NCBI RefSeq assembly: GCF_035084215.1
Contig: NC_090348.1
Coordinates: 26,288,001-26,352,000, forward strand
Length of the DNA stretch: 64,000 bases
Source: Heptranchias perlo
Lineage: Eukaryota
Direction: 5' to 3'
This document shows, one piece after another, positions 1 to 64,000 of the stretch (position 1 is the stretch's first letter; each line of letters begins with the position of its first letter). The position numbers and the translations under genes are program-made. A model generated the notes under the pieces. That model ran no database searches and was not told the DNA's origin. It saw nothing but the letters and a program-made list of their open reading frames with translations.

Positions 1-191
1 ATGTCAGACTGAGACTTTGGAGTTGCTTCATCTCGGAAAAGATTTACAAATAGTGTATTGTAAGCTACCCTTTTTAATTTTTCCTTGAATTGTTCTCGGT
101 TGAGCCTTCTTTTTCCCAAATAACACTTCCACGATAAGCCCGTCATGTGGGCTTCACAGAGGTCTCCAAATAACTGTGTAATGCTTGCCAT
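1..191 (-). CDS. TUBGCP6: Gamma-tubulin complex component 6, first coding segment (continues off the window edge)
   Basis: Reverse strand from ATG at 191 reads MASITQLFGDLCEAHMTGLSWKCYLGKRRLNREQFKEKLKRVAYNTLFVNLFRDE, matching the recalled human N-terminus MASITQLFDDLCEALL...LKKVAYNALFTNLFQDE. Exon acceptor (tttcctttctcccctag) puts the exon start at 292. Confidence 0.93.
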   Translation of the reverse strand, partial: MASITQLFGDLCEAHMTGLSWKCYLGKRRLNREQFKEKLKRVAYNTLFVNLFRDEATPKSQSD

Positions 192-1149
192 TGGTGTTTC
201 AGAAATGTCAAACACTTCGAATATGTCAAAGTTGAACAACTCTGGCCCTCAGATCCAGCATGGACAACAGCGCAGCAGATTTTCCTTTGAACCTAGGGGA
301 GAAAGGAAAATAAAAAATTCTTAAATACTACAGTGTAACATATTAACTTTAAAACATCATTGTATTCAGACAAGGTTCTTTCAGCTATTGATAAAGAATA
401 CTTTGTTTTTCATTTAATTATTTCCCTCCAATTTGGGCAGAAAATATATAAAAATTGAAGATGGGTGGCACTTGCTTTGACTTTTTAAAATCAGGATGGA
501 TGGCACAGGACCAACACCAAAAAAGGTACCTGAGAACACAGCAGAAAATTCTACACTTTCAAAACGAACTTCCAAGAATACTCCTTTCACCTTTCATTTT
601 ACAAGCACAATTTCTAAAAAAAAATCACCACCCTTTACCACAGTGAACACAGTCGAGCTGAACATTAATCCTTTTACCAGTTTATTATAATTTGAACAGC
701 ATTTAAAGATATAATTCAGACAGAGTTGTTCACTAATTTCTTCAACAGGTATTTCTCCATTCTAACTATTCCTGCATCACTGCCCTGTGATCACAATTGA
801 TGATACATCTTAGCTCTTTCTTTGTAAAGTCTATGCACTTCATCATCCTGGTGTATGGTGCAATAACTACTAATGTCATCAGAAGACATCCATGATTGAC
901 AGCACAAACTTTAAAACACCCTATTACTCCCAACAACAAAAAACACAGCCACTACAATAGAATGACTCATGATGGAAAGAATGTGTAGAAATACAATCTG
1001 AAAGTAGAGAATATTGATTAGTTTGTCTCACTTCACCCTCAGTTATTTTCTGAACTTGTAAAACACTGAGCAATCTTGGCCTGCCTCAAACTAAGTTGTC
1101 CTCCAACCACTCTAGAACAGCAACTAACAAACCAACTAAAACACTGAAC

Positions 1150-2245
1150 TATATAGCCAAAATAATAGGGTACAAGTCAGAGGAAGTCATGTTCAAACTG
1201 TACAGAGGACTAGACTAATCACACCTTGAATACTTTGTCCAGTTCCATTCACCAAAACACAAGAGACATTCAAGCAGCAGACACGGTTCAGAGAAGAGTC
1301 AGGAGGCTGATCCCGAGAATCAGAAGTCAGAGTTGTGATGAAAGGCTTGAGAAACTTAAGATTTTTCAGTTTTGAAAGGAGGAGGCGAAGAAGTGGTCTT
1401 AGAGAGCTAGGATGGTAAACAGCCAGAGAAAGGTAAATTAGAATATTACTAAATTGCAAGGGTAGGACAAAGAAACACAGGTTTAAACTATTAAAAGACA
1501 ATGTAGGACTGATGTCAAGAAGTCCTTCTTCAAAGAGCAATTAATGTATGGAACAGACTTCAGAATAGAGTAGTGGAGATGAAAGGGACAGTGGCAGTGT
1601 GGATACAAAATTGGCTGAGGGACAGAAAGCAGAGAACAGTGGTGAATGGTTGTTTTTCAGACTGGAGGGAAGAATACTGTGGTGTTCCCCGGGGGTTGGT
1701 ATTAGAACCATTGCTCGTTTTGATATATATTAATGACCTGGCCTTGAGTATCGGGGGGCATAATTTTAAAGTTTGCAGATGGCACAAAACTTGGAAATGT
1801 AGTTAACAATGAGGAGGATAGTAGCAGATTTCAGGAGGGCATAGACAGACTGATGAAATGGGCAGACACATGGCAGATGAAATTTAATGTTGAGAAGTGT
1901 GAAGTGATCCATTTTGGAAGGAAGAATGAGAAAAGGCAATATAAATTAAATGGTACAATTTTAAAGCGGATGCAGGAACAGAGTGACCTGGGGGTTCACA
2001 TACACAAATCTTTGAAAAGTATCAGGACAAGTTGATAAGGCTTTTAAAAAAAAGCATATGGGATCCTGAGCTTTATAAATAGAGGCATAGAGTACAAAAA
2101 TAAGGAAGTTATGTTAAACCTTTGTCAATCATTGGCTAGACCTCAGCTAGAGTATTGCGTCCAGCTCTGGAAACCACGCGTTAGTATGTGAAGGCCTTGG
2201 AGAGGGTGCAGAAGGAGATTTACTAAAATGGTACCAGGGTTGAAA
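1150..2245 (+). mobile_element. Degenerate CR1 LINE fragments (RT C-terminal region)
   Basis: Frameshifted peptides WIQNWLRDRKQRTVVNG, GVP.G.VL.P, WQMKFNVEKCEVIHFGRKN; an older CR1 3' fragment lies at about 1150-1570. Confidence 0.85.
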
Positions 2246-2657
2246 TCAACATGGGATCCTGGTCATTAATCAGCATTCTCTTGTAGATACCAGGAAGAGC
2301 AAACATCTTGGCAGTAGTGGCCCTTACTTGTGCTCATGCTTCTCCTTGTTTATGCTCATATACAAAGAGTGATTCCTTGGACAAAATACCAGAGAGCCAT
2401 ATCCCAGCATGAGTAAGTGCCTTTAGGGCAGCAACAGTACAGATATCAGATATTGAACTAGGGGAAGTGAACATTATAAACAGAATATTGTATTCCAGTG
2501 TGTATTCGGCACTACGACCAAACTTGATACAAAATGGAACAATTTTCTTAATAAAAAATGAAATAAAACTCAGTATTTCTTCCATTCAGATTATATAATT
2601 CACTTTCAGAAGTCTTGGATTTTACACTGTCCACCACAACACTCACTGCCAATAACA

Positions 2658-2755
2658 TTCACATCGTTCACCTGACGAAGGAGGAAGCCTCCGAAAGCTT
2701 GTGAATTTAAAATAAAATTGCTGGACTATAACTTGGTGTTGTAAAATTGTTTACA
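2658..2755 (+). mobile_element. Penelope-like element terminal (pLTR) fragment
   Basis: About 85 bp near-identical to 3427-3510; flanked by AATAACA direct repeats (2651-2657 and 2756-2762); contains a minimal hammerhead motif. Confidence 0.7.
2667..2705 (+). ncRNA. Minimal type I hammerhead ribozyme motif (Penelope type)
   Basis: TTCAC-CTGACGA-A-GGAGG-AAG-CCTCC-GAAA-GC-TT-GTGAA: stem I TTCAC/GTGAA, core CUGANGA, stem II GGAGG/CCTCC, GAAA, palindromic AAGCTT in place of stem III. Confidence 0.7.
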
Positions 2756-3210
2756 AATAACAAAAGGCACAGCCAAACTAGCCCCATAAATCCCAAGGCC
2801 ATGACACATCTCTAAGTTCTGCTGTCATGATCACCTGCATCTTTAAGACATCATTCACCGAACAGTAAGTGCCATCCTGCATATAATGACTGCAGGGCAC
2901 AGAACTTTAAAAGTAGATCACACGGACAAGGATACTCCCCACAGCAAGAAGCCTCGCTCCGTCGATTACTAAACAGCTCGTGAACCGAGACAGAGGCTCA
3001 CTTATTGAATGATACAGCACAGAAGGAGGCCATTCGGCCCATCGTGCCTGTGTCTGAACGGAAAGTGCTGCGATCTGAATTTTAATAAAACCGGAGGCTG
3101 TAAAAGCTGCCACACCAACTAAGCTGCACAAAGCGCCCGATTAACAAACACACGGCGAACCCTAAAACCTTCTGGAACAATCCACCACCACCGCCGCCGC
3201 ACTTACTCAC

Positions 3211-3345
3211 CTCAGCACCGAATCCTGCGCCGTCGCTCCGCAACCGCCCCCAGTCACCATTCAACCAACCTAACCTAGCAGCAAAGGGATTCATCCCGCG
3301 CTGTCCTCTGAATGGCTTATCCTGCTGTCAATCATAAATCACTTC
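3211..3345 (-). other. TUBGCP6: Putative non-coding first exon of TUBGCP6
   Basis: Strong donor GAG|GTGAGTAAGT on the - strand (3201-3210), CpG-rich, ETS motif CACTTCCG at about 3340. The 5' end is approximate. Confidence 0.55.
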
Positions 3346-3650
3346 CGCTGTAAAGTTAGGTTGGTGTGGAGATGCCGGTGATGGACTGGGGTTGACAATT
3401 ATAAACAATTTTACAACACCAAGTTGCCTGAGGAAGGAGAAAATCTCCGAAAGCTTGTGAATTTAAAATAAAATTGCTGGACTATAACTTGGTGTTGTAA
3501 AATTGTTTATAAAAGTTAGGTTGGCCCGACCCTGCCGGATGTTCTGTCCTCAGCGAGCTCGCAATGGCATTGGCCGGCGACTCTCAACGGGGGGGTGGGG
3601 TGCCAGGTCGCTACTGCGCATGACTGCTCGCTTCACCCGTGAGGTAATTT
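3300..3650. promoter_or_regulatory. Putative bidirectional CpG promoter for TUBGCP6/HDAC10
   Basis: CpG-rich, ETS site (3340), NRF1-like TGCGCATG (about 3615), - strand donor at 3210 and + strand donor GAG|GTAATT at 3644. Confidence 0.5.
3365..3511. mobile_element. Penelope-like insertion with inverted 5' segment and 13-bp TSD; second hammerhead core at 3428-3461
   Basis: TSD AAAGTTAGGTTGG at 3352-3364 and 3512-3524; inverted repeat 3401-3425 vs 3486-3510; CTGAGGA-A-GGAGA-AAA-TCTCC-GAAAGCTTGTGA. Confidence 0.75.
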
Positions 3651-3804
3651 TGACCAATGCAAAAATAGTCTGATTTTGATGTATGTTAAACCTTAATTTT
3701 CTTACAGCGAATACCCCCTTTATGATTTGTCTACTCTGTGACCGTTAGCTAAAGTGTTGCGAGGCTGTAAGTGTGACCCAGGGTGTTTGTACTGTCAAAG
3801 TTCA

Positions 3805-5932
3805 GAGCTTCACAGGGGCTGCAGCCTCCCACACCCTGTGAACAAATGAAATACCGACTCGTCCAGGCCTGGGAGTCCGTGAAATGGCGTAACCGCCTAT
3901 TGGTCGCGACTGCTCTGTGCAACAATCTCCATCCCCAATGGCATACGGGAGGATCCCCGAGTAGAGAGCCCTCCACTGGGGACCCCGCCTCCGCCGAACG
4001 GCAGGCTGGTACGCCAGGGCATGTCCAGGCGAGAGACGAGGGTGAGGAAGTGGAGAATGTGCAGGAGCAGCCCGTACAGGAAATCCGTCCGCGCACAGTG
4101 AAATTTCACGGAGGGTATTTCCGAGTGATGGCTCAAGTTGTGAGGCACAGCCCCCCCCCGAGGGAGGTTTCGGGGCCTGACGCCTATGAGGAATTCCGTC
4201 CGAACAGGGGTCAGCTCGGATGGGATGGCTCCACACGCTTGAGCCTCCTCCACACCCCAAGTGGAGTCAGGGCCGAGTGCCACTTTCAAAGCCCGGATGG
4301 CGGTGGCCGCGTCCCGGACACGCCTCGAGGACATCCGTGCAGCCAGTGTCCCCAGCGCCATCTAGCCCGCCCCTCTGCCATCTAGTACGTCTCTGACTCT
4401 GGTTACCTTACCGGCCAGGGCCCTCTGCTCCGTCAGCCGCGAGCCGCCGAAGCCAACACCGCCGAGGAACGGATTCCTGAGCAGCGGCTCCTGCAGGACG
4501 GCCGCCACCCCTGACGGGGGAGAGCACCGGCAGGAGGCAACCATATTCCAGACCCTGATCAGATCCTGGTAAAAGACAGGCAGCTGCCGCAAAGACGTGC
4601 GGCCGCCTGGTAACGTGATAAACAGGAGCTGCTTGTCGTAGTTCAGACCGTGCAGCCGGCGGAAGAAATATGTCGCCAGTGCACACCATCTAGGAGGATC
4701 CTCAACGTACAGGTATCGCTGCAGGGTCCGAAGGCGGAAAGTCGCCACCTGGGTCGGACGCACACCAGCCCCTGACCACCCTCCCTAAGCGGGAGACTCG
4801 GGACCGCAGCAGCGACCCAGTGTATCCTTTTGGCCCAGCAGAAGTCGACGAGCTTCTTCTGAATCTTGGCGACAAACTCAGAAGGAGGGATCAAAGTGAC
4901 CAACTGGTACCACAACATTGCGGCTACCAGCTGGTTTATGACCAGCACTCGATTCCTGTAGGATAACACTTGGAGCAGTCCTGTCCAGCGCCCTAGGCGA
5001 GCGGTGACGTTGGCCTCCAGCTCTTGCCAGTTCGCCGGCAAGGCTTCCTCGGCAGGGCTAAGGTAGACTCCCAGGTACCGGAGGTACGTGGTGCTCCAGG
5101 CAAAAGGCCGTAGCTCCTCTGGCAGGAAGTCCGCCCGCCACTGACCCACCAGGAGTCCGGAACATTTCTCCCAGTTGATCCTTGCGGAGGACGCGGCAGA
5201 GTACACCTTTTGGCACTCGCACATCCTCTGCAAGTCAACGGGATCCATGACCATGAGGAGCACGTCATCGGCGTAAGCCGAAAGGACGACCTCCACGCCC
5301 GGCTCGCGCAGAGCCAGCCCCGACAACCTCTTCCGCAAGAGGTGCAGGAAAGGCTCCACGCAGACGGTGTATAATTGGCCGGACATGGGGCATCCCTGAC
5401 GCACTCCTCTCCTGAAACGAAGGGGCGCTGTCAAGGATCCATTAACCTTAATCAGACACTTCACGGCAGCGTACAGAAGTTGGATCCAGGCGACAAAATG
5501 CGACCCGAACCCGAAAGCGAGCGGAGTCCCGAATAAGTACTCGTGATCCACCCTGTCGAACGCCTTCTCCTGATCCAGGGAAAGGAAGGCGACCGACAGC
5601 CCAGCCCTCTGGGAATGGTGGATCAGGTCCCGGACGAGGTGGATGTTATCGTGGATTCTCTGGCCCGGGACCATGTAGGACTGGTCGGGATGGGTCATGT
5701 GGGCCAGCATGGTGCCAAGGCGAGCAGACATCGCCTTGGCGAAGACCTTATAATCCGTGCTGAGGAGGGAGACCGGGTGCCAGTTTTTAAGGTGATGGAG
5801 ATCCCCCTTCTTCAGCAGCAGGACGACGACCGCCCTGCGCCACAAAAGCGGCATCTCCCCGGTCGCCAGACTTTTCCCCCAGGACCCGTGCGTAGTCGCG
5901 TCCCAGAAGGCCCTAAGGAACTCCATGGTCAG
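3805..5932 (-). mobile_element. Tx1-type (L1 group) non-LTR retrotransposon fragment: RT plus C-terminal region, truncated and frameshifted
   Basis: ORF 4643-5926 has KNWHPVSLLSTDYK, LDQEKAFDRVDH, GVRQGCPMSG, AYADD; downstream frames give GWRLLHRAVATN. Confidence 0.88.
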
Positions 5933-6302
5933 CTAGAATAGAACTTGATTTCACTTTCCTAATTTTGGTAGTTCCGTTAAATCTTATTTTTTGTTAAGAA
6001 AATTATATTACTCACTATTAAAAATAAATACAGTTAATTAATTTGAGTGTTTGACCCAATCCTATTAATATTCAAGTATTACTGTTTACAATGTTCTCTT
6101 TAATGCTGCTTTAGATAGTCATAGGATATTGATTGACAACTAACCGTGCAAATAACCTCTCGCGCTTAGTTTAAGTTTTCACTTTTTGAGAAAATTAGCG
6201 GTTAAATTACATTAAAATCTGTTTGGATTAGTTAATGCGCACATGGGCAGTGCTGTCTTGGCCACTAGTTGGAGCCCCTGACAGATCAAAATATTATGTG
6301 CA

Positions 6303-6457
6303 TAAAGCAAAATACCGTAGATGCTGAGAACACTCGGCTAGTCAGGTGGCATTTAATAAGATGTTTCGGATATTGAGGCTCTGCGGTGGTGTTCAATGTC
6401 CAAAATGTTCTCTTACCAAATACTGCCTGACTTGCTGAGTGCTTCCAGTGTTTTTTT
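6303..6457. repeat. Degenerate palindromic repeat element
   Basis: GAACACTCGGCTAGTCAGGTGGCATTT (about 6328-6354) is an imperfect reverse complement of AAATACTGCCTGACTTGCTGAGTGCTTC (about 6418-6445). Confidence 0.55.
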
Positions 6458-7102
6458 AAATTAAAATATTATGTTCTGGTTAACCTAATTTTATAGGAGT
6501 ATGTATGGTGGTGATTCGTGATTGACAACATGGTCAGCCATACAGAGAACGCGTTTTCAATTTGCGTCCAATCGAGAGACAGCGCAGGACGAGGTTGAGT
6601 TGGTTGCAGAGAGACGGTAGATGATTAGGGAATTGCGGGGCATTTGTTAATAATTTATGCAGTTTAGTTGGTCTGGAGCTTTCTCACAAGGGAGTTGTTG
6701 AGGGGAAAGCGTTTAATACAGAAGAGGAAGCCCAATGTATTTCATTTGAGATCAGTGAAAAACGAAACGAAGGATGTCGATTAAATGACAAAATAGGGTT
6801 AGAGTTGAACCATCAAAGCTAACGGGGCTGGAAGGAGTAAAAAAAAACCCGGAAAACTGCAACTCTTCATCGTTTTAACTCTCAGCTGGTGTGTTTGAGA
6901 TAGAAGCAGTGCATCGTTCTCCCCTTCCTCCTAACTTGATGAGTTTGAAAAAAAAACTTCTAAGTTGTTAGTGAAGCAATTGAAATGTCAAAAATTCTGC
7001 TGTTATCAATTCAACCTTGTCGGAGGATATGTTTTAAATTTGGTTTATATTGGATATAAGTGATATGTTTGGCTGCTTATTTATATTTGTTCTTCCTTAG
7101 CC

Positions 7103-7167
7103 ATGGCTTCAGGAACTGGGTTGATCAACAATGAACAGATGATGAGCTATAACCTGCTGTGGGATTA
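7103..7167 (+). CDS. HDAC10: HDAC10 coding exon 1
   Basis: ccATGG context; [21 protein letters not shown]; donor gtaagt. Confidence 0.9.
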
Positions 7168-10100
7168 GTAAGTGCTGTAATAGGTTATGTTGTGTTTCTA
7201 AAGCAATTAGTTCTTTTGTTTTTAATGGATGCAATTAGGGCTTCTACGGAGCAGTGTAAAAAAAAATGTTGAAACATAATTTGCAATTCTTCGTCTCCCA
7301 CAAAATATTAAAAAATTTAAAAACAAGCACAAACCACACTTCTAAATGTTATGATTGTTTCTATAATTCATATATTTGGATGCTGTTTGTTTCAATAATG
7401 ATACACCTGCTGCAGAATAAATGAGTGGCTGAATGACTGATGCAAGTACTTCTGATTTGAAATTGTTTTAAGATGCCAGTGTCTAAATAATTTTTAGCTG
7501 AATATCCAGCAGGCAGTGCTGAGTGGTTTCCCCTACAGGGAGGAAAATTGGAAGGTCTGCCACGTAGTTGCTACTGTACTCCTCCAAATAGTTATCTATA
7601 GATCAGTGTTGAAGGAGGCAAATTAGTCTGGGTGGAAATTAATCCTGATGTACCTCCAGCAATCCCAGCTCAGGTGAAGACCTGTCAGAACAAAGTAAAG
7701 TTCCTTCTATATTGTCCCATCAATATAACTAAACCTTATTCTTCAGCTAACCCACTGTGACATTTACATTTTTCATACCAGCTATCCTCGTGACACCTCT
7801 AAGTGAGATTATGAAATTTTCTACCCAAATTATGGTATACTGGGAATCCAACACGACTAGAAAATTGAGTCAAAATTGCCTGAACTGATTTTTTTTATGT
7901 AGAACTCTAGCTGGCAAATAGAGAACTTCTTATGATCCATTTCAATAATCTTGGTAATATTCTGTTTTGGATACATTTTAGCCCAGTTTGCAGTATTGAA
8001 ATACCAGAGCGACTGTCCACTTCCTATGAGAAACTGAAATACTATGGTCTTGTGGAAAGATGCATCCCACTATCTGTTCGAGAAGCCACTGAAGAGGAAA
8101 TTATGTTGGTTCACAGGTTGTACATACATTTAAACTTAAGTACTATTCTGTACTTTTTCCCCCCTTTGAGTGAAAGGTTGGGCAGCAGACCATCTTCCTT
8201 AACTCTGCCTATGCTGGTATCATTCCTAAGGGTATCTAAGCTGACTTGTCATTCAATCTTTTCTCCCCTTTCTTTGTGGCTAAGCAAGCTAGTCTCTATT
8301 TGCATCTCTCCTAGATAGTACTGCTGTGTAGATATTTATTTTACAAATTTCTAATGTCAAATGTTGTGGGACCACATGCTGTTCCTTCATACCACCTATT
8401 TATATACTTTTAAAAACTGTGCTGTACAGTAAAAATCCTGCAATTCCACACTATTTTAATAATTTTATTCAAGATTACTGGCTTCGAACACTGCAGTGAA
8501 GACCTCCAAGAACGCTGTGAATTAATGCCCCTGTTTATATAATAATTTGCAAACTGGAGTGTTTTGCATTTGAGAGTACAGGTACTTCAGACTCCAATGC
8601 AAACAGAGTGGATTCCAGAGAACTGCAATTATTGATTTGCTAACATTCACTTTGGTTAAAAATGTGCTCGAGAATTAAGAATTTTAGTGGGTGCACTATC
8701 TTGTTCTTGTCTTTTTAGTAGATTAAAGCTATATTTCTCAAAACGTTTATGTTTGTTCCTCAATAATATGCCCATCTCTAATTTTACTTCAGATATTTTT
8801 TTTTAAAAATTCGTTCACGGGATGTGGGCGTCGCTGGCAAGGCCGGCATTTATTGCCCATCCCTAATTGCCCTCGAGAAGGTGGTGGTGAGCCGCCTTCT
8901 TGAACCGCTGCAGTCCATGTGGTGACGGTTCTCCCACAGTGCTGTTAGGAAGGGAGTTCCAGGATTTTGACCCAGCGACAATGAAGGAACGGCGATATAT
9001 TTCCAAGTCGGGATGGTGTGTGACTTGGAGGGGAACGTGCAGGTGGTGTTGTTCCCATGCGCCTGCTGCCCTTGTCCTTCTAGGTGGTAGAGGTCGCGGG
9101 TTTGGGAGGTGCTGTCGAAGAAGCCTTGGCGAGTTGCTGCAGTGCATCCTGTGGATGGTGCACACTGCAGCCACAGTGCGCCGGTGGTGAAGGGAGTGAA
9201 TGTTTAGGGTGGTGCATGGGGTGCCAATCAAGCGGGCTGCTTTATCTTGGATGGTGTCGAGCTTCTTGAGTGTTGTTGGAGCTGCACTCATCCAGGCAAG
9301 TGGAGAATATTCCATCACACTCCTGACTTGTGCCTTGTAGATGGTGGAAAGGCTTTGGGGAGTCAGGAGGTGAGTCACTCGCCGCAGAATACCCAGCCTC
9401 TGACCTGCTCTCGTAGCCATAGTATTTATATGGCTGGTCCAGTTAAGTTTCTGGTCAATGGTGACCCCCAGGATGTTGATGGTGGGGGATTCGGCGATGG
9501 TAATGCCGTTGAATGTCAAGGGGAGGTGGTTAGACTCTCTCTTGTTGGAGATGGTCATTGCTTGGCATTTATCTGGCGCGAATGTTACTTGCCACTTATG
9601 AGCCCAAGCCTGGATGTTGTCCAGGTCTTGCTGCATGCAGGCTCGGACTGCTTCATTATCTGAGGGGTTGCGAATGGAACTGAACACTGTGCAGTCATCA
9701 GCGAACATCCCCATTTCTGACCTTATGATGGAGGGAAGGTCATTGACGAAGCAGCTGTAGATGGTTGGGCCTAGGACACTGCCCTGAGGAACTCCTGCAG
9801 CAATGCCCTGGGGCTGAGATGCTTGGCCTCCAACAACCACTACCATCTTCCTTTGTGCTAGGTATGACTCCAGCCACTGGAGAGTTTTCCCCCTGATTCC
9901 CATTGACTTCAATTTTACTAGGGCTCCTTGGTGCCACACTCGGTCAAATGCTGCCTTGATGTCAAGGGCAGTCACTCTCACCTCACCTCTGGAATTCAGC
10001 TCTTTTGTCCATGTTTGGACCAAGGCTGTAATGAGGTCTGGAGCCGAGTGGTCCTGGCGGAACCCAAACTGAGCATCGGTGAGCAGGTTATTGGTGAGTA

Positions 10101-13100
10101 AGTGCCGCTTGATAGCACTGTCGACGACACCTTCCATCACTTTGCTGATGATTGAGAGTAGACTGATGGGGCGGTAATTGGCCGGATTGGATTTGTCCTG
10201 CTTTTTGTGGACAGGACATACCTGGGCAATTTTCCACATTGTCGGGTGGATGCCAGTGTTGTAGCTGTACTGGAACAGCTTGGCTAGAGGCGCAGCTCGT
10301 TCTGGAGCACAAGTCTTCAGCACTACAGCTGGGATGTTGTCGGGGCCCATAGCCTTTGCTGTATCCAGTTCACTCAGCCGTTTCTTGATATCTCGTGGAG
10401 TGAATCGAATTGGCCGAAGACTGGCTTCCGTGATGGTGGGGATATCGGGAGGAGGCTGAGATGGATTATCCACTCGGCACTTCTGGCTGAAGATGGTTGC
10501 AAACGCTTCAGCCTTGTCTTTTGCACTCACGTGCTGGACTCCGCCATCATTGAGGATGGGGATGTTTGCAGAGCCTCCTCCTCCCGTCAGTTGTTTAATT
10601 GTCCACCACCATTCACGACTGGATGTGGCAGGACTGCAGAGCTTTGATCTGATCCGTTGGTTGTGGAATCGCTTAGCTCTGTCTATAGCATGTTGCTTCC
10701 GCTGTTTAGCATGCATGTAGTCCTGAGTTGTAGCTTCACCAGGTTGGCACCTCATTTTTAGGTACGCCTGGTGCTGCTCCTGGCATGCTCTTCTGCACTA
10801 CTCATTGAACCAGGGTTGATCCCCTGGCTTGTTGGTAATGGTAGAGTGAGGAATATGCCAGGCCATGAGGTTACAGATTGTGCTGGAATACAATTCTGCT
10901 GCTGCTGATGGCCCACAGCACCTCATGGATGCCCAGTTTTGAGCTGCTAGATCTGTTCTGAATCTATCCCATTTAGCACGGTGGTAGTGCCACACAACAC
11001 GTTGGATGGTGTCCTCAGTGCGAAGACGGGATTTCATCTCCACGAGGACTGTGCGGTGGTCACTCCTACCAATACTGTCATGGACAGATGCATTTGCGAC
11101 AGGTAGATTGGTGAGGACGAGGTCAAGTAAGTTTTTCCCTCGTGTTGGTTCGCTCACCACCTGCCGCAGGCCCAGTCTAGCAGCTCTGTCCTTCAGGACT
11201 CGGCCAGCTCGGTCAGTAGTGGTGCTACCGAGCCACTCTTGGTGATGGACATTGAAGTCCCCCACCCAGAGTACATTTTGTGCCCTTGCTACCCTCAGTG
11301 CTTCCTCCAAGTGGTGTTCAACATGGAGGAGGACTGATTCATCAGCTGAGGGAGGACGGTAGGTGGTAATCAGCAGGAGGTTTCCTTGCCCATGTTTGAC
11401 CTGATGCCATGAGATTTCATGGGGTCCAGAGTCAATGTTGAGGACTCCCAGGGCCACTCCCTCCTGACTGTATATCACTGTACCGCCACCTCTGGTGGGT
11501 CTGTCCTGCCGGTGGGACAGGACATACCCAGGGATGGTGATGGAAGAGTCTGGGACGTTGGCTGAAAGATATGATTCTGTGAGTATGGCTATGTCAGGCT
11601 GTTGCTTGACTAGTCTGTGGGACAGCTCTCCCAGATGTTAGTAAGGAGGACCTTGCAGGGTCGACTGGGCTTGGTGTTTTGCCGTGGTCGTGTCCGGTGC
11701 CTAGTGGTCCGATGCCGGGTGGTCCGTCCGGTTTTATTCTTATTATGACTTTTCGTAGCGAGATTTTACAACTGAGTGGCTTGCTGGGCCATTTCAGAGG
11801 GCAATTAAGAATCAACCACATTGCTGTGGGTCTGGAGTCACATATAGGCCAGACCGGGTAAGGGCGGCAGGCTTCCTTCCCTAAAGGACATTAGTGAACC
11901 AGATGGGTTTTTACGACAATCCGGTAATTTCATGGCTATCATTACTGATACTAGTATTTTAATTCCAGATTTTATTTTAATTAATTGAATTTTTTAATTA
12001 ATTAATTGAATTTAAATTCGCCAGCTGCCGTGGCGGGATTTGAACTCATGACTCTGGATTTTAGTCCAGGCCTCTGGATTACTAGCCCAGTAACATAACC
12101 ACTATGCTACCGTACCCGGTGTCAGATTGAACTAAGAGACTCACAACATGGTCGCAACTGAGTTATAGGCATAGTGGTTATGTTCAAGTTTTGTATTTCA
12201 TGTATCTTTCTGCTTTTGTCAGTTCCTCGCTTGATGCACTCTTTAAATATCTGAGTGCTATTGTTCCTTGGCTTTGATCTAACTTTTCATTCTGATCTCT
12301 TTTTTTTAACTTTTGAATTACTGAATGTTGATTTAATAGTTAATTCAGTGTACGCAAGAATGATTCCAGGCATGTAGATAGTTTGCAAAATGCAAGCGGC
12401 AAAATACTTCCTGTCAAATGTAGTCTTTTATGTAGGACAACATATAGGAGGAGAGCTTGAGTGCTCTTATTTTAGTAAGTGGGTTGTCATTTGATATTGA
12501 AGTGCATAACCTGTTACATGACAGAAAATGTGTATATATTATAAAATTTAGACACCCTTGGGAATGGTACCAGCATAGGCAGAGATAAAAGCAAACATTG
12601 CACTAAGTTTTGGGGAATGAGTTGGTGCCTCAGTAAATGTCTTGTGACAATGTGTAATTTGGATCTTCTAACCATTTCCAATAAATTTGAGTTCAACAAA
12701 TACTAATTTGCTCCTATAATATGTGACCAGTTTTGAAGCTGTGGAGTATGCCCAACCAGAGGCAAACAGCCTGTTTCCACAGTTCTGCCAATGCCACTTG
12801 GCATTGTTCCTAGGACATGTCTGCCTTGCCTTGTCAACCCAGTCAAGATCAGAAACTCAAACCCATATCCTCCCATTCTGATGCAGGCCATTGGGCACCT
12901 AACAATTTTTAATTAGTTAAACTGATGTTTGAGCTAGATCCCATTAAAGTGTTTTCTTTCTTTAGCCTGGATTACATAGAAGCTGTGAAATCTACTGCCT
13001 CTATGAACATTGAAGAGTTGAAGACCTTTTCATACAATTATAATGATGTATATTTTCACCCTGTAAGTAAATTTTGCACTTGCAACAAAAAAAAAATTCT

Positions 13101-16100
13101 TAATTGGTATCCAACAAAAATCATGTTTCTATTTCCTTTACTGTGTCAGCTTTCTTGAATCAGCAGCACTTTCATTTGTGTTGATCTTGGTGGGTTCAAG
13201 ACCCCATTCCAGGATTGGTCACATAATTTAGGCCATGTGTCTCTAACCTATGGCCTGCAGATTAGATCCAGCCTACAGAGTTCCAGTTTTTCTGTTGCTG
13301 AATTTTGGATGCTGTAGTTCTAGATTTTTAAGTACAGGGCTGATGGATTGAAAAACATTGCTTTCTGATAGATGGAAAAGAGATTGATTGGACACAACCA
13401 TATTTTCATTCGTGGAAACCTGAGTGGCTAATGAAGATAAAAACTTTGAATACTCCTGATCCAGGCTGATGCTTCAGTAGATCATTGAGGAATTGTTGCT
13501 TTATCAGAGGTGCTGTTTTTCAGATGAACTGTTAAACAGAAACCCAATCTGCCTGATCAGTTGTACGTAAAAGAACTAATGATGCTATTCATAGAGTAGG
13601 GAGTTTTCCTGGTCTTTGCCAATGTTCTAACCAAAAGACTACTAAAAATAGATTACCTAGTCATCTTATTTGTTGTTTGTGGGATCCTGCTGGAAGCAGA
13701 TATTGGCTGCAACGTTTGCCTATATAACAGTGATTCAAAAGTAATTCATTGGATGTGAAGTGTTTTGGGACATTCTGAGGATATAAGGGGCTTTATAAAT
13801 AAAAATGATTTCTTGCTGTACACCCTCAGTCTGTATTAAGTGAGAATTCTTGAAAATGGGAGTGTTCTGTTTGGGATGATCTATACAACATCAATCTGAT
13901 TACTTCACATTAATCATTTGATATATTTTATTTGTTTTACAAGTGTCATATGAATGCAGAGTTTGAACTAAACATTGAATTGTCAATGCAAAAAGTTTGT
14001 ATTAGTCAGAATTTAAAAAAAACATAAAACAGGAAGGTCCAGTATTTGATCTCTGGTCTGTGTGGTATCTAGCTAATCTCAATCAGGGTAGTGGCAGAGC
14101 TGCCACAATTGACTCAGCATCTCTGGGCGAAGGTGCATCACTTGGCTAAGGAACATATAAGTCATCTAAGGTCCCTGCTCGTGACTCTTATCCTGGGACC
14201 CTCTTCTAGAGAGTACTCATAAGTGAGAACAGAGTCACAGACATCCTTGCCCCCGCAATGTGGTCAGACAACATGTCACTGGGTCCACACATGAAGAATA
14301 ACTTGTACGAGGTGGTGGAGGGGTGGTTGGGACTGTACCCCAGCATGAGTCACTGCCTTTAGGACAGGAAAGAAGAAAATGTTGCTGTTATGTGAACCAT
14401 AGAACCAACCTTGGAAGTTTATAGTAGGAGGTCATTCAGCCCATCGTGACTGGTTTTTTACTAGAGCAATCCAAAGCTAATCTCACTGACACAATTAACC
14501 AGCATTTCAAACATGACTAAAAACCCAGGACAGTAATCCAAAAAGTAAATATAGACAAGCAAGTAAACATGAATTTTTTTTGTTGATTGCTAGAAAATAT
14601 TTTGAGATTTTATTAACTAGAAAAACTGTTAAAGACAGCAGCTGAATTGATCACCTACAAAATTGCTTTGTACATTAATTGCTAACTAAGTTTTTCATCA
14701 TTTCAATTTTGTGCTGTGTTGTTTTGGCTTTCATACTAGTTTTAAAAAAGTCTAATTTTGTTTTAGAATTCTTATCTCTGTGCCAAAATGTCTCTGGGAG
14801 CAACTCTGCAACTTGTTGATGCAGTGATGTTGAGCAGAGTAAGAAATGGAATGGCATTGGTCAGGTACAAGATAATTTCATATTTATACATTTCATTGAT
14901 TTCATGCAGTGTACTTGTTTACATATATTAAGTGTTTTTTTATTCCTCTCCCCAGACCTCCAGGTCACCATAGCCAGAAGAGTGAAGCCTGTGGATTTTG
15001 TGTCTTTAATAACGTAGCAATAGCAGCCAACTATGCAAAAAAAACATACGGAACAAAGAGGTGGAGTTTTGTGGGTTTTTTTAAATTAGAAAGCTAAGTT
15101 TGTGTTAATAATAGTGAATATAGTTTGCATTGTTTTTCTCTTCCAGGATTCTGATAGTTGATTGGGATGTGCATCATGGCCAAGGAACTCAGTACACGTT
15201 TGAGGAGGATCCCAGGTTGGTTCAGTTATATTTGTGTTTTTAAAAAAACAGAACAGATATTAACGTTTGCTATCATCACATGAGAGATATCTATCTTGAA
15301 CCAGTGGTTTTGTTATAGTTCTTATCATAGAGAAGTGATCTAAATGTCCATATAAACTTGGCTCTCCCAATAGATCAGCTGCCAAAAAGCACTGAACAAT
15401 TTCAGTCCTTAGTCTCTTGAGTTAGTTGACTTCACCTGGGATGGCAATAGGCATGCTGCAATTTGTCTTGGAGTCCCAGGAGGATACAGAATTTTAATGT
15501 TTTTTTTATATATATAAAAGGTTGTGTATTTTAATGATTTTGGTCTCTCTTAGTATTCTGTACTTCTCATGGCACCGTTATGAACACCAGCAATTCTGGC
15601 CCAATTTAAAGGACTCTGATTACGATGTTGTTGGAAAAGGCAGAGGGACAGGATTCAACATAAATATCCCGTGGAACAAGGTGTTTTTTTAAGTAAAAGT
15701 TTAATTTTTGACCTTAAGTAACCATCTTGGTGTTTGGTATTTCGTAGAATCAACAGTGCAGAAGGGCGCCATTCGGTCTGTCATGCTTGTGCTGGTGCTA
15801 GCTTTTTAACTGGAGCTTTCTTCCTTATCCTCTGTCCCTGTATCCTTTTATATTAATTCCATTCTTACCTATCTAATCATAGCCAGAGCATCTTCAACAA
15901 TGGCTTCTTTTCCCACTGCACTGTTACTCAGGAATTTCCCAAGGATCTAAACTTGGCCCCCTCCTATTCCTCATCTACATGTTGTCCCTCGTCAACATCA
16001 TCTGAAGACATGGCGTTAGGTTTCAAATGTCCGCTGACGACACCCAGCTCTACCTCTCCACCACCTCACTCGACCTACCCCACTGCCTCTTGTCCAACAT

Positions 16101-19100
16101 CCACTCCTGGATGAGCCAAAGTTTCTTCCAGTTAAACATTGGGAAGACTAACACCATTGTATTTGGCCTCTGCCACAAACTCTGTACTCTTGCCATTGAT
16201 TCCATCCCCCTTTGCGACCGGTGTCTCAGGCTGAAACCGACTGTTCTCAAGCTCGGCGTCCTATTTGACTCCAAGCTGAGCTTTGGGACTCCAAATCCTC
16301 TCCATCACAAAGACTGCATACTTCTACCTCTGTAACATCACCCACCTCTGCCCCTGGCTTAGCCCATCTGTGGTCGAAACCCTTGTCTATGCCTTTGTCA
16401 CCTCCTGACCCGACTATTCCATTGCTCTCCCATCCTCCACCCTCCATAAACTTCAGCTCATCCATCCAAAACTCTGTAAGCCATATCCTAACCCACAGCA
16501 AGTCCCGCTCACCCATCATATCTGTGCTCGCTGTCCTACATTGGACCCTGTCCCCAAACGCCTGCAATTTTAAATTCTCATCCTGTGTTCAAATCCCTTC
16601 ATGGCCTAGCCCCTCCTTATCTCTAACGTCCTCCAGCCCTATAAACCTCCTCCAACTCTGCATTCCTCCAACTCCGGCCCCTAGTGCATCCCCCATTCCT
16701 TTCACCGCACCATTGCCGGCCGTGCCTTCAGACGTTGAGGCCCCAAGCTCTAAACCTCTCCACCTCTCTCTCCTCCTAGAATGACTTCTTTGACTAAGCT
16801 TTTAGTCACTGGTCCTAATACCTCCTCCTTTGACTCGGTGTCAATTTATGTCTGATTACACTTCTATGAATGCCTTGGAATATTTTTCTGTGTTAATTTG
16901 ATAACCATCAGCACACGTTGATACTGTTGCCCTTGACAATATAACCAAGACAGTGTCTATGCCAGCAGGGCTTAGAGCTGGTAATGGAGAATATCTTGAA
17001 GAATTGGTTCTTCAGCGTGAGTGAGCCATTAATCTGTATAATTTTGAAAAATTCTGCTCCTGTGGATTTGGTCATGGTAGAAGCATGACATTTGATCTGA
17101 TAAAATCATTTTCTATTCCCTATTCAGATTAAGTATCAATAAAAGCTTATCATTTGCAATTTAATTCTCTCCTACAATATTCAGTTTTTTAAAACCCAAC
17201 CGTAGCATTATCTCATTATTAGTTCCTGATTTACTTTGTCTTTTCCTTTTTTCCCCAACTGCCTTATGGACTTTGGATCTTTACATTCATTTCTCAATTT
17301 AAATAAAAGTAACTTTTTATTGTTCATTTATAACAGGTTGGAATGGGAAATGCTGACTATTTGGCAGCTTTCCTCTACGTTTTACTTCCTATGGCTTATG
17401 AGGTAATTTGTACATCTGACTATATTAATATGTCTATTTCATGGGACTTCTTTGTTTCTACATCTGTTATTAAATTACTTTGCTTATTGTTATTACAGTT
17501 TAATCCAGAATTGATTCTGGTTTCAGCTGGATTTGATTCTGCTATTGGAGATCCTGAGGTATGTTTTATTTTAAGTGAGACTACACACCCGCTATCATTA
17601 AATAGACATTATTGTTTATCTTCTAAATTTGATCAAGATAAAGCTTATATGTGGCCATAATGATGAATTTTGATTTTGTTTTACATTACTGACTACTTTA
17701 TAAATAAATCTAAATAACTTTAAGCCATTCATCTATTGGCCTTCCTTACTAGCACCTAGCAGTGTCTGTATGAAACACAGTTATCTGCATAAGTGGAGTC
17801 AGCTGTTTTGTTTCAAAAAAGTGTTGATACTTTGTAACTGGACTATGCTTAATACAGGAGTTTTAGCTAAAATTATTAAATAATAATATTTAATATGTGA
17901 ACAATTTATGAAGCAACATTCTAAGGTAACTTTATCACAGTAAAAATAAGGGTTTTTTCTAGAAAGTTTCTTTAAAACGTCCAAGTGTTCTGGCCATAAG
18001 GAAATCATTAGGGCAATTTGACAATTTTCTCTGTCACCTTATAGGGTGAAATGTGTGCTACGCCTGAGTGTTTTGCTCATCTGACTCAGTTACTGATGCC
18101 GTTGGCTAATGGGAAGCTCTGTGTTGTTTTAGAGGTATGTAACTACATTTTCTCCCAGACTACTCATTATTACTGAATATTTTATCAAATTGCTTTGACT
18201 GAGCAATGTGTATGAAAATTGACTGGTCTTGTTGTTTGCGTAGGTATTTTTTGACCTTTTTAGCGCTGGTATATACACATAAAATCATGCGTATGGGTTG
18301 CTAATTCATATTTAGATGACACAAAAATATTATGGTGTAATTTACTGATCATGCTTCACAGTGGATTTGAACTGTAGGTAGAGTGGTGCTGGAAGATTCT
18401 ATCTATTCTATCAAAAGTGCCTTAAAATTAATGGAGGGAGGAGTGGAGACTGTGCTGTTGAATGGCAGGATGTAGATTTGAGCTTGTGATGCACTACAGA
18501 GTTTCCTGTCTTTACTGTGCCATCATTTGGTAGCTGGTTTTAGAGCTTGTTTGGCGGCAGCATGGAGGCAGTTTCTGTGTCTGGCCCCTGGATTCTGTTG
18601 GACTTTTTTCTGTCATGATGATGGGTGATACTGACTTTATGACCAGCTCCATGCAAGTAGTTTCCTTCAGGAACTATAAATAGACTTCAGGAAAGCATAA
18701 ATGTGTATTAAGCTTTATGCCACATGTTTTTTTGCTTTTTTTCAGTTCTGTGGTATTGTAGCTCTTTAAGGTTTGTTCGTTTATCAGTGTGTGTCACCTT
18801 GATATTGGTAGCTTCTTGCCTTTGGGTTGTGGATTTAAGCCCCACACCAGAATTTAGCGCACAATCTATTTCAGTATAGTGCTGAGGGAGTGCTGCAATT
18901 TCTGAAGTGCTGCCTTTCAGATGAGATGTTAGCCCACGGTCCTATTTGCCTGTTTAGGTGGACGTTAAAGATAACTATAGCGCTTTTAAATTTCAAAACT
19001 GTGGCTGATGGCAAACACAAAGTCTTTCTGCTGTCAGCAGTTGGAAATATAAACTATATGACTTGTTTCAGCAGTAGCAGCAGACAACCCACTCTTGTGT

Positions 19101-22100
19101 ACCTTGCTGGCTGCTGTTGATTGCCCATCTCTGCTTTTGCCCAACGTCCATTGGGTGAGAGTATTGGGTAGAAATATAAATGGAGAGAGTGGTGCTGGAA
19201 GGCCAGTATAGTGGCATTCTATCAAAAATATCTCCTGGATTGTAAAAGTGCCTTAAAATTAATGGAGGGAGGAGTGGAGACTGCACTGTTGAATGACCAG
19301 ATGTAGATTTGAGCTTGTGGCGCACTACACAGAGTTTCCTGTCTTTAATGTGCCACCCTTTGGAGCTTGTTTGGCGGCAGCATGGAGCCAGTTTCTGCGC
19401 CTGGCCCCTGGATTGTGACTTATGTGGACAGATCAAAGCATTGGAAGGAGAAAGATAGGAGTTTCGTCCTCAGAACAACAACTAAAAGAGAGAAGGTCAC
19501 TGACACATTCAGTGTTCAGCTGATGAAAGTTACAGCTGAAAATAGCATTCATGCTTCCAAATTTATGAAAGACTAAAGCACAATGACATTACAAACCACA
19601 GTGATATGATTGGCAGATTGGGTATTTTTTGATGTTGCTAGCACTTTCTTTACTGGGAAATGCCAGTCTTGTTATTACAGAACATGACTGCCATTACATT
19701 TTGATTAGATTTTTAAAAAAGCACTTATTAAATGCAATAAAGTGCCGTGCATTTAAACTGTACAGAAACTGCACCCCCCCACTCCTTCCCATTTTTTTCA
19801 GTTCTCTGTGCTATGAAGCATTTCTGATTTGAGATAATGGGTAAAAGACCTGCTTGTTTGCATTTCAACAATGCTGCTCTATATAACCAGCCACAAGAAG
19901 GTACAAGGTGTTTGGCCTTTTTGCCACCATCTCTCCCAAAAATAGAGATCAAGAACTCAGCCTGCAAGGAACCAATGGAGTAAACCTATGTCCAGCAATT
20001 CTATGGCACATCACACTGCAACTCCTAAGATCATATTTTTGTCACGTGCAAAGTGTAGAACTATAGTATCTGATGTTAAGTCACACTTTTCTGCATATTT
20101 TTATGTCCTCTAAGTTGGGAATGAAAAGAATATGATATGTGCATTATAAAATTTGCTGTTATTTCATAATCTGGGTTTTATGGTGTTGTCTATGCATATT
20201 GTATTTTGAAATCTTGCTATCTTGGGACCCACCCTGAACAATCTTTGCTTTATCCATTATAAATTAAACTAAATACTGTACCTGAATAAATTTGTAGTGG
20301 AGATTTTTTTAACTATAAATAAAACTTTGTTAGAACAGGTATGACTAGTCATTCAAAATGATTTATATATATATATGTTTTCCTATTAACTATAATTGTA
20401 GGGTTTACTTGGATAATATAAAAGTGGCTTTTCAGTTGAGGCACATATCAGTTAAAAGGCTGCCTTCTGATCTTTGAGAGATTTTTTTTTCACACGTAGC
20501 CTTTCATACTTAGCCTGTCAAGTCCATACCTATCCTCCACTAGTCCTTATAACTTTAAGTAATTTGTTTTTAGGGAGGATACAATTTACGTTCCCTTTCG
20601 GAATCTGTCTGCATGACTGTCCGAGCATTACTCGGAGACCCTGTGCCTCCATTGGTTGGCCAAATGGTGCCATGCATAAGGTATTTAGTCAATAAATATC
20701 TTTTTCTGTTTCTTTCTATTTTTGTCACATTTCTGGTATCGTGTCCAATTTCCACAAATATTTGTGTGGACAGCAAAGAAAAATAAATGACTTGAAGTGA
20801 ATTGAATTATTGGCAACTTTTGCATTTAAGTTTTTAGTGATCATCTTACTTGGACAGCAGGTATTTGCACACTTGGTGCTATTTGGCTCTTGGCTATTAT
20901 GACTTGTACTACATAAATATTTTCCTATATTTTACAAGGATGGCCAATGCAAAAAAAGTAAAGTCTGACTTCAGTACCACACTGTATTCAAGAAGGTTTC
21001 AGTTCTTTGTCCTAAATGTTTTCTCCCATTTCCAGTTAAAAGTAAATTGCATTTTGGAACAATATTACGTCAGGGCAATGGAAAGCTGTTTTTGCACAAA
21101 GTGTAGAGTGTTAAATGAATAATTTGGAATTAATAACATTAAGAGTAAAGATTTTTCAATTGCCACATATGATTTTGGTGGAATTAATGAAACGAGATTG
21201 AATATGGTTCAAAATTTAATTAGCTTTCCCTATTCTCCCTCAATTAAGTTGAATTAGAACTTTATATCGGGTAATCCTAAACCTCCATTGAGGTCCATGG
21301 TAAATTTTTTGCACCCAGTTGAATCTATTATAGAGATTTTCTCTGATTCATTACAATGCTACTAATATTGCTGTATTTGAAATTGAAATTTATGGGGGGA
21401 AAGAAATCTAAATATCTGCCCATGTGTGTTCAGATTGGCTGGAATTCCTCACACATTCAATAACTCAGGAGACAGGGACACCTGCCAATGTTCTGTTCAG
21501 ATTACTACTATAGGGATGCTTTTAGAATGGTATCAACTCACAGGTGCCGACCACCAGGACTTCTGAATTCTTTAGTGATGATGGTAGTACTTAATGGGTT
21601 GTAATCTTCACTGTCATTTTTACATATTATAATCTAATTTTTCTTTAAATTGTAAAATCTAGATCAAAAGGCCAAAGCCCCATAGTGCAGGACACCACAA
21701 GGTTGAAAAGATTAGGAGAGAAGACAGGTTAAATCAAGTAGTCATGAGGAATGAGACCGACAACCAGCTCAGGACAATGGGCATCCCTTTAGGGTTTAGT
21801 AGTACCTGAGAGGTAGCTGTTAATATAGTTATAGTTACATAAGCTTCGGATCGAGAAGCCCAGCTATGATATGTTACTTAGTATTGTGATAGTGTATTGT
21901 GGTCACAGGACATTTATATTTTGTGTATCAAGCATTGAAGTGTACAGTAAAACATTTTTTTGTTTTGTCCCAACAGTGCCATAGAAACTATTCAGAATGT
22001 GAGAGCTGTACATCAACAGTACTGGAATTTTTTAAAGTATCATGGTAAAATTTTGTTCAACCTTGTATAAAATTCTTATGTGCAGTTTTTTTGTTAAAGG

Positions 22101-25100
22101 CCTCTTTAGAGTTGTATTTGTGGGGTGGAATTTTACTTTCATGAGAGTGAGCGGCCCCAATGCTCATGAAACAAGCTTTGATTACACAATGTTTGTCAGT
22201 CACTCTCATGGCAGATGTAGAATAAAGCCTCAACAAATGTGCAATAATTCTAACGAAAGGATAACACCATTTACTGCACCACTGTGAATTTTTCCATTTC
22301 CAGTGTTGGAAATGTTTTAAATCTGAAGGCTAATTTTTCTGCCTGGTCATAGTCAATAGATAGAAAATCCAGCCTCAATGAGAATGCTGTACATTATGGG
22401 CAGTTTTGTTCCATGACCCACACTTTTTAGGAACTGGGTTTAGAATACTCCAGTCTCTTTTTTTCATGTAGAGTCCTTTATAGCCTGCTGAGAGAAAATG
22501 CTTTCATCCCATTAATTTGCATTGGATTTAAATCTACATGAGGTCATTGTAAAGGGGACTTGTCAACTACAGAAGAGAGATATAGGAAAATAATACTTCA
22601 GAAAAGTTTGACTAGGCATTTAAAATGATTGTAATGTTTAGTTAAGTAATAGTAAACTATGGGACTTGGCCCTTAATCTGGCTATTCAAAAAAAAAATTA
22701 TTAAAAGGCTTCCTATGTTCATGTAATCTGAAAATATTCACAAAAATCAGCTTTAAGTTTATCCATACTATATAGGGGAGATCATCTGCCTGGTTTTGGG
22801 CAGGGATGGAAAATATGCCCGGGAGCTGTGCTGCCAGCTCCCTGCTGGTTATCCAACATCTAAGGATCTTCCACAGGAAGTGATGGTGACTGTTGAATAT
22901 AGACAAATATTGACAGGCATATTCGAAGTGGGTGGTAATGGTAGGATGATTTCATATGATGATTTCTCCCTCATTGGATGCAAGGGACACTAGTAAGTTA
23001 CTTTTGTCTAATGTTGCTATGAATTTTAAATCCACCCCTAAAAGAACCTGACTCCCCTTCAGTGGCTGTGGAGGCAGCCCCATTCTGTTGCTGCAAGTGC
23101 CTGAAGCCTGCAGCAGTATTTTTTATAATTTAAACTGAATTCAGAAAGTCAGTTGGATTGAACTCTTAAGACAAAAGGGCAGGCAGAATCACATCTTGCA
23201 GTGAAAGTGGAAAATCTTACCTTGTGTCTCAAATATGTACTTTTATTCAAGGAATAATGGCTTATCTCGTTCATTCGGGAGATGATATGAAAATGGGCTA
23301 AAAACAGACTAATTGATATGCACTATTAACCAGTGTTTCACTTTGTACAATTTTCTTCAGACAGTGTCTTTAGTAAAGACTCAAACACCAAGAAATTGAA
23401 CCTTGGTATTGAAGAGGGTAATCCTGAATCAAATGATGCTAGCAATGCAGAAGAGAAGAAATTGACTATGATCTCTGAGGTGAACCAAGATTTTGATGAG
23501 TTCATGGATTCCCACATGAAGAAGGTTCTGGTGTTGGCTCCCCCGGCAAGAACTGCATTAGTTGGTTGTGGAGAAAAGTTAACAAAGTTGGATCAATGCC
23601 TTCAAGTAGAAGAGAAGAAAATCACCTTGGAAGAAGTTGGCATTCTCATCAGGTTTGACTGACTTGTATTTGAAAATTATATCTGTGGAGGCACAGTTCA
23701 TGTGTAATCTGGAAAGACTAGGGAAAAACAGTGAAGTGGGTAATGACTGGAAATGGACATAATTGGTGAGAGAATGAGGTAATTATCTTCCCTATGGATT
23801 GCTTTCCCAGTGGATTTCTGGTTAAGACAATCCATAGCTGAGCCATACAGATCAGGAAGCTTTCTGGTTCAGTGCCTGGTTTGTACTGAGTTAGCTGACA
23901 ATAGTGAGGGCAAAGGGCTACAATTGACCTCCTGCACTCCTGGGGTAAAGAATGGAAAATTGGTCAGGATTGCCACTCCTGTTAATTGATCCCTGCTGGA
24001 ATTGTGCAAGTGAACATAGGAGGGAGTCCACACTTGAATAGTCAATAAGACTCGCTGTCTTGGTACACAAATTAAGAATGACCGTTTGGCCCAGGTACTG
24101 GAGGTTGACTGGTGCATATGGAATGGTACCCCAGCAGGAATTTAATGCCTTCAGGAGAGACAGAGGGAAAATAATAAAGAAAATAAATTAAGTGAGAGAG
24201 TGGAAAAGGAAAACCAAGGTGGAAATTTAAAAAAAACAAATGAAATAGAAAACTTTGGTTTACTGTTTCCTATAGTTAAAGTGGAGATGAATCTAAATTG
24301 ATGGAATACATCCAAAGAATATTTAAACAGAAAGAGTAGGGTGAGAAGATTGGAAGCTATCTGACCACCACAACAACATTTCAGAAAGTCAATAGCACGA
24401 TCTCGGACCTCTTAGTTTGGCATCTTTAGTAGAAAAAATTGGAAAATGATTCATTGTAAAGAAAGCAATTTGAGAATATTTAAAAGAAGGCAGTGGCTGG
24501 GAGAGAGGAGTATTCCTAACTTGAAATACAACTCACGTGTCTAATAAGCACTTCTGCCCATGAGGAGATATTTCAACTTTTTGGAGCATCAAAGCAACCT
24601 GCATGATTCATCCTAGGTGGAAAAGGTGATATATGGGTTGACTTCATCTTTCGGCTTCTTTCATTATGTCGGCATGAGATTGACATTCTTTGTGGTATCT
24701 TGATGTTGCTTTCTGAATTTTTCCACAGTGGTGGTGACTGTGCACATCTGAAGGATGAAAATCTTTTACTGTCCCTGGGGAAAATATTTCCATTGATTGA
24801 TAAAATCACCAAAAGGGAGGTAGGTGAAATCTGTGCCCTGCTGTGACGTCGGAGTCACAGCCATACTGTGGCAATAGAAGAAATTGCAAATGGCCTGTGA
24901 GGAGAACAGGCTGAAGGCGCCAAATAGACCGTCCTCATCCCATGCTTTATGTTCTGAATATTAGTGAGTCTAGCACCAACAATGGCAAATTAAAGAATAC
25001 AATTACATTTTGTCCATTAAATGTTCCAGTCCTTGAATACATTTATAGATGTAAATTTCTTGTTTTGGACTAAAGGGAACATTGATGGTAGAACTCTAGC

Positions 25101-28100
25101 AAGAGTAGATATTGTGGGGTGAAAATTGGAAGATGAAACAAAAAGAAAATTCCCTAAAATTCTCTGATTATTGCTGCAGTCCTTGAAGTATAACAGTGAG
25201 GGGGAGGGGGAACGCTGTATATTTTCTGCACCCTTCAGTGAAAGAGCAAAACTGAGCAACTGCAACCTGAAAGAACATTGGACTCCATTTTGGTCTCTCT
25301 GGCTTGCCCCAGAGACGAGTGACATTATTCTGCCTGTGTGACCTCATATTTAATTATGCTTGCGTTTTCAAATTAAATTTGGCTATGAAATGAAATATTC
25401 CAGCATGTAAGGTAATTCACATGAAAATTTCTCATTTTTGAATTATGCAGCAATAGCTATAAAATAAGAAGCAACAAAAAAGGTGTCAATATCATATATT
25501 TATATATATATATAGATATATATATATATATATATATATATTTAGCAAAATAAAGCAACAATATTGCAACAATAATATCGTGGGAAGGCTTTAAGCTAAT
25601 TTAGGTGCAAACACAAAGAATTTCTTTCAATCACTGTTGTACAGGAAAAAATAATATGGAAGGTGGAGGGGAAAAGAACAGATGCAGCCATGCTAGTACA
25701 TATGACAGGCCCAGGCCAACCCCCAAACAATGTGATCGGCAGGAAGAAATACAGAGACCTCCGGAACTCCAACACCACCTGTCCAGAGTAGACATCAGTT
25801 CTTTTTCCTCTCAACCTTCTGTGTTATTTTTTCCTAACAGTGATTACACTTTGAAACCAATTGGCTTGGTTGAGGAGGATGAACTGATTTCATAAATCTG
25901 TTCTGTACTGAGCTTATCTCACTTACAAGAGACAAGCGTAGCTGATTTTAACTGTACAATTTTAAGTGAAGAATGAGAGACTGTTCAGTCTGAAGTTCCT
26001 TGACCATTAACCATCAACCACCTGTAGGAGGGACAACTAAAAATTCACCAATGTATCTACCACACTCCAGCACAGCTGCATTGTTGGTGGACTATTCTAG
26101 ACCAGTGCTTGAGACAATGGGGGCGTCCGCTCTCACTCACATATCTTCTGGTCTTGCCTCTTGGTCCTTGATACTGGATCAAGGAGGTCACATCCATTAC
26201 AGGTATCGCACCCAACTCACAGCATTGTGCCCTGTGCCTTTCTGTAAAGATCTCATCGGGCAACGGAATAGGACATTTAAATTGGCCTTGTTCATTGTAC
26301 ACCACTTTTCAAATACAAGTAGTGTATCTCATCAGATCTATATGCATCCATAGTGGGGTGAAGCCCGTTTTAAATGGGAAAAGTGAAGTTGCAAGAGGGT
26401 TGAAACTCCCTGTTTCATCTCTACTAATGGGTTGACGTCTCACCCTCTCAGTGCTGCCTGGATTTTGTGCTCAAGTCTCTGGAGTGAGACTTGGGCCCGC
26501 GACCTTCTGACTCAGAGGAGGAGTCCTACCACTGAGCCAAGGCTGACACCTGGGGCTCGATTTTAGGGTCGGGTTACCTGCGGGTTTCCAGCGGGGGGGC
26601 CCCGAAAATCCCGATCTCCGATCACGTGACCGGATTCGGACGAAATCCCGGCCACTTCCGGGTACCGCGCTGACGTGCGGGGCTGCGCGCGCAAGCCCCG
26701 CTGGTGGGAATCCCGCAGGCAATTAAAGCCAGCGGGGTTCCACTTGAGAGCACTTAACTTGCTCGTTGTGGTCAGTTAATGAGCTGAAGCAGCTGTCAAA
26801 AGAGGAAGTGTGGGATTTTACGGTCAAAGCAGTCAGTTTCCCACACTGGGGGAAACAGGACCCTTCAAACCAGGCGTGTTGCAGCCAGCAGCCTGTGCCA
26901 GGTGCCAAGGTGCGCTCCACGGGGGAGCGCCCTCACCCACGCAGGAGGCCACCGCGTCACATAGGGCAACCCCTGCCCTCCACCAACCCCCGCCAAGCCA
27001 GAGGACAGACCGACACGAAACCGCAGCCCCAGTCCGAGGACCCACCTACCTACCCTGCACAACCCCTCACACCAACACCTGCCAGATGGGTGGTGCGTTG
27101 ACATCGTCGGAGGACGAACAGGATGACCAGCCCCAGCAGCCTCGCAGTCCACGCCGTCCGCCTCGGAGAGGTGGGGCCCCCCAACACGGTGCTGCGGCAC
27201 ACCCACCTGCACAGCAGGAGGGAGGGCAACCGCAGAGAGAGATGCGTCGCAGGAGGCACTACCCTCCGCACAGGGTGTACAGAGCGAGGCTCAGCTTCAT
27301 GGACCTCTCCGAGGAGCAGTGCATACGGAGGCTCAGAGTCAATCGCCAGGTAGTCGCCGACATCTGCAGCCTCCTTAACGACGAGCTGCTCCCTGATGGA
27401 CCAAGCAGCATCTTCTTACCGGTCGCCGTCAAAGTCACCACTGCCCTCAACTTCTTCGCATCCGGTTCCTTCCAGGGTGCCACCGGGGACATCACCGGGG
27501 TCTGTCAGTCCTCTGCACACAAGTGCATAAGGCAGGTCACCGATGGGTTGTTCCGCAGGGCCTCCCACTACATCAACTTCGCCATGGACGAGCGCAGCCA
27601 GATGGAGAGGGCGGTTGGATTCCATGCCATGGCCGGCTTCCCACGGGTGCAGGGTGTAATCGACTGCACCCACATCGCAATACGGGCACCTCCGCATGAG
27701 CCAGGGCTGTTCATCAACAGGAAGGGGTATCACTCCATGAACGCCCAGCTCATCTGTGACCACCGCCAGAGATTCCTACACGTGTGCGCCAGATACCCCG
27801 GCAGCTGCCACGATGCCTTCGTCCTCAGGGAGTCCGCCGTCCCGCCCATCCTGCAGGCACCCAACGCCGGCAACGGCTGGCTCCTCGGCGACAAGGGGTA
27901 TCCCCTCCACACGTGGCTCATGACACCTCTGAGGAACCCCATCACCGAGCCGGAGCGTCGGTACAATGACAGCCACACTGCTACCAGGTCTACAATTGAG
28001 CAGACCATAGGGCTTCTCAAGATGCGCTTCAGGTGCCTTGATCGTTCTGGGGGAGCGCTCCAATACACACCATTCAGAGTGGGAAGAATCATAGTTGTCT

Positions 28101-31100
28101 GCTGTGCCCTGCACAACATGGCCCAACAGAGAGGGGTGCCGCTGGAGGAGGCCCCATCCACACCCGCCACCCACATTGAGGAAGGCGAGGGCGAGGAGGA
28201 GGAGGAGGAGGAGGAGGAGGAGGAGGCGGAGGAGGAGGACGCACCCGAGGATGTTGGACGACCCATGCGCCGAGCCGCGACTCACTGGGATGGTCGCCGG
28301 GCCAGGGACGCACTCATACGTCAACGGTTCTCCTAGAGTCAGACACTGCGAGGCGCTCGCATCTCCTCACCTGCACATGCGAGCGGCCATACCAGCCCCC
28401 TCCACTGAAGAGTGCTGCCAGTAATCCTGCACCCACAGCAGTGTGCCCAATGGGTGGCAGCAGGTGTTCGCCGTCATGATGGCCTCCACGGAACGCACCT
28501 ATTGCACAAGCCGCGGAAGAATGGACGAGAGGTGGCAGGAGTGGTGAGAATAGACTATTTAATATGTGGAATGTGACATCATTTAAGAAACAAAGTACAA
28601 AATAATAAACACCCTGGTGTATTCCCTTTGTGATTATAAGGCCTTTGGAATTCTTCTCCGGGAACCCCTACGTGGTGCTACCCCTGTGGCTCCAGCAGAG
28701 GTAGTGGCAGGTTGCTCGTCTTCTTGCCTTGACCGGGTAGATGCTTTTGGCGGACGGCCCCTGGGTTTCGGTGCCCGTGAGGGCACCTCCACAGACTGCT
28801 CCTCCTGCACCGGGGCAGGGGCAGACTCGGCCACCTGGAGAGGAGGCACCATTGCGGGTGCTGGTTGAGAGGTGGGCGACGGGTGGGACGTGGGGACGCC
28901 TTGAGAGGCGTCCCCGCTTCCATGTCCCCGGTCACCATCATCCCTCTCTTGGCCTCGGCCCACATCACCCCTTCCACCCTGCTGGACGGCAGTTTGGATG
29001 GCATGTGTGAGGCCTTGCAAGGCCACCCCTAGTATATCCCTCAGCCTGTTGGTGGCGTCGGAATGTTGCTCACCCTGAATCCGTACAGACGTTGTCAGGG
29101 CCTGCAAGGACTCGAAGTGGAGCTGTGCGTGACGCTCGAGGGAGGCCAGCCTGTCCTCCACCGCAGACAGTCCCGCACCTACCCGCGACACTGTGTCGCC
29201 GGTACCCTCCTGTGCCTGCGCCACCAATGCCCACATGCAGGAGGTGGACTCCTCCATCGCCTGCGCTATTGTGGACAATGCGCGCGGCACCTCTGCCAGC
29301 ACCTCAGCAATTAGCTGGTGGCCCTCGACGACTCTCCTTTTCTCTGGTGGCCCCCTGGGTTCAGCATCTGGGTCCGGCTGAGCAGAGCCTGGAGATGAGT
29401 GCTCCCTCCGTCGCGGACCCTCCGCGGCTGCCCCTGCCACCAGGGTCTGCTCATGCTCACTCGTGCGCAGTGACTCACCAAGTGCTACCCCAACTAGTTG
29501 GCGAGGGGGACCCACCGAGGTGCGTGTCTCTGCGCTGGTGGATGGTTGGCTCTGATGTGACGATGCACCCTCAGAGACCGCCATGTCCTCTGAGGAATCG
29601 CCCTCCACGCTCGCTTGATCCAAAGACGCACCTGCAAGAGAACAGAGGGCACTTTGAGGCATGTGGACCAACTTGACAGTGCGCCTGATGGCAGGTGATG
29701 ATACGGTCACTCGCGATCATGGGTGTTGAGTGTCAGCTTTCCCTTACCGGCCGTTTCGGCAGCGACACACTCGCCATCGGCCACCGACAGGCAATGTCGC
29801 GTGCGGGCGAGGTCGAGCGCCTCCACCTCTGCGTCGGTGAGCTCCACCACTTGCGGCGGCCCACCTCCGGTGCGTGCCCTTTCCCGATTGTTCTTGCTCC
29901 TCTTCTCCTGTGAAGGCAAAACACAGATGTGTGAGTGGGTGCGTCTTGCATCGTGAGACGCATCGAGCATCGGTGTGGTTGGGTTGAGCGTGGCGCGGAA
30001 CGGATGGGAGGAAGTGTGGGCCACGTGCCCATCCCATTGCATGGGGATTGGGGTGTGTGGTAGTGTTCGGGTGGGGTCAGGGACGGTGGGTACTTGCGTG
30101 CACGGCGAGGATGGTGAATGAGTGGCTGTGAGGATTGCTGATGGAGCGCAGTGGTGGCTGTGCAGGAGGGGGTTGTGATCTGCTTGGCGTGATGGTGGGG
30201 ACGGGATGTGGGAGGGTGCGTTGGTGTACTCACCTTGCCAGACCTAGTCAGGTCATTGAAGCGCTTGCGGCACTGCTCCCAAGTCCTTGGGGTGTTGCCC
30301 CTGCTGCTCACCTCCGCCGCCACCTCTGCCCATGCCTTCCTGGTTGCGGCGGCAGGGAACTTGCGCCCATCCTCAGGGAAGAGTGTTTCCCTCCTCCTCC
30401 TCACGCCCTCCAGCATCAGCTGCAGTGCCAGATCTGAAAAACGGGGCGCAGCCTTTCCCCTTGGTTGAGCCATTCTCCCAGACCTCTTGCTTGCAGCAGG
30501 AGGGGCTTTGGGAGACTGCCCCTTTAACTGGAGCTCCTACATCGCGTCGACGGTACTGCGCATGCGCAGCCGGCCGGCACGCAGCTGGGGAGCGGAGAAC
30601 CCGGAAGCAGGCCTTAATGGGTCCAATTATCCCGCGATCGCGTGGGGGACGCACACAATTACCCGTCCGCGTTTTCCACGCTCCCGGAGGACCACCCGCT
30701 GGGAACCCGCAGGCCTGCTAAATTCGAGCCCCTGGAGTTTGCATTCTTCCTGGGAAGTAGGAGTTTTTATGGGAAAGTTTTCTTCAGGAGGTTAAATGGT
30801 GGGAGTAGAATTCATGGTAGAGTAGATTCTATATGGACTTGGGTTTGATGGGCCAAATGGTCTTTTTTTTCATTCCATGCGTCTTGTGTTGAATGGTTGG
30901 TTAACAAATGTCCAGCGTTGCAAAATGGGCATTTAGTACATTAATGGGTTCATCTTCCCCTTTGTCCTAATCACTGCGTTAAAATAGTGCAAATACATTA
31001 GCTGGGCACTAAATGTCGCACACAGAAGAAACAGAACCTAAAAGAGTTAAATAGCTTCTGCTGATCATTAAAGCAAACCGACCTTGAGCATAAGATAGAG

Positions 31101-34100
31101 ACTCGGAAGCTTGGGCTGCCATGGCGAAAGCATCTCGGGAGTCCCAAGGGAGCGTCAAGGGAGTTTAGAGAATAAGAAGAGATTGGCAAAATCGACAAAT
31201 AATATCAATGCAAGTCTTGCTAAGTCTTCCTGTTTTATTTCTATTTTTCATTATGTCACCAAATGATTAGGGGTGGGAGGGAAGAAGGTGGTTCTGTATT
31301 GTGCGAATGTTTTCTAGCTGTTTTAATATATTTTGTTACTTGGTTACGCCCATATTTGGGTCCAATGAGGAAGGAGGCATTGCTGGATCTGGTTCTGGGG
31401 AATGAAGTGGGTCAAGTGGAGCAAGTGTCGGTGTGGGGGAACATTTAGGGAACAGTGATCATAGTGTCATAAGATTTAGATTAGTTATGGAAAAGGACAA
31501 GGAGCAATCTAGAGTAAAAATACTTAATTGGAGGAGGGCCAATCACAGTGGGTTGAGAATGGATCTGGCCCGGGTAAATTGAAATCAAAGATTGGCAGGC
31601 AAAACTGTAATCGAATAATGGGCGGCCTTTAAAGATGAGATGGTTCGGGTACAGTCTAGGTACATTCCCACAAGGGGGAAAGGTAGGGCAACTAAAGCCA
31701 GAGCCTCCTGGATGACGAAAGAGATAGAGAGTAAGATGAAGCAGAAAAAGGGGGCTTATGTCAGATGTCAGGTTGATAACACAAGTGAGAACCAGGCTGA
31801 ATATAGAAAGTAAAGAGAAGTGGAAAAAAGTGGAAAAAAGAGAGTATGAGAATAGGCTGGCAGCTAACATGAAAGGGAATCCAAAAGTCTTTTGTAGGCA
31901 TATAAATATTAAATGGGTAAACGGGCAATAGGTGACATCATAACAACTTTTTTACGCAGTGACTAGTTATGATCTGGATTGCTCTGCCTGAAAGGGTGGT
32001 GGAAGCAGGTTCAATCATGGCTTTCAAAAAGGAACTTGCTAAATATTTGAAGGGAAAAAATTTGCAGGGCTACGGGGAAAGAGCGGGGGAATGGGGCTAA
32101 CTGGATTCGTCTTACAAGGAGCCGGCACGGACTTGATGGGCCGAATGGCCTCCTCCTGTGCTGTTACCAATCTATGATATTTGTATGTGTCCATTGCAGA
32201 AGTCCAATCTTGTGTTCAAATCCCACCATGGCCTCGCCCCTCCCTATCTCTGTAACCTCTTCCAGCCCTACAGCCCTGTGAGAACTCTGCATTCCTCCAA
32301 TTCTGGCCTCTTGTGCATCCCTGATTTCCTTTGCTGCACCATTGGCGGCCGTGCCTTCAGCTGGCAAGGCCCCAAGCTCTGGAATTCCCTCCTTACACCT
32401 CTCCGTCTATACTTCTCTCTCCTCCTTTAAGACACTCCTTAAAACCTACCTCTTTGACCAAGCTTTTGGTCACATGTCCTAATATCTCCTTTTGTGGCTT
32501 TGTAAAATTTTGTCAGATAACGCTCCTGTGAAGCACGTTGGGATGTTTTATTACAGGTGTTATATAAATGCAAGTTCATGTTGTAATGAAGAAAAATCGT
32601 GCTGTGTTCTTGAGAATTGTAATGTTGTGCATCAATGTCCATTTAGGTGATTCTGTAATAGTTTGAGTATCACTGTCTTTGCCAAAGATGTTTGCTAAAT
32701 GCAGAAGTGCGGCAATCATTATCATGTTCTAATAATCTTCATTTCCTATAACGTAGGTTAGGAATGGTGTTGTGGTATCCCCTACACTGTCATCTGGTGC
32801 CTTTGCAGCACGCTACAGTACAACAGTTGGAGCAAGCAAGTATATAAATGTTGAATTTTACTTAAACTGATATTTCTTTTCTCTGTCAATTTTCAACCCT
32901 TGGTGCCTGCTCTCCTAAAAGTATCAACTCTTTGAGATACACTTCCACAGTATTACCTGTCCTCCAGCACCTCCCCCAGATGGTGAATGTTAGCAGGCTG
33001 AGCCGAAATGCATCCACTCTAGCATCTACACATGCGCTTCCAGGAGGGAATTTTGAATAGCAATTGGGAATAGAACCATAGCGATTTTTCCCCTCCCTAA
33101 TTTAGGGCCATATGCTAACGGTAGTGACTCTACTGCCATCCCCACTGAATTCAGCTAAACGAGCAGAGACTAGAGATCGAACCTGGCCATCGCCATTCAT
33201 TACAAAGTCACTCAAATATTGGCAATGGAGATCGAGATTATGTACTTGTGCACTGACCAGAGTGACTTATCTGCTAATCACTGATTTTACTGCTGGAGCT
33301 CAGAATGAAAGAGAACATAAGAAAAGTCAGGAATAAGGAAAGCCCACCTCTTTAGGCCATAAACTCTCCCATCGTGCATGTAATTGTATTTTGAATGATT
33401 CCAATGATTTTGGAAAAATCTGCCGAGTAAGATGATCAAGGCAAACATCTCTCACTATTTAAGAGGCTTTTCCTCATATGTTCAACATTTAATTGCACAA
33501 ATTTCTGTTTATGTCTTCTGGTCCAGTCTTGGCTTTCTTTAAACTTAGATAAATAAAATAGGTAAATCCTGATTAATATTTTCCCACTTAACCACCTTCT
33601 TTCTAGATTTTAAACCCTGTACTTCTCTGACCTTTTCTTGTAACTCATCCCATTTATTTTTGGAAACAGTTTTGTGCTCTTTTTCTATACCCCTTCTAAT
33701 AACTACATTTTTTTTTTGTGGCATAGTAACCAAAATGAATAATGTATTCAAAATGTGGTCTGACTAGTTCACTGTAGTCTTAGCATAACTTCACTTCTAC
33801 TGTCCTACCATTCTATTAGCTTTTCAGTTACTATCTGGATATTGAAAATGACTTGTCTACGAATGCTGTGAATTATGTTTATTCTCTCCTTGAAGAGTTT
33901 TACTTCTGCTGCTTGGGGAAGCTGATATTCCAACTGATGTTAAAGATGATGAGTAAGTTCCCTCTGTTTATCCCACAAACAATATTTTAAATCTTAATAT
34001 TTTAAAATTTTCATGTAGCTTAAAAACCTGTTCTCAGTCGGAGAATGATTGTTTCCTTTCGGACTTGTAAATGTTTCGAAAAGACTATTAGAGCTCCTTC

Positions 34101-37100
34101 CTGCCCCACCCCGGATACTTTAGCGAATAGCAGAATCATACAGATAAGGAAGGTTTTATCCACAATTGTTGTTGGGTTAGCTGCCCTCAGCTGTGGTGAT
34201 GGTGGTAGTCGTGGCAGCACAATAGCAGTATTAAAATTAGCCTTAGAGCCAGGTCATGGAGGAGAAAATGGATGGAGATTCCTGCTCTAGCTGACTATCC
34301 AGTGAACCCTGCTAGAAGTACAAATGCGTCCAAAAATTAGGAGCTTGGCTGTAATGCCCTCATGATTAAATAGCCTGTTGACTGTATGTATAATGGGCAG
34401 GAGCAAGTACTGAAGGGAGACCACCGCCAGTGAAACCACTTTCCACCAAGAAGTCCTTGCCTTCAGCAGAGAAGTGTTGGGGAAAAAATTGGATAAAGAT
34501 AGTTTTCATAAAAAGCACTGTTAGATGAAGGTCATTCATCTGATTTAATTATTATTTTCTTTAATTGCTGATTTTTATTTTATTTTTCCAAAATGTCCCC
34601 TTTTGCTGAACCCCTTTGGTACCTCATCCAAGTGACCATTCTTACTGTGTGAGCTTCAGCAGTGGCAGGCTATTTGGCTTTGTTGCCATGCCTTCTACAG
34701 TCAATCAAAACCTTGCCTGAAATCAGATCACAGGCACTTTCAAGCAGGTGTCACTGGATAGCAATCAGGAGCCGGAATTGTGGGGTTGTTTTTCTTCTAC
34801 CTAATTAGGCCAATTATGTCCTAAATGCTTCCCTAGATGTGATTACTCAGCACAGAATGGGAATCAAATCTGGGACCTTGTTTGTATGGCATAACATTTT
34901 AACAATAGACAGCCATTGTCTTTAAAAACAGACCCATGGAGGACACAGTTTAACAATGTGGTTCCAACATCCTAACAATAAAGAGATGTTATAGACATAT
35001 CAGTATAAGACTCTGTGATAAATATGGCTCCCGCGAGGTTACATGAAAATTGGCATGTCTGCACAGCTGACCGAGGTTCCTTGCAACCTCACACCCAGTC
35101 TATTCGAAGTGGTAGATGATGATAAACCTTGTGAATTGAGAAATATTAAAATTGAAAATTAAAACTCTGATGTGATAGACTCCAACTAGTTACAATAAGT
35201 CAATTGTTGAACATTCAAAAAAGGCAATATTTTAACATCTTTTGAAATGTAATTGTCAGAAAAATCCTAGTGATGCAGATATATGGGAAGCAGGATGTGA
35301 AGAGGCAAAGCAATTACTACATTCCAATTTGCTGGAAAGAGGTATGTGTAGAAAATGGCTATTGAGTAATAATTAATACTTAGCTAGGATACGTACGCCA
35401 AATTAAATTTGAGAAAATGTTTTATACTCCACTAACTGAATAGTTTAGAATTGCCTAATGTGGTTAGAGAAGCCATTTACAGCAACTAGATTACTATTCA
35501 GGGATTTAAGAATAATAACATACAAGCGAATACAGGGAAGATTAGCATGGTTCTTACACAAAAGTATTTGTGCTTCTGGCACAGCCCCCCTCCCCATTGT
35601 GAGTGTGTGCAGCCCACATCAACTTACACAGGTATGGCCTACATCTGCACCATGTTCATTGGGAGATCATCTCTTGGACATTTGCAGACTTTCTCTTGAG
35701 GAAGATCTAGGAAAGCGGAAATCTGGAACCCGTTCCTGGACAATATGTGAATAACCACAGAGGACACTGCAAGATTCAGCTCCTTGAACAAGACAATCGT
35801 TGAGATGGTGAAATCAATTAAAGCCATAATCCTGGCCATAATGGGACAGACCAGAATCCCACAAACAGCAGAGATCCAAGGGTCCACTTTACAATGTTCC
35901 TATACACCTACAGAGAATTAGGAACAGACTCAAGAGAGGGAAGAAGACTAGGGAGATGATGACAGATTGTCCATAGGTGCATTGTTAGATCAAAGCTGTA
36001 CAGAGTTGATTAACGTGAGGCCCCTAAAGACTGCCTTGGGTCGCTTCCCGTTGTCATTTAAATCAAGAAGTTGACATCCCTTCATTTTACCTGTCACCAA
36101 GCAAATCAGAACTGGAACGTTATTTCAATTATGTGCTCAGATACCCCCTAAATTATTATGCCTTGTGCAAAAGAATTTAAGCTATCTCAACAACATTTGT
36201 TTCCCGTAGTGCAGTTATTTGTTTGCTGTAGCAGGGACTCAAAGAAATCACATAACTAATGATTCCTACACTACTGTTTTCCCGTGAAGAAGTTCAGTCG
36301 GCAAGTTGCTTAACTGTTAGTCAATCATGTTCCATTTAATAGCATATATGAGACTGCCAAGTGGAGAAACCTTCACAGATTTACTGAATGTTACGGTCTA
36401 GATTTAACTCTAGTACCATTTTGCTTTTAACAGATTGGTCCTGATAGCTAATGTTAGTGCTCCTACTACTTTTTAGATTTGAGGTTAGGATCAGATCAGC
36501 CATGATCTTATTAAATGGCGGAGCAGGCTCGAAGGGCCGATTGGCCTACTCCTGCTCCTATTTCTTATGTTCTTATTACTTTGGTATACCCTTATAATGT
36601 GTGGAAGATACAGAATGCAGCAGAAAGCTAGATTGCATATCTGGCCATCTTCATTGCTCCTCCACACATCTATCTGTCCTACCTGGGGTTAGTTTAGGTT
36701 CAAAACAAACTGGCACAATGGTGCAGGGTCTGAGTCTTTATATGACTGGAATAGGAATCTATGTGCAGCACCACCTATCTGAAATGTGCATGCTTAGCCA
36801 GAAGGCGATATGGCTATAGTGTGTGAAGGATGTATATCATTCAAAGAATGAAGGCCCTAAAGTGTAGACAGTCTTAACTTTATGAAAAATAAGATTTCAT
36901 CACCAAAGTGAAAGCTGTATCTTTACTAAATACAACATTGATTACCCTTTTAATTACTAAATACAACATTGATTGCTCTTTAACAGTATTATGTTGTGAT
37001 TATTAAAATTAGACTTTTGGTATAATAGTGGTTGTGGAAAGCAGGATATGAATAAAGTATGTTCATTTGTTATCTTCCTCGTACAGTAAGATAGCCCAAG

Positions 37101-39981
37101 TTGTCCGAAGTGAAAACTCAGTGATATTGAACTACTTCATCACTTCTGTTCTTGTCATCAACAAGTATTGTCATGTTCCTTGTCAAGTCATACAAAATAT
37201 ATAAAACTTTTATTTATAAATGCTATCTTTTGAGTTTAAGAAATCTGTTTGTTTTTTATTTTTTCCACGCAGCAAAAGCAAATTTGGAACCCTTTTCAAT
37301 CTACCCAAAACTCAATGGCATTGGGGTCTCCACTTGATCTATATTTTAGTTTGAGGCCATCGAACAAAGGCCCACCCTTGTATTTTAAGAGACAATTTCC
37401 AACATTTATAGAAATTGTATCCTCAATGGAAGTTGATGCTTTGCTATCCTTACCAGTGAAACAGAAAGTTCCTGCAGACTAGGAAAGTAAGGATGGGTGC
37501 CCTACTCCCAATCTGCTGCCAACACCTGCAGCAACCAGCAGTCAAGAGGCACCAGAGACCACTTGTGTATGATTCTTTCTCCTTACCACTCCTCCCCAAT
37601 GCAAAGAGATGCAACAGCTTCCAGAGAGGGAAAGTTTTTAGCCTAAGGGTAGGACAGAAGACTGCATCTTCAAATTTGTGCATTTTTCTCTCTTTTTACA
37701 GCATAATGAATTGGATGGGGATCTTCTTTATGCGCTATTTGGGTTTATTCTACCTTTGGCATACGAACACCAGCCTGAACTTGTGATTTTGACCGTGGGA
37801 TCTAACATTGGAATTCAAGCAGTTACACTAGCTCACTTGACACATTTACTCCAGGTTCTTTCTGAGGGTCGAATCCTTGTAATAAGCCAGGTATACTGAA
37901 ATCAATTGGTTCTTTAGGCTCCAGATTAACTTTTTGTTTGCAGAGGTTTAGAATACATGTTTAACTCTTTTATCAGTGTAGATTTGTGCAAGTATGAAAC
38001 TGTTGATCCTGTTTGTGTTGCATTTATACTGGTCTTCTGATCGTATTGCAATATTGTCTGGTGCATGTGCAGACAAGATTACAGAACATCTGTTGTAGCT
38101 GTGCATTACTGTCTAAGTTAATGCTAAAGAATACTCACTACAATTTATATTCTGAACCACTTCCAATAGATCAGGTGGGTTAGTTAGCTCCCAGGAAAGT
38201 CCAAAAGTTTAATTCCTAGCCTGTGCTGAGTTAGCTGATCTTAGCCAGGATGGTAGGAATGGTGCTACAATTGACCTGAGCACTTCTGAGCTAGGAAAGG
38301 GAAAAAATCCCATTGCTGATCACGACACTGACCTCTGTTGTAAAGTGTATGTGTGGGTTCAGCAGTAATGCCCACACTTTCACTAAATTCACACATGAAG
38401 TATGTCAGTTTTAGCAAGGTACCATAGATTGACAGTGGCCATGAAACCATACACCAGCATGAGTAAGTGCTTTCAGGAGAGGAAGATAGAAGAGTAGGGG
38501 AAATATGGGATGAATGGGGAAATTTGGAGTCATTCAGTGCATATATACTTGAATGGACTGAACTGATCTGGTTTGTCTTAAGATCATTGAAAAAGAATAA
38601 ATTATTTTTAAACTGCTAATAACCTGTCATAAAGTAGATTTCCACTCTTTTTTTTGTTCAGGCTTCTGACCTTGTGGAGACTTTGATTAGTTCTTTGCTT
38701 GGTGATCCTACATCTGCAGTGAGACCTTTTGTTCTTAAACAAGAAAATGCACTGGTGTTGGTGAAACTTAGACAAGAACTGAAGCAGCACTGGAAATTAC
38801 TTCAGAACAGCAGTAAGCAAAAGAACCTATACGTTAATACAGACTTATTTTCCTCCAGAAAGATTAAATATCAGTGATGCAATGCACAGTGACATCATAC
38901 TGCACCTGTGAAATGCAATACAGCAAGTTCCTAATCTCAACCTTGCTATGGAGAGAGGAGAGGGGGGGGAGTGGAAATGGTGCCAAAAGCAGACACATCC
39001 TCAGAGAGGGAGAGAAAAGTGGAAGTGCAATTATTTTGGCCGATTAGAAGAAAACTAGTATGAAACAAGAACATTTTGTCCATAAAGCCAACAGACCCTA
39101 TAGCTTGTGCCCATGTTTTCCATGCCTTTTAGCATTTTGAAGTCCGAGATCTTCTTTCTCCCTTCAATAAGGATAACTACTGTAGCTCCCCCATTGGCTC
39201 AGCAAGTTTATCCAGTGACAGAAGAGCCATGCGAGCTAACTGGTCTATATTCCTTTCACTTCTTTCTGAACAGGGATGTAACTTTCATTTCTATTTTTCC
39301 CAAAGAATTTCAGAAAATTATGGTTAGTGCATCTGCTATTCAATGGCCATTCTCCCTTAGTATTTTGAAGTGGAAATCACCAGGTTCTGGTGATATATCA
39401 ATATTAAGTCCCATTAGCTCTTTTAATACACATTCCTTTTAATAATTATACCTGCTAGTGGTTTCTCTGATAGTCCTTCCTTCGCCTTCCTCTGTAAATG
39501 AAGAGACACAATACCTCTTAAATATTTCTGAAGTAGGATGATCAAAATTCTCCACACTGAGTTAATCCAGTCATCGTGTTGTGGATTAGAATCAAACAAT
39601 TCATTTCAGGCAGACTAGGAAAATCAGAAATCTTGCCATCCCCATCTCCATTCTTTGACCCCTCCTAGCAACTTTAAAAAAGAGTTTGTGGCAGAGTCTT
39701 CAGTCTGTCCTTTCAGCCAGGGTAGGTACATGATACAATGACACTTAAAAAGAAGAATAAAAATAATTGTACGTAACAATTACCACCACTTTCCCTTGCC
39801 TTCAATTTTCCCCCCCTTTATCTCTCTTCCTCGGGCACCAGCAGCCCTTGGAGATCTCACCCATTAGCCATTCAATTGTGCTTTTGTTCTAAACTGGCTC
39901 AAAGTTTAAAATGTATGCAGAACTTTCATATGTTATATGTGTAATAGTATTTTTTCCTCTTCCCTAAATGCAGTAAATTAA
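7103..39981 (+). CDS. HDAC10: Histone deacetylase 10 / polyamine deacetylase, 20 coding exons, 2040 nt, 679 aa
   Basis: join(7103-7167,7982-8116,12966-13062,14767-14864,14956-15060,15147-15215,15554-15680,17337-17402,17499-17558,18045-18134,20574-20680,21977-22044,23361-23652,24729-24819,32757-32839,33896-33952,35260-35341,37702-37890,38662-38812,39974-39981). All introns GT-AG with consistent phases. Motifs [33 protein letters not shown], plus a C-terminal pseudo-deacetylase domain. Confidence 0.93.
7982..8116 (+). CDS. HDAC10: HDAC10 coding exon 2
   Basis: [27 protein letters not shown]...EEIMLVHS. Confidence 0.92.
8795..12121 (-). mobile_element. Full-length CR1/L2-group (jockey-superfamily) LINE with a tRNA-derived 5' head and a single EN-RT ORF
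   Basis: TSD TCAGAT (8789-8794 and 12122-12127); A-tail at 8796-8804; A box TAGCATAGTGG (12109-12099); B box GAGTTCAAATC (12047-12037). Confidence 0.9.
8863..11654 (-). pseudogene. LINE APE-endonuclease/reverse-transcriptase ORF with two lesions
   Basis: EN motifs LTNIW, LTESY, YRPP, GDFN, SDH; RT motifs [27 protein letters not shown]. Premature in-frame TAG at 10798-10800 and a frameshift at about 11630. Confidence 0.9.
12966..13062 (+). CDS. HDAC10: HDAC10 coding exon 3
   Basis: [10 protein letters not shown]...YNDVYFHP; donor gtaagt. Confidence 0.92.
13165..13805 (+). mobile_element. tRNA-derived SINE (Deu/SacSINE-like) interrupted by a hAT-like MITE at about 13232-13460
   Basis: B box GGGTTCAAGAC; body shared with copies at about 18790-18985, 40745-40955 and 51800-51995 (-); L2-like tail. 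Family name recalled, not searched. Confidence 0.6.
14030..14380 (+). mobile_element. AmnSINE2-like SINE
   Basis: Shared body GAGTTAGCTGATCTC...CTACAATTG...TATCCAGTGACCCCTGCT, also seen at about 23835-24170, 32880-33185(-), 34170-34480, 34570-34890(-), 38160-38490, 51200-51480(-) and 62468-62690. Family name recalled, not searched. Confidence 0.55.
14767..14864 (+). CDS. HDAC10: HDAC10 coding exon 4
   Basis: [33 protein letters not shown]. Confidence 0.92.
14956..15060 (+). CDS. HDAC10: HDAC10 coding exon 5
   Basis: [24 protein letters not shown]. Confidence 0.95.
15147..15215 (+). CDS. HDAC10: HDAC10 coding exon 6
   Basis: [22 protein letters not shown]. Confidence 0.95.
15554..15680 (+). 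CDS. HDAC10: HDAC10 coding exon 7
   Basis: [16 protein letters not shown]...[10 protein letters not shown]. Confidence 0.95.
15880..16900 (+). mobile_element. L2 LINE 3' portion
   Basis: [29 protein letters not shown]; pyrimidine-rich; typical L2 tail. Confidence 0.85.
17337..17402 (+). CDS. HDAC10: HDAC10 coding exon 8
   Basis: [22 protein letters not shown]. Confidence 0.95.
17499..17558 (+). CDS. HDAC10: HDAC10 coding exon 9
   Basis: [20 protein letters not shown] (gatekeeper Glu retained). Confidence 0.95.
18045..18134 (+). CDS. HDAC10: HDAC10 coding exon 10
   Basis: [30 protein letters not shown]. Confidence 0.95.
18381..19413 (+). repeat. Intronic direct duplication of about 215 bp (18381-18594 and 19186-19413)
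   Basis: Long identical stretches, e.g. AAAAGTGCCTTAAAATTAATGGAGGGAGGAGTGGAGACTG and GAGCTTGTTTGGCGGCAGCATGGAG. Confidence 0.85.
20574..20680 (+). CDS. HDAC10: HDAC10 coding exon 11
   Basis: [23 protein letters not shown]. Confidence 0.95.
21977..22044 (+). CDS. HDAC10: HDAC10 coding exon 12
   Basis: [23 protein letters not shown]. Confidence 0.92.
23361..23652 (+). CDS. HDAC10: HDAC10 coding exon 13 (linker)
   Basis: DSVFSKD...APPARTALV...; phases fit the neighbouring exons. Confidence 0.85.
24729..24819 (+). CDS. HDAC10: HDAC10 coding exon 14
   Basis: [22 protein letters not shown]. Confidence 0.85.
25494..25541. repeat. (TA)n microsatellite
   Basis: Direct reading. Confidence 0.95.
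26458..26549 (-). mobile_element. tRNA-derived SINE head adjacent to the Harbinger left end
   Basis: Reverse strand GTGTCAGCCTTGGCTCAGTGGTAGG... with an A box and a degenerate B box. Confidence 0.7.
27086..28336 (+). CDS. Harbinger DDE transposase (HARBI1-like), 416 aa
   Basis: [31 protein letters not shown]; open to TAG; acidic (GAG)n tail. First ATG at 27086. Confidence 0.93.
   Translation: MGGALTSSEDEQDDQPQQPRSPRRPPRRGGAPQHGAAAHPPAQQEGGQPQREMRRRRHYPPHRVYRARLSFMDLSEEQCIRRLRVNRQVVADICSLLNDELLPDGPSSIFLPVAVKVTTALNFFASGSFQGATGDITGVCQSSAHKCIRQVTDGLFRRASHYINFAMDERSQMERAVGFHAMAGFPRVQGVIDCTHIAIRAPPHEPGLFINRKGYHSMNAQLICDHRQRFLHVCARYPGSCHDAFVLRESAVPPILQAPNAGNGWLLGDKGYPLHTWLMTPLRNPITEPERRYNDSHTATRSTIEQTIGLLKMRFRCLDRSGGALQYTPFRVGRIIVVCCALHNMAQQRGVPLEEAPSTPATHIEEGEGEEEEEEEEEEEAEEEDAPEDVGRPMRRAATHWDGRRARDALIRQRFS
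28634..30473 (-). CDS. Harbinger Myb/SANT-like DNA-binding protein, 3 exons (30473-30234, 29907-29748, 29631-28634), 465 aa
   Basis: [14 protein letters not shown]...AWAEVA...[13 protein letters not shown], then [22 protein letters not shown] introns, total 1398 nt in frame. Confidence 0.9.
31357..32180 (+). mobile_element. CR1 LINE, internally deleted (EN/linker joined to the 3' end at about 31925)
   Basis: [10 protein letters not shown]...GNSDH then a CR1 3' tail GGGCCGAATGGCCTCCT...CTATGA. Confidence 0.8.
32200..32582 (+). mobile_element. L2 LINE 3' end
   Basis: GLAPPYL...GRAFS...PKLWNSL; near-identical to 53030-53430. Confidence 0.85.
32757..32839 (+). CDS. HDAC10: HDAC10 coding exon 15
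   Basis: [27 protein letters not shown]; weak donor gtatat, phase 2 fits the next exon. Confidence 0.8.
33896..33952 (+). CDS. HDAC10: HDAC10 coding exon 16
   Basis: [19 protein letters not shown]; donor gtaagt. Confidence 0.85.
35260..35341 (+). CDS. HDAC10: HDAC10 coding exon 17
   Basis: [28 protein letters not shown]; donor gtatgt. Confidence 0.82.
36486..36575 (+). mobile_element. CR1 3' tail
   Basis: CAGATCAGCCATGATC...GGCCTACTCCTGCTCCTATTTCTTATGTTCTTA; similar to about 43220-43295. Confidence 0.75.
37702..37890 (+). CDS. HDAC10: HDAC10 coding exon 18
   Basis: [17 protein letters not shown]...[21 protein letters not shown]. Confidence 0.92.
38662..38812 (+). CDS. HDAC10: HDAC10 coding exon 19
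   Basis: [16 protein letters not shown]...[11 protein letters not shown]; donor gtaagc. Confidence 0.9.
39974..39981 (+). CDS. HDAC10: HDAC10 putative terminal coding exon (IN-stop)
   Basis: Polypyrimidine tract plus CAG, then TA AAT TAA in the expected phase. Very short, so less certain. Confidence 0.55.
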
Positions 39982-41019
39982 ACATTTGAGTCCTTTTGAA
40001 GTTGCAACTTGGAATAACCTGAATCCAGATTTTGGAAACATCATCGGCATCAAGTTATATTGGCAGCCCTATCGTTACATTTGAATCCAAATATTCTACT
40101 AGAGATTCTTGAAGCGGTGGTAGTTCTCGTCCTAAAATTATAGAAACTGATCGATATGCAAAGTAAAGAACTATTATCTCACCTGCAGTGTTCATAATCT
40201 CAGCCTGTTTACTCCACACAGAGCATCATCTACAGTCAGGTTTTACATGGACAACAGAACTATTCCAATGATTTGTTTTGGTTGAGCAGTGCGCAGAATT
40301 AATCAAAAATGCCTAATGAAGATACAAACAGTTTATTCATCAAATACCCTAAGGTGGTACATAGAAGTAATGTTACAGTGGCCTTTAGGCACAAAACAAG
40401 AGTTTTTTTGTATTTCATCAGTTAACGAGTATTTTTAAAGGTACCATTTAAAAAATTTAAAACAAAATAATCATACATTATATTTGAAATAGAAAATCTA
40501 TACTGTACTGATGCTTCTGTTCTCCTGCCCTATTGCCGTGTTATACACTGGGCGAATGAACAAATGGCAGCATAATGTACAATGATACAGAATGAGCTGC
40601 TGCTTTCATTTATCAATCCAGAGCGGAAGAAAGCAGGACCAACTAGACTGAGGTAGATTAAAGAGTGAGAATTCATGTACATAAAATTTGTATTGTTTTT
40701 AAATCTCCTTTTAAAATTTGTTTACTGTCATATTTGTGGGTTCAGGCCTGGCCAATATTTATCCCTGAATCAACACCACAAAAAACAGATTAACTGGTTA
40801 TTCATCTCATTGCTGTTTGTGGGATGTTGTGGTGCACAAATTGGCTGCTACATTTGCCTACTCAACAATAGTGACTACACTTCAAAACTAATTTATTGGC
40901 TGTAAAGTGCTTTGAGATATCTTGAGGACATGAAAGGTGCTATATAAATGCAAGTTAATTCCTGTTTATTTCTTTAAATTAACCAGACAAAGCACAATCG
41001 CAGGGCTTGGCTGTAAATG

Positions 41020-41448
41020 GAGGCAGAAATCCTGCAGGCTTAAGGGACTTCGAGCAAGTAATAATGGGCCTTGGCTTTGGGGCCTCTGGCTGTTGTTTGA
41101 AAACAGCAGCCAGTAGGCCTCCAGCCCCGATCCTTCTGCTTCTGGCTGGCCTTCCACTGACACCTAGGCTCTTCTCAGATTCTCCAATCAGAGCAGGGCT
41201 GGGTGCAAGGTCTTGAGGCCTGCTTCTTCTGATGTAACTGAAAGAAAATGAAGTGGGAGGCCCTCTTAGGGCCCTCCTGCCTCATGTACATCAATATGCA
41301 TGTTCAGAGAGTAACTGCGCTGTGCCCTTCTCCCTCCTGCAACCAGGAAATTCCTGGGCACTAGAGAGTGGGAGACCTTGCATCATTGATTCCTACGTCT
41401 TTTTCCTCTGCTTTTTACCCAGATGCAATGCAGAGGAAAATCTGCCCC
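41020..41448. mobile_element. Degenerate Harbinger-type MITE
   Basis: Ends GAGGCAGAAATCC / GGAAAATCTGCCCC, flanked by ATG on both sides. Confidence 0.5.
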
Positions 41449-41492
41449 ATGCTTAATATTACAATTATTTAACCTGTTCTCAGACTGGTGGT

Positions 41493-41856
41493 TAGGGTTG
41501 CCAACCCTCTAGGATTGCCCAGGAATTAAAGACTAATCTCCAGGACACTGCTATGAGCAACCCAGGAGAAAAATCATGGAGGAAATAAAACATGTTTTTT
41601 TTTTATTTTCTTTGAACACTTCTTTATTTGTTCTAAAAGTATCGGGCATGGGAATAAAGGCTGTTGACTGACAGTGCAGAATCATCCAATTGGGTAATGA
41701 TTCTATTCACTTTCCAATTGACATAAGCAGGTGGTGCACCATGAGGATGGACATGTTGGACGACCAATGGCGGGAGTGTGGGGGTGGGGCTTTTGGAGGC
41801 AGGAGGTCATGTGATGAAACCTCCAGGAATATGTTCAACCAGAGTTGGTAACCCTA
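41493..41856. mobile_element. hAT (Blackjack-like) MITE
   Basis: TIRs TAGGGTTGCCAAC / GTTGGTAACCCTA; degenerate 8-bp TSD. Confidence 0.75.
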
Positions 41857-42879
41857 CTGCTGTGGAGCAAGGTTTGACCAAGTGGGTTTAGCAAGGGCCT
41901 GAGAGGACCCAAAATGAATGCTGTATTACAGTACTTTTAATTTGCCTGAATGATAACCATAGTGGCAATCCTGCCAGTTGAATGATCCCAAGGCGGGCAA
42001 TTGGCTGCAGTCTGTTTCAGTAACTCTCCAGCCTGCACACTTAACTATCCAGTCCACTCTGGTGCTCATTCAGCTCTGCACCCCTTTTCACTCCAGTGAA
42101 GAGATGACAGGAAAAGCAAAAAGAGAGAGAGAAACAAATGGAGAGAAACAGACGTGGTGAGCAAAACCGTTGTGGGGAAGAGCAAGAACTATAGAAGGCA
42201 TAGGAAAGAGAACTAGAAGTGGAATGGGGGAGAAAGAAAAACAAGTGGAGGGGAGAGTGAGAGAGAAAAACAGACTTGAAGAGGAAAGAGACAGAAAAGG
42301 GGGAGAGAAACACATGGAGGCAAAAGAACAGGAAACACAAGTGAATGTGAGGCTAACATTAGATTTCCTAACTTCCAATCTATATTTTTCCTGAAGTGTT
42401 GTTGCCTCCTGCCTGACTTTGCTAGCCTGCTGTTGACTCTTTATTTGAACATGGCATGAGGAATGAAAAGGGGGGGAAAAATTAAAGAATTGGCAGCTGC
42501 GTAAGCAGATTTGTGAAGGAGGTAATCGTGTGATTGTCCCACAGCAGATTATGGCAGTTGAAAGAAATTGCAGCACTAGAGAGGCAGAAAGGAAAAGAGC
42601 CTGTTCAGTGGACAAGTTGTAAAGATTATTGTTGGGACATTGGGAGTAGAATTGTGAAGGAAGAAAAGCACAAGAAAGGATGATGGGCAATTAGTAAACC
42701 ACAGATGGTAAAACCAGAGCACAAATATTTAGTACAAAATAGGGGAAAGGACTAGTAACTAAGAAATGAAGCAAATTAGATTCACATGGACAAATAATAA
42801 AAGGTTTGGAAGATATTGGGAACAACCCAGAGGTAAGGAACAACTTTAAACTTAAGAAATTTTCAGCAAAATAATGTGA

Positions 42880-44050
42880 TGCTTTCTTCTAGTGACCTCT
42901 GGAATCCCCAAGGATCTATCCTTGGCTCCATCCTCTCCCTCAGAGATTATGCTGCACCCCAGTGACATCCTAAGGCATGTGGTCAGCTTCTATTTGTAAG
43001 CTGATTAGACCGAGCTCTATCATTTCACCACTTCCCTCAACCCAATACTAACTCTGTGATGTCAAACTGCCTGCCTGACCTCGTAGTGAAAATCTGGAAA
43101 TCTCTCCCCAAAAAGCTGTTGAGGCTAGGTCAGTTGAAAATTTCAAAACTGTGATTGATAGATTTTTGTTGGGCAAGTGTATTACGGTTACGGAATCAAA
43201 GCTGGTATATGAAGTTAGAATACAGATCAGCCATGATCTAATTGAATGGTGGAACAGGCTCGAGGGGCTGAATGGCCTACTCCTGTTCCTATGTTCCGAA
43301 GTCAAAATTTCCTCCAACTGAACACTGGAAAGAGTGAAATTGTCATTTTGGTACCTGACATACTTGGCTTCATTGCTACTAACTTCATCTCCTTCCCTGG
43401 CCACATGCTCAGGTTGAAACAGCATCCCAAAGGTGAGCTTCTAACTCCACAGCCGAACCATCACCAAGATTGCTTTCACAACATTGTCTGCCTTTTCTGC
43501 TATCTCAGCCCCACTGCTACTGATACCCTTATCTATGCTTTTGTCACCTCAAGGGTCAATTTCTGCAATGTTAATGTTGGCACCCCATCCTGCTTCCTCC
43601 ATAGACTCCAATTTGTCCAAAACTGTATCCTGTCTCCCTTGCCCGTTGCTCATAATGCTGACCTGCATTGGCTCCCTGTGCCCCAACCCACTGATTTTAA
43701 AATCATATCATCTTCAAATCTCTCCTTATCCCACCTCCTTCAGACTTGCAATCATTCCTGCACCCTCTAGTCTTCCAATTCTGGTCATTTGTACATCCCA
43801 CCCTCCCTTCATCCCATCATCAGTGGCAGAGCCTTCAGCAACCTCAACTTTACTTTCTTTAGAATTTATTCCCTACACCCCTCTGGCTCTCCACCTTTAA
43901 AAACCTTCTCAAAACTGATCTTTTTGACCAAACTTTCTCATCTCTTCTAATGCTTCCTCCACGGCTTCTCATTTGTTCACGTATTTTTTTTTCTACCCTC
44001 TGCAAAACGCCGAGGATGTTTTCTGCATGGATGTGACTTGTTGCTGTTGT
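42880..44050 (+). mobile_element. Degenerate L2 LINE interrupted by a CR1 3' fragment (about 43080-43295)
   Basis: NFLQLNTGKSE, TLIYAFVTSR, DLHWLPV. Confidence 0.75.
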
Positions 44051-44179
44051 AGTGCTAGATTGCTACACCATAATGCTGAAAAATGCACCAAATAGTATTT
44101 TTTTGATAACCTAAGGACCACCTAGACAGAAAATTGTTTGTAAGGTTGAAAGATTGACCAGTTTTGGCAGAGTCTGCGC

Positions 44180-45502
44180 TCACAGCACTCACATCCAATC
44201 ATGAATAGTGGGGGACAATTAAGCAACTAATAGGATGAAAAAATTCTTTGAACGTGCCCATCATATAGACAGGGCAGAAGCGTTTGCAACTATCTTCACG
44301 AGAAGGGCCACGTGGACCATCCTTCTCAGCATCCTCCTGAGATGCCATTCTTCATCCAATTCGATTCACTCCACATGACATCAAGAAATGGCTGAGTGCA
44401 CTGGACACCACAAAGGCGATGGGCCCCGACAACAGCCTGGCTGTCGTACTGAAGATCTGTGCTCCAGAACTAGCCATGTCTCTAGCCAAGTTGTTCCAGT
44501 ACAGTTACAAAACTAGCTTCTATCTGACAATGTGGAAAATTGCCCAGGTATGCCCCGTCCACAAAAACAGGACAAATCCAACCTGGCCAATTGCTGCCCT
44601 ATCGGCCAGCTTTCAATCATCAGCAAAGTGATGGAAGGAGCCATCAACAGTGCTATCAAGCGACACTTACTCACCAATAACCTGTTCACCAATACTGAGT
44701 TTGGGTTCCACTAGGATCACTCAGCCTCAGACCTCATTACAGCCTTTGTCTAACATGGACACGAGCTGAATACCAGAGATAAGAGTGACTGCCCTTGACA
44801 TCAAGGTAGCATTTAACTGAGTGTGGCACCAACGAGCCCTAATCAAACTGAAGTCTAATATGTGGTAAGTAACATGCCCCACAAGTGCCAGGCAATGACA
44901 CTCTCCAACAAGAGAGAGCATAACCACCTCCCTTTAACATTGAATGACATTACCATCACCAAATGCCCCTCCACCAACATCCTGGGGGGTTACCGTGACC
45001 AGAAAGTCAACTGGACCAGCCACATAAATGCCGTGGCTACGAGAGCATGTCAGAGTGTGATGAAATACTCTCCTGGATGGGTGCAGCTGCAACAACACTC
45101 AATACCATCCAGAACAAAGCAGTCCGCTTGATCAACACCTCACCCACTAGCCTAAACATCCACCCCTGGCATGCTGTGGCTGCAGTGTGTATTATCTGCA
45201 GGATGCACTGCAGCAACTCTCTAAGACTTCTCTGGCAGTGTCTCCCAAACCTGTGACCTATCTTGAACGACAAGGGCAAAAGGTGAATGGGAACACCATC
45301 ACCTCCAAGTTCCCATCCAAGTCACACACCATCTTGACTTGGACATATATCATAATTTCTTCATTGTTGCTGGATCAAAATCCTGGAACTCCCTCACCAC
45401 GTGGACTGCAGCGTTTCAAGATGATGGCCCAGCACCACCTTCTTGGGCAATACATGCCAACCTTGCCAGTGACACCCACATACCAAGAATGAATTTTAAA
45501 AA
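44180..45502 (+). mobile_element. Older, deleted copy of the 8795-12121 LINE family
   Basis: MGPDN...[15 protein letters not shown]...[12 protein letters not shown]; same 3' tail ending CCCACAT...GAATTTTAAAAA. Confidence 0.88.
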
Positions 45503-47078
45503 TTGAGATGTACTTAGGTATGTAACAGGGATTTAATTGCATGCTGAATGAAGATACTAATTGGAATGTTGTGCATTTCTGTTTTCTGTTAAGTTGTAGA
45601 GAAGTTAGTACCATGTAGGTTGAGGTTCATTGCCAATTGTGTTTTCAAGATTAATGATACTTGGTTTAATATTGATCTCAGGGCGGTGGCTGGCATAGTG
45701 TATTAACCTGGGATCAAATCCTGGGTAATTATATTAATTATACATCCCCAGTTCCTGCATTCATTATCAACTCAGCTAATTGTTGTGAAAGCCTCAAAAT
45801 GTTGTTACAAAGATCAACTTCTAATCAAGGTGTTAATTGTCACTCAATATAAAGGCACCAAATGCTAGTCTTGTTGATTTTCCTTCACCATTTGATAGTT
45901 TTTGCAGGACCTCTATAACGTCAGAATGGATACTTTAGCATACGTGAAGCATTTGCAAACACCCTACCAGTCGATTAGTATCAGCTTACAAAGAGAACTT
46001 TGAACAGTTCGTATTAAGTTTCGCAGAAAGCCAGTTGGTTACATTAATAAAAATTCAGAATCTATAAAGTGATTCTTGGGAGAAATTTCTGCTTTTTTAC
46101 GCTAGTTTTGCACCCTGATTTCAGCAAAATTGGCCAAACTAGTGCAAAAGCGTGGGGAATTTTTAAACGTAAATGAGTTACACCCAAAGCCATTTACACA
46201 TGTGTTTTCGGTGATCTTTTACACTGGGTCAAGATTCAATTTGCCTGAACCAGGCCCCACCCACAAAACTGGTCACGTTCCCAGGCACTTGTAGGCGCGT
46301 TTTAAAAGTTTTTTCATATCAAAAAAACTTAATTTACTAAGAAACTGACTAGTGTACACCAACGAAACTAGTAAATGGTTCTATACATTTTTTTAAAAAT
46401 TTATTTTCAGTGATTTTAAATCAGGTTATTCACAGGTGGAGGACTGGACAGCCTTATTAAAAATGCTTATTTTTAGTGATAAACCCATTTTCAGCTGAAT
46501 TAATAAAACTGCACCAGGTTACCACTCTTAAATACATTGAGGAATACTTTTTAATGGAAAGGAGAAAAAAAAACGATTATGTTCTATTACACTGCCCGAT
46601 TGTGCTAGTTCATGGAAGATTTTACGTTTGTGATTATGCAAATACATTTTAGCAGAAACTTGAAGCCGAATCTAACCAACGCATTTTGGGCACAATTTCC
46701 TGATATAGCAGAAACTATTTCTGTACGTGGCACTGCAGTCTCGATTATTGTTATCTGATTTTTAAAGTTGCACTATCACTTTTACAAGGTTGTATATCCC
46801 TGAGTTGAAGCTGCACTAATTGTTCCATTATTCCCTGTTTATGTGTGTACCTACTTCTAATTACACATACAAGATTGTACCACGACCATTGAATTGTACT
46901 GTATGTACCATTGCAAATTGTACGACCTGTATTGTATTGTTTGAAGCATGATTTGAATTGCATTGTATGTTTACAAATTTTATGAATAAAATATTTTGAA
47001 ATTAAAAAATACAAAATTCTCAGTAATAGCTGTAATCTAAAGGCATACACAAACATCGCTGGATGAGGAAAATTGAAT

Positions 47079-47778
47079 AGGCCATAATTTGCTGTAGCAG
47101 GGCATCTAACACTGTTAGTTAGACTTGCCCTTGCACGTTTAGGTTTTTACATTTTTTTGCATGACAAATTGCTGAAGGCATGAGCTGATGGTGCGAGAAA
47201 CAGGGCAAGCAACTGTATCTCCTTAACCAATCAGATTTAAGGACTGAAATTAACAGTGCAAGGACTGAGAAGGAAGTGTAAATTAGAGTGGGTGAATTCA
47301 ATGTCAAATCGGGTACAGAAAGAAAGAGGGAAAGAAAGATTGGGGTAAGAGAAAAAAAGAGAAAGGAAAAGTTATAATTTTACATCTTTAAACCTGAAAG
47401 AATGAGACTCCACACTTGTAATAATTAATTTTCAGTGCCAGAGAGGTTGCTTGGCAGTAATTAACATTTATCAGGTGGTTAAAAGCGTACTTGTGCTTCA
47501 AATGACAAGACTCAACTTTCTGTGGTGAGTTTAGTTCCTATCAACTGCAAATACAACAACTTCATGCCATTCAATGCATTTCAATGGTGAGGCAGACAGG
47601 GAGATGCCGTTTTTGCAAAGCCAATGGCAGAGCTGCACAACTCGGATATGGACAGCAACTTTTTCATATCTGCTTTTAACGGCGCATCTGCTCCTCGCCT
47701 GAAGTTGCTGTACCATTTATACATAAATAACGGCAAGCGCTATTAGCTTTACCATTATTTTGACGCAAATTCTGGCCG
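47079..47778. mobile_element. Harbinger-type non-autonomous element downstream of szl
   Basis: TIRs GGCCATAATTTGC (47080-47092) / GCAAATTCTGGCC (47765-47777); AAT on both flanks. Confidence 0.65.
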
Positions 47779-48087
47779 AATGTGTTAGTTACTTGCAGAC
47801 TTACCACGGAAGCTAAAGAAAACGCCAAACTAGTGTCTGGTTCAGTTAGTAGCCATTTATATACAGCAACAGTATATTTCTGCACTAATATATATAACAT
47901 ACTCTGCAGCGTTATAGTAACTAAAATATCTTTGCCAGACCAATAGTATAATTCCAACCAACACATTTAAATATAAAATATACATTATTTTATAACATTA
48001 TAAATTTATATTTACAATACCTAGCGTATCTAAAAAAAGAGTGCATTAATGTATCTACAGGTCCTATATTACAAATCAAACATCATT

Positions 48088-48395
48088 CTAGCATTTATGG
48101 TGTTTCCATTTACGAGCGGCGAGTGTCAGTTGAGTGTCCTTTTTATGCCACAAGTAGACCTTATTTACTATTATAATGGCGTCCTGAACATCACCAATGA
48201 GGACGTACTGTGCGGCTCGGTTGCTGCGTGTCATCTTGTGGGCGCAGTTTGCATTGATGAGAAGCCACTGCTGAATAACGGTGCGAGTTCCAAAGGAAAA
48301 CAGCGAGCCGGGACTGATCATCTCCACCCGCCCTTCGACATCATATTCTGAATCTCCCGAAGCATTCTTCCTTTTCGCCAGTGTAACTTTCACAG
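48088..48395 (-). CDS. szl: szl exon 4 (netrin domain)
   Basis: VKVTLAKRK...WKHHKC-TAG. Confidence 0.92.
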
Positions 48396-49602
48396 CTGTG
48401 GGCAGAACAATAAGGGACCGTCATTCACTGTTATGATAGACATAAATGTTATTTTTATCATACAGCACAGAAGGAAGTCATTCGGCCGATCGTGCCTATG
48501 CCGGACGCCTCTTTGAAAGAGCTATCCTATTAGTCTATATTAAAGGCAAAGGACTATACTGAAGTTTTATTTTACAATGCAAAATAAATGGTACGTTTCC
48601 GTTGTCCGATTCTGTGTGCAATTTATTTCCTGTGTCTTAAAATGACTTTTTTTCCAAAACTTACCAAAATTATTCTGACAGAATGTCTGCAAAACTCTTT
48701 TGTGGGCACTCGGTTCCTCTGTAGTAGGGCAGCCCTGGCAGGTAGGCTTTGGAAAAACTAAATAGCCGAAACAAAAATAATTAAAATATATTGTATTGAA
48801 AATGTTTTATTGTATAACAAAGAGCAATTTTTAACGAGTATTTCAAATTAGAATTGAATCGTGGTGTGGTCGTCAAATATCCAATATCTCCCAATATTTT
48901 CTGCATACAACATATAACACTGATATGTGTTATTCCTTACAAGTCTTACATTTTCGGTAAGTGGTAGACTCTGTGCTGATCGATGTTAGACACGTGTCTT
49001 CATCGGCTGGGAATCGGTCACAGTCAAGGGCATCAGGCCAAGACTGCCCATGGCAAGCAAGGACTTGGCTACAACTGTCTCGAACAGCTATACACATACT
49101 TCTGCAAGGTTGGATGAACCTGCAACGATGGAATGGGACATCATTAATGTACATACTGTCATGCTAATGTTCTCAAATGTGCAGCAATCACCCAGAGTAA
49201 CAAGGCAATGTACATACTGTCATGCTAATGTTCTCAAATGTTGAGCGACCACTCAGGGTAACAGTATCCGAAGTAACAAGGGATACAATATTGAATAGAG
49301 AATACTTACGTGTCTAAGCAGACTGGAGCAAACAAAGAGCAGAGGAAAGTTCCTGCTTGCGAGTGACAGCCAGTTCGAAGAAGGGGCTCCCATTCAGCAG
49401 ATTTCGGGATAACCTCTCCAAGTGTGGTGTGGCCCATCAGATTCGGAAGCCGCATTTCTGAGTATCCTACATCTTGACATAAGCCCATTTCCTTTGGTAT
49501 AGCCACGCACTTTGTTGATATTCCAATATCAAAACATTCTATTAGCACAACACGCAGGGCACAGAACAGCGAAAAGAGACATCTCTGTGTACGACGAGGC
49601 AT
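48088..49602 (-). CDS. szl: Sizzled (secreted frizzled-related tolloid inhibitor), 4 exons, 287 aa
   Basis: complement(join(48088-48395,48665-48757,48950-49119,49310-49602)). FDIGISTKCV...DVGYSEMRLPNL, FLCSLFAPVCLDT, PKPTCQGCP, QWLLINANCA, KKDTQLTLAARKWKHHKC; CRD plus netrin domain; GT-AG phases consistent. Confidence 0.93.
48665..48757 (-). CDS. szl: szl exon 3
   Basis: FPKPTCQGCPTTEEPSAHKRVLQTFCQNNF. Confidence 0.92.
48950..49119 (-). CDS. szl: szl exon 2
   Basis: FIQPCRSMCIAVRDSC...WPDALDCDRFP. A second in-phase donor lies 9 nt downstream. Confidence 0.9.
49310..49602 (-). CDS. szl: szl exon 1 (signal peptide, CRD N-half)
   Basis: ATG at 49602; donor gtaagt. Confidence 0.92.
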
Positions 49603-49664
49603 TTCTGGAGAGCGTGATGACAGCTGTAAACTATTCCTTTTTTTGCTCCTGTGCTTGTTGCTGT

Positions 49665-49671
49665 ATTTATA
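49665..49671 (-). promoter_or_regulatory. szl TATA box
   Basis: TATAAAT on the - strand, 63 nt upstream of the ATG. Confidence 0.65.
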
Positions 49672-52600
49672 TCTTTAGTGATCTGCTTTATCAATTATCA
49701 GTGGCCTGCCAAAGTACTTCAGATAAGCCTTAACTTCTATTATCCATTCAAGTGATCGTTGTGATTACGGTGGAGGCGGAGGCTGTAAACACAAGAACCT
49801 TTCCAGACTGCACGGATTCATTTGTGACGGGTCATTACCCTTGGATTTAGTGAATTTTCTTTGCTTTAATTGCAAAGCGTCTCTGAACAGTATTTAATAT
49901 TTTTTTAAAAACATCTAAAATATACACACTACGAAGTTCGATTTAAGAAAGCCTGCGCATAAATTTTCAGTAGACAGACAGACTCCACAAACCCATTTGT
50001 CTCCGTTGTGTCTTGACAAATGGTAAATGTGAGAAATGGAACAAAAGAATGAATTACCGAGTGAAGAAGTTTCTACCGAGGCTAATTGTCTGCCGCCTCT
50101 TGTCTTGACTACAAGTATTACGCTGGAGACATGTTTCTGGCTCTTGATGAACGTAACGTCTGGTGTTCCAGCAAGAGGTATGAAAAGGTTTGAAAAGCCA
50201 GAAAATTGAAGACAAACTCGTTAAATCTCAATTTCTTGCTGCAGGGCCCTTACATTTCATATATATATAAATAATAACGGTAACACCTGGTGTAACGCCA
50301 AGACATATATTCCGTAATTATACACTGAACATGGCCAAGTCATGGGCCAATCCACTTCTCTTTATATTCGGTACATTACAGTGAATTTTTTAACTGGAAA
50401 CAGTTTTTAACTGGAAATAATGTTTCACATTTTGATTGAACACTTTTTTGTGTTTAAATAATTTAACAAATTCAATTGTTACTTTTAACACACGACTGAA
50501 GCGCAATATAATTATCCCTTCTGCGACAGTTAACAACTCGACATTGGTGATATCTAAAAGCATTAAAACTGAGACTGTAATCACTCACAGTAAGTTAGTG
50601 TGGGCCGAAATGTATAAGCATTTCGATGCTTTTCAGAAAAAAAGTTCTATAGCGCTTACAGTTAAAACGTATATCTTCTATCCAATCTAAACAACTAGAG
50701 AATCCGCTTTTCTTCAAATATCGATCGAAATATTCAAGAATCAATTTCAGTTAACTTTGCAGTCCTGCTATAGGTTCTCATTATGTATCATTGATAGGAT
50801 TTATACTCTCATTCAGTGTGCAGTAACTAGATGTGTACCTATGGTTTACCACAGATCTGTTTTTAATATTTGACCTGGATTAAATCTATTTCGAATCTAA
50901 ACATGGAATTGCAATTCTTCATTCCTATTGAATGTTACAGTGAAGCTTCCTGACACAAGCATAATGTTTCTGAGCTATGTATGCAGTTTATAAAGGTTCA
51001 ACTCTACTTCAGTACAAGTCCCAAGTAAGGGAACGTATAACCAGTGCTTTTTGGGGAAAATGGAGGGGAAGATTCTAAAGAAAAAGATCACGGAGAACAC
51101 TTTTTGTAATAGTCACACATATATAATAAGGTAACATGTAACTAGCTATCAAAATATAAAAGTTTAAGTCATCAGATTTTGCTTTGATAATTTTCACCCC
51201 TCCCCTCAAGGCTTTGATTCTTGTTGGGATATGGTTTCACAGGAATGGCAAATTTTGTTCATGTGACTATTCTTCATGTGTTAGTCTAAACGGTTAGTGC
51301 CAGCCAACTATTTGGACACAAAGGGCATCACAGTTAAGCCTGTTCTTGTTCTCATCTAATGTCCAAACACATACCTTCCAGTAGGGGTCACTAGATAACA
51401 TAAGAACCCCTGGCTGATTTTTCTTCCTAGCTCCGGGGCACTAAGGTCAATTGAAACACTTTTATACTAGTGCTTGTATAGTTCAGATTTCAGGAGACTG
51501 GCATATATGTGTCAGATGCAAGAATTTGTACTGTTAAATTCAGCTCCCTTGTTCCAGTGGCAGAATCACACACTCATGAAAAACTGGATCTATGATTCTG
51601 CTGCTGGGATTCTGCCCTGAAATCCAAACTAAGAGTCTTTCTCGCACCTCAAATACTGTCTTATCTGAGATCAGTTAACTCAGCATAGACAAGGAATTGA
51701 ACCAAGGAAATGGTAGAAATGCACAGGTCACCCAGCATCTACGGAGTGAACAAACACGTTGACATTTTGGGTGCATCATTGGCCAAAGTGCCAGAAGAAT
51801 TCTCTGCTCTTCTTCAAACACTACCAGATGATCTTTAATGTCCACCTGAACCATAGAAATACGTAACTGGGGCCTTAGTTTAACATCTCATCTGAATCTG
51901 CATTTCTGACAATACAGCACACCCTCAATACTCTTCCCTGTATGGAGCTCAAGTTCAGAACCTTCTGATTCAGAGGTGAGAGTGCTAACTGAGCAATGGT
52001 AATACAAATAATTTGTAACCCATAATCTAAAAATACAATACTCAAAGCATTCCTTGGACTGTTATATTGTCATAGTTCATATATTTAAAATGGTTGTAGA
52101 GAAAGTGATACTAAAAGATAAAATCCCTGTATCTCTATTTTTAAATTATATAATTATTGATTGACAGTCATATCTCCACTTCAATAAAAGAGCATTAGGA
52201 TTAAACTATCCCGGGTCTGGACTGGCTGCCAGACACCTGAGCCAAAGACAGATGCCGTGCATGGCTCCCTCACCATTTAAAAGAAGAGGCAAGACAGAGG
52301 CAGATCTGATTAAACCTTCACAAATACCTAAAGTGTTCACGCTTCATTGTCAAGTGCATTAAACAGCAGTCAGTCCCACTTCTTCCTTATCTGTCTTGCA
52401 GATTCTTCACATTCAGGTATAATAACTGCAGCTCTACTCTCCACCCATACAATTCAGGGTGTATCATAAAATGTTGGGTAGAAGTTAGATGAAAGCATTA
52501 TTTTGGGGCCTCTTTTTTGTAATTTTCTTAAGATACTTGCTTTCCTAAAAATTAAAATGGTCCCTTTTTAAAAAGTAATTTGAAAAATTGGTAGTACATT

Positions 52601-53019
52601 CTTATTCCAGTCAGACTCATCTCCTCTCCCACTTCCATGCCAGGTAAAGTGACAGATGCAGCAATGAATTGTGTCTGTTTGTGTTCCATGCAGGCCTAGT
52701 AGATGGGACTGGGTAGGAGATTGGCTCTAATATATAGCTACAATTCTCCCAGACATCCTATGAAATAATAAGGTACTTTTAACAACAACATGAATTGATA
52801 TAGTGTCTTTAATATAAAAAATGCTTAAGAGAGATAAGAGGAAAAATGGTTGCTGAGCCAAAGGAGCGATTAGGAGAGGTGACCCAAAACTTAATAAATG
52901 ATATGGGTTTTAAGAAGGATCTTAAGGGAGGAGAAGGAAGGGGTTAGGGAGGGTATTGCAGAGATTGGAACCTGCAGTGTGTGCCCACATTTTCAATATG
53001 TGCTCCTGGTGGACGAGGC

Positions 53020-53432
53020 TCCCAGCCTCGATTTTAAAATTCTCATCCTTGTTTTCAAATCACTCCTTGCCCTTGCCCCTCCCTATCTCTGTAGTCTCCT
53101 CCAACCCTCCAACCTTCAGAGATCCCTGCACTCCTCCAATTCTGGCCTCTTGCACATCTCCGATTTTGTTCGCGCCACCATTGCAGCTGTGCCTTCAGCA
53201 GCCTAGGCCCCAAGCTCTGGAATTGCCTCCCTAAACCTCTCCATCTCTCTACCTCTCTCTCCTCCTTTAAGACACTACTTAAAACCTACCTCTTTGACCA
53301 AGCTTTTGGTCACCAGCCCTAATATCTCTTTATGTGGTTCGGTGTCAAATTTTGTTTGATAACACTCTGTGAAACGCCTTGGGACGTTTTACTATGTTAA
53401 AGGCACTATATGGACGCAAGTTGTTGTTGTTG
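53020..53432 (+). mobile_element. L2 LINE 3' end, with an inverted L2 tail remnant at about 52785-52965
   Basis: LDFKILILVFKSL..LAPPYL; (TTG)n tail. Confidence 0.85.
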
Positions 53433-54478
53433 ATTGAACCTGGGATCTTCCTGGCCTGTATGGATGGATGCAACGGGCATTCAATCACTGAGCCACTGGG
53501 AGGAGCTATTCATACACTGCCAACAAATCTGTGCAAAACCCATCGAAGTAAGATTAATAAGGAAAACATTACTGAACTTTTTATAAATCTTGTTTAGTGA
53601 CATACACTGAAAGCTGCCTTGAGAGACGCAATTCATCCACTTTTCGGAAAGTATGACACTATAATAAATGATCAAAGAGAATCAGTCAGGATATTCTGAC
53701 CATTGTGTTCATGTCAATTCTATAAATGATCATTTGATACAGTGTTTGAGCTCCAAAGATAAATTGGTAAAACAGTGACTATCTCCAGATTTGTGATGAG
53801 TGCACAGGTAACAATTCAAATTTGATCCTTTGAGACAGCAAGTAAATCTTAATTCAAAAATAAAATCAATCTTGAAGTTAACTTTTAGCATTAGAATCCA
53901 TGTGATAAAAACAAGAAAGTTGCAGAACAGAGTGTCCTGCTGTTGAACCAAATAGGGAATATTTACAGGCCTTGTAGTTTATAGGTAGGAAACAAACCAA
54001 AAGATCTGAGGTGGAACCCCATACTTAAAAATAAAATGTTGACTCAGATGATACAACCTTGGGAAGTTCTGAGATAAGTTCTGCATTGTTTTCAGGTCCA
54101 TAGATCAGAATAATCCAGGGTTAACTCAAGTAAAGTCAATTTGTTCTTTGATTTTTTTTCAGGTTTTCTTTCAGACTTTTCAAACAGAAAACAATGGAAG
54201 GATTTGTAGCTGGTTTGTCACAACAAAAATACCAGCAGCTGTCAGACTGATTGAATTCCACTGGGGTCAGTGCCTCAATATAATTCTTACAAAATTGAGC
54301 ACAGAAATTTGTGGATATGTTTGCGGCGAGGAATTCTTAATACTATGCTATAATTACATTTTTACTTTTTCTTCTCTCTTTAGTGTTGTGACTCATGCTA
54401 GAGTTGAAACACATTAAAAGACAGCCTCCGATAACTCATCCAAGTGACCATTCTTCACAGGTGAGCCGAGATAGTGAA

Positions 54479-55165
54479 GGGCCGATTTTCCTGGGGCCCA
54501 TGCAAATGAGAATTATACATGGACAGTGCACTGAAATAATATTGTGGCTGACGTCACTTCCTGTGCCCTAATTTCCTGCCAGAGCTAATTATCATATCAT
54601 GGACGTTCCATGGCTGGGGGCTGAGGCATTCATTTGGACACAGTCATAAGGGCATAGGAAATTGAAGCACTGTTGCAGGCCTTAAAAGCCCGTGGCTGCT
54701 TCAAGGGGCTGGTGCATTTTGGGATGTTAGGAGAGCCTGTGGAGGAAACACTTCAGCCTGAGCCTAGGTGAATATTTTGGAAGCCTAAAACCTGCAGCCA
54801 AATATCCTGAAGTGTCTCTGAGAAGTATTTTCCACCAGCAGATCATTTTTAAAGTGACAAGGAGAAAGCTCTTCTGGCAGCAGCAGAAGAAACACTTTGC
54901 AAACCATCAGCATGTCAGTAAGGAGGAATCATTGCATAAGGGCACCCTGTGTTGATCACAAGGCTACTGAGCAGCTGTTGCAGGAAGTCGAGTAACGGAG
55001 AAATGTCCTTTTACTCTTCCATTGTAGGAAGATCATGAAGGCTGTGGCAGGCAGAGCATGGCATGATATGGCAGAGGCTATCAACAGCAGCAGCACTCTG
55101 CCAGGGACAGAGATGTTGTGCCAGAAAAAGATTAATGACCCTACCAGGAGGGAGCAAGTAAGTGT
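54479..55165 (+). mobile_element. Decayed Harbinger end with a Myb/SANT exon-1 remnant
   Basis: GGGCCGATTTTCC terminus; AW.DMAEAIN...CQKKIND.TR followed by a gtaagt donor at the same position as in the intact element. Confidence 0.65.
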
Positions 55166-55254
55166 GAATGTTTACACTGTTGTAAAGTCTGGGAGGCCCT
55201 TGGCAAGTGTTTCCTATTATTCAATGTTATGTGGTTAATTAAGGGGTAATTTCC

Positions 55255-56663
55255 TCTCATGGTTATGGTCCTGGATTAACAAGTCAAAGGTCATGAGTTC
55301 AAATCCCACCATAGCAAGTTGTGAAATTGAATTCAATAAATCTGGTCACTTGTGGCTCGCACTGGAAAAAATGATCATGAAAGTTGAGGGATTGTTGTAA
55401 AAATCCAACTAGTTTATTAATGTCCTTCAAAGAAGAGAAAGAACCTGCTGCCATTATTCAGTCTAGCCTACATATGACTCCAGTCTCACACCATGTGGCA
55501 GTATGGATACGAAATTGGCTAAGTGAAAGGAAACACAGAGTAGTGGTGAATGGTTGTTTTTTGGACTGGCGGAAGGTATAGAGTGGTGTTCCCCAGAGGT
55601 TGGCACTGGGACCACTGCTTTTTTTGATTTTATATTAATGACTTGGAATTGGGTGTACAGGGCAAAATTTCAAAATTTGCAGATGTCACAAAACTTGGAA
55701 GTGTAGTAAACAATGAGGAGAATGGTAATATACTTCAAGGGGACATAGACATGCTGGTGGAATGGGCGGACACATGGCAGATGAAATTTAAAGCAGAGAA
55801 ATGTGAAGTGATACATTTTGGCAGGAAGAATGAGGAGAGGTAATATAAGCTAAATGGTACAATTCTAAAAGGATGCAGGAACAGAGAGACCTGGGGTATA
55901 TGTGCACAAACCTTTGAAGGTGGCCGGACAGGTTGAAAAAGGGGTTTAAAAGCATAAGGGTTCTTGAGCTTTATAAATAAAGGCATAGAGTACAAAAGCA
56001 AGGAAGCTATGTTGAACTTTTATAAAACACTGGTTCGGTTGCAAATGGAGTATTGTGTCCAATTCTGGGCACCGCATTTTAGGAAGGATGTGAAGGTCTT
56101 GGAGAGGGTGCAGAAAAGATTTAGTGGAATGGTTCCAGGGATGAGGGACTTCAGTTATGTGGATAGACTGGAGAAGCTGGGGTTGCTCTCCTTAGAGCAG
56201 AGAAGGTTGAGAGGAGATTTGATAGTGTTCAAAATCATGAAGGGTTTAGATAAAGTAAATAAAGAGAAACTGTTCCCATTGGTGGGAGGGTCAAGAGCCA
56301 GAGGACACAGATTTAAGGTGATTGGCAAAAGAACCAAAGGTGACATGAAGAAAAACATTTTTACGCAGTGAGTAGTTATGATCTGAAATGCACTGCCTGA
56401 AAGGGTGGTGGAAGCAGATTCAATCGTGGCTTTCAAAAAGGAACTGGTAAATACTTGAAGGGAAAAATTTGCAGGGCTATGGAGAAAGAGCGGGGGAATG
56501 GGATCAACTGGATTGCTCTTACAAAAGATGGGCCAAATGGCCTCCTTTTGTGCTGTAACCGTTCTATGATTCTACATGGTTGACTCTTAATGCCCTCAGC
56601 ATAACTGGGTATGGGCAATAAATGTTACCTTGCTGGTGTCACCCACATCTCAAGAATAAAAAA
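55255..56663 (+). mobile_element. tRNA-head SINE made of the 5' leader and 3' tail of the 8795-12121 LINE family, split by a nested CR1
   Basis: 55255-55497 matches the LINE head and leader (B box at 55295-55305, TAATGTCCTT, TGACTCCAG). 56576-56663 continues TGGTTGACTCTTAATGCCCTC then ATGGGCAATAAATG...CCCACATC-A-tail. Confidence 0.8.
55497..56575 (+). mobile_element. 5'-truncated CR1 LINE nested in the SINE
   Basis: ISKFAD, WQMKF, EYCVQFWAP, RRLRGDLI; tail TTCTATGATTCTA. Confidence 0.9.
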
Positions 56664-59600
56664 GAGTAAGCATGCTAGAGCCTGATGCCCACTTATTAAT
56701 CACTTCCTGGTCACAAGCTACAGACACACAAGTACTTGTAAGGATCTAATGTATGAAGGAACATTAAAGCAGCACCAACTTCATCTTCACTGCATATCCT
56801 TCTCAATGCAAATGGAAGTGGCACAGCTGATGTTGTATTGACACTAGTTTATTGGAATCACAAAAATGTAAGTCTACAATTCTACTGTTGGCATTAAGGA
56901 GCCAGTTTTAGCAATGTTACTGTGTGGAGTTTGCTAGCGGATATCAGTCTCCTGTGATCAGAATTACAAGAGTACCAAATGTAAAAGCACCCAGAATGAA
57001 CTGAGCACAATCTCAGTGGATAACAGTGTAAACAATTCTAATCTTGAACTGCCAATTGAAATGAGCCTACCTGCCATGATCATTCTGGGCACCAGTATAA
57101 AAGGAATAGTGTACAAACAAAAATTATTCTGGTGAGGCACCAGTAATTTAAATATAGATGAGTTTTCTCTCATTGTCATGTTTAGATATGTTGGTCAGGC
57201 TTTCAGAAGACATGTCTCTTCTATCTTCAGTACCACACATAATTACTACTCACTGCTATAAAGTCCTTTAGACATGTGCTCCAAAAACTTGACCAGCATG
57301 TCCAAATACTACAGTGAGAGAACACCTATCCGTAGGCACTGTTACATTTAGTGCTTCTGTAGTTCGGATAGTAGGAGAGTGACATTCGTGCACCACTCTC
57401 CTCATATACATTACTAAAATGTGTCTCTTTATTCTAAATCACAAAATTGGATCAGGGTAAGTAATCCACTTTTAACAATGCAAACATGGGGAGCTGGTGG
57501 ATGGATAGCTGTGGTTGTCCTGCGAACTAAACTACAGAAGCACCAAATGGAAAGTCACTTTTAATTTTTTTAAATTTAAAAACCATATCTTTTGTCTGAA
57601 ACTTGCTGTAAGTACATTTAGTGAAAGTATTATTCGGTGTTTGGCCCATTTCAGCTTCATTTTCTATAACAGTTCTCAACCCCTCCCACCTGGGCCATAC
57701 ATTTGTAACTGTCTGCATTCTGTCAGCTTCAGCTATTAACAGAGTTCAATGTGAGATAGTGACAGACAGCATGGAGACTGTACTACCATTATATATGGTG
57801 ATTGACTGAAAAATCCTCACATGCTTGATTTACTATAGTTGATCAAAGTGAACGGATGGTTGTTATGGTGGCAAAAGGTTAAAAAGAAAGATTGTGATAT
57901 AGAAACAAAATATTCCAATAAATACAATGCTGATGCTTCATAGTGATGACTCCTGTTCATTATCTGTCTGTAAACGTTTACCAGTAAAAATCAAATTTGG
58001 AATGCCCTTTGCATTTAAATTCACAAATTATTTGGGTGCCTGAAATTCTTGGAATTTCACTCTGTTTCTGGAAGCCTGGTGGGTGGGACTTCCTGCCGCC
58101 AATGTGCTGCAGCCCAGGTCCCTGGAGTCGAGGTTATTTGAATAGAGAGGGCGGGCAACTGCACCATTTCTGATGTTCCTGGGGCATGTGCCTCATGGTG
58201 TGGAGGGGGGAGGGGTTGAGAGAAAGGAATTTCACAGAGGCAACATGGCGTTCCATCTGGGGACGGGCCTTTCTAACATTGAAAAATGTTTTTTAAAGTA
58301 TCTCCAATTTTGGCTGTTGACATTACGTGAACATCTCATTACTCTGCACTAGCAAATCCACCCAGCTTGAGCAAAATTCTGAATAAAAAAAATAAACTGA
58401 AAAATAAACCACTTATGTTGAGGCTGTCACAGCTTGATTGTTCGTTTACTATAAAACAATGGTCCTCCATTTGTTGGATGGGTTAGACTTCAATTCGAAG
58501 TTTTTTTTTAAAAAAATGGGAAATGACTGTTGAAATGTTGTTCTTGAATCGTGTATACACTTGTCTAGACTAATTTATTTTGTCACATCTGACATCTCTA
58601 GAATTTTTATATTCAAATAATGAATTCTTCCACTCAAAATATATTTATTTTCCATTTTTGCCCTCCAAATGCTGACTCCGACTATTTCTGTACTTCCTGC
58701 ATCAGCTAGGAATAATGGGGTTGTCTGGGTTGTGGAGCTCACCATGAGTATTATCATAGGGCTTTGTAACGGGCTGGCAGGATGTAGGGAGCAATTGATC
58801 CAAGGATGCTTTTTCTCCCCAATGTGGAACATGTCACAACTGCACAATGCACTAACATCAGCATTGAAAATTGATGAAACCTGTGCCACAAGGGTAAGAG
58901 ACTCAGGTCGAATACAGCCACTGGAATTCTGTCTCAACCCTCTTGAGCAGTTTTTATATTGGAATTATTTAAAGCTTCTTTTATATTGAGACCTGTACTA
59001 GTGATGCAGCTTCTGACACACATGTCTCTCACAGTTAGATGTAAACTGAAAGTAAATTTGCTGTGGTTTGCTAATGTCAGCAGCTGGGAAGACCTGGTTA
59101 AATACATGCTTACCTAACTGCTGACCATAGGAAATTTACCTTCAGGTTGCAGCTGGCTGTGTGACACCTGTGAGTCAAAAGCCAGCCCTAATAGCATGAG
59201 TATTAGCACAATATAAGTACGGCTCTAGTTTGAATTCCAGGAGACTGACATCTGTGAGCAGGCTCTCACTGTTTACTCTCCTAAATACAGCTCCTTTATC
59301 CTAATGGCAGACTCATTGGCCCAGTTTTTCATAGGCCTACAAATGTGCTGTCAGGATGATGGAGCCAAAGTTAGAAGTATTAACTACTAGGAGACGGCTC
59401 ACAGACATCAGCCTGTCAGAATATGAATGTGCCAATTGTTATAAAGGCAGCTTTAGTTAGAATCCAGCACTCTTCTACTGAAGTTACTTGGTCACAATTC
59501 TGCCACTTTAATATATTCTAACCTTTATAAATCAAACATTGGTTCAACTGACAATGGTTTACAACAGGACTTCCTTAACTACACACAGGATATAGCTGTT

Positions 59601-60299
59601 AAAATATTTCTATGAAAAATTGTTGCTACTGCTCAAAGTTGCAGTCAACAAAGTTACACTTTAATTGCTAAAAAGAAATCCCAAAGAAGCTTGGTAGGTA
59701 GAAGTCACAGTACTGAGACTCATCACTGACAACACTGTTAAAAATGGCTCCACAGAGATTTCCCAGCACTAAAACATTACAGCCCATTAACTTACTTCAA
59801 AGTAAACAACAGGTACATCAGAACTATTTGTAAACAATCAGGAAAGTAAGCGTGATTATCTTGTCTGCTCCTCGTGCTCTTTTTGTCTACTGCCTGTAGT
59901 CGGCTACTGATTACCAGTGATAAGGCACACGAGCATCAGAACTCCACAATGTTGTCTGGCATTAGAGGTGTTAAAACAGAAACAATATGTCACAGTCTCA
60001 ACAAAACGTTTAAGTAATCAGCCACTTTGACTCCAACATGCTTGATTCTTTAAATGGTGAACATGGTAAGAATAATTAAATTTGGTGGCTATTAATATCA
60101 TCTTGTATAAAAAAGATTCTGCAAAATGTTTACCTAGTAAATTGAATGAATAGGAACTGATAACTCGCATTGCAGTATAAAGTAATTATATATTAGTGAG
60201 ATACTAAAAAAACGATTTTGTGATCCCAGCAAAATTGGGCTGTGCATGCCTGTGGCACCTGGGTTGTGTGAGACAAGCCTTTCCCCTCCATTTACCTAG

Positions 60300-60600
60300 G
60301 CTACTTGAACATAGACAGTCATAGGTAGTCAGGCCTGCAAGCAGATTAGCTGCCAGTTGCATTTAAAGGGCAGCAGTGTGCTCTTGAAAGGGCCAAATGA
60401 CCATTTGCCGTCAGTTAATATGGCTGCAAAGAGCAATGTTGGCAAAACTGCCTCTTTCAATGACCGCACCTTGGAGGTTCTTCTACAAGAGGTGCAGCAA
60501 AGGCGGGTGGTTCCTTCTGGGGAGACCGTCACGTTCCTGCAAAGGTGGGATGTGGCAGCTGCTTGAAGTGAGGTAGTGGAGCAGGTCAAAAGATTTTCAG
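60300..60600 (+). mobile_element. Decayed Harbinger Myb/SANT gene remnant
   Basis: TTTAAAGGG upstream; MAAK...ASFNDRTLEVLLQEVQQRR resembles [20 protein letters not shown] of the intact element. Confidence 0.55.
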
Positions 60601-61099
60601 GCACCCACATGCTTTCACTTTCTCCTTGGAAGGTGTGGTCCACAGGATGGGGTGGATTCATTGCCTGGGCGGAACATGGAGAGGAAAATCGGGTGGGGAG
60701 GCATCCGAGCCCACCTGATTTTCCTTCCATTTAAATTAATGAGAAGAAAATCAGGCTGGCTCCATTACTTGCGTACAATCCTCCTCACCTGATTTTCCTA
60801 CCTACACTCTGCTCAGGTAATGCTTAATGCCCAAGTGGTAAAGACAAAAATCTACCCCAATATGTTTATCCCCTCCATCTCATGGACAAAACTTGTTGAG
60901 AACATGTTTTGCTTTTCACAGTACTCTTGAATGCTTTCAAAGATGGAGGACACAATTACAGTGGGTCACCGTAATACACTTAGTAATTGCAAGTACTGCC
61001 ACCACAAATTCCATACCACCTCCTTTGCAAAGTGCTGCCTGGGAGGGAAGTGTTGTAAAGGGTGCTGAACGAGTTCCTATAATGTTTTACTGTGTTCTG

Positions 61100-61570
61100 C
61101 TTGTAGGCTCAGTTGTAGGACCAAGTTAGGGCAGTGCCAAGGATTTGGACCACAAAGAAGAGACAGTGAAGGAGGATGGAGTTGTTAAACATTTTGAACA
61201 CTGCGGATAGATCGAGGAGGACAAAATGAGACAACGTGCCATGGTTGCAGTCACAAAGGATATCATTGGTGACTTTGATCAAAGTGGCTTTAGTGCTGTG
61301 GTCAGGGCAGAAACTGAAATGAAGGGGTTCAAATAGGGTATAATGGGAAAGGTGAGCATAAAGCTGAGTGGCAATAACATGTTCAAGGACCTTAGAGAAA
61401 AGGGAGGCTAGGAATGAAGCAGTAATTGGAGAGGACAGAGGCGTTGAGGGTGGGCTTTTTGGGAAGGGGAACAATGATAGCAGTTTGAAGAGTGGGAAAT
61501 GGTGCCTGAGGAAATTGAACTATTGATGATGCCAGTAAGCTTTGGGGCAAGGAAAATTAGTTGTATGCTC
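61100..61570 (-). mobile_element. L2 LINE RT fragment
   Basis: SKVLEHVIA, HSTKATLIKVTNDIL, LLDLSAVF. Confidence 0.8.
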
Positions 61571-63054
61571 AAGAGTTGAGTTTGGAGGGAGACAAGAATG
61601 CAGGAGGTGTTTGTTCTGAGTTAGTGGAACTGATCCAAGACAGCACTGGAGGCACAGAAAAAAAAATCTGCCAAGGTCTCTGCTCTGCATTACTGTCACA
61701 TGACCGCTGCTAGAAAATGTACAAGAGACAATGTTGGATGAATTGTGCTTGGTTGTTGTTCCTTCCACAATTGAATAGTCTTCCAATGCTCACTGTTATG
61801 GCTCACATATGAAGAATGGCCACTTGGGTGAAGTACTGCAGAGCTGCCAATGGTGAAGAGCCACATACCTCAGTAAGACTTAAATTATACTAAATTGTGG
61901 GGTATCTCGACAGTAAAATAGATTAATAGTGTTACACAACCCCCATATCATATCCTTTTTTGTCTGTTCAGTTTTTAAAAACTTGCATCATTGTGAAGAT
62001 AAGAGAAAAATGAGGTAGAATCTGGTTCAGAATTTCAGTTTAAAAAAAATTATCCAAACATTTATCTCATACATTTTGGATTCTATTAAATGGTTATAAT
62101 GAAATATGTCTTACCTCAATTAAACAGTTCTGGTTCCTGGATTAGTCAGCGGGTTGCCTAGTTATTCTTCAGCACCTCTAGTGACATCAAGAATTAAGCA
62201 GGGTTGGAAACAGAACATATTTCCCACCATTCTGTGCTACCATATCTTAGTGCTCCATCATGTTGTGTCACTTCTGCATGAAATGCGTAAATACATTTTT
62301 GAAATTGTTGCACAGATCTAATTGGCATCATGAATATCATTGCATTACTGATCCCATTGTGGTTTCCTTGTTTGCTGTAACCTTTTAATGCACAAAGCAA
62401 TGTACCATAAAACATGTCCTTTTAAGTGTCAACATAGTGCTAAAATCGCCCCATGTACTATTGCCCATCAGCTCCCCCAGTGGCTCAGTGAGTAAATTCA
62501 TCAGGTGTCGTACTGCACAATACAAACTGGGAATGCTTCAAATTCAATCTCTGTTCTGTGGTGAATTAGTTAATATCAGCTATGGCAACTCAACAACTGC
62601 CCCATATGTCTCAGGATAGGGAGGGGAATAATCAGCCAGAATTCCTGCTCCTGATCACTATCCAGTGACCCCTGCTCGAAAGTGTGCATGTTTACATTGG
62701 TTGCATGCAGAATGCTCAAACAAGTTAACTCCATGGCAGAGTAAGTAATCCAATACCTGAGCCAGGAAGGTCTGTAGTACTCCAGGAAACTTGGAATAAT
62801 TGGCCAGCCAGCTTGGGTTGTTAAAATGAGCTGCCACAAGAGATTGGGACTCTTCCTGCTTGTATCCTGATAACTCTGGAAGCCAATGATCTAACTGATA
62901 GGGTGGTCCTGGCTTGACAAGCAGTGGGCAGTTTGCCAGTGGTTAATGCGGGCTCCCTAGATGTTGGATCTTGCCTAGGTGGCAGCACCGGCCGGAGGCC
63001 GCTCCGCGGGGGGGGTGTGTGTGCTTGTCTCTCTCGTCGGGTGGGTGGACTGGA

Positions 63055-63138
63055 ATGGCGAACGCAAAAAAGAAACGGGAGCCGAGGCTGAAGCTGAGCC
63101 GCGAATGGACCCGGGTCCCGTACAAACGGCGGCTGGAG
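63055..63138 (+). CDS. Putative first coding exon of an unidentified gene (MANAKKKREPRLKLSREWTRVPYKRRLE)
   Basis: CpG island at about 62940-63330; GGAATGG Kozak context; 28 codons ending at a strong GAG|GTGAGC donor. Confidence 0.6.
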
Positions 63139-63539
63139 GTGAGCGCGGGCCTGTCGGCCGTGGAACATGGGAGTTAAATACAAGCAGACGGTGGGTGGCA
63201 GAAAGTAGCTGGGATCCGGCCTGTGGTCCCGGGGTTCGCTGTAACACCTGTACCCAGACCAGGTTAATCAGGAGCGGCCTGAACTCGGCCCTCGGTGGCG
63301 GATATTACGGCCGCTCCTTGTTTGAGCCTCTCGCATGTGCTCAGGTAGATTTAATACAATCGATAGCAGTTTTTTGTTATTGTTGTGGACAATAATGAAT
63401 TACCGATGTGGGCAGGGCCCATTCTTGATTCTCAACTTGTTACATAGAAATAGGGCATTTAGCCCAACTGGTCTACGCCGGTGTTTGTGCTCCACAAGAG
63501 CCTCCTCCCACCTTAATTTCATTTCCCCCTATCACCACA

Positions 63540-64000
63540 TCCTTCTGTTCAACCTTGGCGTCGTATTTGACCCTGGGATGAGCTTCCGACCACATATCGG
63601 CTCCGTCACCAGGACCGCCTACTTCCACTCCTGCCTCAGCTCATCTGCTGCTGAAACTCTCATCCTTGCCCTTGTTACCTCCAAACGTGACTATTCCAAT
63701 GCTCTCCTGGCCGGCCTCCCATCTTCCACCCTTCATAAACTTGAGCTTATCCAACACTCTGGTGCCTGTATCCTAACTCCCATTCATCCATCACCCCTGT
63801 GCTCTCTGACCAACATTGGCTCCCGGTCCGGCAACGCCTCAATTTTAAAATTCTCATCCTTGTTTTAAAATCCCTTCATGGCCTCGCCACTCCCTATCTA
63901 GGAACATAGGAACAGGAGTAGGCCATTTACCCCTCGAGCCTGTTCCATCATTCTGTGAGATCGTGGCTGATCTGTGACCTAGTCCATTAACCTGCCTTAG
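63540..64000. mobile_element. L2 fragment (+) interrupted at about 63898 by a CR1 3' tail (-)
   Basis: NLGVVFDPGMSFRPHI, DYSNALLAGLP; then the reverse complement of the CR1 tail seen at 36486-36575. Confidence 0.8.

Follow-up and report, generated by a model that had tools for sequence, protein, structure and literature searches.

RNA polymerase II (Pol II) transcribes LINEs (PMC10886601) and SINEs cannot encode a protein (Kojima 2018, PMC5786205). These papers state it as a rule that LINEs are Pol II-transcribed and coding, and SINEs Pol III-transcribed and non-coding. Several described systems lie close to this boundary. In SINE2 elements with bipartite LINE parts (PMC5786205), a head of tRNA origin that contains an A and a B box is followed by a middle body and a LINE-type 3' tail, the head being joined to a LINE that is already deleted. 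RTE-1_DAn and elements related to it (PMC5786205) are LINEs of the RTE clade that contain tRNA-like sequence; the source says neither where this sequence lies nor whether it acts as a promoter, and includes no analysis of T-runs, and they are compared here by description. Zenon, a single-ORF LINE of the CR1 group (PMC6740152), has one EN-RT ORF, a poly(A) tail and internal-deletion derivatives. Among cartilaginous fishes, SacSINE1 and the CmiSINEs are tRNA-headed retroposons described in PMC5499810 as non-coding and as combining Deu or CORE domains with tails of the L2 type (again a comparison by description).

The element analysed here, from the shark Heptranchias perlo, shares the tRNA-derived head with these retroposons, tRNA-like sequence within a LINE with RTE-1_DAn, and the single ORF, tail and internal-deletion derivatives with Zenon. 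Its short derivatives have the SINE2 organization, but here a coding LINE of full length carries the head, and deletion by itself produces SINEs, at many different junctions. These derivatives also differ from Persaeus, the Zenon SIDE, which is reported to have neither tRNA homology nor a Pol III promoter (PMC6740152). A literature search revealed no paper on a Pol III-transcribed coding LINE or on this family (a Repbase or Dfam entry may exist), and Atlas and cluster look-up provided no family name.

Organization of the window copy

The window (the whole 64,000-nucleotide stretch analysed) carries, on the minus strand at 12117-8795, a broken member of a young, abundant LINE family (Table 1). 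The original prediction described a single insertion bounded by a TCAGAT TSD, with a tRNA-like A and B box, a leader of about 350 nt, no ORF1 and one EN-RT frame with two lesions. All of these were found, the TSD being separated from the head by four nucleotides. At this site, other copies show short inverted copies of the first bases of the head. One of the lesions is the loss of 19 bp near 11629, the other a stop codon at 10800-10798. An in-frame stop (11768-11766) lies 9 nt upstream of the GCT codon. Using a strict search, TSDs of at least 5 bp were identified in 10 of 63 copies.

Table 1. Coordinates of the features of the element and of related copies in the window
Feature	Position	Strand	Remarks
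TSD copy beyond 5' end	12122..12127	+	TCAGAT
Extra nucleotides between TSD and head	12118..12121	-	Four nt
tRNA-derived head	12028..12117	-	tRNA-Thr-like; 5' end fixed, 8 nt before A box
A box	12099..12109	-	TAGCATAGTGG
Duplicated anticodon arm	12054..12090	-	12090-12074 and 12069-12054
B box	12036..12047	-	
Spacer	11948..12027	-	AT-rich, no T4; differs among generations
Leader core	11798..11947	-	Conserved; predicted multi-helix RNA, candidate translation element
Hairpin	11772..11797	-	7-nt anticodon-type loop with AGC at its middle
In-frame GCT codon	11757..11759	-	Complementary to the hairpin loop AGC
Endonuclease and reverse transcriptase frame	8863..11765	-	Single frame
3' UTR	8810..8862	-	Stem-loop with AATAAA at 8854-8849
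T5 and A9 tail	8796..8809	-	T5 at 8809-8805
TSD copy beyond tail	8789..8794	+	TCAGAT
Older copy	44180..45510	+	5'-truncated and internally deleted; 72-82% identical
Decayed head-and-leader fragment	55235..55500	+	Oldest generation

A fixed, tRNA-derived 5' end

The family is active, and its 5' end is fixed at the tRNA-derived A/B-box head. Full-length copies start 8 nt before the A box, in the tRNA-Thr-like head, and continue through the 350-nt leader into one EN-RT frame. Of the 30 best whole-element matches, 19 extend into the first 13 nt and are flanked by unrelated sequence; a different 5' extension occurs in none. When the head itself was used, 26 of 30 matches continue into the ORF, one does likewise with an internal deletion and three jump to the 3' tail. 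The tRNA head expected of full-length copies is family-wide and extends across three generations, and no different 5' end or ORF1 occurs among the sampled copies.

The consensus positions of the A box are kept in all three generations with the exception of a single C-to-T change, and the B box is the same in the majority sequence of each. Variants common to at least three young copies fall at none of the 11 A box sites and none of the 12 B box sites. Both boxes survived a duplication in the intervening part of the head and turnover of the spacer. The duplication, of the anticodon arm, widens the distance between the boxes and is absent from the oldest generation. Because of it, the young head escapes standard tRNA detection: ARAGORN with default settings found no tRNA in the window and the Rfam tRNA model gives the young head 18.7 bits, short of the cut-off of 29. 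With relaxed settings ARAGORN calls the oldest heads, but with mixed isotypes, and the anticodon therefore does not fix the parent tRNA.

The family is young (sampled copies differ from the majority sequence by a median of 1.2%) and the leader cores of the three generations are 83-90% identical. Each generation has shed SINE-like derivatives composed of head, leader and 3' tail, generated by internal deletion with many different junctions; all keep the 3' UTR segment listed in Table 1. Of the old-type junctions, 6 of 40 lead into the ORF, as do the long old copies L343-L345. Sequence depth drops approximately 30- to 100-fold from the 3' to the 5' end (runs X5, X6 and X11).

Coding capacity and relatives

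The element has the properties of a LINE: dispersed copies, 5' truncation, an A-tail, intact members under purifying selection, and an APE endonuclease and reverse transcriptase in one ORF (PF14529, PF03372 and PF00078 above cut-off). Like SINE2 elements, it also begins at the 5' end with a tRNA-derived head in which A and B boxes are present. It is not short and non-coding, as SINE2 elements are, but 3.3 kb long with a 973-codon ORF; its internal-deletion derivatives alone are short and non-coding.

In intact copies the first Met of the 973-codon frame is codon 250, and no in-frame AUG precedes it. A frame of 960 codons or more is kept by 17 of 53 full-length headed copies, and 66 of 143 shared variants are synonymous versus 407 of 1504 singletons. 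The RT tree places the element in a 45-member clade (support 1.0) together with amphioxus and crab proteins and separate from the Tx1-like and CR1-like ORFs of the same genome; no labelled Zenon reference is included. The labels CR1, Tx1 and Zenon for groups in this tree are those that we take to apply.

One relative within the clade (support 1.0), L061, is available as DNA. It has no match to the A/B head or leader, carries a Met before the EN domain and contains 20 T4 runs. Neither an A/B box pair nor a leader match was found upstream of 26 metagenome LINE ORFs, and viral contigs contained no relative.

Scarcity of T-runs

In the original prediction, the sense strand was described as lacking T4, with about seven TTT and common AAAA runs. 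The 3312 nt of the window copy contain no T4, exactly seven T3 runs and 21 runs of A4 or longer, and the older copy is similarly free of T4 over 44180-45494. Base shuffling of the window copy gives an expectation of 4.25 T4 runs (P=0.005) and 20.9 runs of T3 or longer (T3+), none of 1000 shuffles being as low; with dinucleotide shuffling these become 2.2 (P=0.115) and 14.1 (P=0.01). In the intact ORF of copy L010, synonymous-codon shuffling gives 12.4 T3+ runs where five are observed (P=0.001). None of 30 TTN codons follows a T-ending codon (base rate 0.20).

T-runs are rarer than in LINEs of equal T content in the same genome and in the headless relative L061. The L010 ORF has 1.7 T3+ runs per kb compared with 7-11 per kb in seven same-genome Tx1-like ORFs (20-22% T), and the observed/expected ratio is 0.40 in the element but at least 0.74 in all 61 metagenome LINE ORFs. 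Aligned copies totalling 318 kb contain 17 T4 runs.

The absence of T4 alone is a weak signal. The ORF contains no T4 where 2.0 are expected (P=0.09). An internal GTTTTC, linked to three other rare variants, is common to four copies (L004, L006, L013 and L152), and a T4-bearing source must therefore have made at least four insertions. Substitutions creating T4 show no visible deficit relative to others (the sites are few), a metagenome fragment, L079, also lacks T4 in 1489 nt (1.8 expected), and non-canonical terminator motifs (TTVTT and similar) show no significant depletion. For human Pol III, T1-T3 caused no termination and T4 terminates at 18-75% (PMC5725217); the strong T3 signal is therefore not directly a termination signal. 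Of the proposed selection for Pol III read-through, the T-run rarity stands, but strict selection against T4 is weakened by the P value of 0.09, by the location of the signal at T3 and by the four insertions with an internal T4.

The proposed terminal T5 is present in the window copy but is ruled out as an encoded family terminator: of 106 3' ends sampled, 88 have a single T before the A-tail and 11 have at least four. An AATAAA is located 40 nt before the tail, which fits Pol II equally well.

Leader and start of the ORF

In PMC10516663 and PMC12221177, the dicistrovirus IGR IRES is described as occupying about 190 nt in front of an ORF that does not start with AUG, with an anticodon-type hairpin beside a GCU or ACN codon and a small UUU-containing stem-loop. 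The leader resembles this arrangement. The hairpin and GCT codon are kept in young and old generations, although no GCT was seen in L343, the only long copy from the oldest generation. In contrast to the viral IRES, loop and codon are complementary over 3-4 bp only, without covariation, Rfam matches up to E=10 include no IRES family, and the alignment fold of the leader contains one compensatory pair and differs in topology. The predicted fold of the leader core is no more stable than those of shuffled sequences (z -0.2 to -1.4), and of the type 6 (IGR) elements neither PKII with an L1.1 loop nor PKIII with SLIV/SLV was recovered. By analogy with factor-free viral IRESs, the anticodon-like hairpin could pair with the GCU codon at the start of the ORF, but we regard this pairing as doubtful.

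The variable base of the hairpin loop resembled a wobble position in a 76-codon upstream frame, a reading that was rejected: hypervariability of T in CTAG extends over the whole element (13% versus 1%), and the AUG of this upstream frame is ACG in the old majority. A frameshift model is unsupported.

Which polymerase?

Taken together, these sequence signs suggest, with a probability of roughly 0.55, that the element is an autonomous single-ORF LINE with a captured tRNA gene promoter and that it is transcribed by Pol III. The captured tRNA gene would serve as the promoter, and Pol III would produce a 3.3-kb coding RNA from the A/B-box head.

It is possible, if on the whole improbable, that the element is instead a Pol II LINE with a captured SINE as 5' UTR. 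The boxes would then act as a promoter for Pol II or as a chromatin element, or else Pol III would make the short derivatives alone; the RNA would bear a cap and be polyadenylated at AATAAA, re-initiation would give access to the ORF, and the T-run scarcity would be due to composition and mutation bias. LINEs often swap 5' UTRs, according to the part of PMC4758252 available, AATAAA indeed precedes the tail, and the weak T4 signal and the mobility of the T4-bearing sub-lineage are as would be expected, as are the general depletion of TT dinucleotides (84 versus 99) and strong context-dependent mutation in the shark genome. However, same-genome LINE ORFs under equal mutation bias show no T3 depletion, the boxes have kept their consensus over three generations, as has the 5' end its place 8 nt ahead of the A box, and cap-scanning would be poor with nine upstream AUGs before the ORF.

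Mixed use, in which the head fires both polymerases, we consider decidedly unlikely. Pol II or host read-through RNA would encode the protein and Pol III RNAs would be the templates, selecting mildly against T-runs. This would accommodate leaky T4 tolerance together with kept boxes and the abundance of short derivatives, but nothing points directly to a second promoter and the ORF has no AUG under either polymerase. Finally, the idea that a SINE and a LINE fragment became fused here by chance can be dismissed almost entirely: SINE-like elements with an identical head exist, but the same junction occurs in dozens of independent insertions, in the older generations and in one contig from another organism (run X10, 11357-11972), and the boxes have stayed joined to the ORF, with internal deletions, through three generations.

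Under Pol III transcription, an uncapped RNA might carry a structured leader with an anticodon-codon mimic that loads the ribosome on a non-AUG codon, a vertebrate analogue of the dicistrovirus IRES; this extension is speculative and on balance improbable. The internal deletions would then give ready-made SINEs whose conserved body is a translation element, a notion to which we attach equally little weight.

Implications

If Pol III transcription is correct, the family would provide a natural coding transcript of 3.3 kb made by Pol III, which would break the LINE/SINE rule and raise the question of how an uncapped, AUG-less RNA is translated. IGR-type IRESs in LINEs would force a rethinking of ORF2 (PMC3894237), and the family provides a concrete candidate for such an IRES. 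Whichever polymerase is used, deletion within a tRNA-headed LINE constitutes a one-step route to SINEs that was repeated in three generations, and in this family the SINE body can be traced to the LINE leader.

The window copy

The original prediction described one insertion between two TCAGAT copies, with a tRNA-like A box and B box, a leader of about 350 nt, a single endonuclease-reverse transcriptase (RT) frame carrying two lesions, and T5 ahead of an A-tail at its end. All of this was recovered, the tail being A9. The 3312-nt body has, as had been counted, no sense-strand run of four T (T4) and seven of three (T3), and T4 is also absent from the older copy over 44180-45494. Base shuffles of the body give 4.25 T4 (P=0.005) and 20.9 runs of three or more (T3+); dinucleotide shuffles give 2.2 (P=0.115) and 14.1 (P=0.01). 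Three other RT-bearing stretches of the window contain 3-6 T4 apiece in 0.8-0.9 kb. The window copy is probably intronic: it lies antisense, about 670 nt downstream of an exon whose match to histone deacetylase (PF00850) is weak, with E=0.034, which is below cut-off.

Features in the window (window positions)
Feature	Position	Strand	Remark
tRNA-headed LINE (window copy)	12117-8795	-	
A box	12109-12099	-	
B box	12047-12036	-	
Inverted copy of first head bases	12121-12118		directly upstream of 5' end
Inverted near-copy of A-box region	12180-12168		13 nt; 50 nt upstream of window copy
Older copy	44180-45510	+	5'-truncated, internally deleted
Other RT-bearing repeats	4958-5872, 1567-2014, 55589-56206	-, +, +	22-34% identity to protein of tRNA-headed family
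Exon	7971-8117	+	

Copies, 5' ends and age

The search of the species' own genome (3.25 Gb; shark-like on the strength of 78% identity to part of a shark gene model, P0070) yielded 5815 candidates; 40 of them were scored and 30 retrieved. Nineteen of the retrieved copies, among them the one in the window, extend into the first 13 nt and have unrelated flanks, and the remainder are truncated at the 5' end; none of the 30 has an alternative 5' extension or an ORF1. A query with the head gave 30 more loci (one being the window copy): 26 continue into the ORF, one enters it with an internal deletion and three skip to the 3' tail. The tRNA head is a family-wide feature. In a pooled sample, partly head-selected, 56 of 64 5' ends map to the first 11 nt, and 34 coincide with the first G. 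The whole element is also covered by assembled contigs from runs of other organisms, of which one from run X10 crosses leader and ORF, and loose contig ends in X10 and X6 lie at 12117, the first base of the head; such contigs are silent on start, strand and cap.

Divergence from the majority has a median of 1.2% (122 aligned segments, 8 duplicate loci dropped). A frame of at least 960 codons is intact in 17 of 53 full-length headed copies, and most of 49 protein matches have frames that stay open over about 973 codons. Synonymous changes are enriched among shared variants (66/143) compared with singletons (407/1504).

Several observations concern mutation and integration. At 13 CTAG sites (reference copy L010), T is off-majority in 13% of copy-sites, compared with 1.1% for other T, mostly through transversions to G or C; this T is an unusual hot spot of mutation and can be compared with CpG decay. 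In L003, L022, L211, L220, L222 and the window copy, the first bases of the head recur as short inverted copies directly before the 5' end, which suggests that the cDNA end folds back as it integrates. Family copies are inserted in same-family copies (L002, L014, L024, L167), and the family therefore does not avoid itself as a target. One 5'-truncated intact copy has identical flanks on several unplaced contigs (L026, L028-L030, G000:C1317, C1370), which indicates amplification as part of a larger repeat. Elsewhere (G000:C38, C725, C1626, C424; for example, L171, L174), many intact RT frames of 1311-1319 codons, which we take to be Tx1-like, are spaced about 7 kb apart, which suggests either tandem arrays or a target that is itself repeated.

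Older generations and SINE-like derivatives

Diverged-head searches identified an old generation, whose head and leader share about 76% identity with the young ones, and an oldest one, whose tRNA head is plain and unduplicated. The B box is identical across the majorities of all three generations, the A box differs at free positions and by one C-to-T change, and between generations the head gained a second anticodon arm and the spacer turned over. No head of the three contains T4. A degenerate pattern built on the oldest head, its degenerate places chosen with a tRNA-Thr sequence in mind, has eight matches, two of them tRNA-Thr(TGT) genes; 'Thr-like' thus denotes a fit to the sole isotype compared rather than the best match.

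Long copies of the oldest (L343) and old (L344, L345) generations carry leader, endonuclease and RT sequence. Among 40 old-type leader ends fetched from 289 pattern matches, six are followed by the start of the ORF, 26 switch to the 3' tail, with many different switch points, and eight are unmatched. The head-ORF junctions show that head and ORF have long been one unit. SINE-like elements, with 42 exact bipartite matches, arose repeatedly from the headed LINE by deletion. The anatomy, age and SINE production of the family are established.

T-runs

Against controls, the predicted scarcity held for T3 and not clearly for T4. The intact ORF of L010 (19% T) has five T3+ where synonymous-codon shuffling gives 12.4 (P=0.001), but its lack of T4 compares with only 2.0 expected (P=0.09). 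TTT/TTC is 3/16, and TTN follows a T-ending codon in 0 of 30 cases. Seven ORFs of the same genome that we take to be Tx1-like (20-22% T) have 2-9 T4 and 14-36 T3+, with T3 depletion in none, and three short, presumably CR1-like ORFs have 4-5 T4. Across 61 metagenome LINE ORFs the T3 observed/expected ratio has a median of 0.98 and a minimum of 0.74, compared with 0.40 in L010. Older segments, picked by likeness to the young copy, remain T3+-poor (3.6 and 5.3 per kb, compared with 7.8 and 8.8 shuffled). The sole in-clade relative with DNA, L061, is headless, has Met before its endonuclease and carries 20 T4, though its sequence is AT-rich and it is only one example. A fragment outside the tree, L079, lacks T4 as the L010 ORF does.

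The terminal T5 did not prove to be a family trait: 88 of 106 tails have a single T and 11 have four or more. T-runs at other T/A borders of old copies point to mutation after insertion. T-A(n) borders of tails and internal A-runs (for example, L020, L245, L261-L280) are often converted, once inserted, to TTTTAAAA-like palindromes, creating false terminators at tails. Four separate insertions (L004, L006, L013, L152) all carry an internal GTTTTC together with the same three further rare variants, so that one T4 was no barrier to their source element. Substitutions creating T4 are not visibly rarer than others (43 sites), and TTVTT-type motifs are not depleted. PMC5725217 reports that in human cells Pol III is not terminated by T1-T3 and is terminated at 18-75% by T4. 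Such leakiness excuses the T4-bearing lineage, but the inertness of T1-T3 means that the strongest signal, the depletion of T3, has no direct cause.

Leader and translation start

The first AUG of the ORF is at codon 250, within the protein, and an in-frame stop lies just upstream of the ORF; nine leader AUGs open only short or out-of-frame ORFs. In gene-caller output, most database relatives start with Met. Conservation within the leader is highest over its final 190 nt, just ahead of the ORF, at 83-90% from one generation to another. These 190 nt are predicted to adopt a common fold of several helices, in which a single compensatory pair is two-sided; they fold no better than shuffles, and finish in a predicted hairpin with a 7-nt loop, C-U-AGC-A-A. 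The loop AGC could pair with GCU: an in-frame GCT-ACN-AAR stands 13 nt past the hairpin, conserved in the young and old generations although the preceding 8 nt changed; no GCT can be seen there in L343.

PMC10516663 and PMC12221177 describe dicistrovirus IGR IRESs, 126-205 nt long, as having an anticodon-codon mimic that adjoins a non-AUG first codon, often GCU, with ACA/ACU in some types. The family's leader would resemble these in having an anticodon-type loop near a non-AUG GCU codon, but its predicted pairing is 3-4 bp, without covariation. The likeness is partial, the predicted fold shows no PKII/L1.1, and an Rfam search of the leader gave no IRES match. An IGR-IRES-like mimic is a doubtful lead; PMC3894237 goes no further than suggesting that LINEs might have such IRESs.

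Transcription and known elements

The polymerase and mode of initiation we infer from sequence. Our preferred reading, to which we give a probability of about 0.55, is that Pol III would start from the internal A/B boxes, read the entire element and terminate in flanking DNA; the uncapped RNA would be translated through the leader, and the A-tract and 3' stem-loop would serve priming. The main rival, an appreciably less probable one, holds that Pol II transcribes the LINE and that its 5' UTR derives from a SINE. An AATAAA sits 40 nt ahead of the tail and would suit Pol II as well.

PMC4758252 describes SINE heads derived from LINEs and refers to Tx1 families whose 5' ends come from snRNAs, PMC6740152 describes Zenon as a single-ORF LINE whose deletion derivative has no Pol III promoter, and PMC4494074 uses internal oligo-T to exclude Pol III for SINEU, which is the T-run logic of the present family in reverse. 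The family is not described in the parts available of PMC5499810, PMC11481361, PMC10294476, PMC6685494 and PMC10886601, nor did the literature search, which lay outside Repbase and Dfam, find a description.

This LINE lineage, whose 5' end is a tRNA promoter of the SINE type, is real, old and still rich in young copies.

Follow-up and report, generated by a model that had tools for sequence, protein, structure and literature searches.

Within a 64,000-nt stretch of Heptranchias perlo DNA (GCF_035084215.1, contig NC_090348.1; hereafter the window, whose numbering is used throughout), the leader of a LINE is complementary to the stop-codon region of the same element. This raises the question of whether the two ends of the LINE RNA are held together and what such closure would do. 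The original prediction was that long-range pairing circularises the RNA, assisting cap-independent translation or switching between translation and reverse transcription. The element and its frame are as follows.

8797 to 12117, minus strand: full-length but broken copy of a Zenon-type LINE, 3.3 kb (sequence and copy comparison).
8863 to 11765, minus strand: single EN-RT frame, 973 codons long in the family's majority sequence (Pfam matches, majority of copies).

The window copy carries a private TAG at 10800-10798, where 40/40 other copies read GAG, and an 18-nt in-frame gap near 11631. A Pfam search found APE and RT in one ORF without an ORF1, and sampled copies end in the A-rich 3' tail typical of Zenon. 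Five elasmobranch Zenon consensuses (CarCar, RhiTyp, SquAca, ScyCan, and HypSab Zenon; 3244-3314 nt) share the 3.2-3.3 kb size, single APE+RT composition, lack of ORF1, and A-tail (PMC13343379). Compared by eye, their first 400 nt match the element in head, body, arm A region, and N-terminal extension, and a 12-nt window motif also matches them; on this comparison the element is assigned to the elasmobranch Zenon LINEs (CR1 group). Its nearest named protein matches are amphioxus and crab proteins, Rfam gave no match at E<=1 across 8500-12500, and a single clear 13-nt target site duplication was seen among 33 copies, with none in the rest. A frame of at least 940 codons is intact in 6/60 sampled copies, by which the LINE is judged to have been active recently. 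The frame follows a 350-nt leader and opens with a basic N-terminal extension that is kept in frame, with the first in-frame AUG only at residue 249. From leader to EN domain, 38/45 length changes come in multiples of three, so translation probably starts ~30-40 nt past the leader arm described below.

The two arms of the reported helix were delimited by sequence complementarity.

11797 to 11812, minus strand: 5' arm (arm A).
8859 to 8874, minus strand: 3' arm, covering the last codons and the TAG stop (8865-8863).

The predicted geometry was confirmed. All 16 positions of sense 11812-11797 find a partner in 8859-8874 (14 Watson-Crick and two G-U), with an 11-bp Watson-Crick core (11807-11797) and a five-pair extension that includes both G-U pairs. 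The tail hairpin expected to compete for the 3' arm has a predicted energy of -20.8 kcal/mol and occupies 8863-8858. The claim that pairing works on the sense RNA only was overstated, as the antisense duplex reaches -17.2 versus -22.8 for sense and the core pairs in antisense too. The terminal C-G pair requires G at 8874, which is present in 20/90 young short copies with a letter there, while 69 have A.

At -22.8, the helix ranks first among all ungapped helices of the 3.3-kb element, and of 628 windows compared with the stop segment, arm A pairs best. Dinucleotide shuffles of the whole element gave at least 16 pairs with at least 14 Watson-Crick in 2/150 cases. When only the leader (370 nt) and the last 120 nt were compared, shuffles equalled the helix in 6/2000 cases by energy and 0/2000 by pair number (16/14). 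The complementarity thus exceeds chance for its position, being unusual in length and place but not by energy alone. That it is coincidental and without a role is highly improbable: an equally stable helix arises somewhere in 82/150 shuffled elements and another 11-bp perfect inverted repeat is present elsewhere in the element, but no shuffle matches position and length and the arms coincide with the edges of the deletions described below.

Conservation of the pairing is weaker than originally predicted. All 16 pairs occur only in the youngest subfamily, with 12-13 pairs (3-4 mismatches) in older subfamilies and other organisms. All four majority arm differences run from a mismatch in the older states to a Watson-Crick pair in the youngest LINE. 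The expected covariation was not found, with no two-sided change in 184 copies nor in four other organisms, a comparison of low power as the arms barely vary. In metagenome relatives (27/80 loci with a usable ORF), no A+B box pair occurs and complementary runs do not exceed 13; these loci are too distant to be informative on covariation. Over the first 400 nt compared, arm A of the published Zenon consensuses departs from the window copy in having C at 11811 and either C or A at 11804; a single species also differs at 11807, which may bear on covariation.

Folding points to a second leader site that rivals arm A for the 3' segment.

11875 to 11899, minus strand: site B, complementary to 8881-8863.

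In a cofold of leader and tail, the arm A helix forms with P~1.0, and it exceeds P 0.5 in 41/43 short copies. In the full-length partition function its probability drops to 0.002 with site B favoured, and forcing arm A carries a predicted penalty of 2.4 kcal/mol. Cofolds built on old-subfamily arm bases, or on those found in other organisms, give P 0.97 for B versus 0.01-0.02 for A. A unique partnership of the 3' arm with arm A is thus not supported. It is nevertheless rather unlikely that B is the relevant site and arm A a later, lineage-specific alternative. That reading puts the pairing where the leader is best conserved, and B is nearly invariant across the five published consensuses (by eye) and ranks third of the 628 windows. 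However, B alone is weakly significant (16/300 shuffles), faces a competing local hairpin, and exceeds P 0.5 in just 1/43 young short copies, with only 1/44 of the 5' breaks falling between 11879 and 11813.

The remainder of the leader and the tail comprise three further features.

12036 to 12117, minus strand: tRNA-like head, with an A box at 12109-12099 and a B box at 12047-12036 (sequence and box scan).
11813 to 11935, minus strand: conserved SINE-type leader body, putatively V-domain-like, common to the LINE, the short copies, and five published shark/ray consensuses.
8797 to 8863, minus strand: 3' tail stem-loop (8863-8819) and A-rich end, common to all short copies and overlapping the 3' arm by 5 nt.

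The A/B-box head belongs to the LINE, as had been supposed, with 21/29 other copies beginning at 12105-12139. Chance insertion of a SINE beside the LINE was rejected, as other copies and the published consensuses share the same head. Motifs used for the V-domain comparison had no match in the supplementary files of PMC4824008 that were covered (all but one). The head is probably a Pol III promoter. ARAGORN called no tRNA on it by default, and at a relaxed threshold gave one match, which is weak given 23 other such matches in 80 unrelated loci. T4 runs are absent from the family majority (3.3 kb) and from 19/29 copies, with one in each of the other 10, versus 6-49 in the 27 distant LINE ORFs. 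From the boxes, the lack of T4, and the late first AUG, the LINE RNA is plausibly an uncapped Pol III product.

The predicted role would be AUG-less and cap-independent translation driven by end pairing, or a switch from translation to target-primed reverse transcription. We regard this role as possible but doubtful, and it is compatible with the other readings. The Pol III hallmarks, the lack of an AUG before residue 249, and the frame-keeping length changes are consistent with it, as is the position of the 3' arm on the stop codon and overlapping the tail stem. Shuffles never reproduced a pair of rival leader sites of this strength (0/300), and R2 offers a precedent for cap-independent initiation (PMC12203849). 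Conversely, no covariation of the arms was seen, and the absence of T4 reaches only P 0.08 by synonymous-codon shuffle. Uncapped plant RNA viruses join their 5' and 3' ends by long-range pairing of short complementary arms. The LINE resembles them in having short arms that would join the ends of a likely uncapped RNA, but it has no 3' translation-enhancer fold or covariation, and its 3' arm lies on the stop codon.

A different line of evidence comes from genomic copies in which leader and tail are joined directly. Leader and tail anchors lie at most 160 nt apart in 471 copies, a number that overstates independent events because recurrent junction classes are mostly haplotype-uniform, amplified from single masters; a mid-EN (mid-body) control anchor gave 4/12,348. 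A further 66 copies have anchors 161-300 nt apart, and the spacing counts peak at 40-80 nt and then decay. On contig C1, nine of the first 67 copies that bear a head have lost ~2.9 kb between head and tail; the largest of the other in-order deletions measures 621 nt. Many junctions are independent: 70 sampled short copies contain 43 distinct junctions (33 singletons), and the longer short copies 28 in 30. Their breakpoints fall close to predicted structures.

11746 to 11776, minus strand: 5' breakpoint hotspot of head-to-tail deletions (57/73 distinct junctions).
11773 to 11795, minus strand: predicted local hairpin stacked beside arm A, forming the edge upstream of most 5' breakpoints.
8877 to 8908, minus strand: predicted hairpin (8901-8877) with a 3' breakpoint peak at its base (folding and junctions).

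The 3' peak at 8900-8908 holds 23/63 distinct junctions. With anchors placed outside both arms, 44 distinct junctions revealed a sharp upstream edge, with 41/44 of the 5' breaks in the 84 nt after arm A, one inside it, one upstream, and one beyond (2 versus 41, p 1e-10). In 7/44 junctions the cut enters the 3' arm or goes beyond it, which counts against the loop reading given below. Ordinary 5' truncations do not cluster there (3/30 end at or below 8960), and mean junction microhomology is 1.18 versus 0.69 expected. Polymerase skipping across the stem base was rejected, as both arms are usually retained.

The short copies derive from all LINE subfamilies, and all 16/16 LINE polymorphic sites are also polymorphic in them. 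A single master SINE was rejected given the many distinct junctions and a tree of LINE and short copies requiring 23 label changes versus one for a single origin. In the old subfamily, 26/30 head-bearing copies are short and none enters the body, compared with 9/67 in the young. Head-to-tail joints were found in 4/4 contig sets from four organisms (13/15 among the joints listed). Judged from these sequences, SINE-like copies have been born repeatedly.

A reading without any loop in cis is very unlikely. Under it, the LINE would have taken over the head of an ancestral SINE, the helix would be what is left of a hairpin in that SINE, and jumps in trans onto head transcripts that ended too early would generate the short copies. 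In short copies the arms are separated by 30-120 nt and fold locally, and V-type SINE bodies are older and more widespread than sharks (PMC4824008). However, the 3' breaks are concentrated within ~90 nt of the arm, unlike ordinary truncations, no T4 terminator lies near 11760, and short copies follow LINE subfamily variants, implying that the helix gains arose in the LINE lineage.

The helix is a real feature, better explained as a hotspot of head-to-tail deletion than as a demonstrated translation enhancer; recurrent deletion of this kind is the consequence that can be seen. As regards circularisation, the deletion fossils are indirect evidence that leader and stop region lie close during copying, and no covariation was seen. 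Since the arms are complementary and the many head-to-tail junctions cut just inside them, the RNA ends were likely held together during copying. Our preferred reading, with a probability of roughly 0.55, is that the LINE RNA forms a loop whose coding middle is skipped in reverse transcription, repeatedly yielding tRNA-headed SINE-like copies. Pol III would make an uncapped 3.3-kb RNA whose stop-codon segment pairs with arm A in the young subfamily, and with A or B in the older, giving a compact domain of helix and two flanking hairpins. The exposed loop may sometimes be cut and then trimmed back to this domain, a step we propose because reverse transcriptase must displace the helix before most jump points. 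The enzyme would prime at the tail, displace the helix, and arrive at the trimmed end near 8900. From there it would jump, end to end, to the leader fragment it had just freed near 11760, using 0-5 nt of microhomology or inserting a single base. The R2 enzyme is documented to make such end-to-end jumps between templates without homology (PMC12203849). Certain products would then undergo further amplification driven by the Pol III head they carry. Candidate purposes of closure are RNA stability, AUG-less initiation, and 5' completion.

Several observations sit uneasily with a loop. The old subfamily has a weaker helix yet more short forms than the young, and a local hairpin ends at the same place as the 5' edge, which therefore does not single out arm A. 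The 27 distant LINEs have neither head nor helix, and insect Zenons without a tRNA head also yield internally deleted derivatives (PMC6740152). Closure might alternatively be bridged by protein, with ORF2p or a host protein binding the tail stem-loop and the structured leader, the helix being auxiliary and the breakpoints marking the edges of protected domains. This reading is unlikely but carries some weight: with 2-3 mismatches the old subfamily yields as many or more short copies, the breakpoint peaks sit at the bases of local hairpins, and insect Zenon repeatedly forms SIDEs with no pairing reported (PMC6740152). Tail stem-loops are bound by LINE ORF2p (PMC4176376), and the R2 protein is regulated by 5' RNA and the 3' UTR (PMC12203849). 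Protein bridging leaves unexplained, however, both the rank of arm A as best partner of the stop segment and the four mismatch-to-pair gains in the young lineage.

The short copies may correspond to the HE1 SINE. HE1 V-SINE and HER1 LINE of sharks and rays appear in a table of PMC3747384 and in PMC4824008, and HE1 likewise has a tRNA head, conserved body, and LINE-derived tail. HE1 is described as sharing only its tail with a LINE, whereas here the LINE itself supplies both head and body as its 5' end, and many different junctions occur. The A/B-box head and LINE tail agree with a V-SINE, but the 43 junctions and shared LINE polymorphisms differ from the uniform structure of a separate master lineage. 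Conversely, both LINE ends are joined by internal deletion as in a SIDE, but a SIDE has no Pol III promoter and A/B boxes are present here. On sequence grounds, the short copies are SIDEs in their working and SINEs in their looks.

The closest parallel is the Persaeus SIDEs of lepidopteran Zenon, in which the 5' UTR and ORF start are joined to the ORF end and 3' UTR (PMC6740152). They have several origins, for which template jumping was proposed and 'some structural motif' favouring deletion inferred; the words 'secondary structure', 'hairpin', and 'complementar' do not occur in that text. Persaeus differs in lacking a Pol III head, in having about one origin per genus, where a single shark genome shows dozens of different junctions among 70 copies, and in a deletion explained by a 5-bp direct repeat. 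R2 is similar in its single ORF, likely uncapped RNA, and template-jumping enzyme, but differs in Pol I co-transcription, an HDV-like ribozyme, and the rarity of its SIDEs (PMC3414825, PMC12203849). R2 SIDEs and the bipartite derivatives of RTE, Ingi, and Vingi also keep both ends around an internal deletion (PMC5786205), although in RTE derivatives the tRNA head joins after deletion and is not the LINE's own. The main text of PMC13343379 does not contain 'tRNA', has 'SINE' once (a reference), and describes neither head, end pairing, nor deletion hotspot. No earlier account of LINE end pairing with a deletion hotspot was found in the literature covered, which excludes Ogiwara 1999/2002 and the Repbase entries; new here are the leader-tail joined copies, with many junctions cut just inside the arms.

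SINE birth and the conservation of central domains have been called open questions (PMC5786205, PMC6887750). In the present case a recently active LINE gives rise to SINE-like elements over and over within a single genome, and junction positions are marked by predicted RNA structure, which would make SINE birth a measurable and mutable process. The pairing may supply the unnamed structural motif behind the repeated internal deletions of Zenon (PMC6740152). LINEs are stated to use Pol II, and only short SINEs Pol III (PMC10886601); if the head is a promoter, it would break this rule, and a vertebrate would offer a tangible example of translation that needs neither cap nor AUG. Taken furthest, in a speculative reading we consider improbable, the Pol III-made, uncapped, AUG-less LINE mRNA would have a stop segment that switches between two leader sites and the tail stem, closing for translation and opening for reverse transcription. 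The V-SINE head and body would then be the working leader of the LINE, and the shark SINE, rather than an independent parasite, an accidental by-product that loop skipping has regenerated hundreds of times.

The Zenon-type LINE on the minus strand of the window runs from 12117 to about 8797 and encodes an endonuclease (EN) and a reverse transcriptase (RT). Its leader is part of the LINE, as 21 of 29 other best-matching copies start at 12105-12139 and older subfamilies also carry it. Exact matches to 25-nt motifs in the 3.25 Gb genome number 5,778 for the head and 65,519 for the tail. By eye, Zenon consensuses of five sharks and rays in the supplement of PMC13343379 have the same head and body in their first 400 nt, and in the available parts of that source the tRNA head sits in the consensuses without remark. 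The same LINE is also present as an older, 5'-truncated copy at 44190-45502 on the plus strand (72-82% identity) and as an old head fragment at 55270-55498 (plus strand, 75%). The window also holds an RT frame of another LINE clade (4643-5932, minus strand) and, at 26783-30536, a DNA transposon of the Harbinger type, which has long open frames for a DDE_Tnp_4 transposase (plus strand) and a Myb/SANT-like ORF (minus strand).

The original prediction described 16-bp complementarity between the leader (arm A, 11812-11797) and the stop-codon segment (3' arm, 8859-8874). This is present on the minus strand, with 14 Watson-Crick and 2 G-U pairs, and at -22.8 kcal/mol is the most stable ungapped helix of the element. 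Sixteen pairs including 14 Watson-Crick arose anywhere in the element in 2 of 150 shuffles, and a helix of equal stability in 82 of 150. When only helices joining the leader to the final 120 nt were counted, equal stability was reached in 6 of 2000 shuffles and equal length in 0 of 2000. The antisense strand retains -17.2, so the pairing is not strictly sense-only as had been proposed; the competing tail hairpin is indeed predicted and shares five bases with the 3' arm. The stop-codon segment can also pair with a second leader site, site B (11899-11875), at -24.4 versus -28.6 for arm A. Among 628 windows ranked as its partners, arm A is first and site B third, and none of 300 shuffles gave both at this strength. 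The full-length fold favours site B, leaving the reported helix at P 0.002 with a penalty of 2.4 kcal/mol, and cofolds with ancestral bases likewise favour site B. The reported helix is favoured in the cofold of young-subfamily leader and tail, and in 41 of 43 young short copies, in which a head-to-tail deletion joins leader to tail.

Pairing across subfamilies is conserved in part: of the 16 pairs, 12-13 are old, and the complete helix is derived. The old-subfamily majority is mismatched at three positions (11811, 11805/8866 and 11804) and shows a gap at 8874, and a side lineage has a mismatch at 11803 (13/120). In four other organisms, 11811 is C (90-100%), 11804 is C or A and 8874 is A (82-96%); one of them has C at 8866, and differences at every other arm position stay below 15%. 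Covariation, suggested as a check on the helix, did not appear, as none of the short copies compared (184, made up of 125 young and 59 old) shows two-sided change; for many of them the anchors used in retrieval overlapped the arms, so part of the conservation is forced. Each majority change toward the young state adds one pair; these gains restate, viewed over time, the evidence already given by the improbable helix and form no independent second proof.

At 177 places no more than 12 nt separates the leader end from the 3' arm. With anchors in the arms, the gap is 0-160 nt in 471 copies and 161-300 nt in 66. Gap counts, scaled from 100 listed rows, peak at 40-80 nt and then fall, unlike random deletion, where counts would climb with gap size. 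Of 12,348 copies with a control anchor in mid-endonuclease, placed at the second-best predicted partner of the stop segment, 4 have that anchor joined to the tail. In position order along one contig (C1), the first 67 young copies that bear a head include 9 head-to-tail deletions, and the next largest in-order deletion measures 621 nt; about a dozen copies of this sample stop early or leave the fetched stretch. Short forms account for 26 of 30 head-bearing old copies versus those 9 of 67 young, a contrast that argues against a simple rule of stronger helix, more deletions, and that may be confounded by purging of long copies or by amplification. Contigs of four organisms all contain head-to-tail joints (13 of 15 among the joints listed of 748). 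Contigs of two runs (X1, X14) also hold a joint from 12117 to 8809, going back 3309, which would represent either tandem copies or an end-joined form.

Distinct junctions number 43 from 70 of the 471 short copies, 33 of them seen once, and 28 from 30 of the 66 longer-gap copies. Anchors outside both arms gave 44 junctions (70 of 1,454 copies). Here 41 5' breaks fall within 84 nt after arm A, with one beyond, one inside and one upstream; 37 3' breaks fall ahead of the 3' arm or at its start, six inside it and one past it. In a pool of 73 junctions, which left out two mis-split rows, 57 5' breaks lie in 11776-11746, directly after a predicted hairpin. Of 63 3' breaks, 23 lie in 8900-8908, a range picked after viewing the data and located at the base of another predicted hairpin; ordinary 5' truncations show no such clustering (3/30). 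Junction microhomology averages 1.18 against 0.69 expected and is absent from 17 of 45. Two classes, 11796/8865 (L314, L327, L343 and other single genomic copies; 7/70) and 11756/8863 (L330, L339 and others; 8/70), were amplified despite loss of the 3' arm core, so the helix is dispensable for short-copy amplification.

At 16 of 16 LINE-polymorphic sites both alleles also occur in short copies, which are scattered over the tree (136 rows had enough coverage), where 23 label changes compare with a mean of 34 after shuffling, and recurrent junction classes are mostly of a single haplotype each. Together these indicate many origins, with some copies amplified later.

The head sequence carries two promoter-type boxes:
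12109-12099, minus strand: A box
12047-12036, minus strand: B box

The family majority has no T4 run and 20 A4 runs on the sense strand. Nineteen of 29 copies have no T4 run and ten have one, with 6-49 in 27 distant LINE ORFs; a synonymous-codon shuffle predicts 2.06 (P 0.08). The majority frame spans 973 codons from 11765, and its first Met is residue 249. In the 64 of 77 copies that could be scored, 45 length changes fall between 11759 and the EN start, 38 of them by a multiple of three. The boxes, T4 scarcity, late Met and frame-keeping indels make Pol III transcription and AUG-less initiation likely, as judged from sequence. The window copy is dead, and the frame reaches at least 940 codons in 6 of 60 sampled copies. 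Directly after arm A (11793-11766) the young majority has an in-frame AUG followed by stop codons; both stops are open in some copies, and the old subfamily has GUG instead of AUG. At 12169-12184, 52 nt upstream of the element, lies a perfect 16-nt inverted copy of the A-box region (12092-12107). It appears in none of the 20 other full-length copies and is perhaps a snap-back at the 5' junction. The protein relatives (P0001-P0120) include many EN-RT proteins of 920-1000 aa on 3-4 kb contigs, several with a predicted start inside the EN N-terminus; initiation without AUG may be more widespread in the clade. One relative, a shark protein annotated aldo-keto reductase-like (P0070), has a stretch 78% identical to the LINE RT over 37% of the query and is probably a gene model into which part of a LINE was merged.

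Already known are Zenon LINEs, RT template jumping and SIDEs formed by internal deletion; literature searches found no prior account of end pairing or of a junction hotspot. The RNA ends are very probably together while short copies are made (roughly 85%). That the agent is base pairing between the stop segment and arm A is less sure, the overall balance tilting slightly in favour of it. Polymerase skipping across the stem is rejected, since most jump points come after the RT has traversed the 3' arm, and the two arms are retained. In the best-fitting scheme, the RNA loop would be cut, its ends would be trimmed as far as the closed domain, and the RT would then jump end-to-end onto the released leader fragment. 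The R2 RT is described as capable of end-to-end jumps (PMC12203849).

Pairing of RNA ends is familiar from plant viruses, the analogy behind the proposal that the helix assists translation. The observation itself is confirmed, apart from strict sense-only pairing; the interpretation is borne out in part, covariation being absent from the copies compared. A role of the helix in translation of the LINE would be compatible with the deletion evidence.
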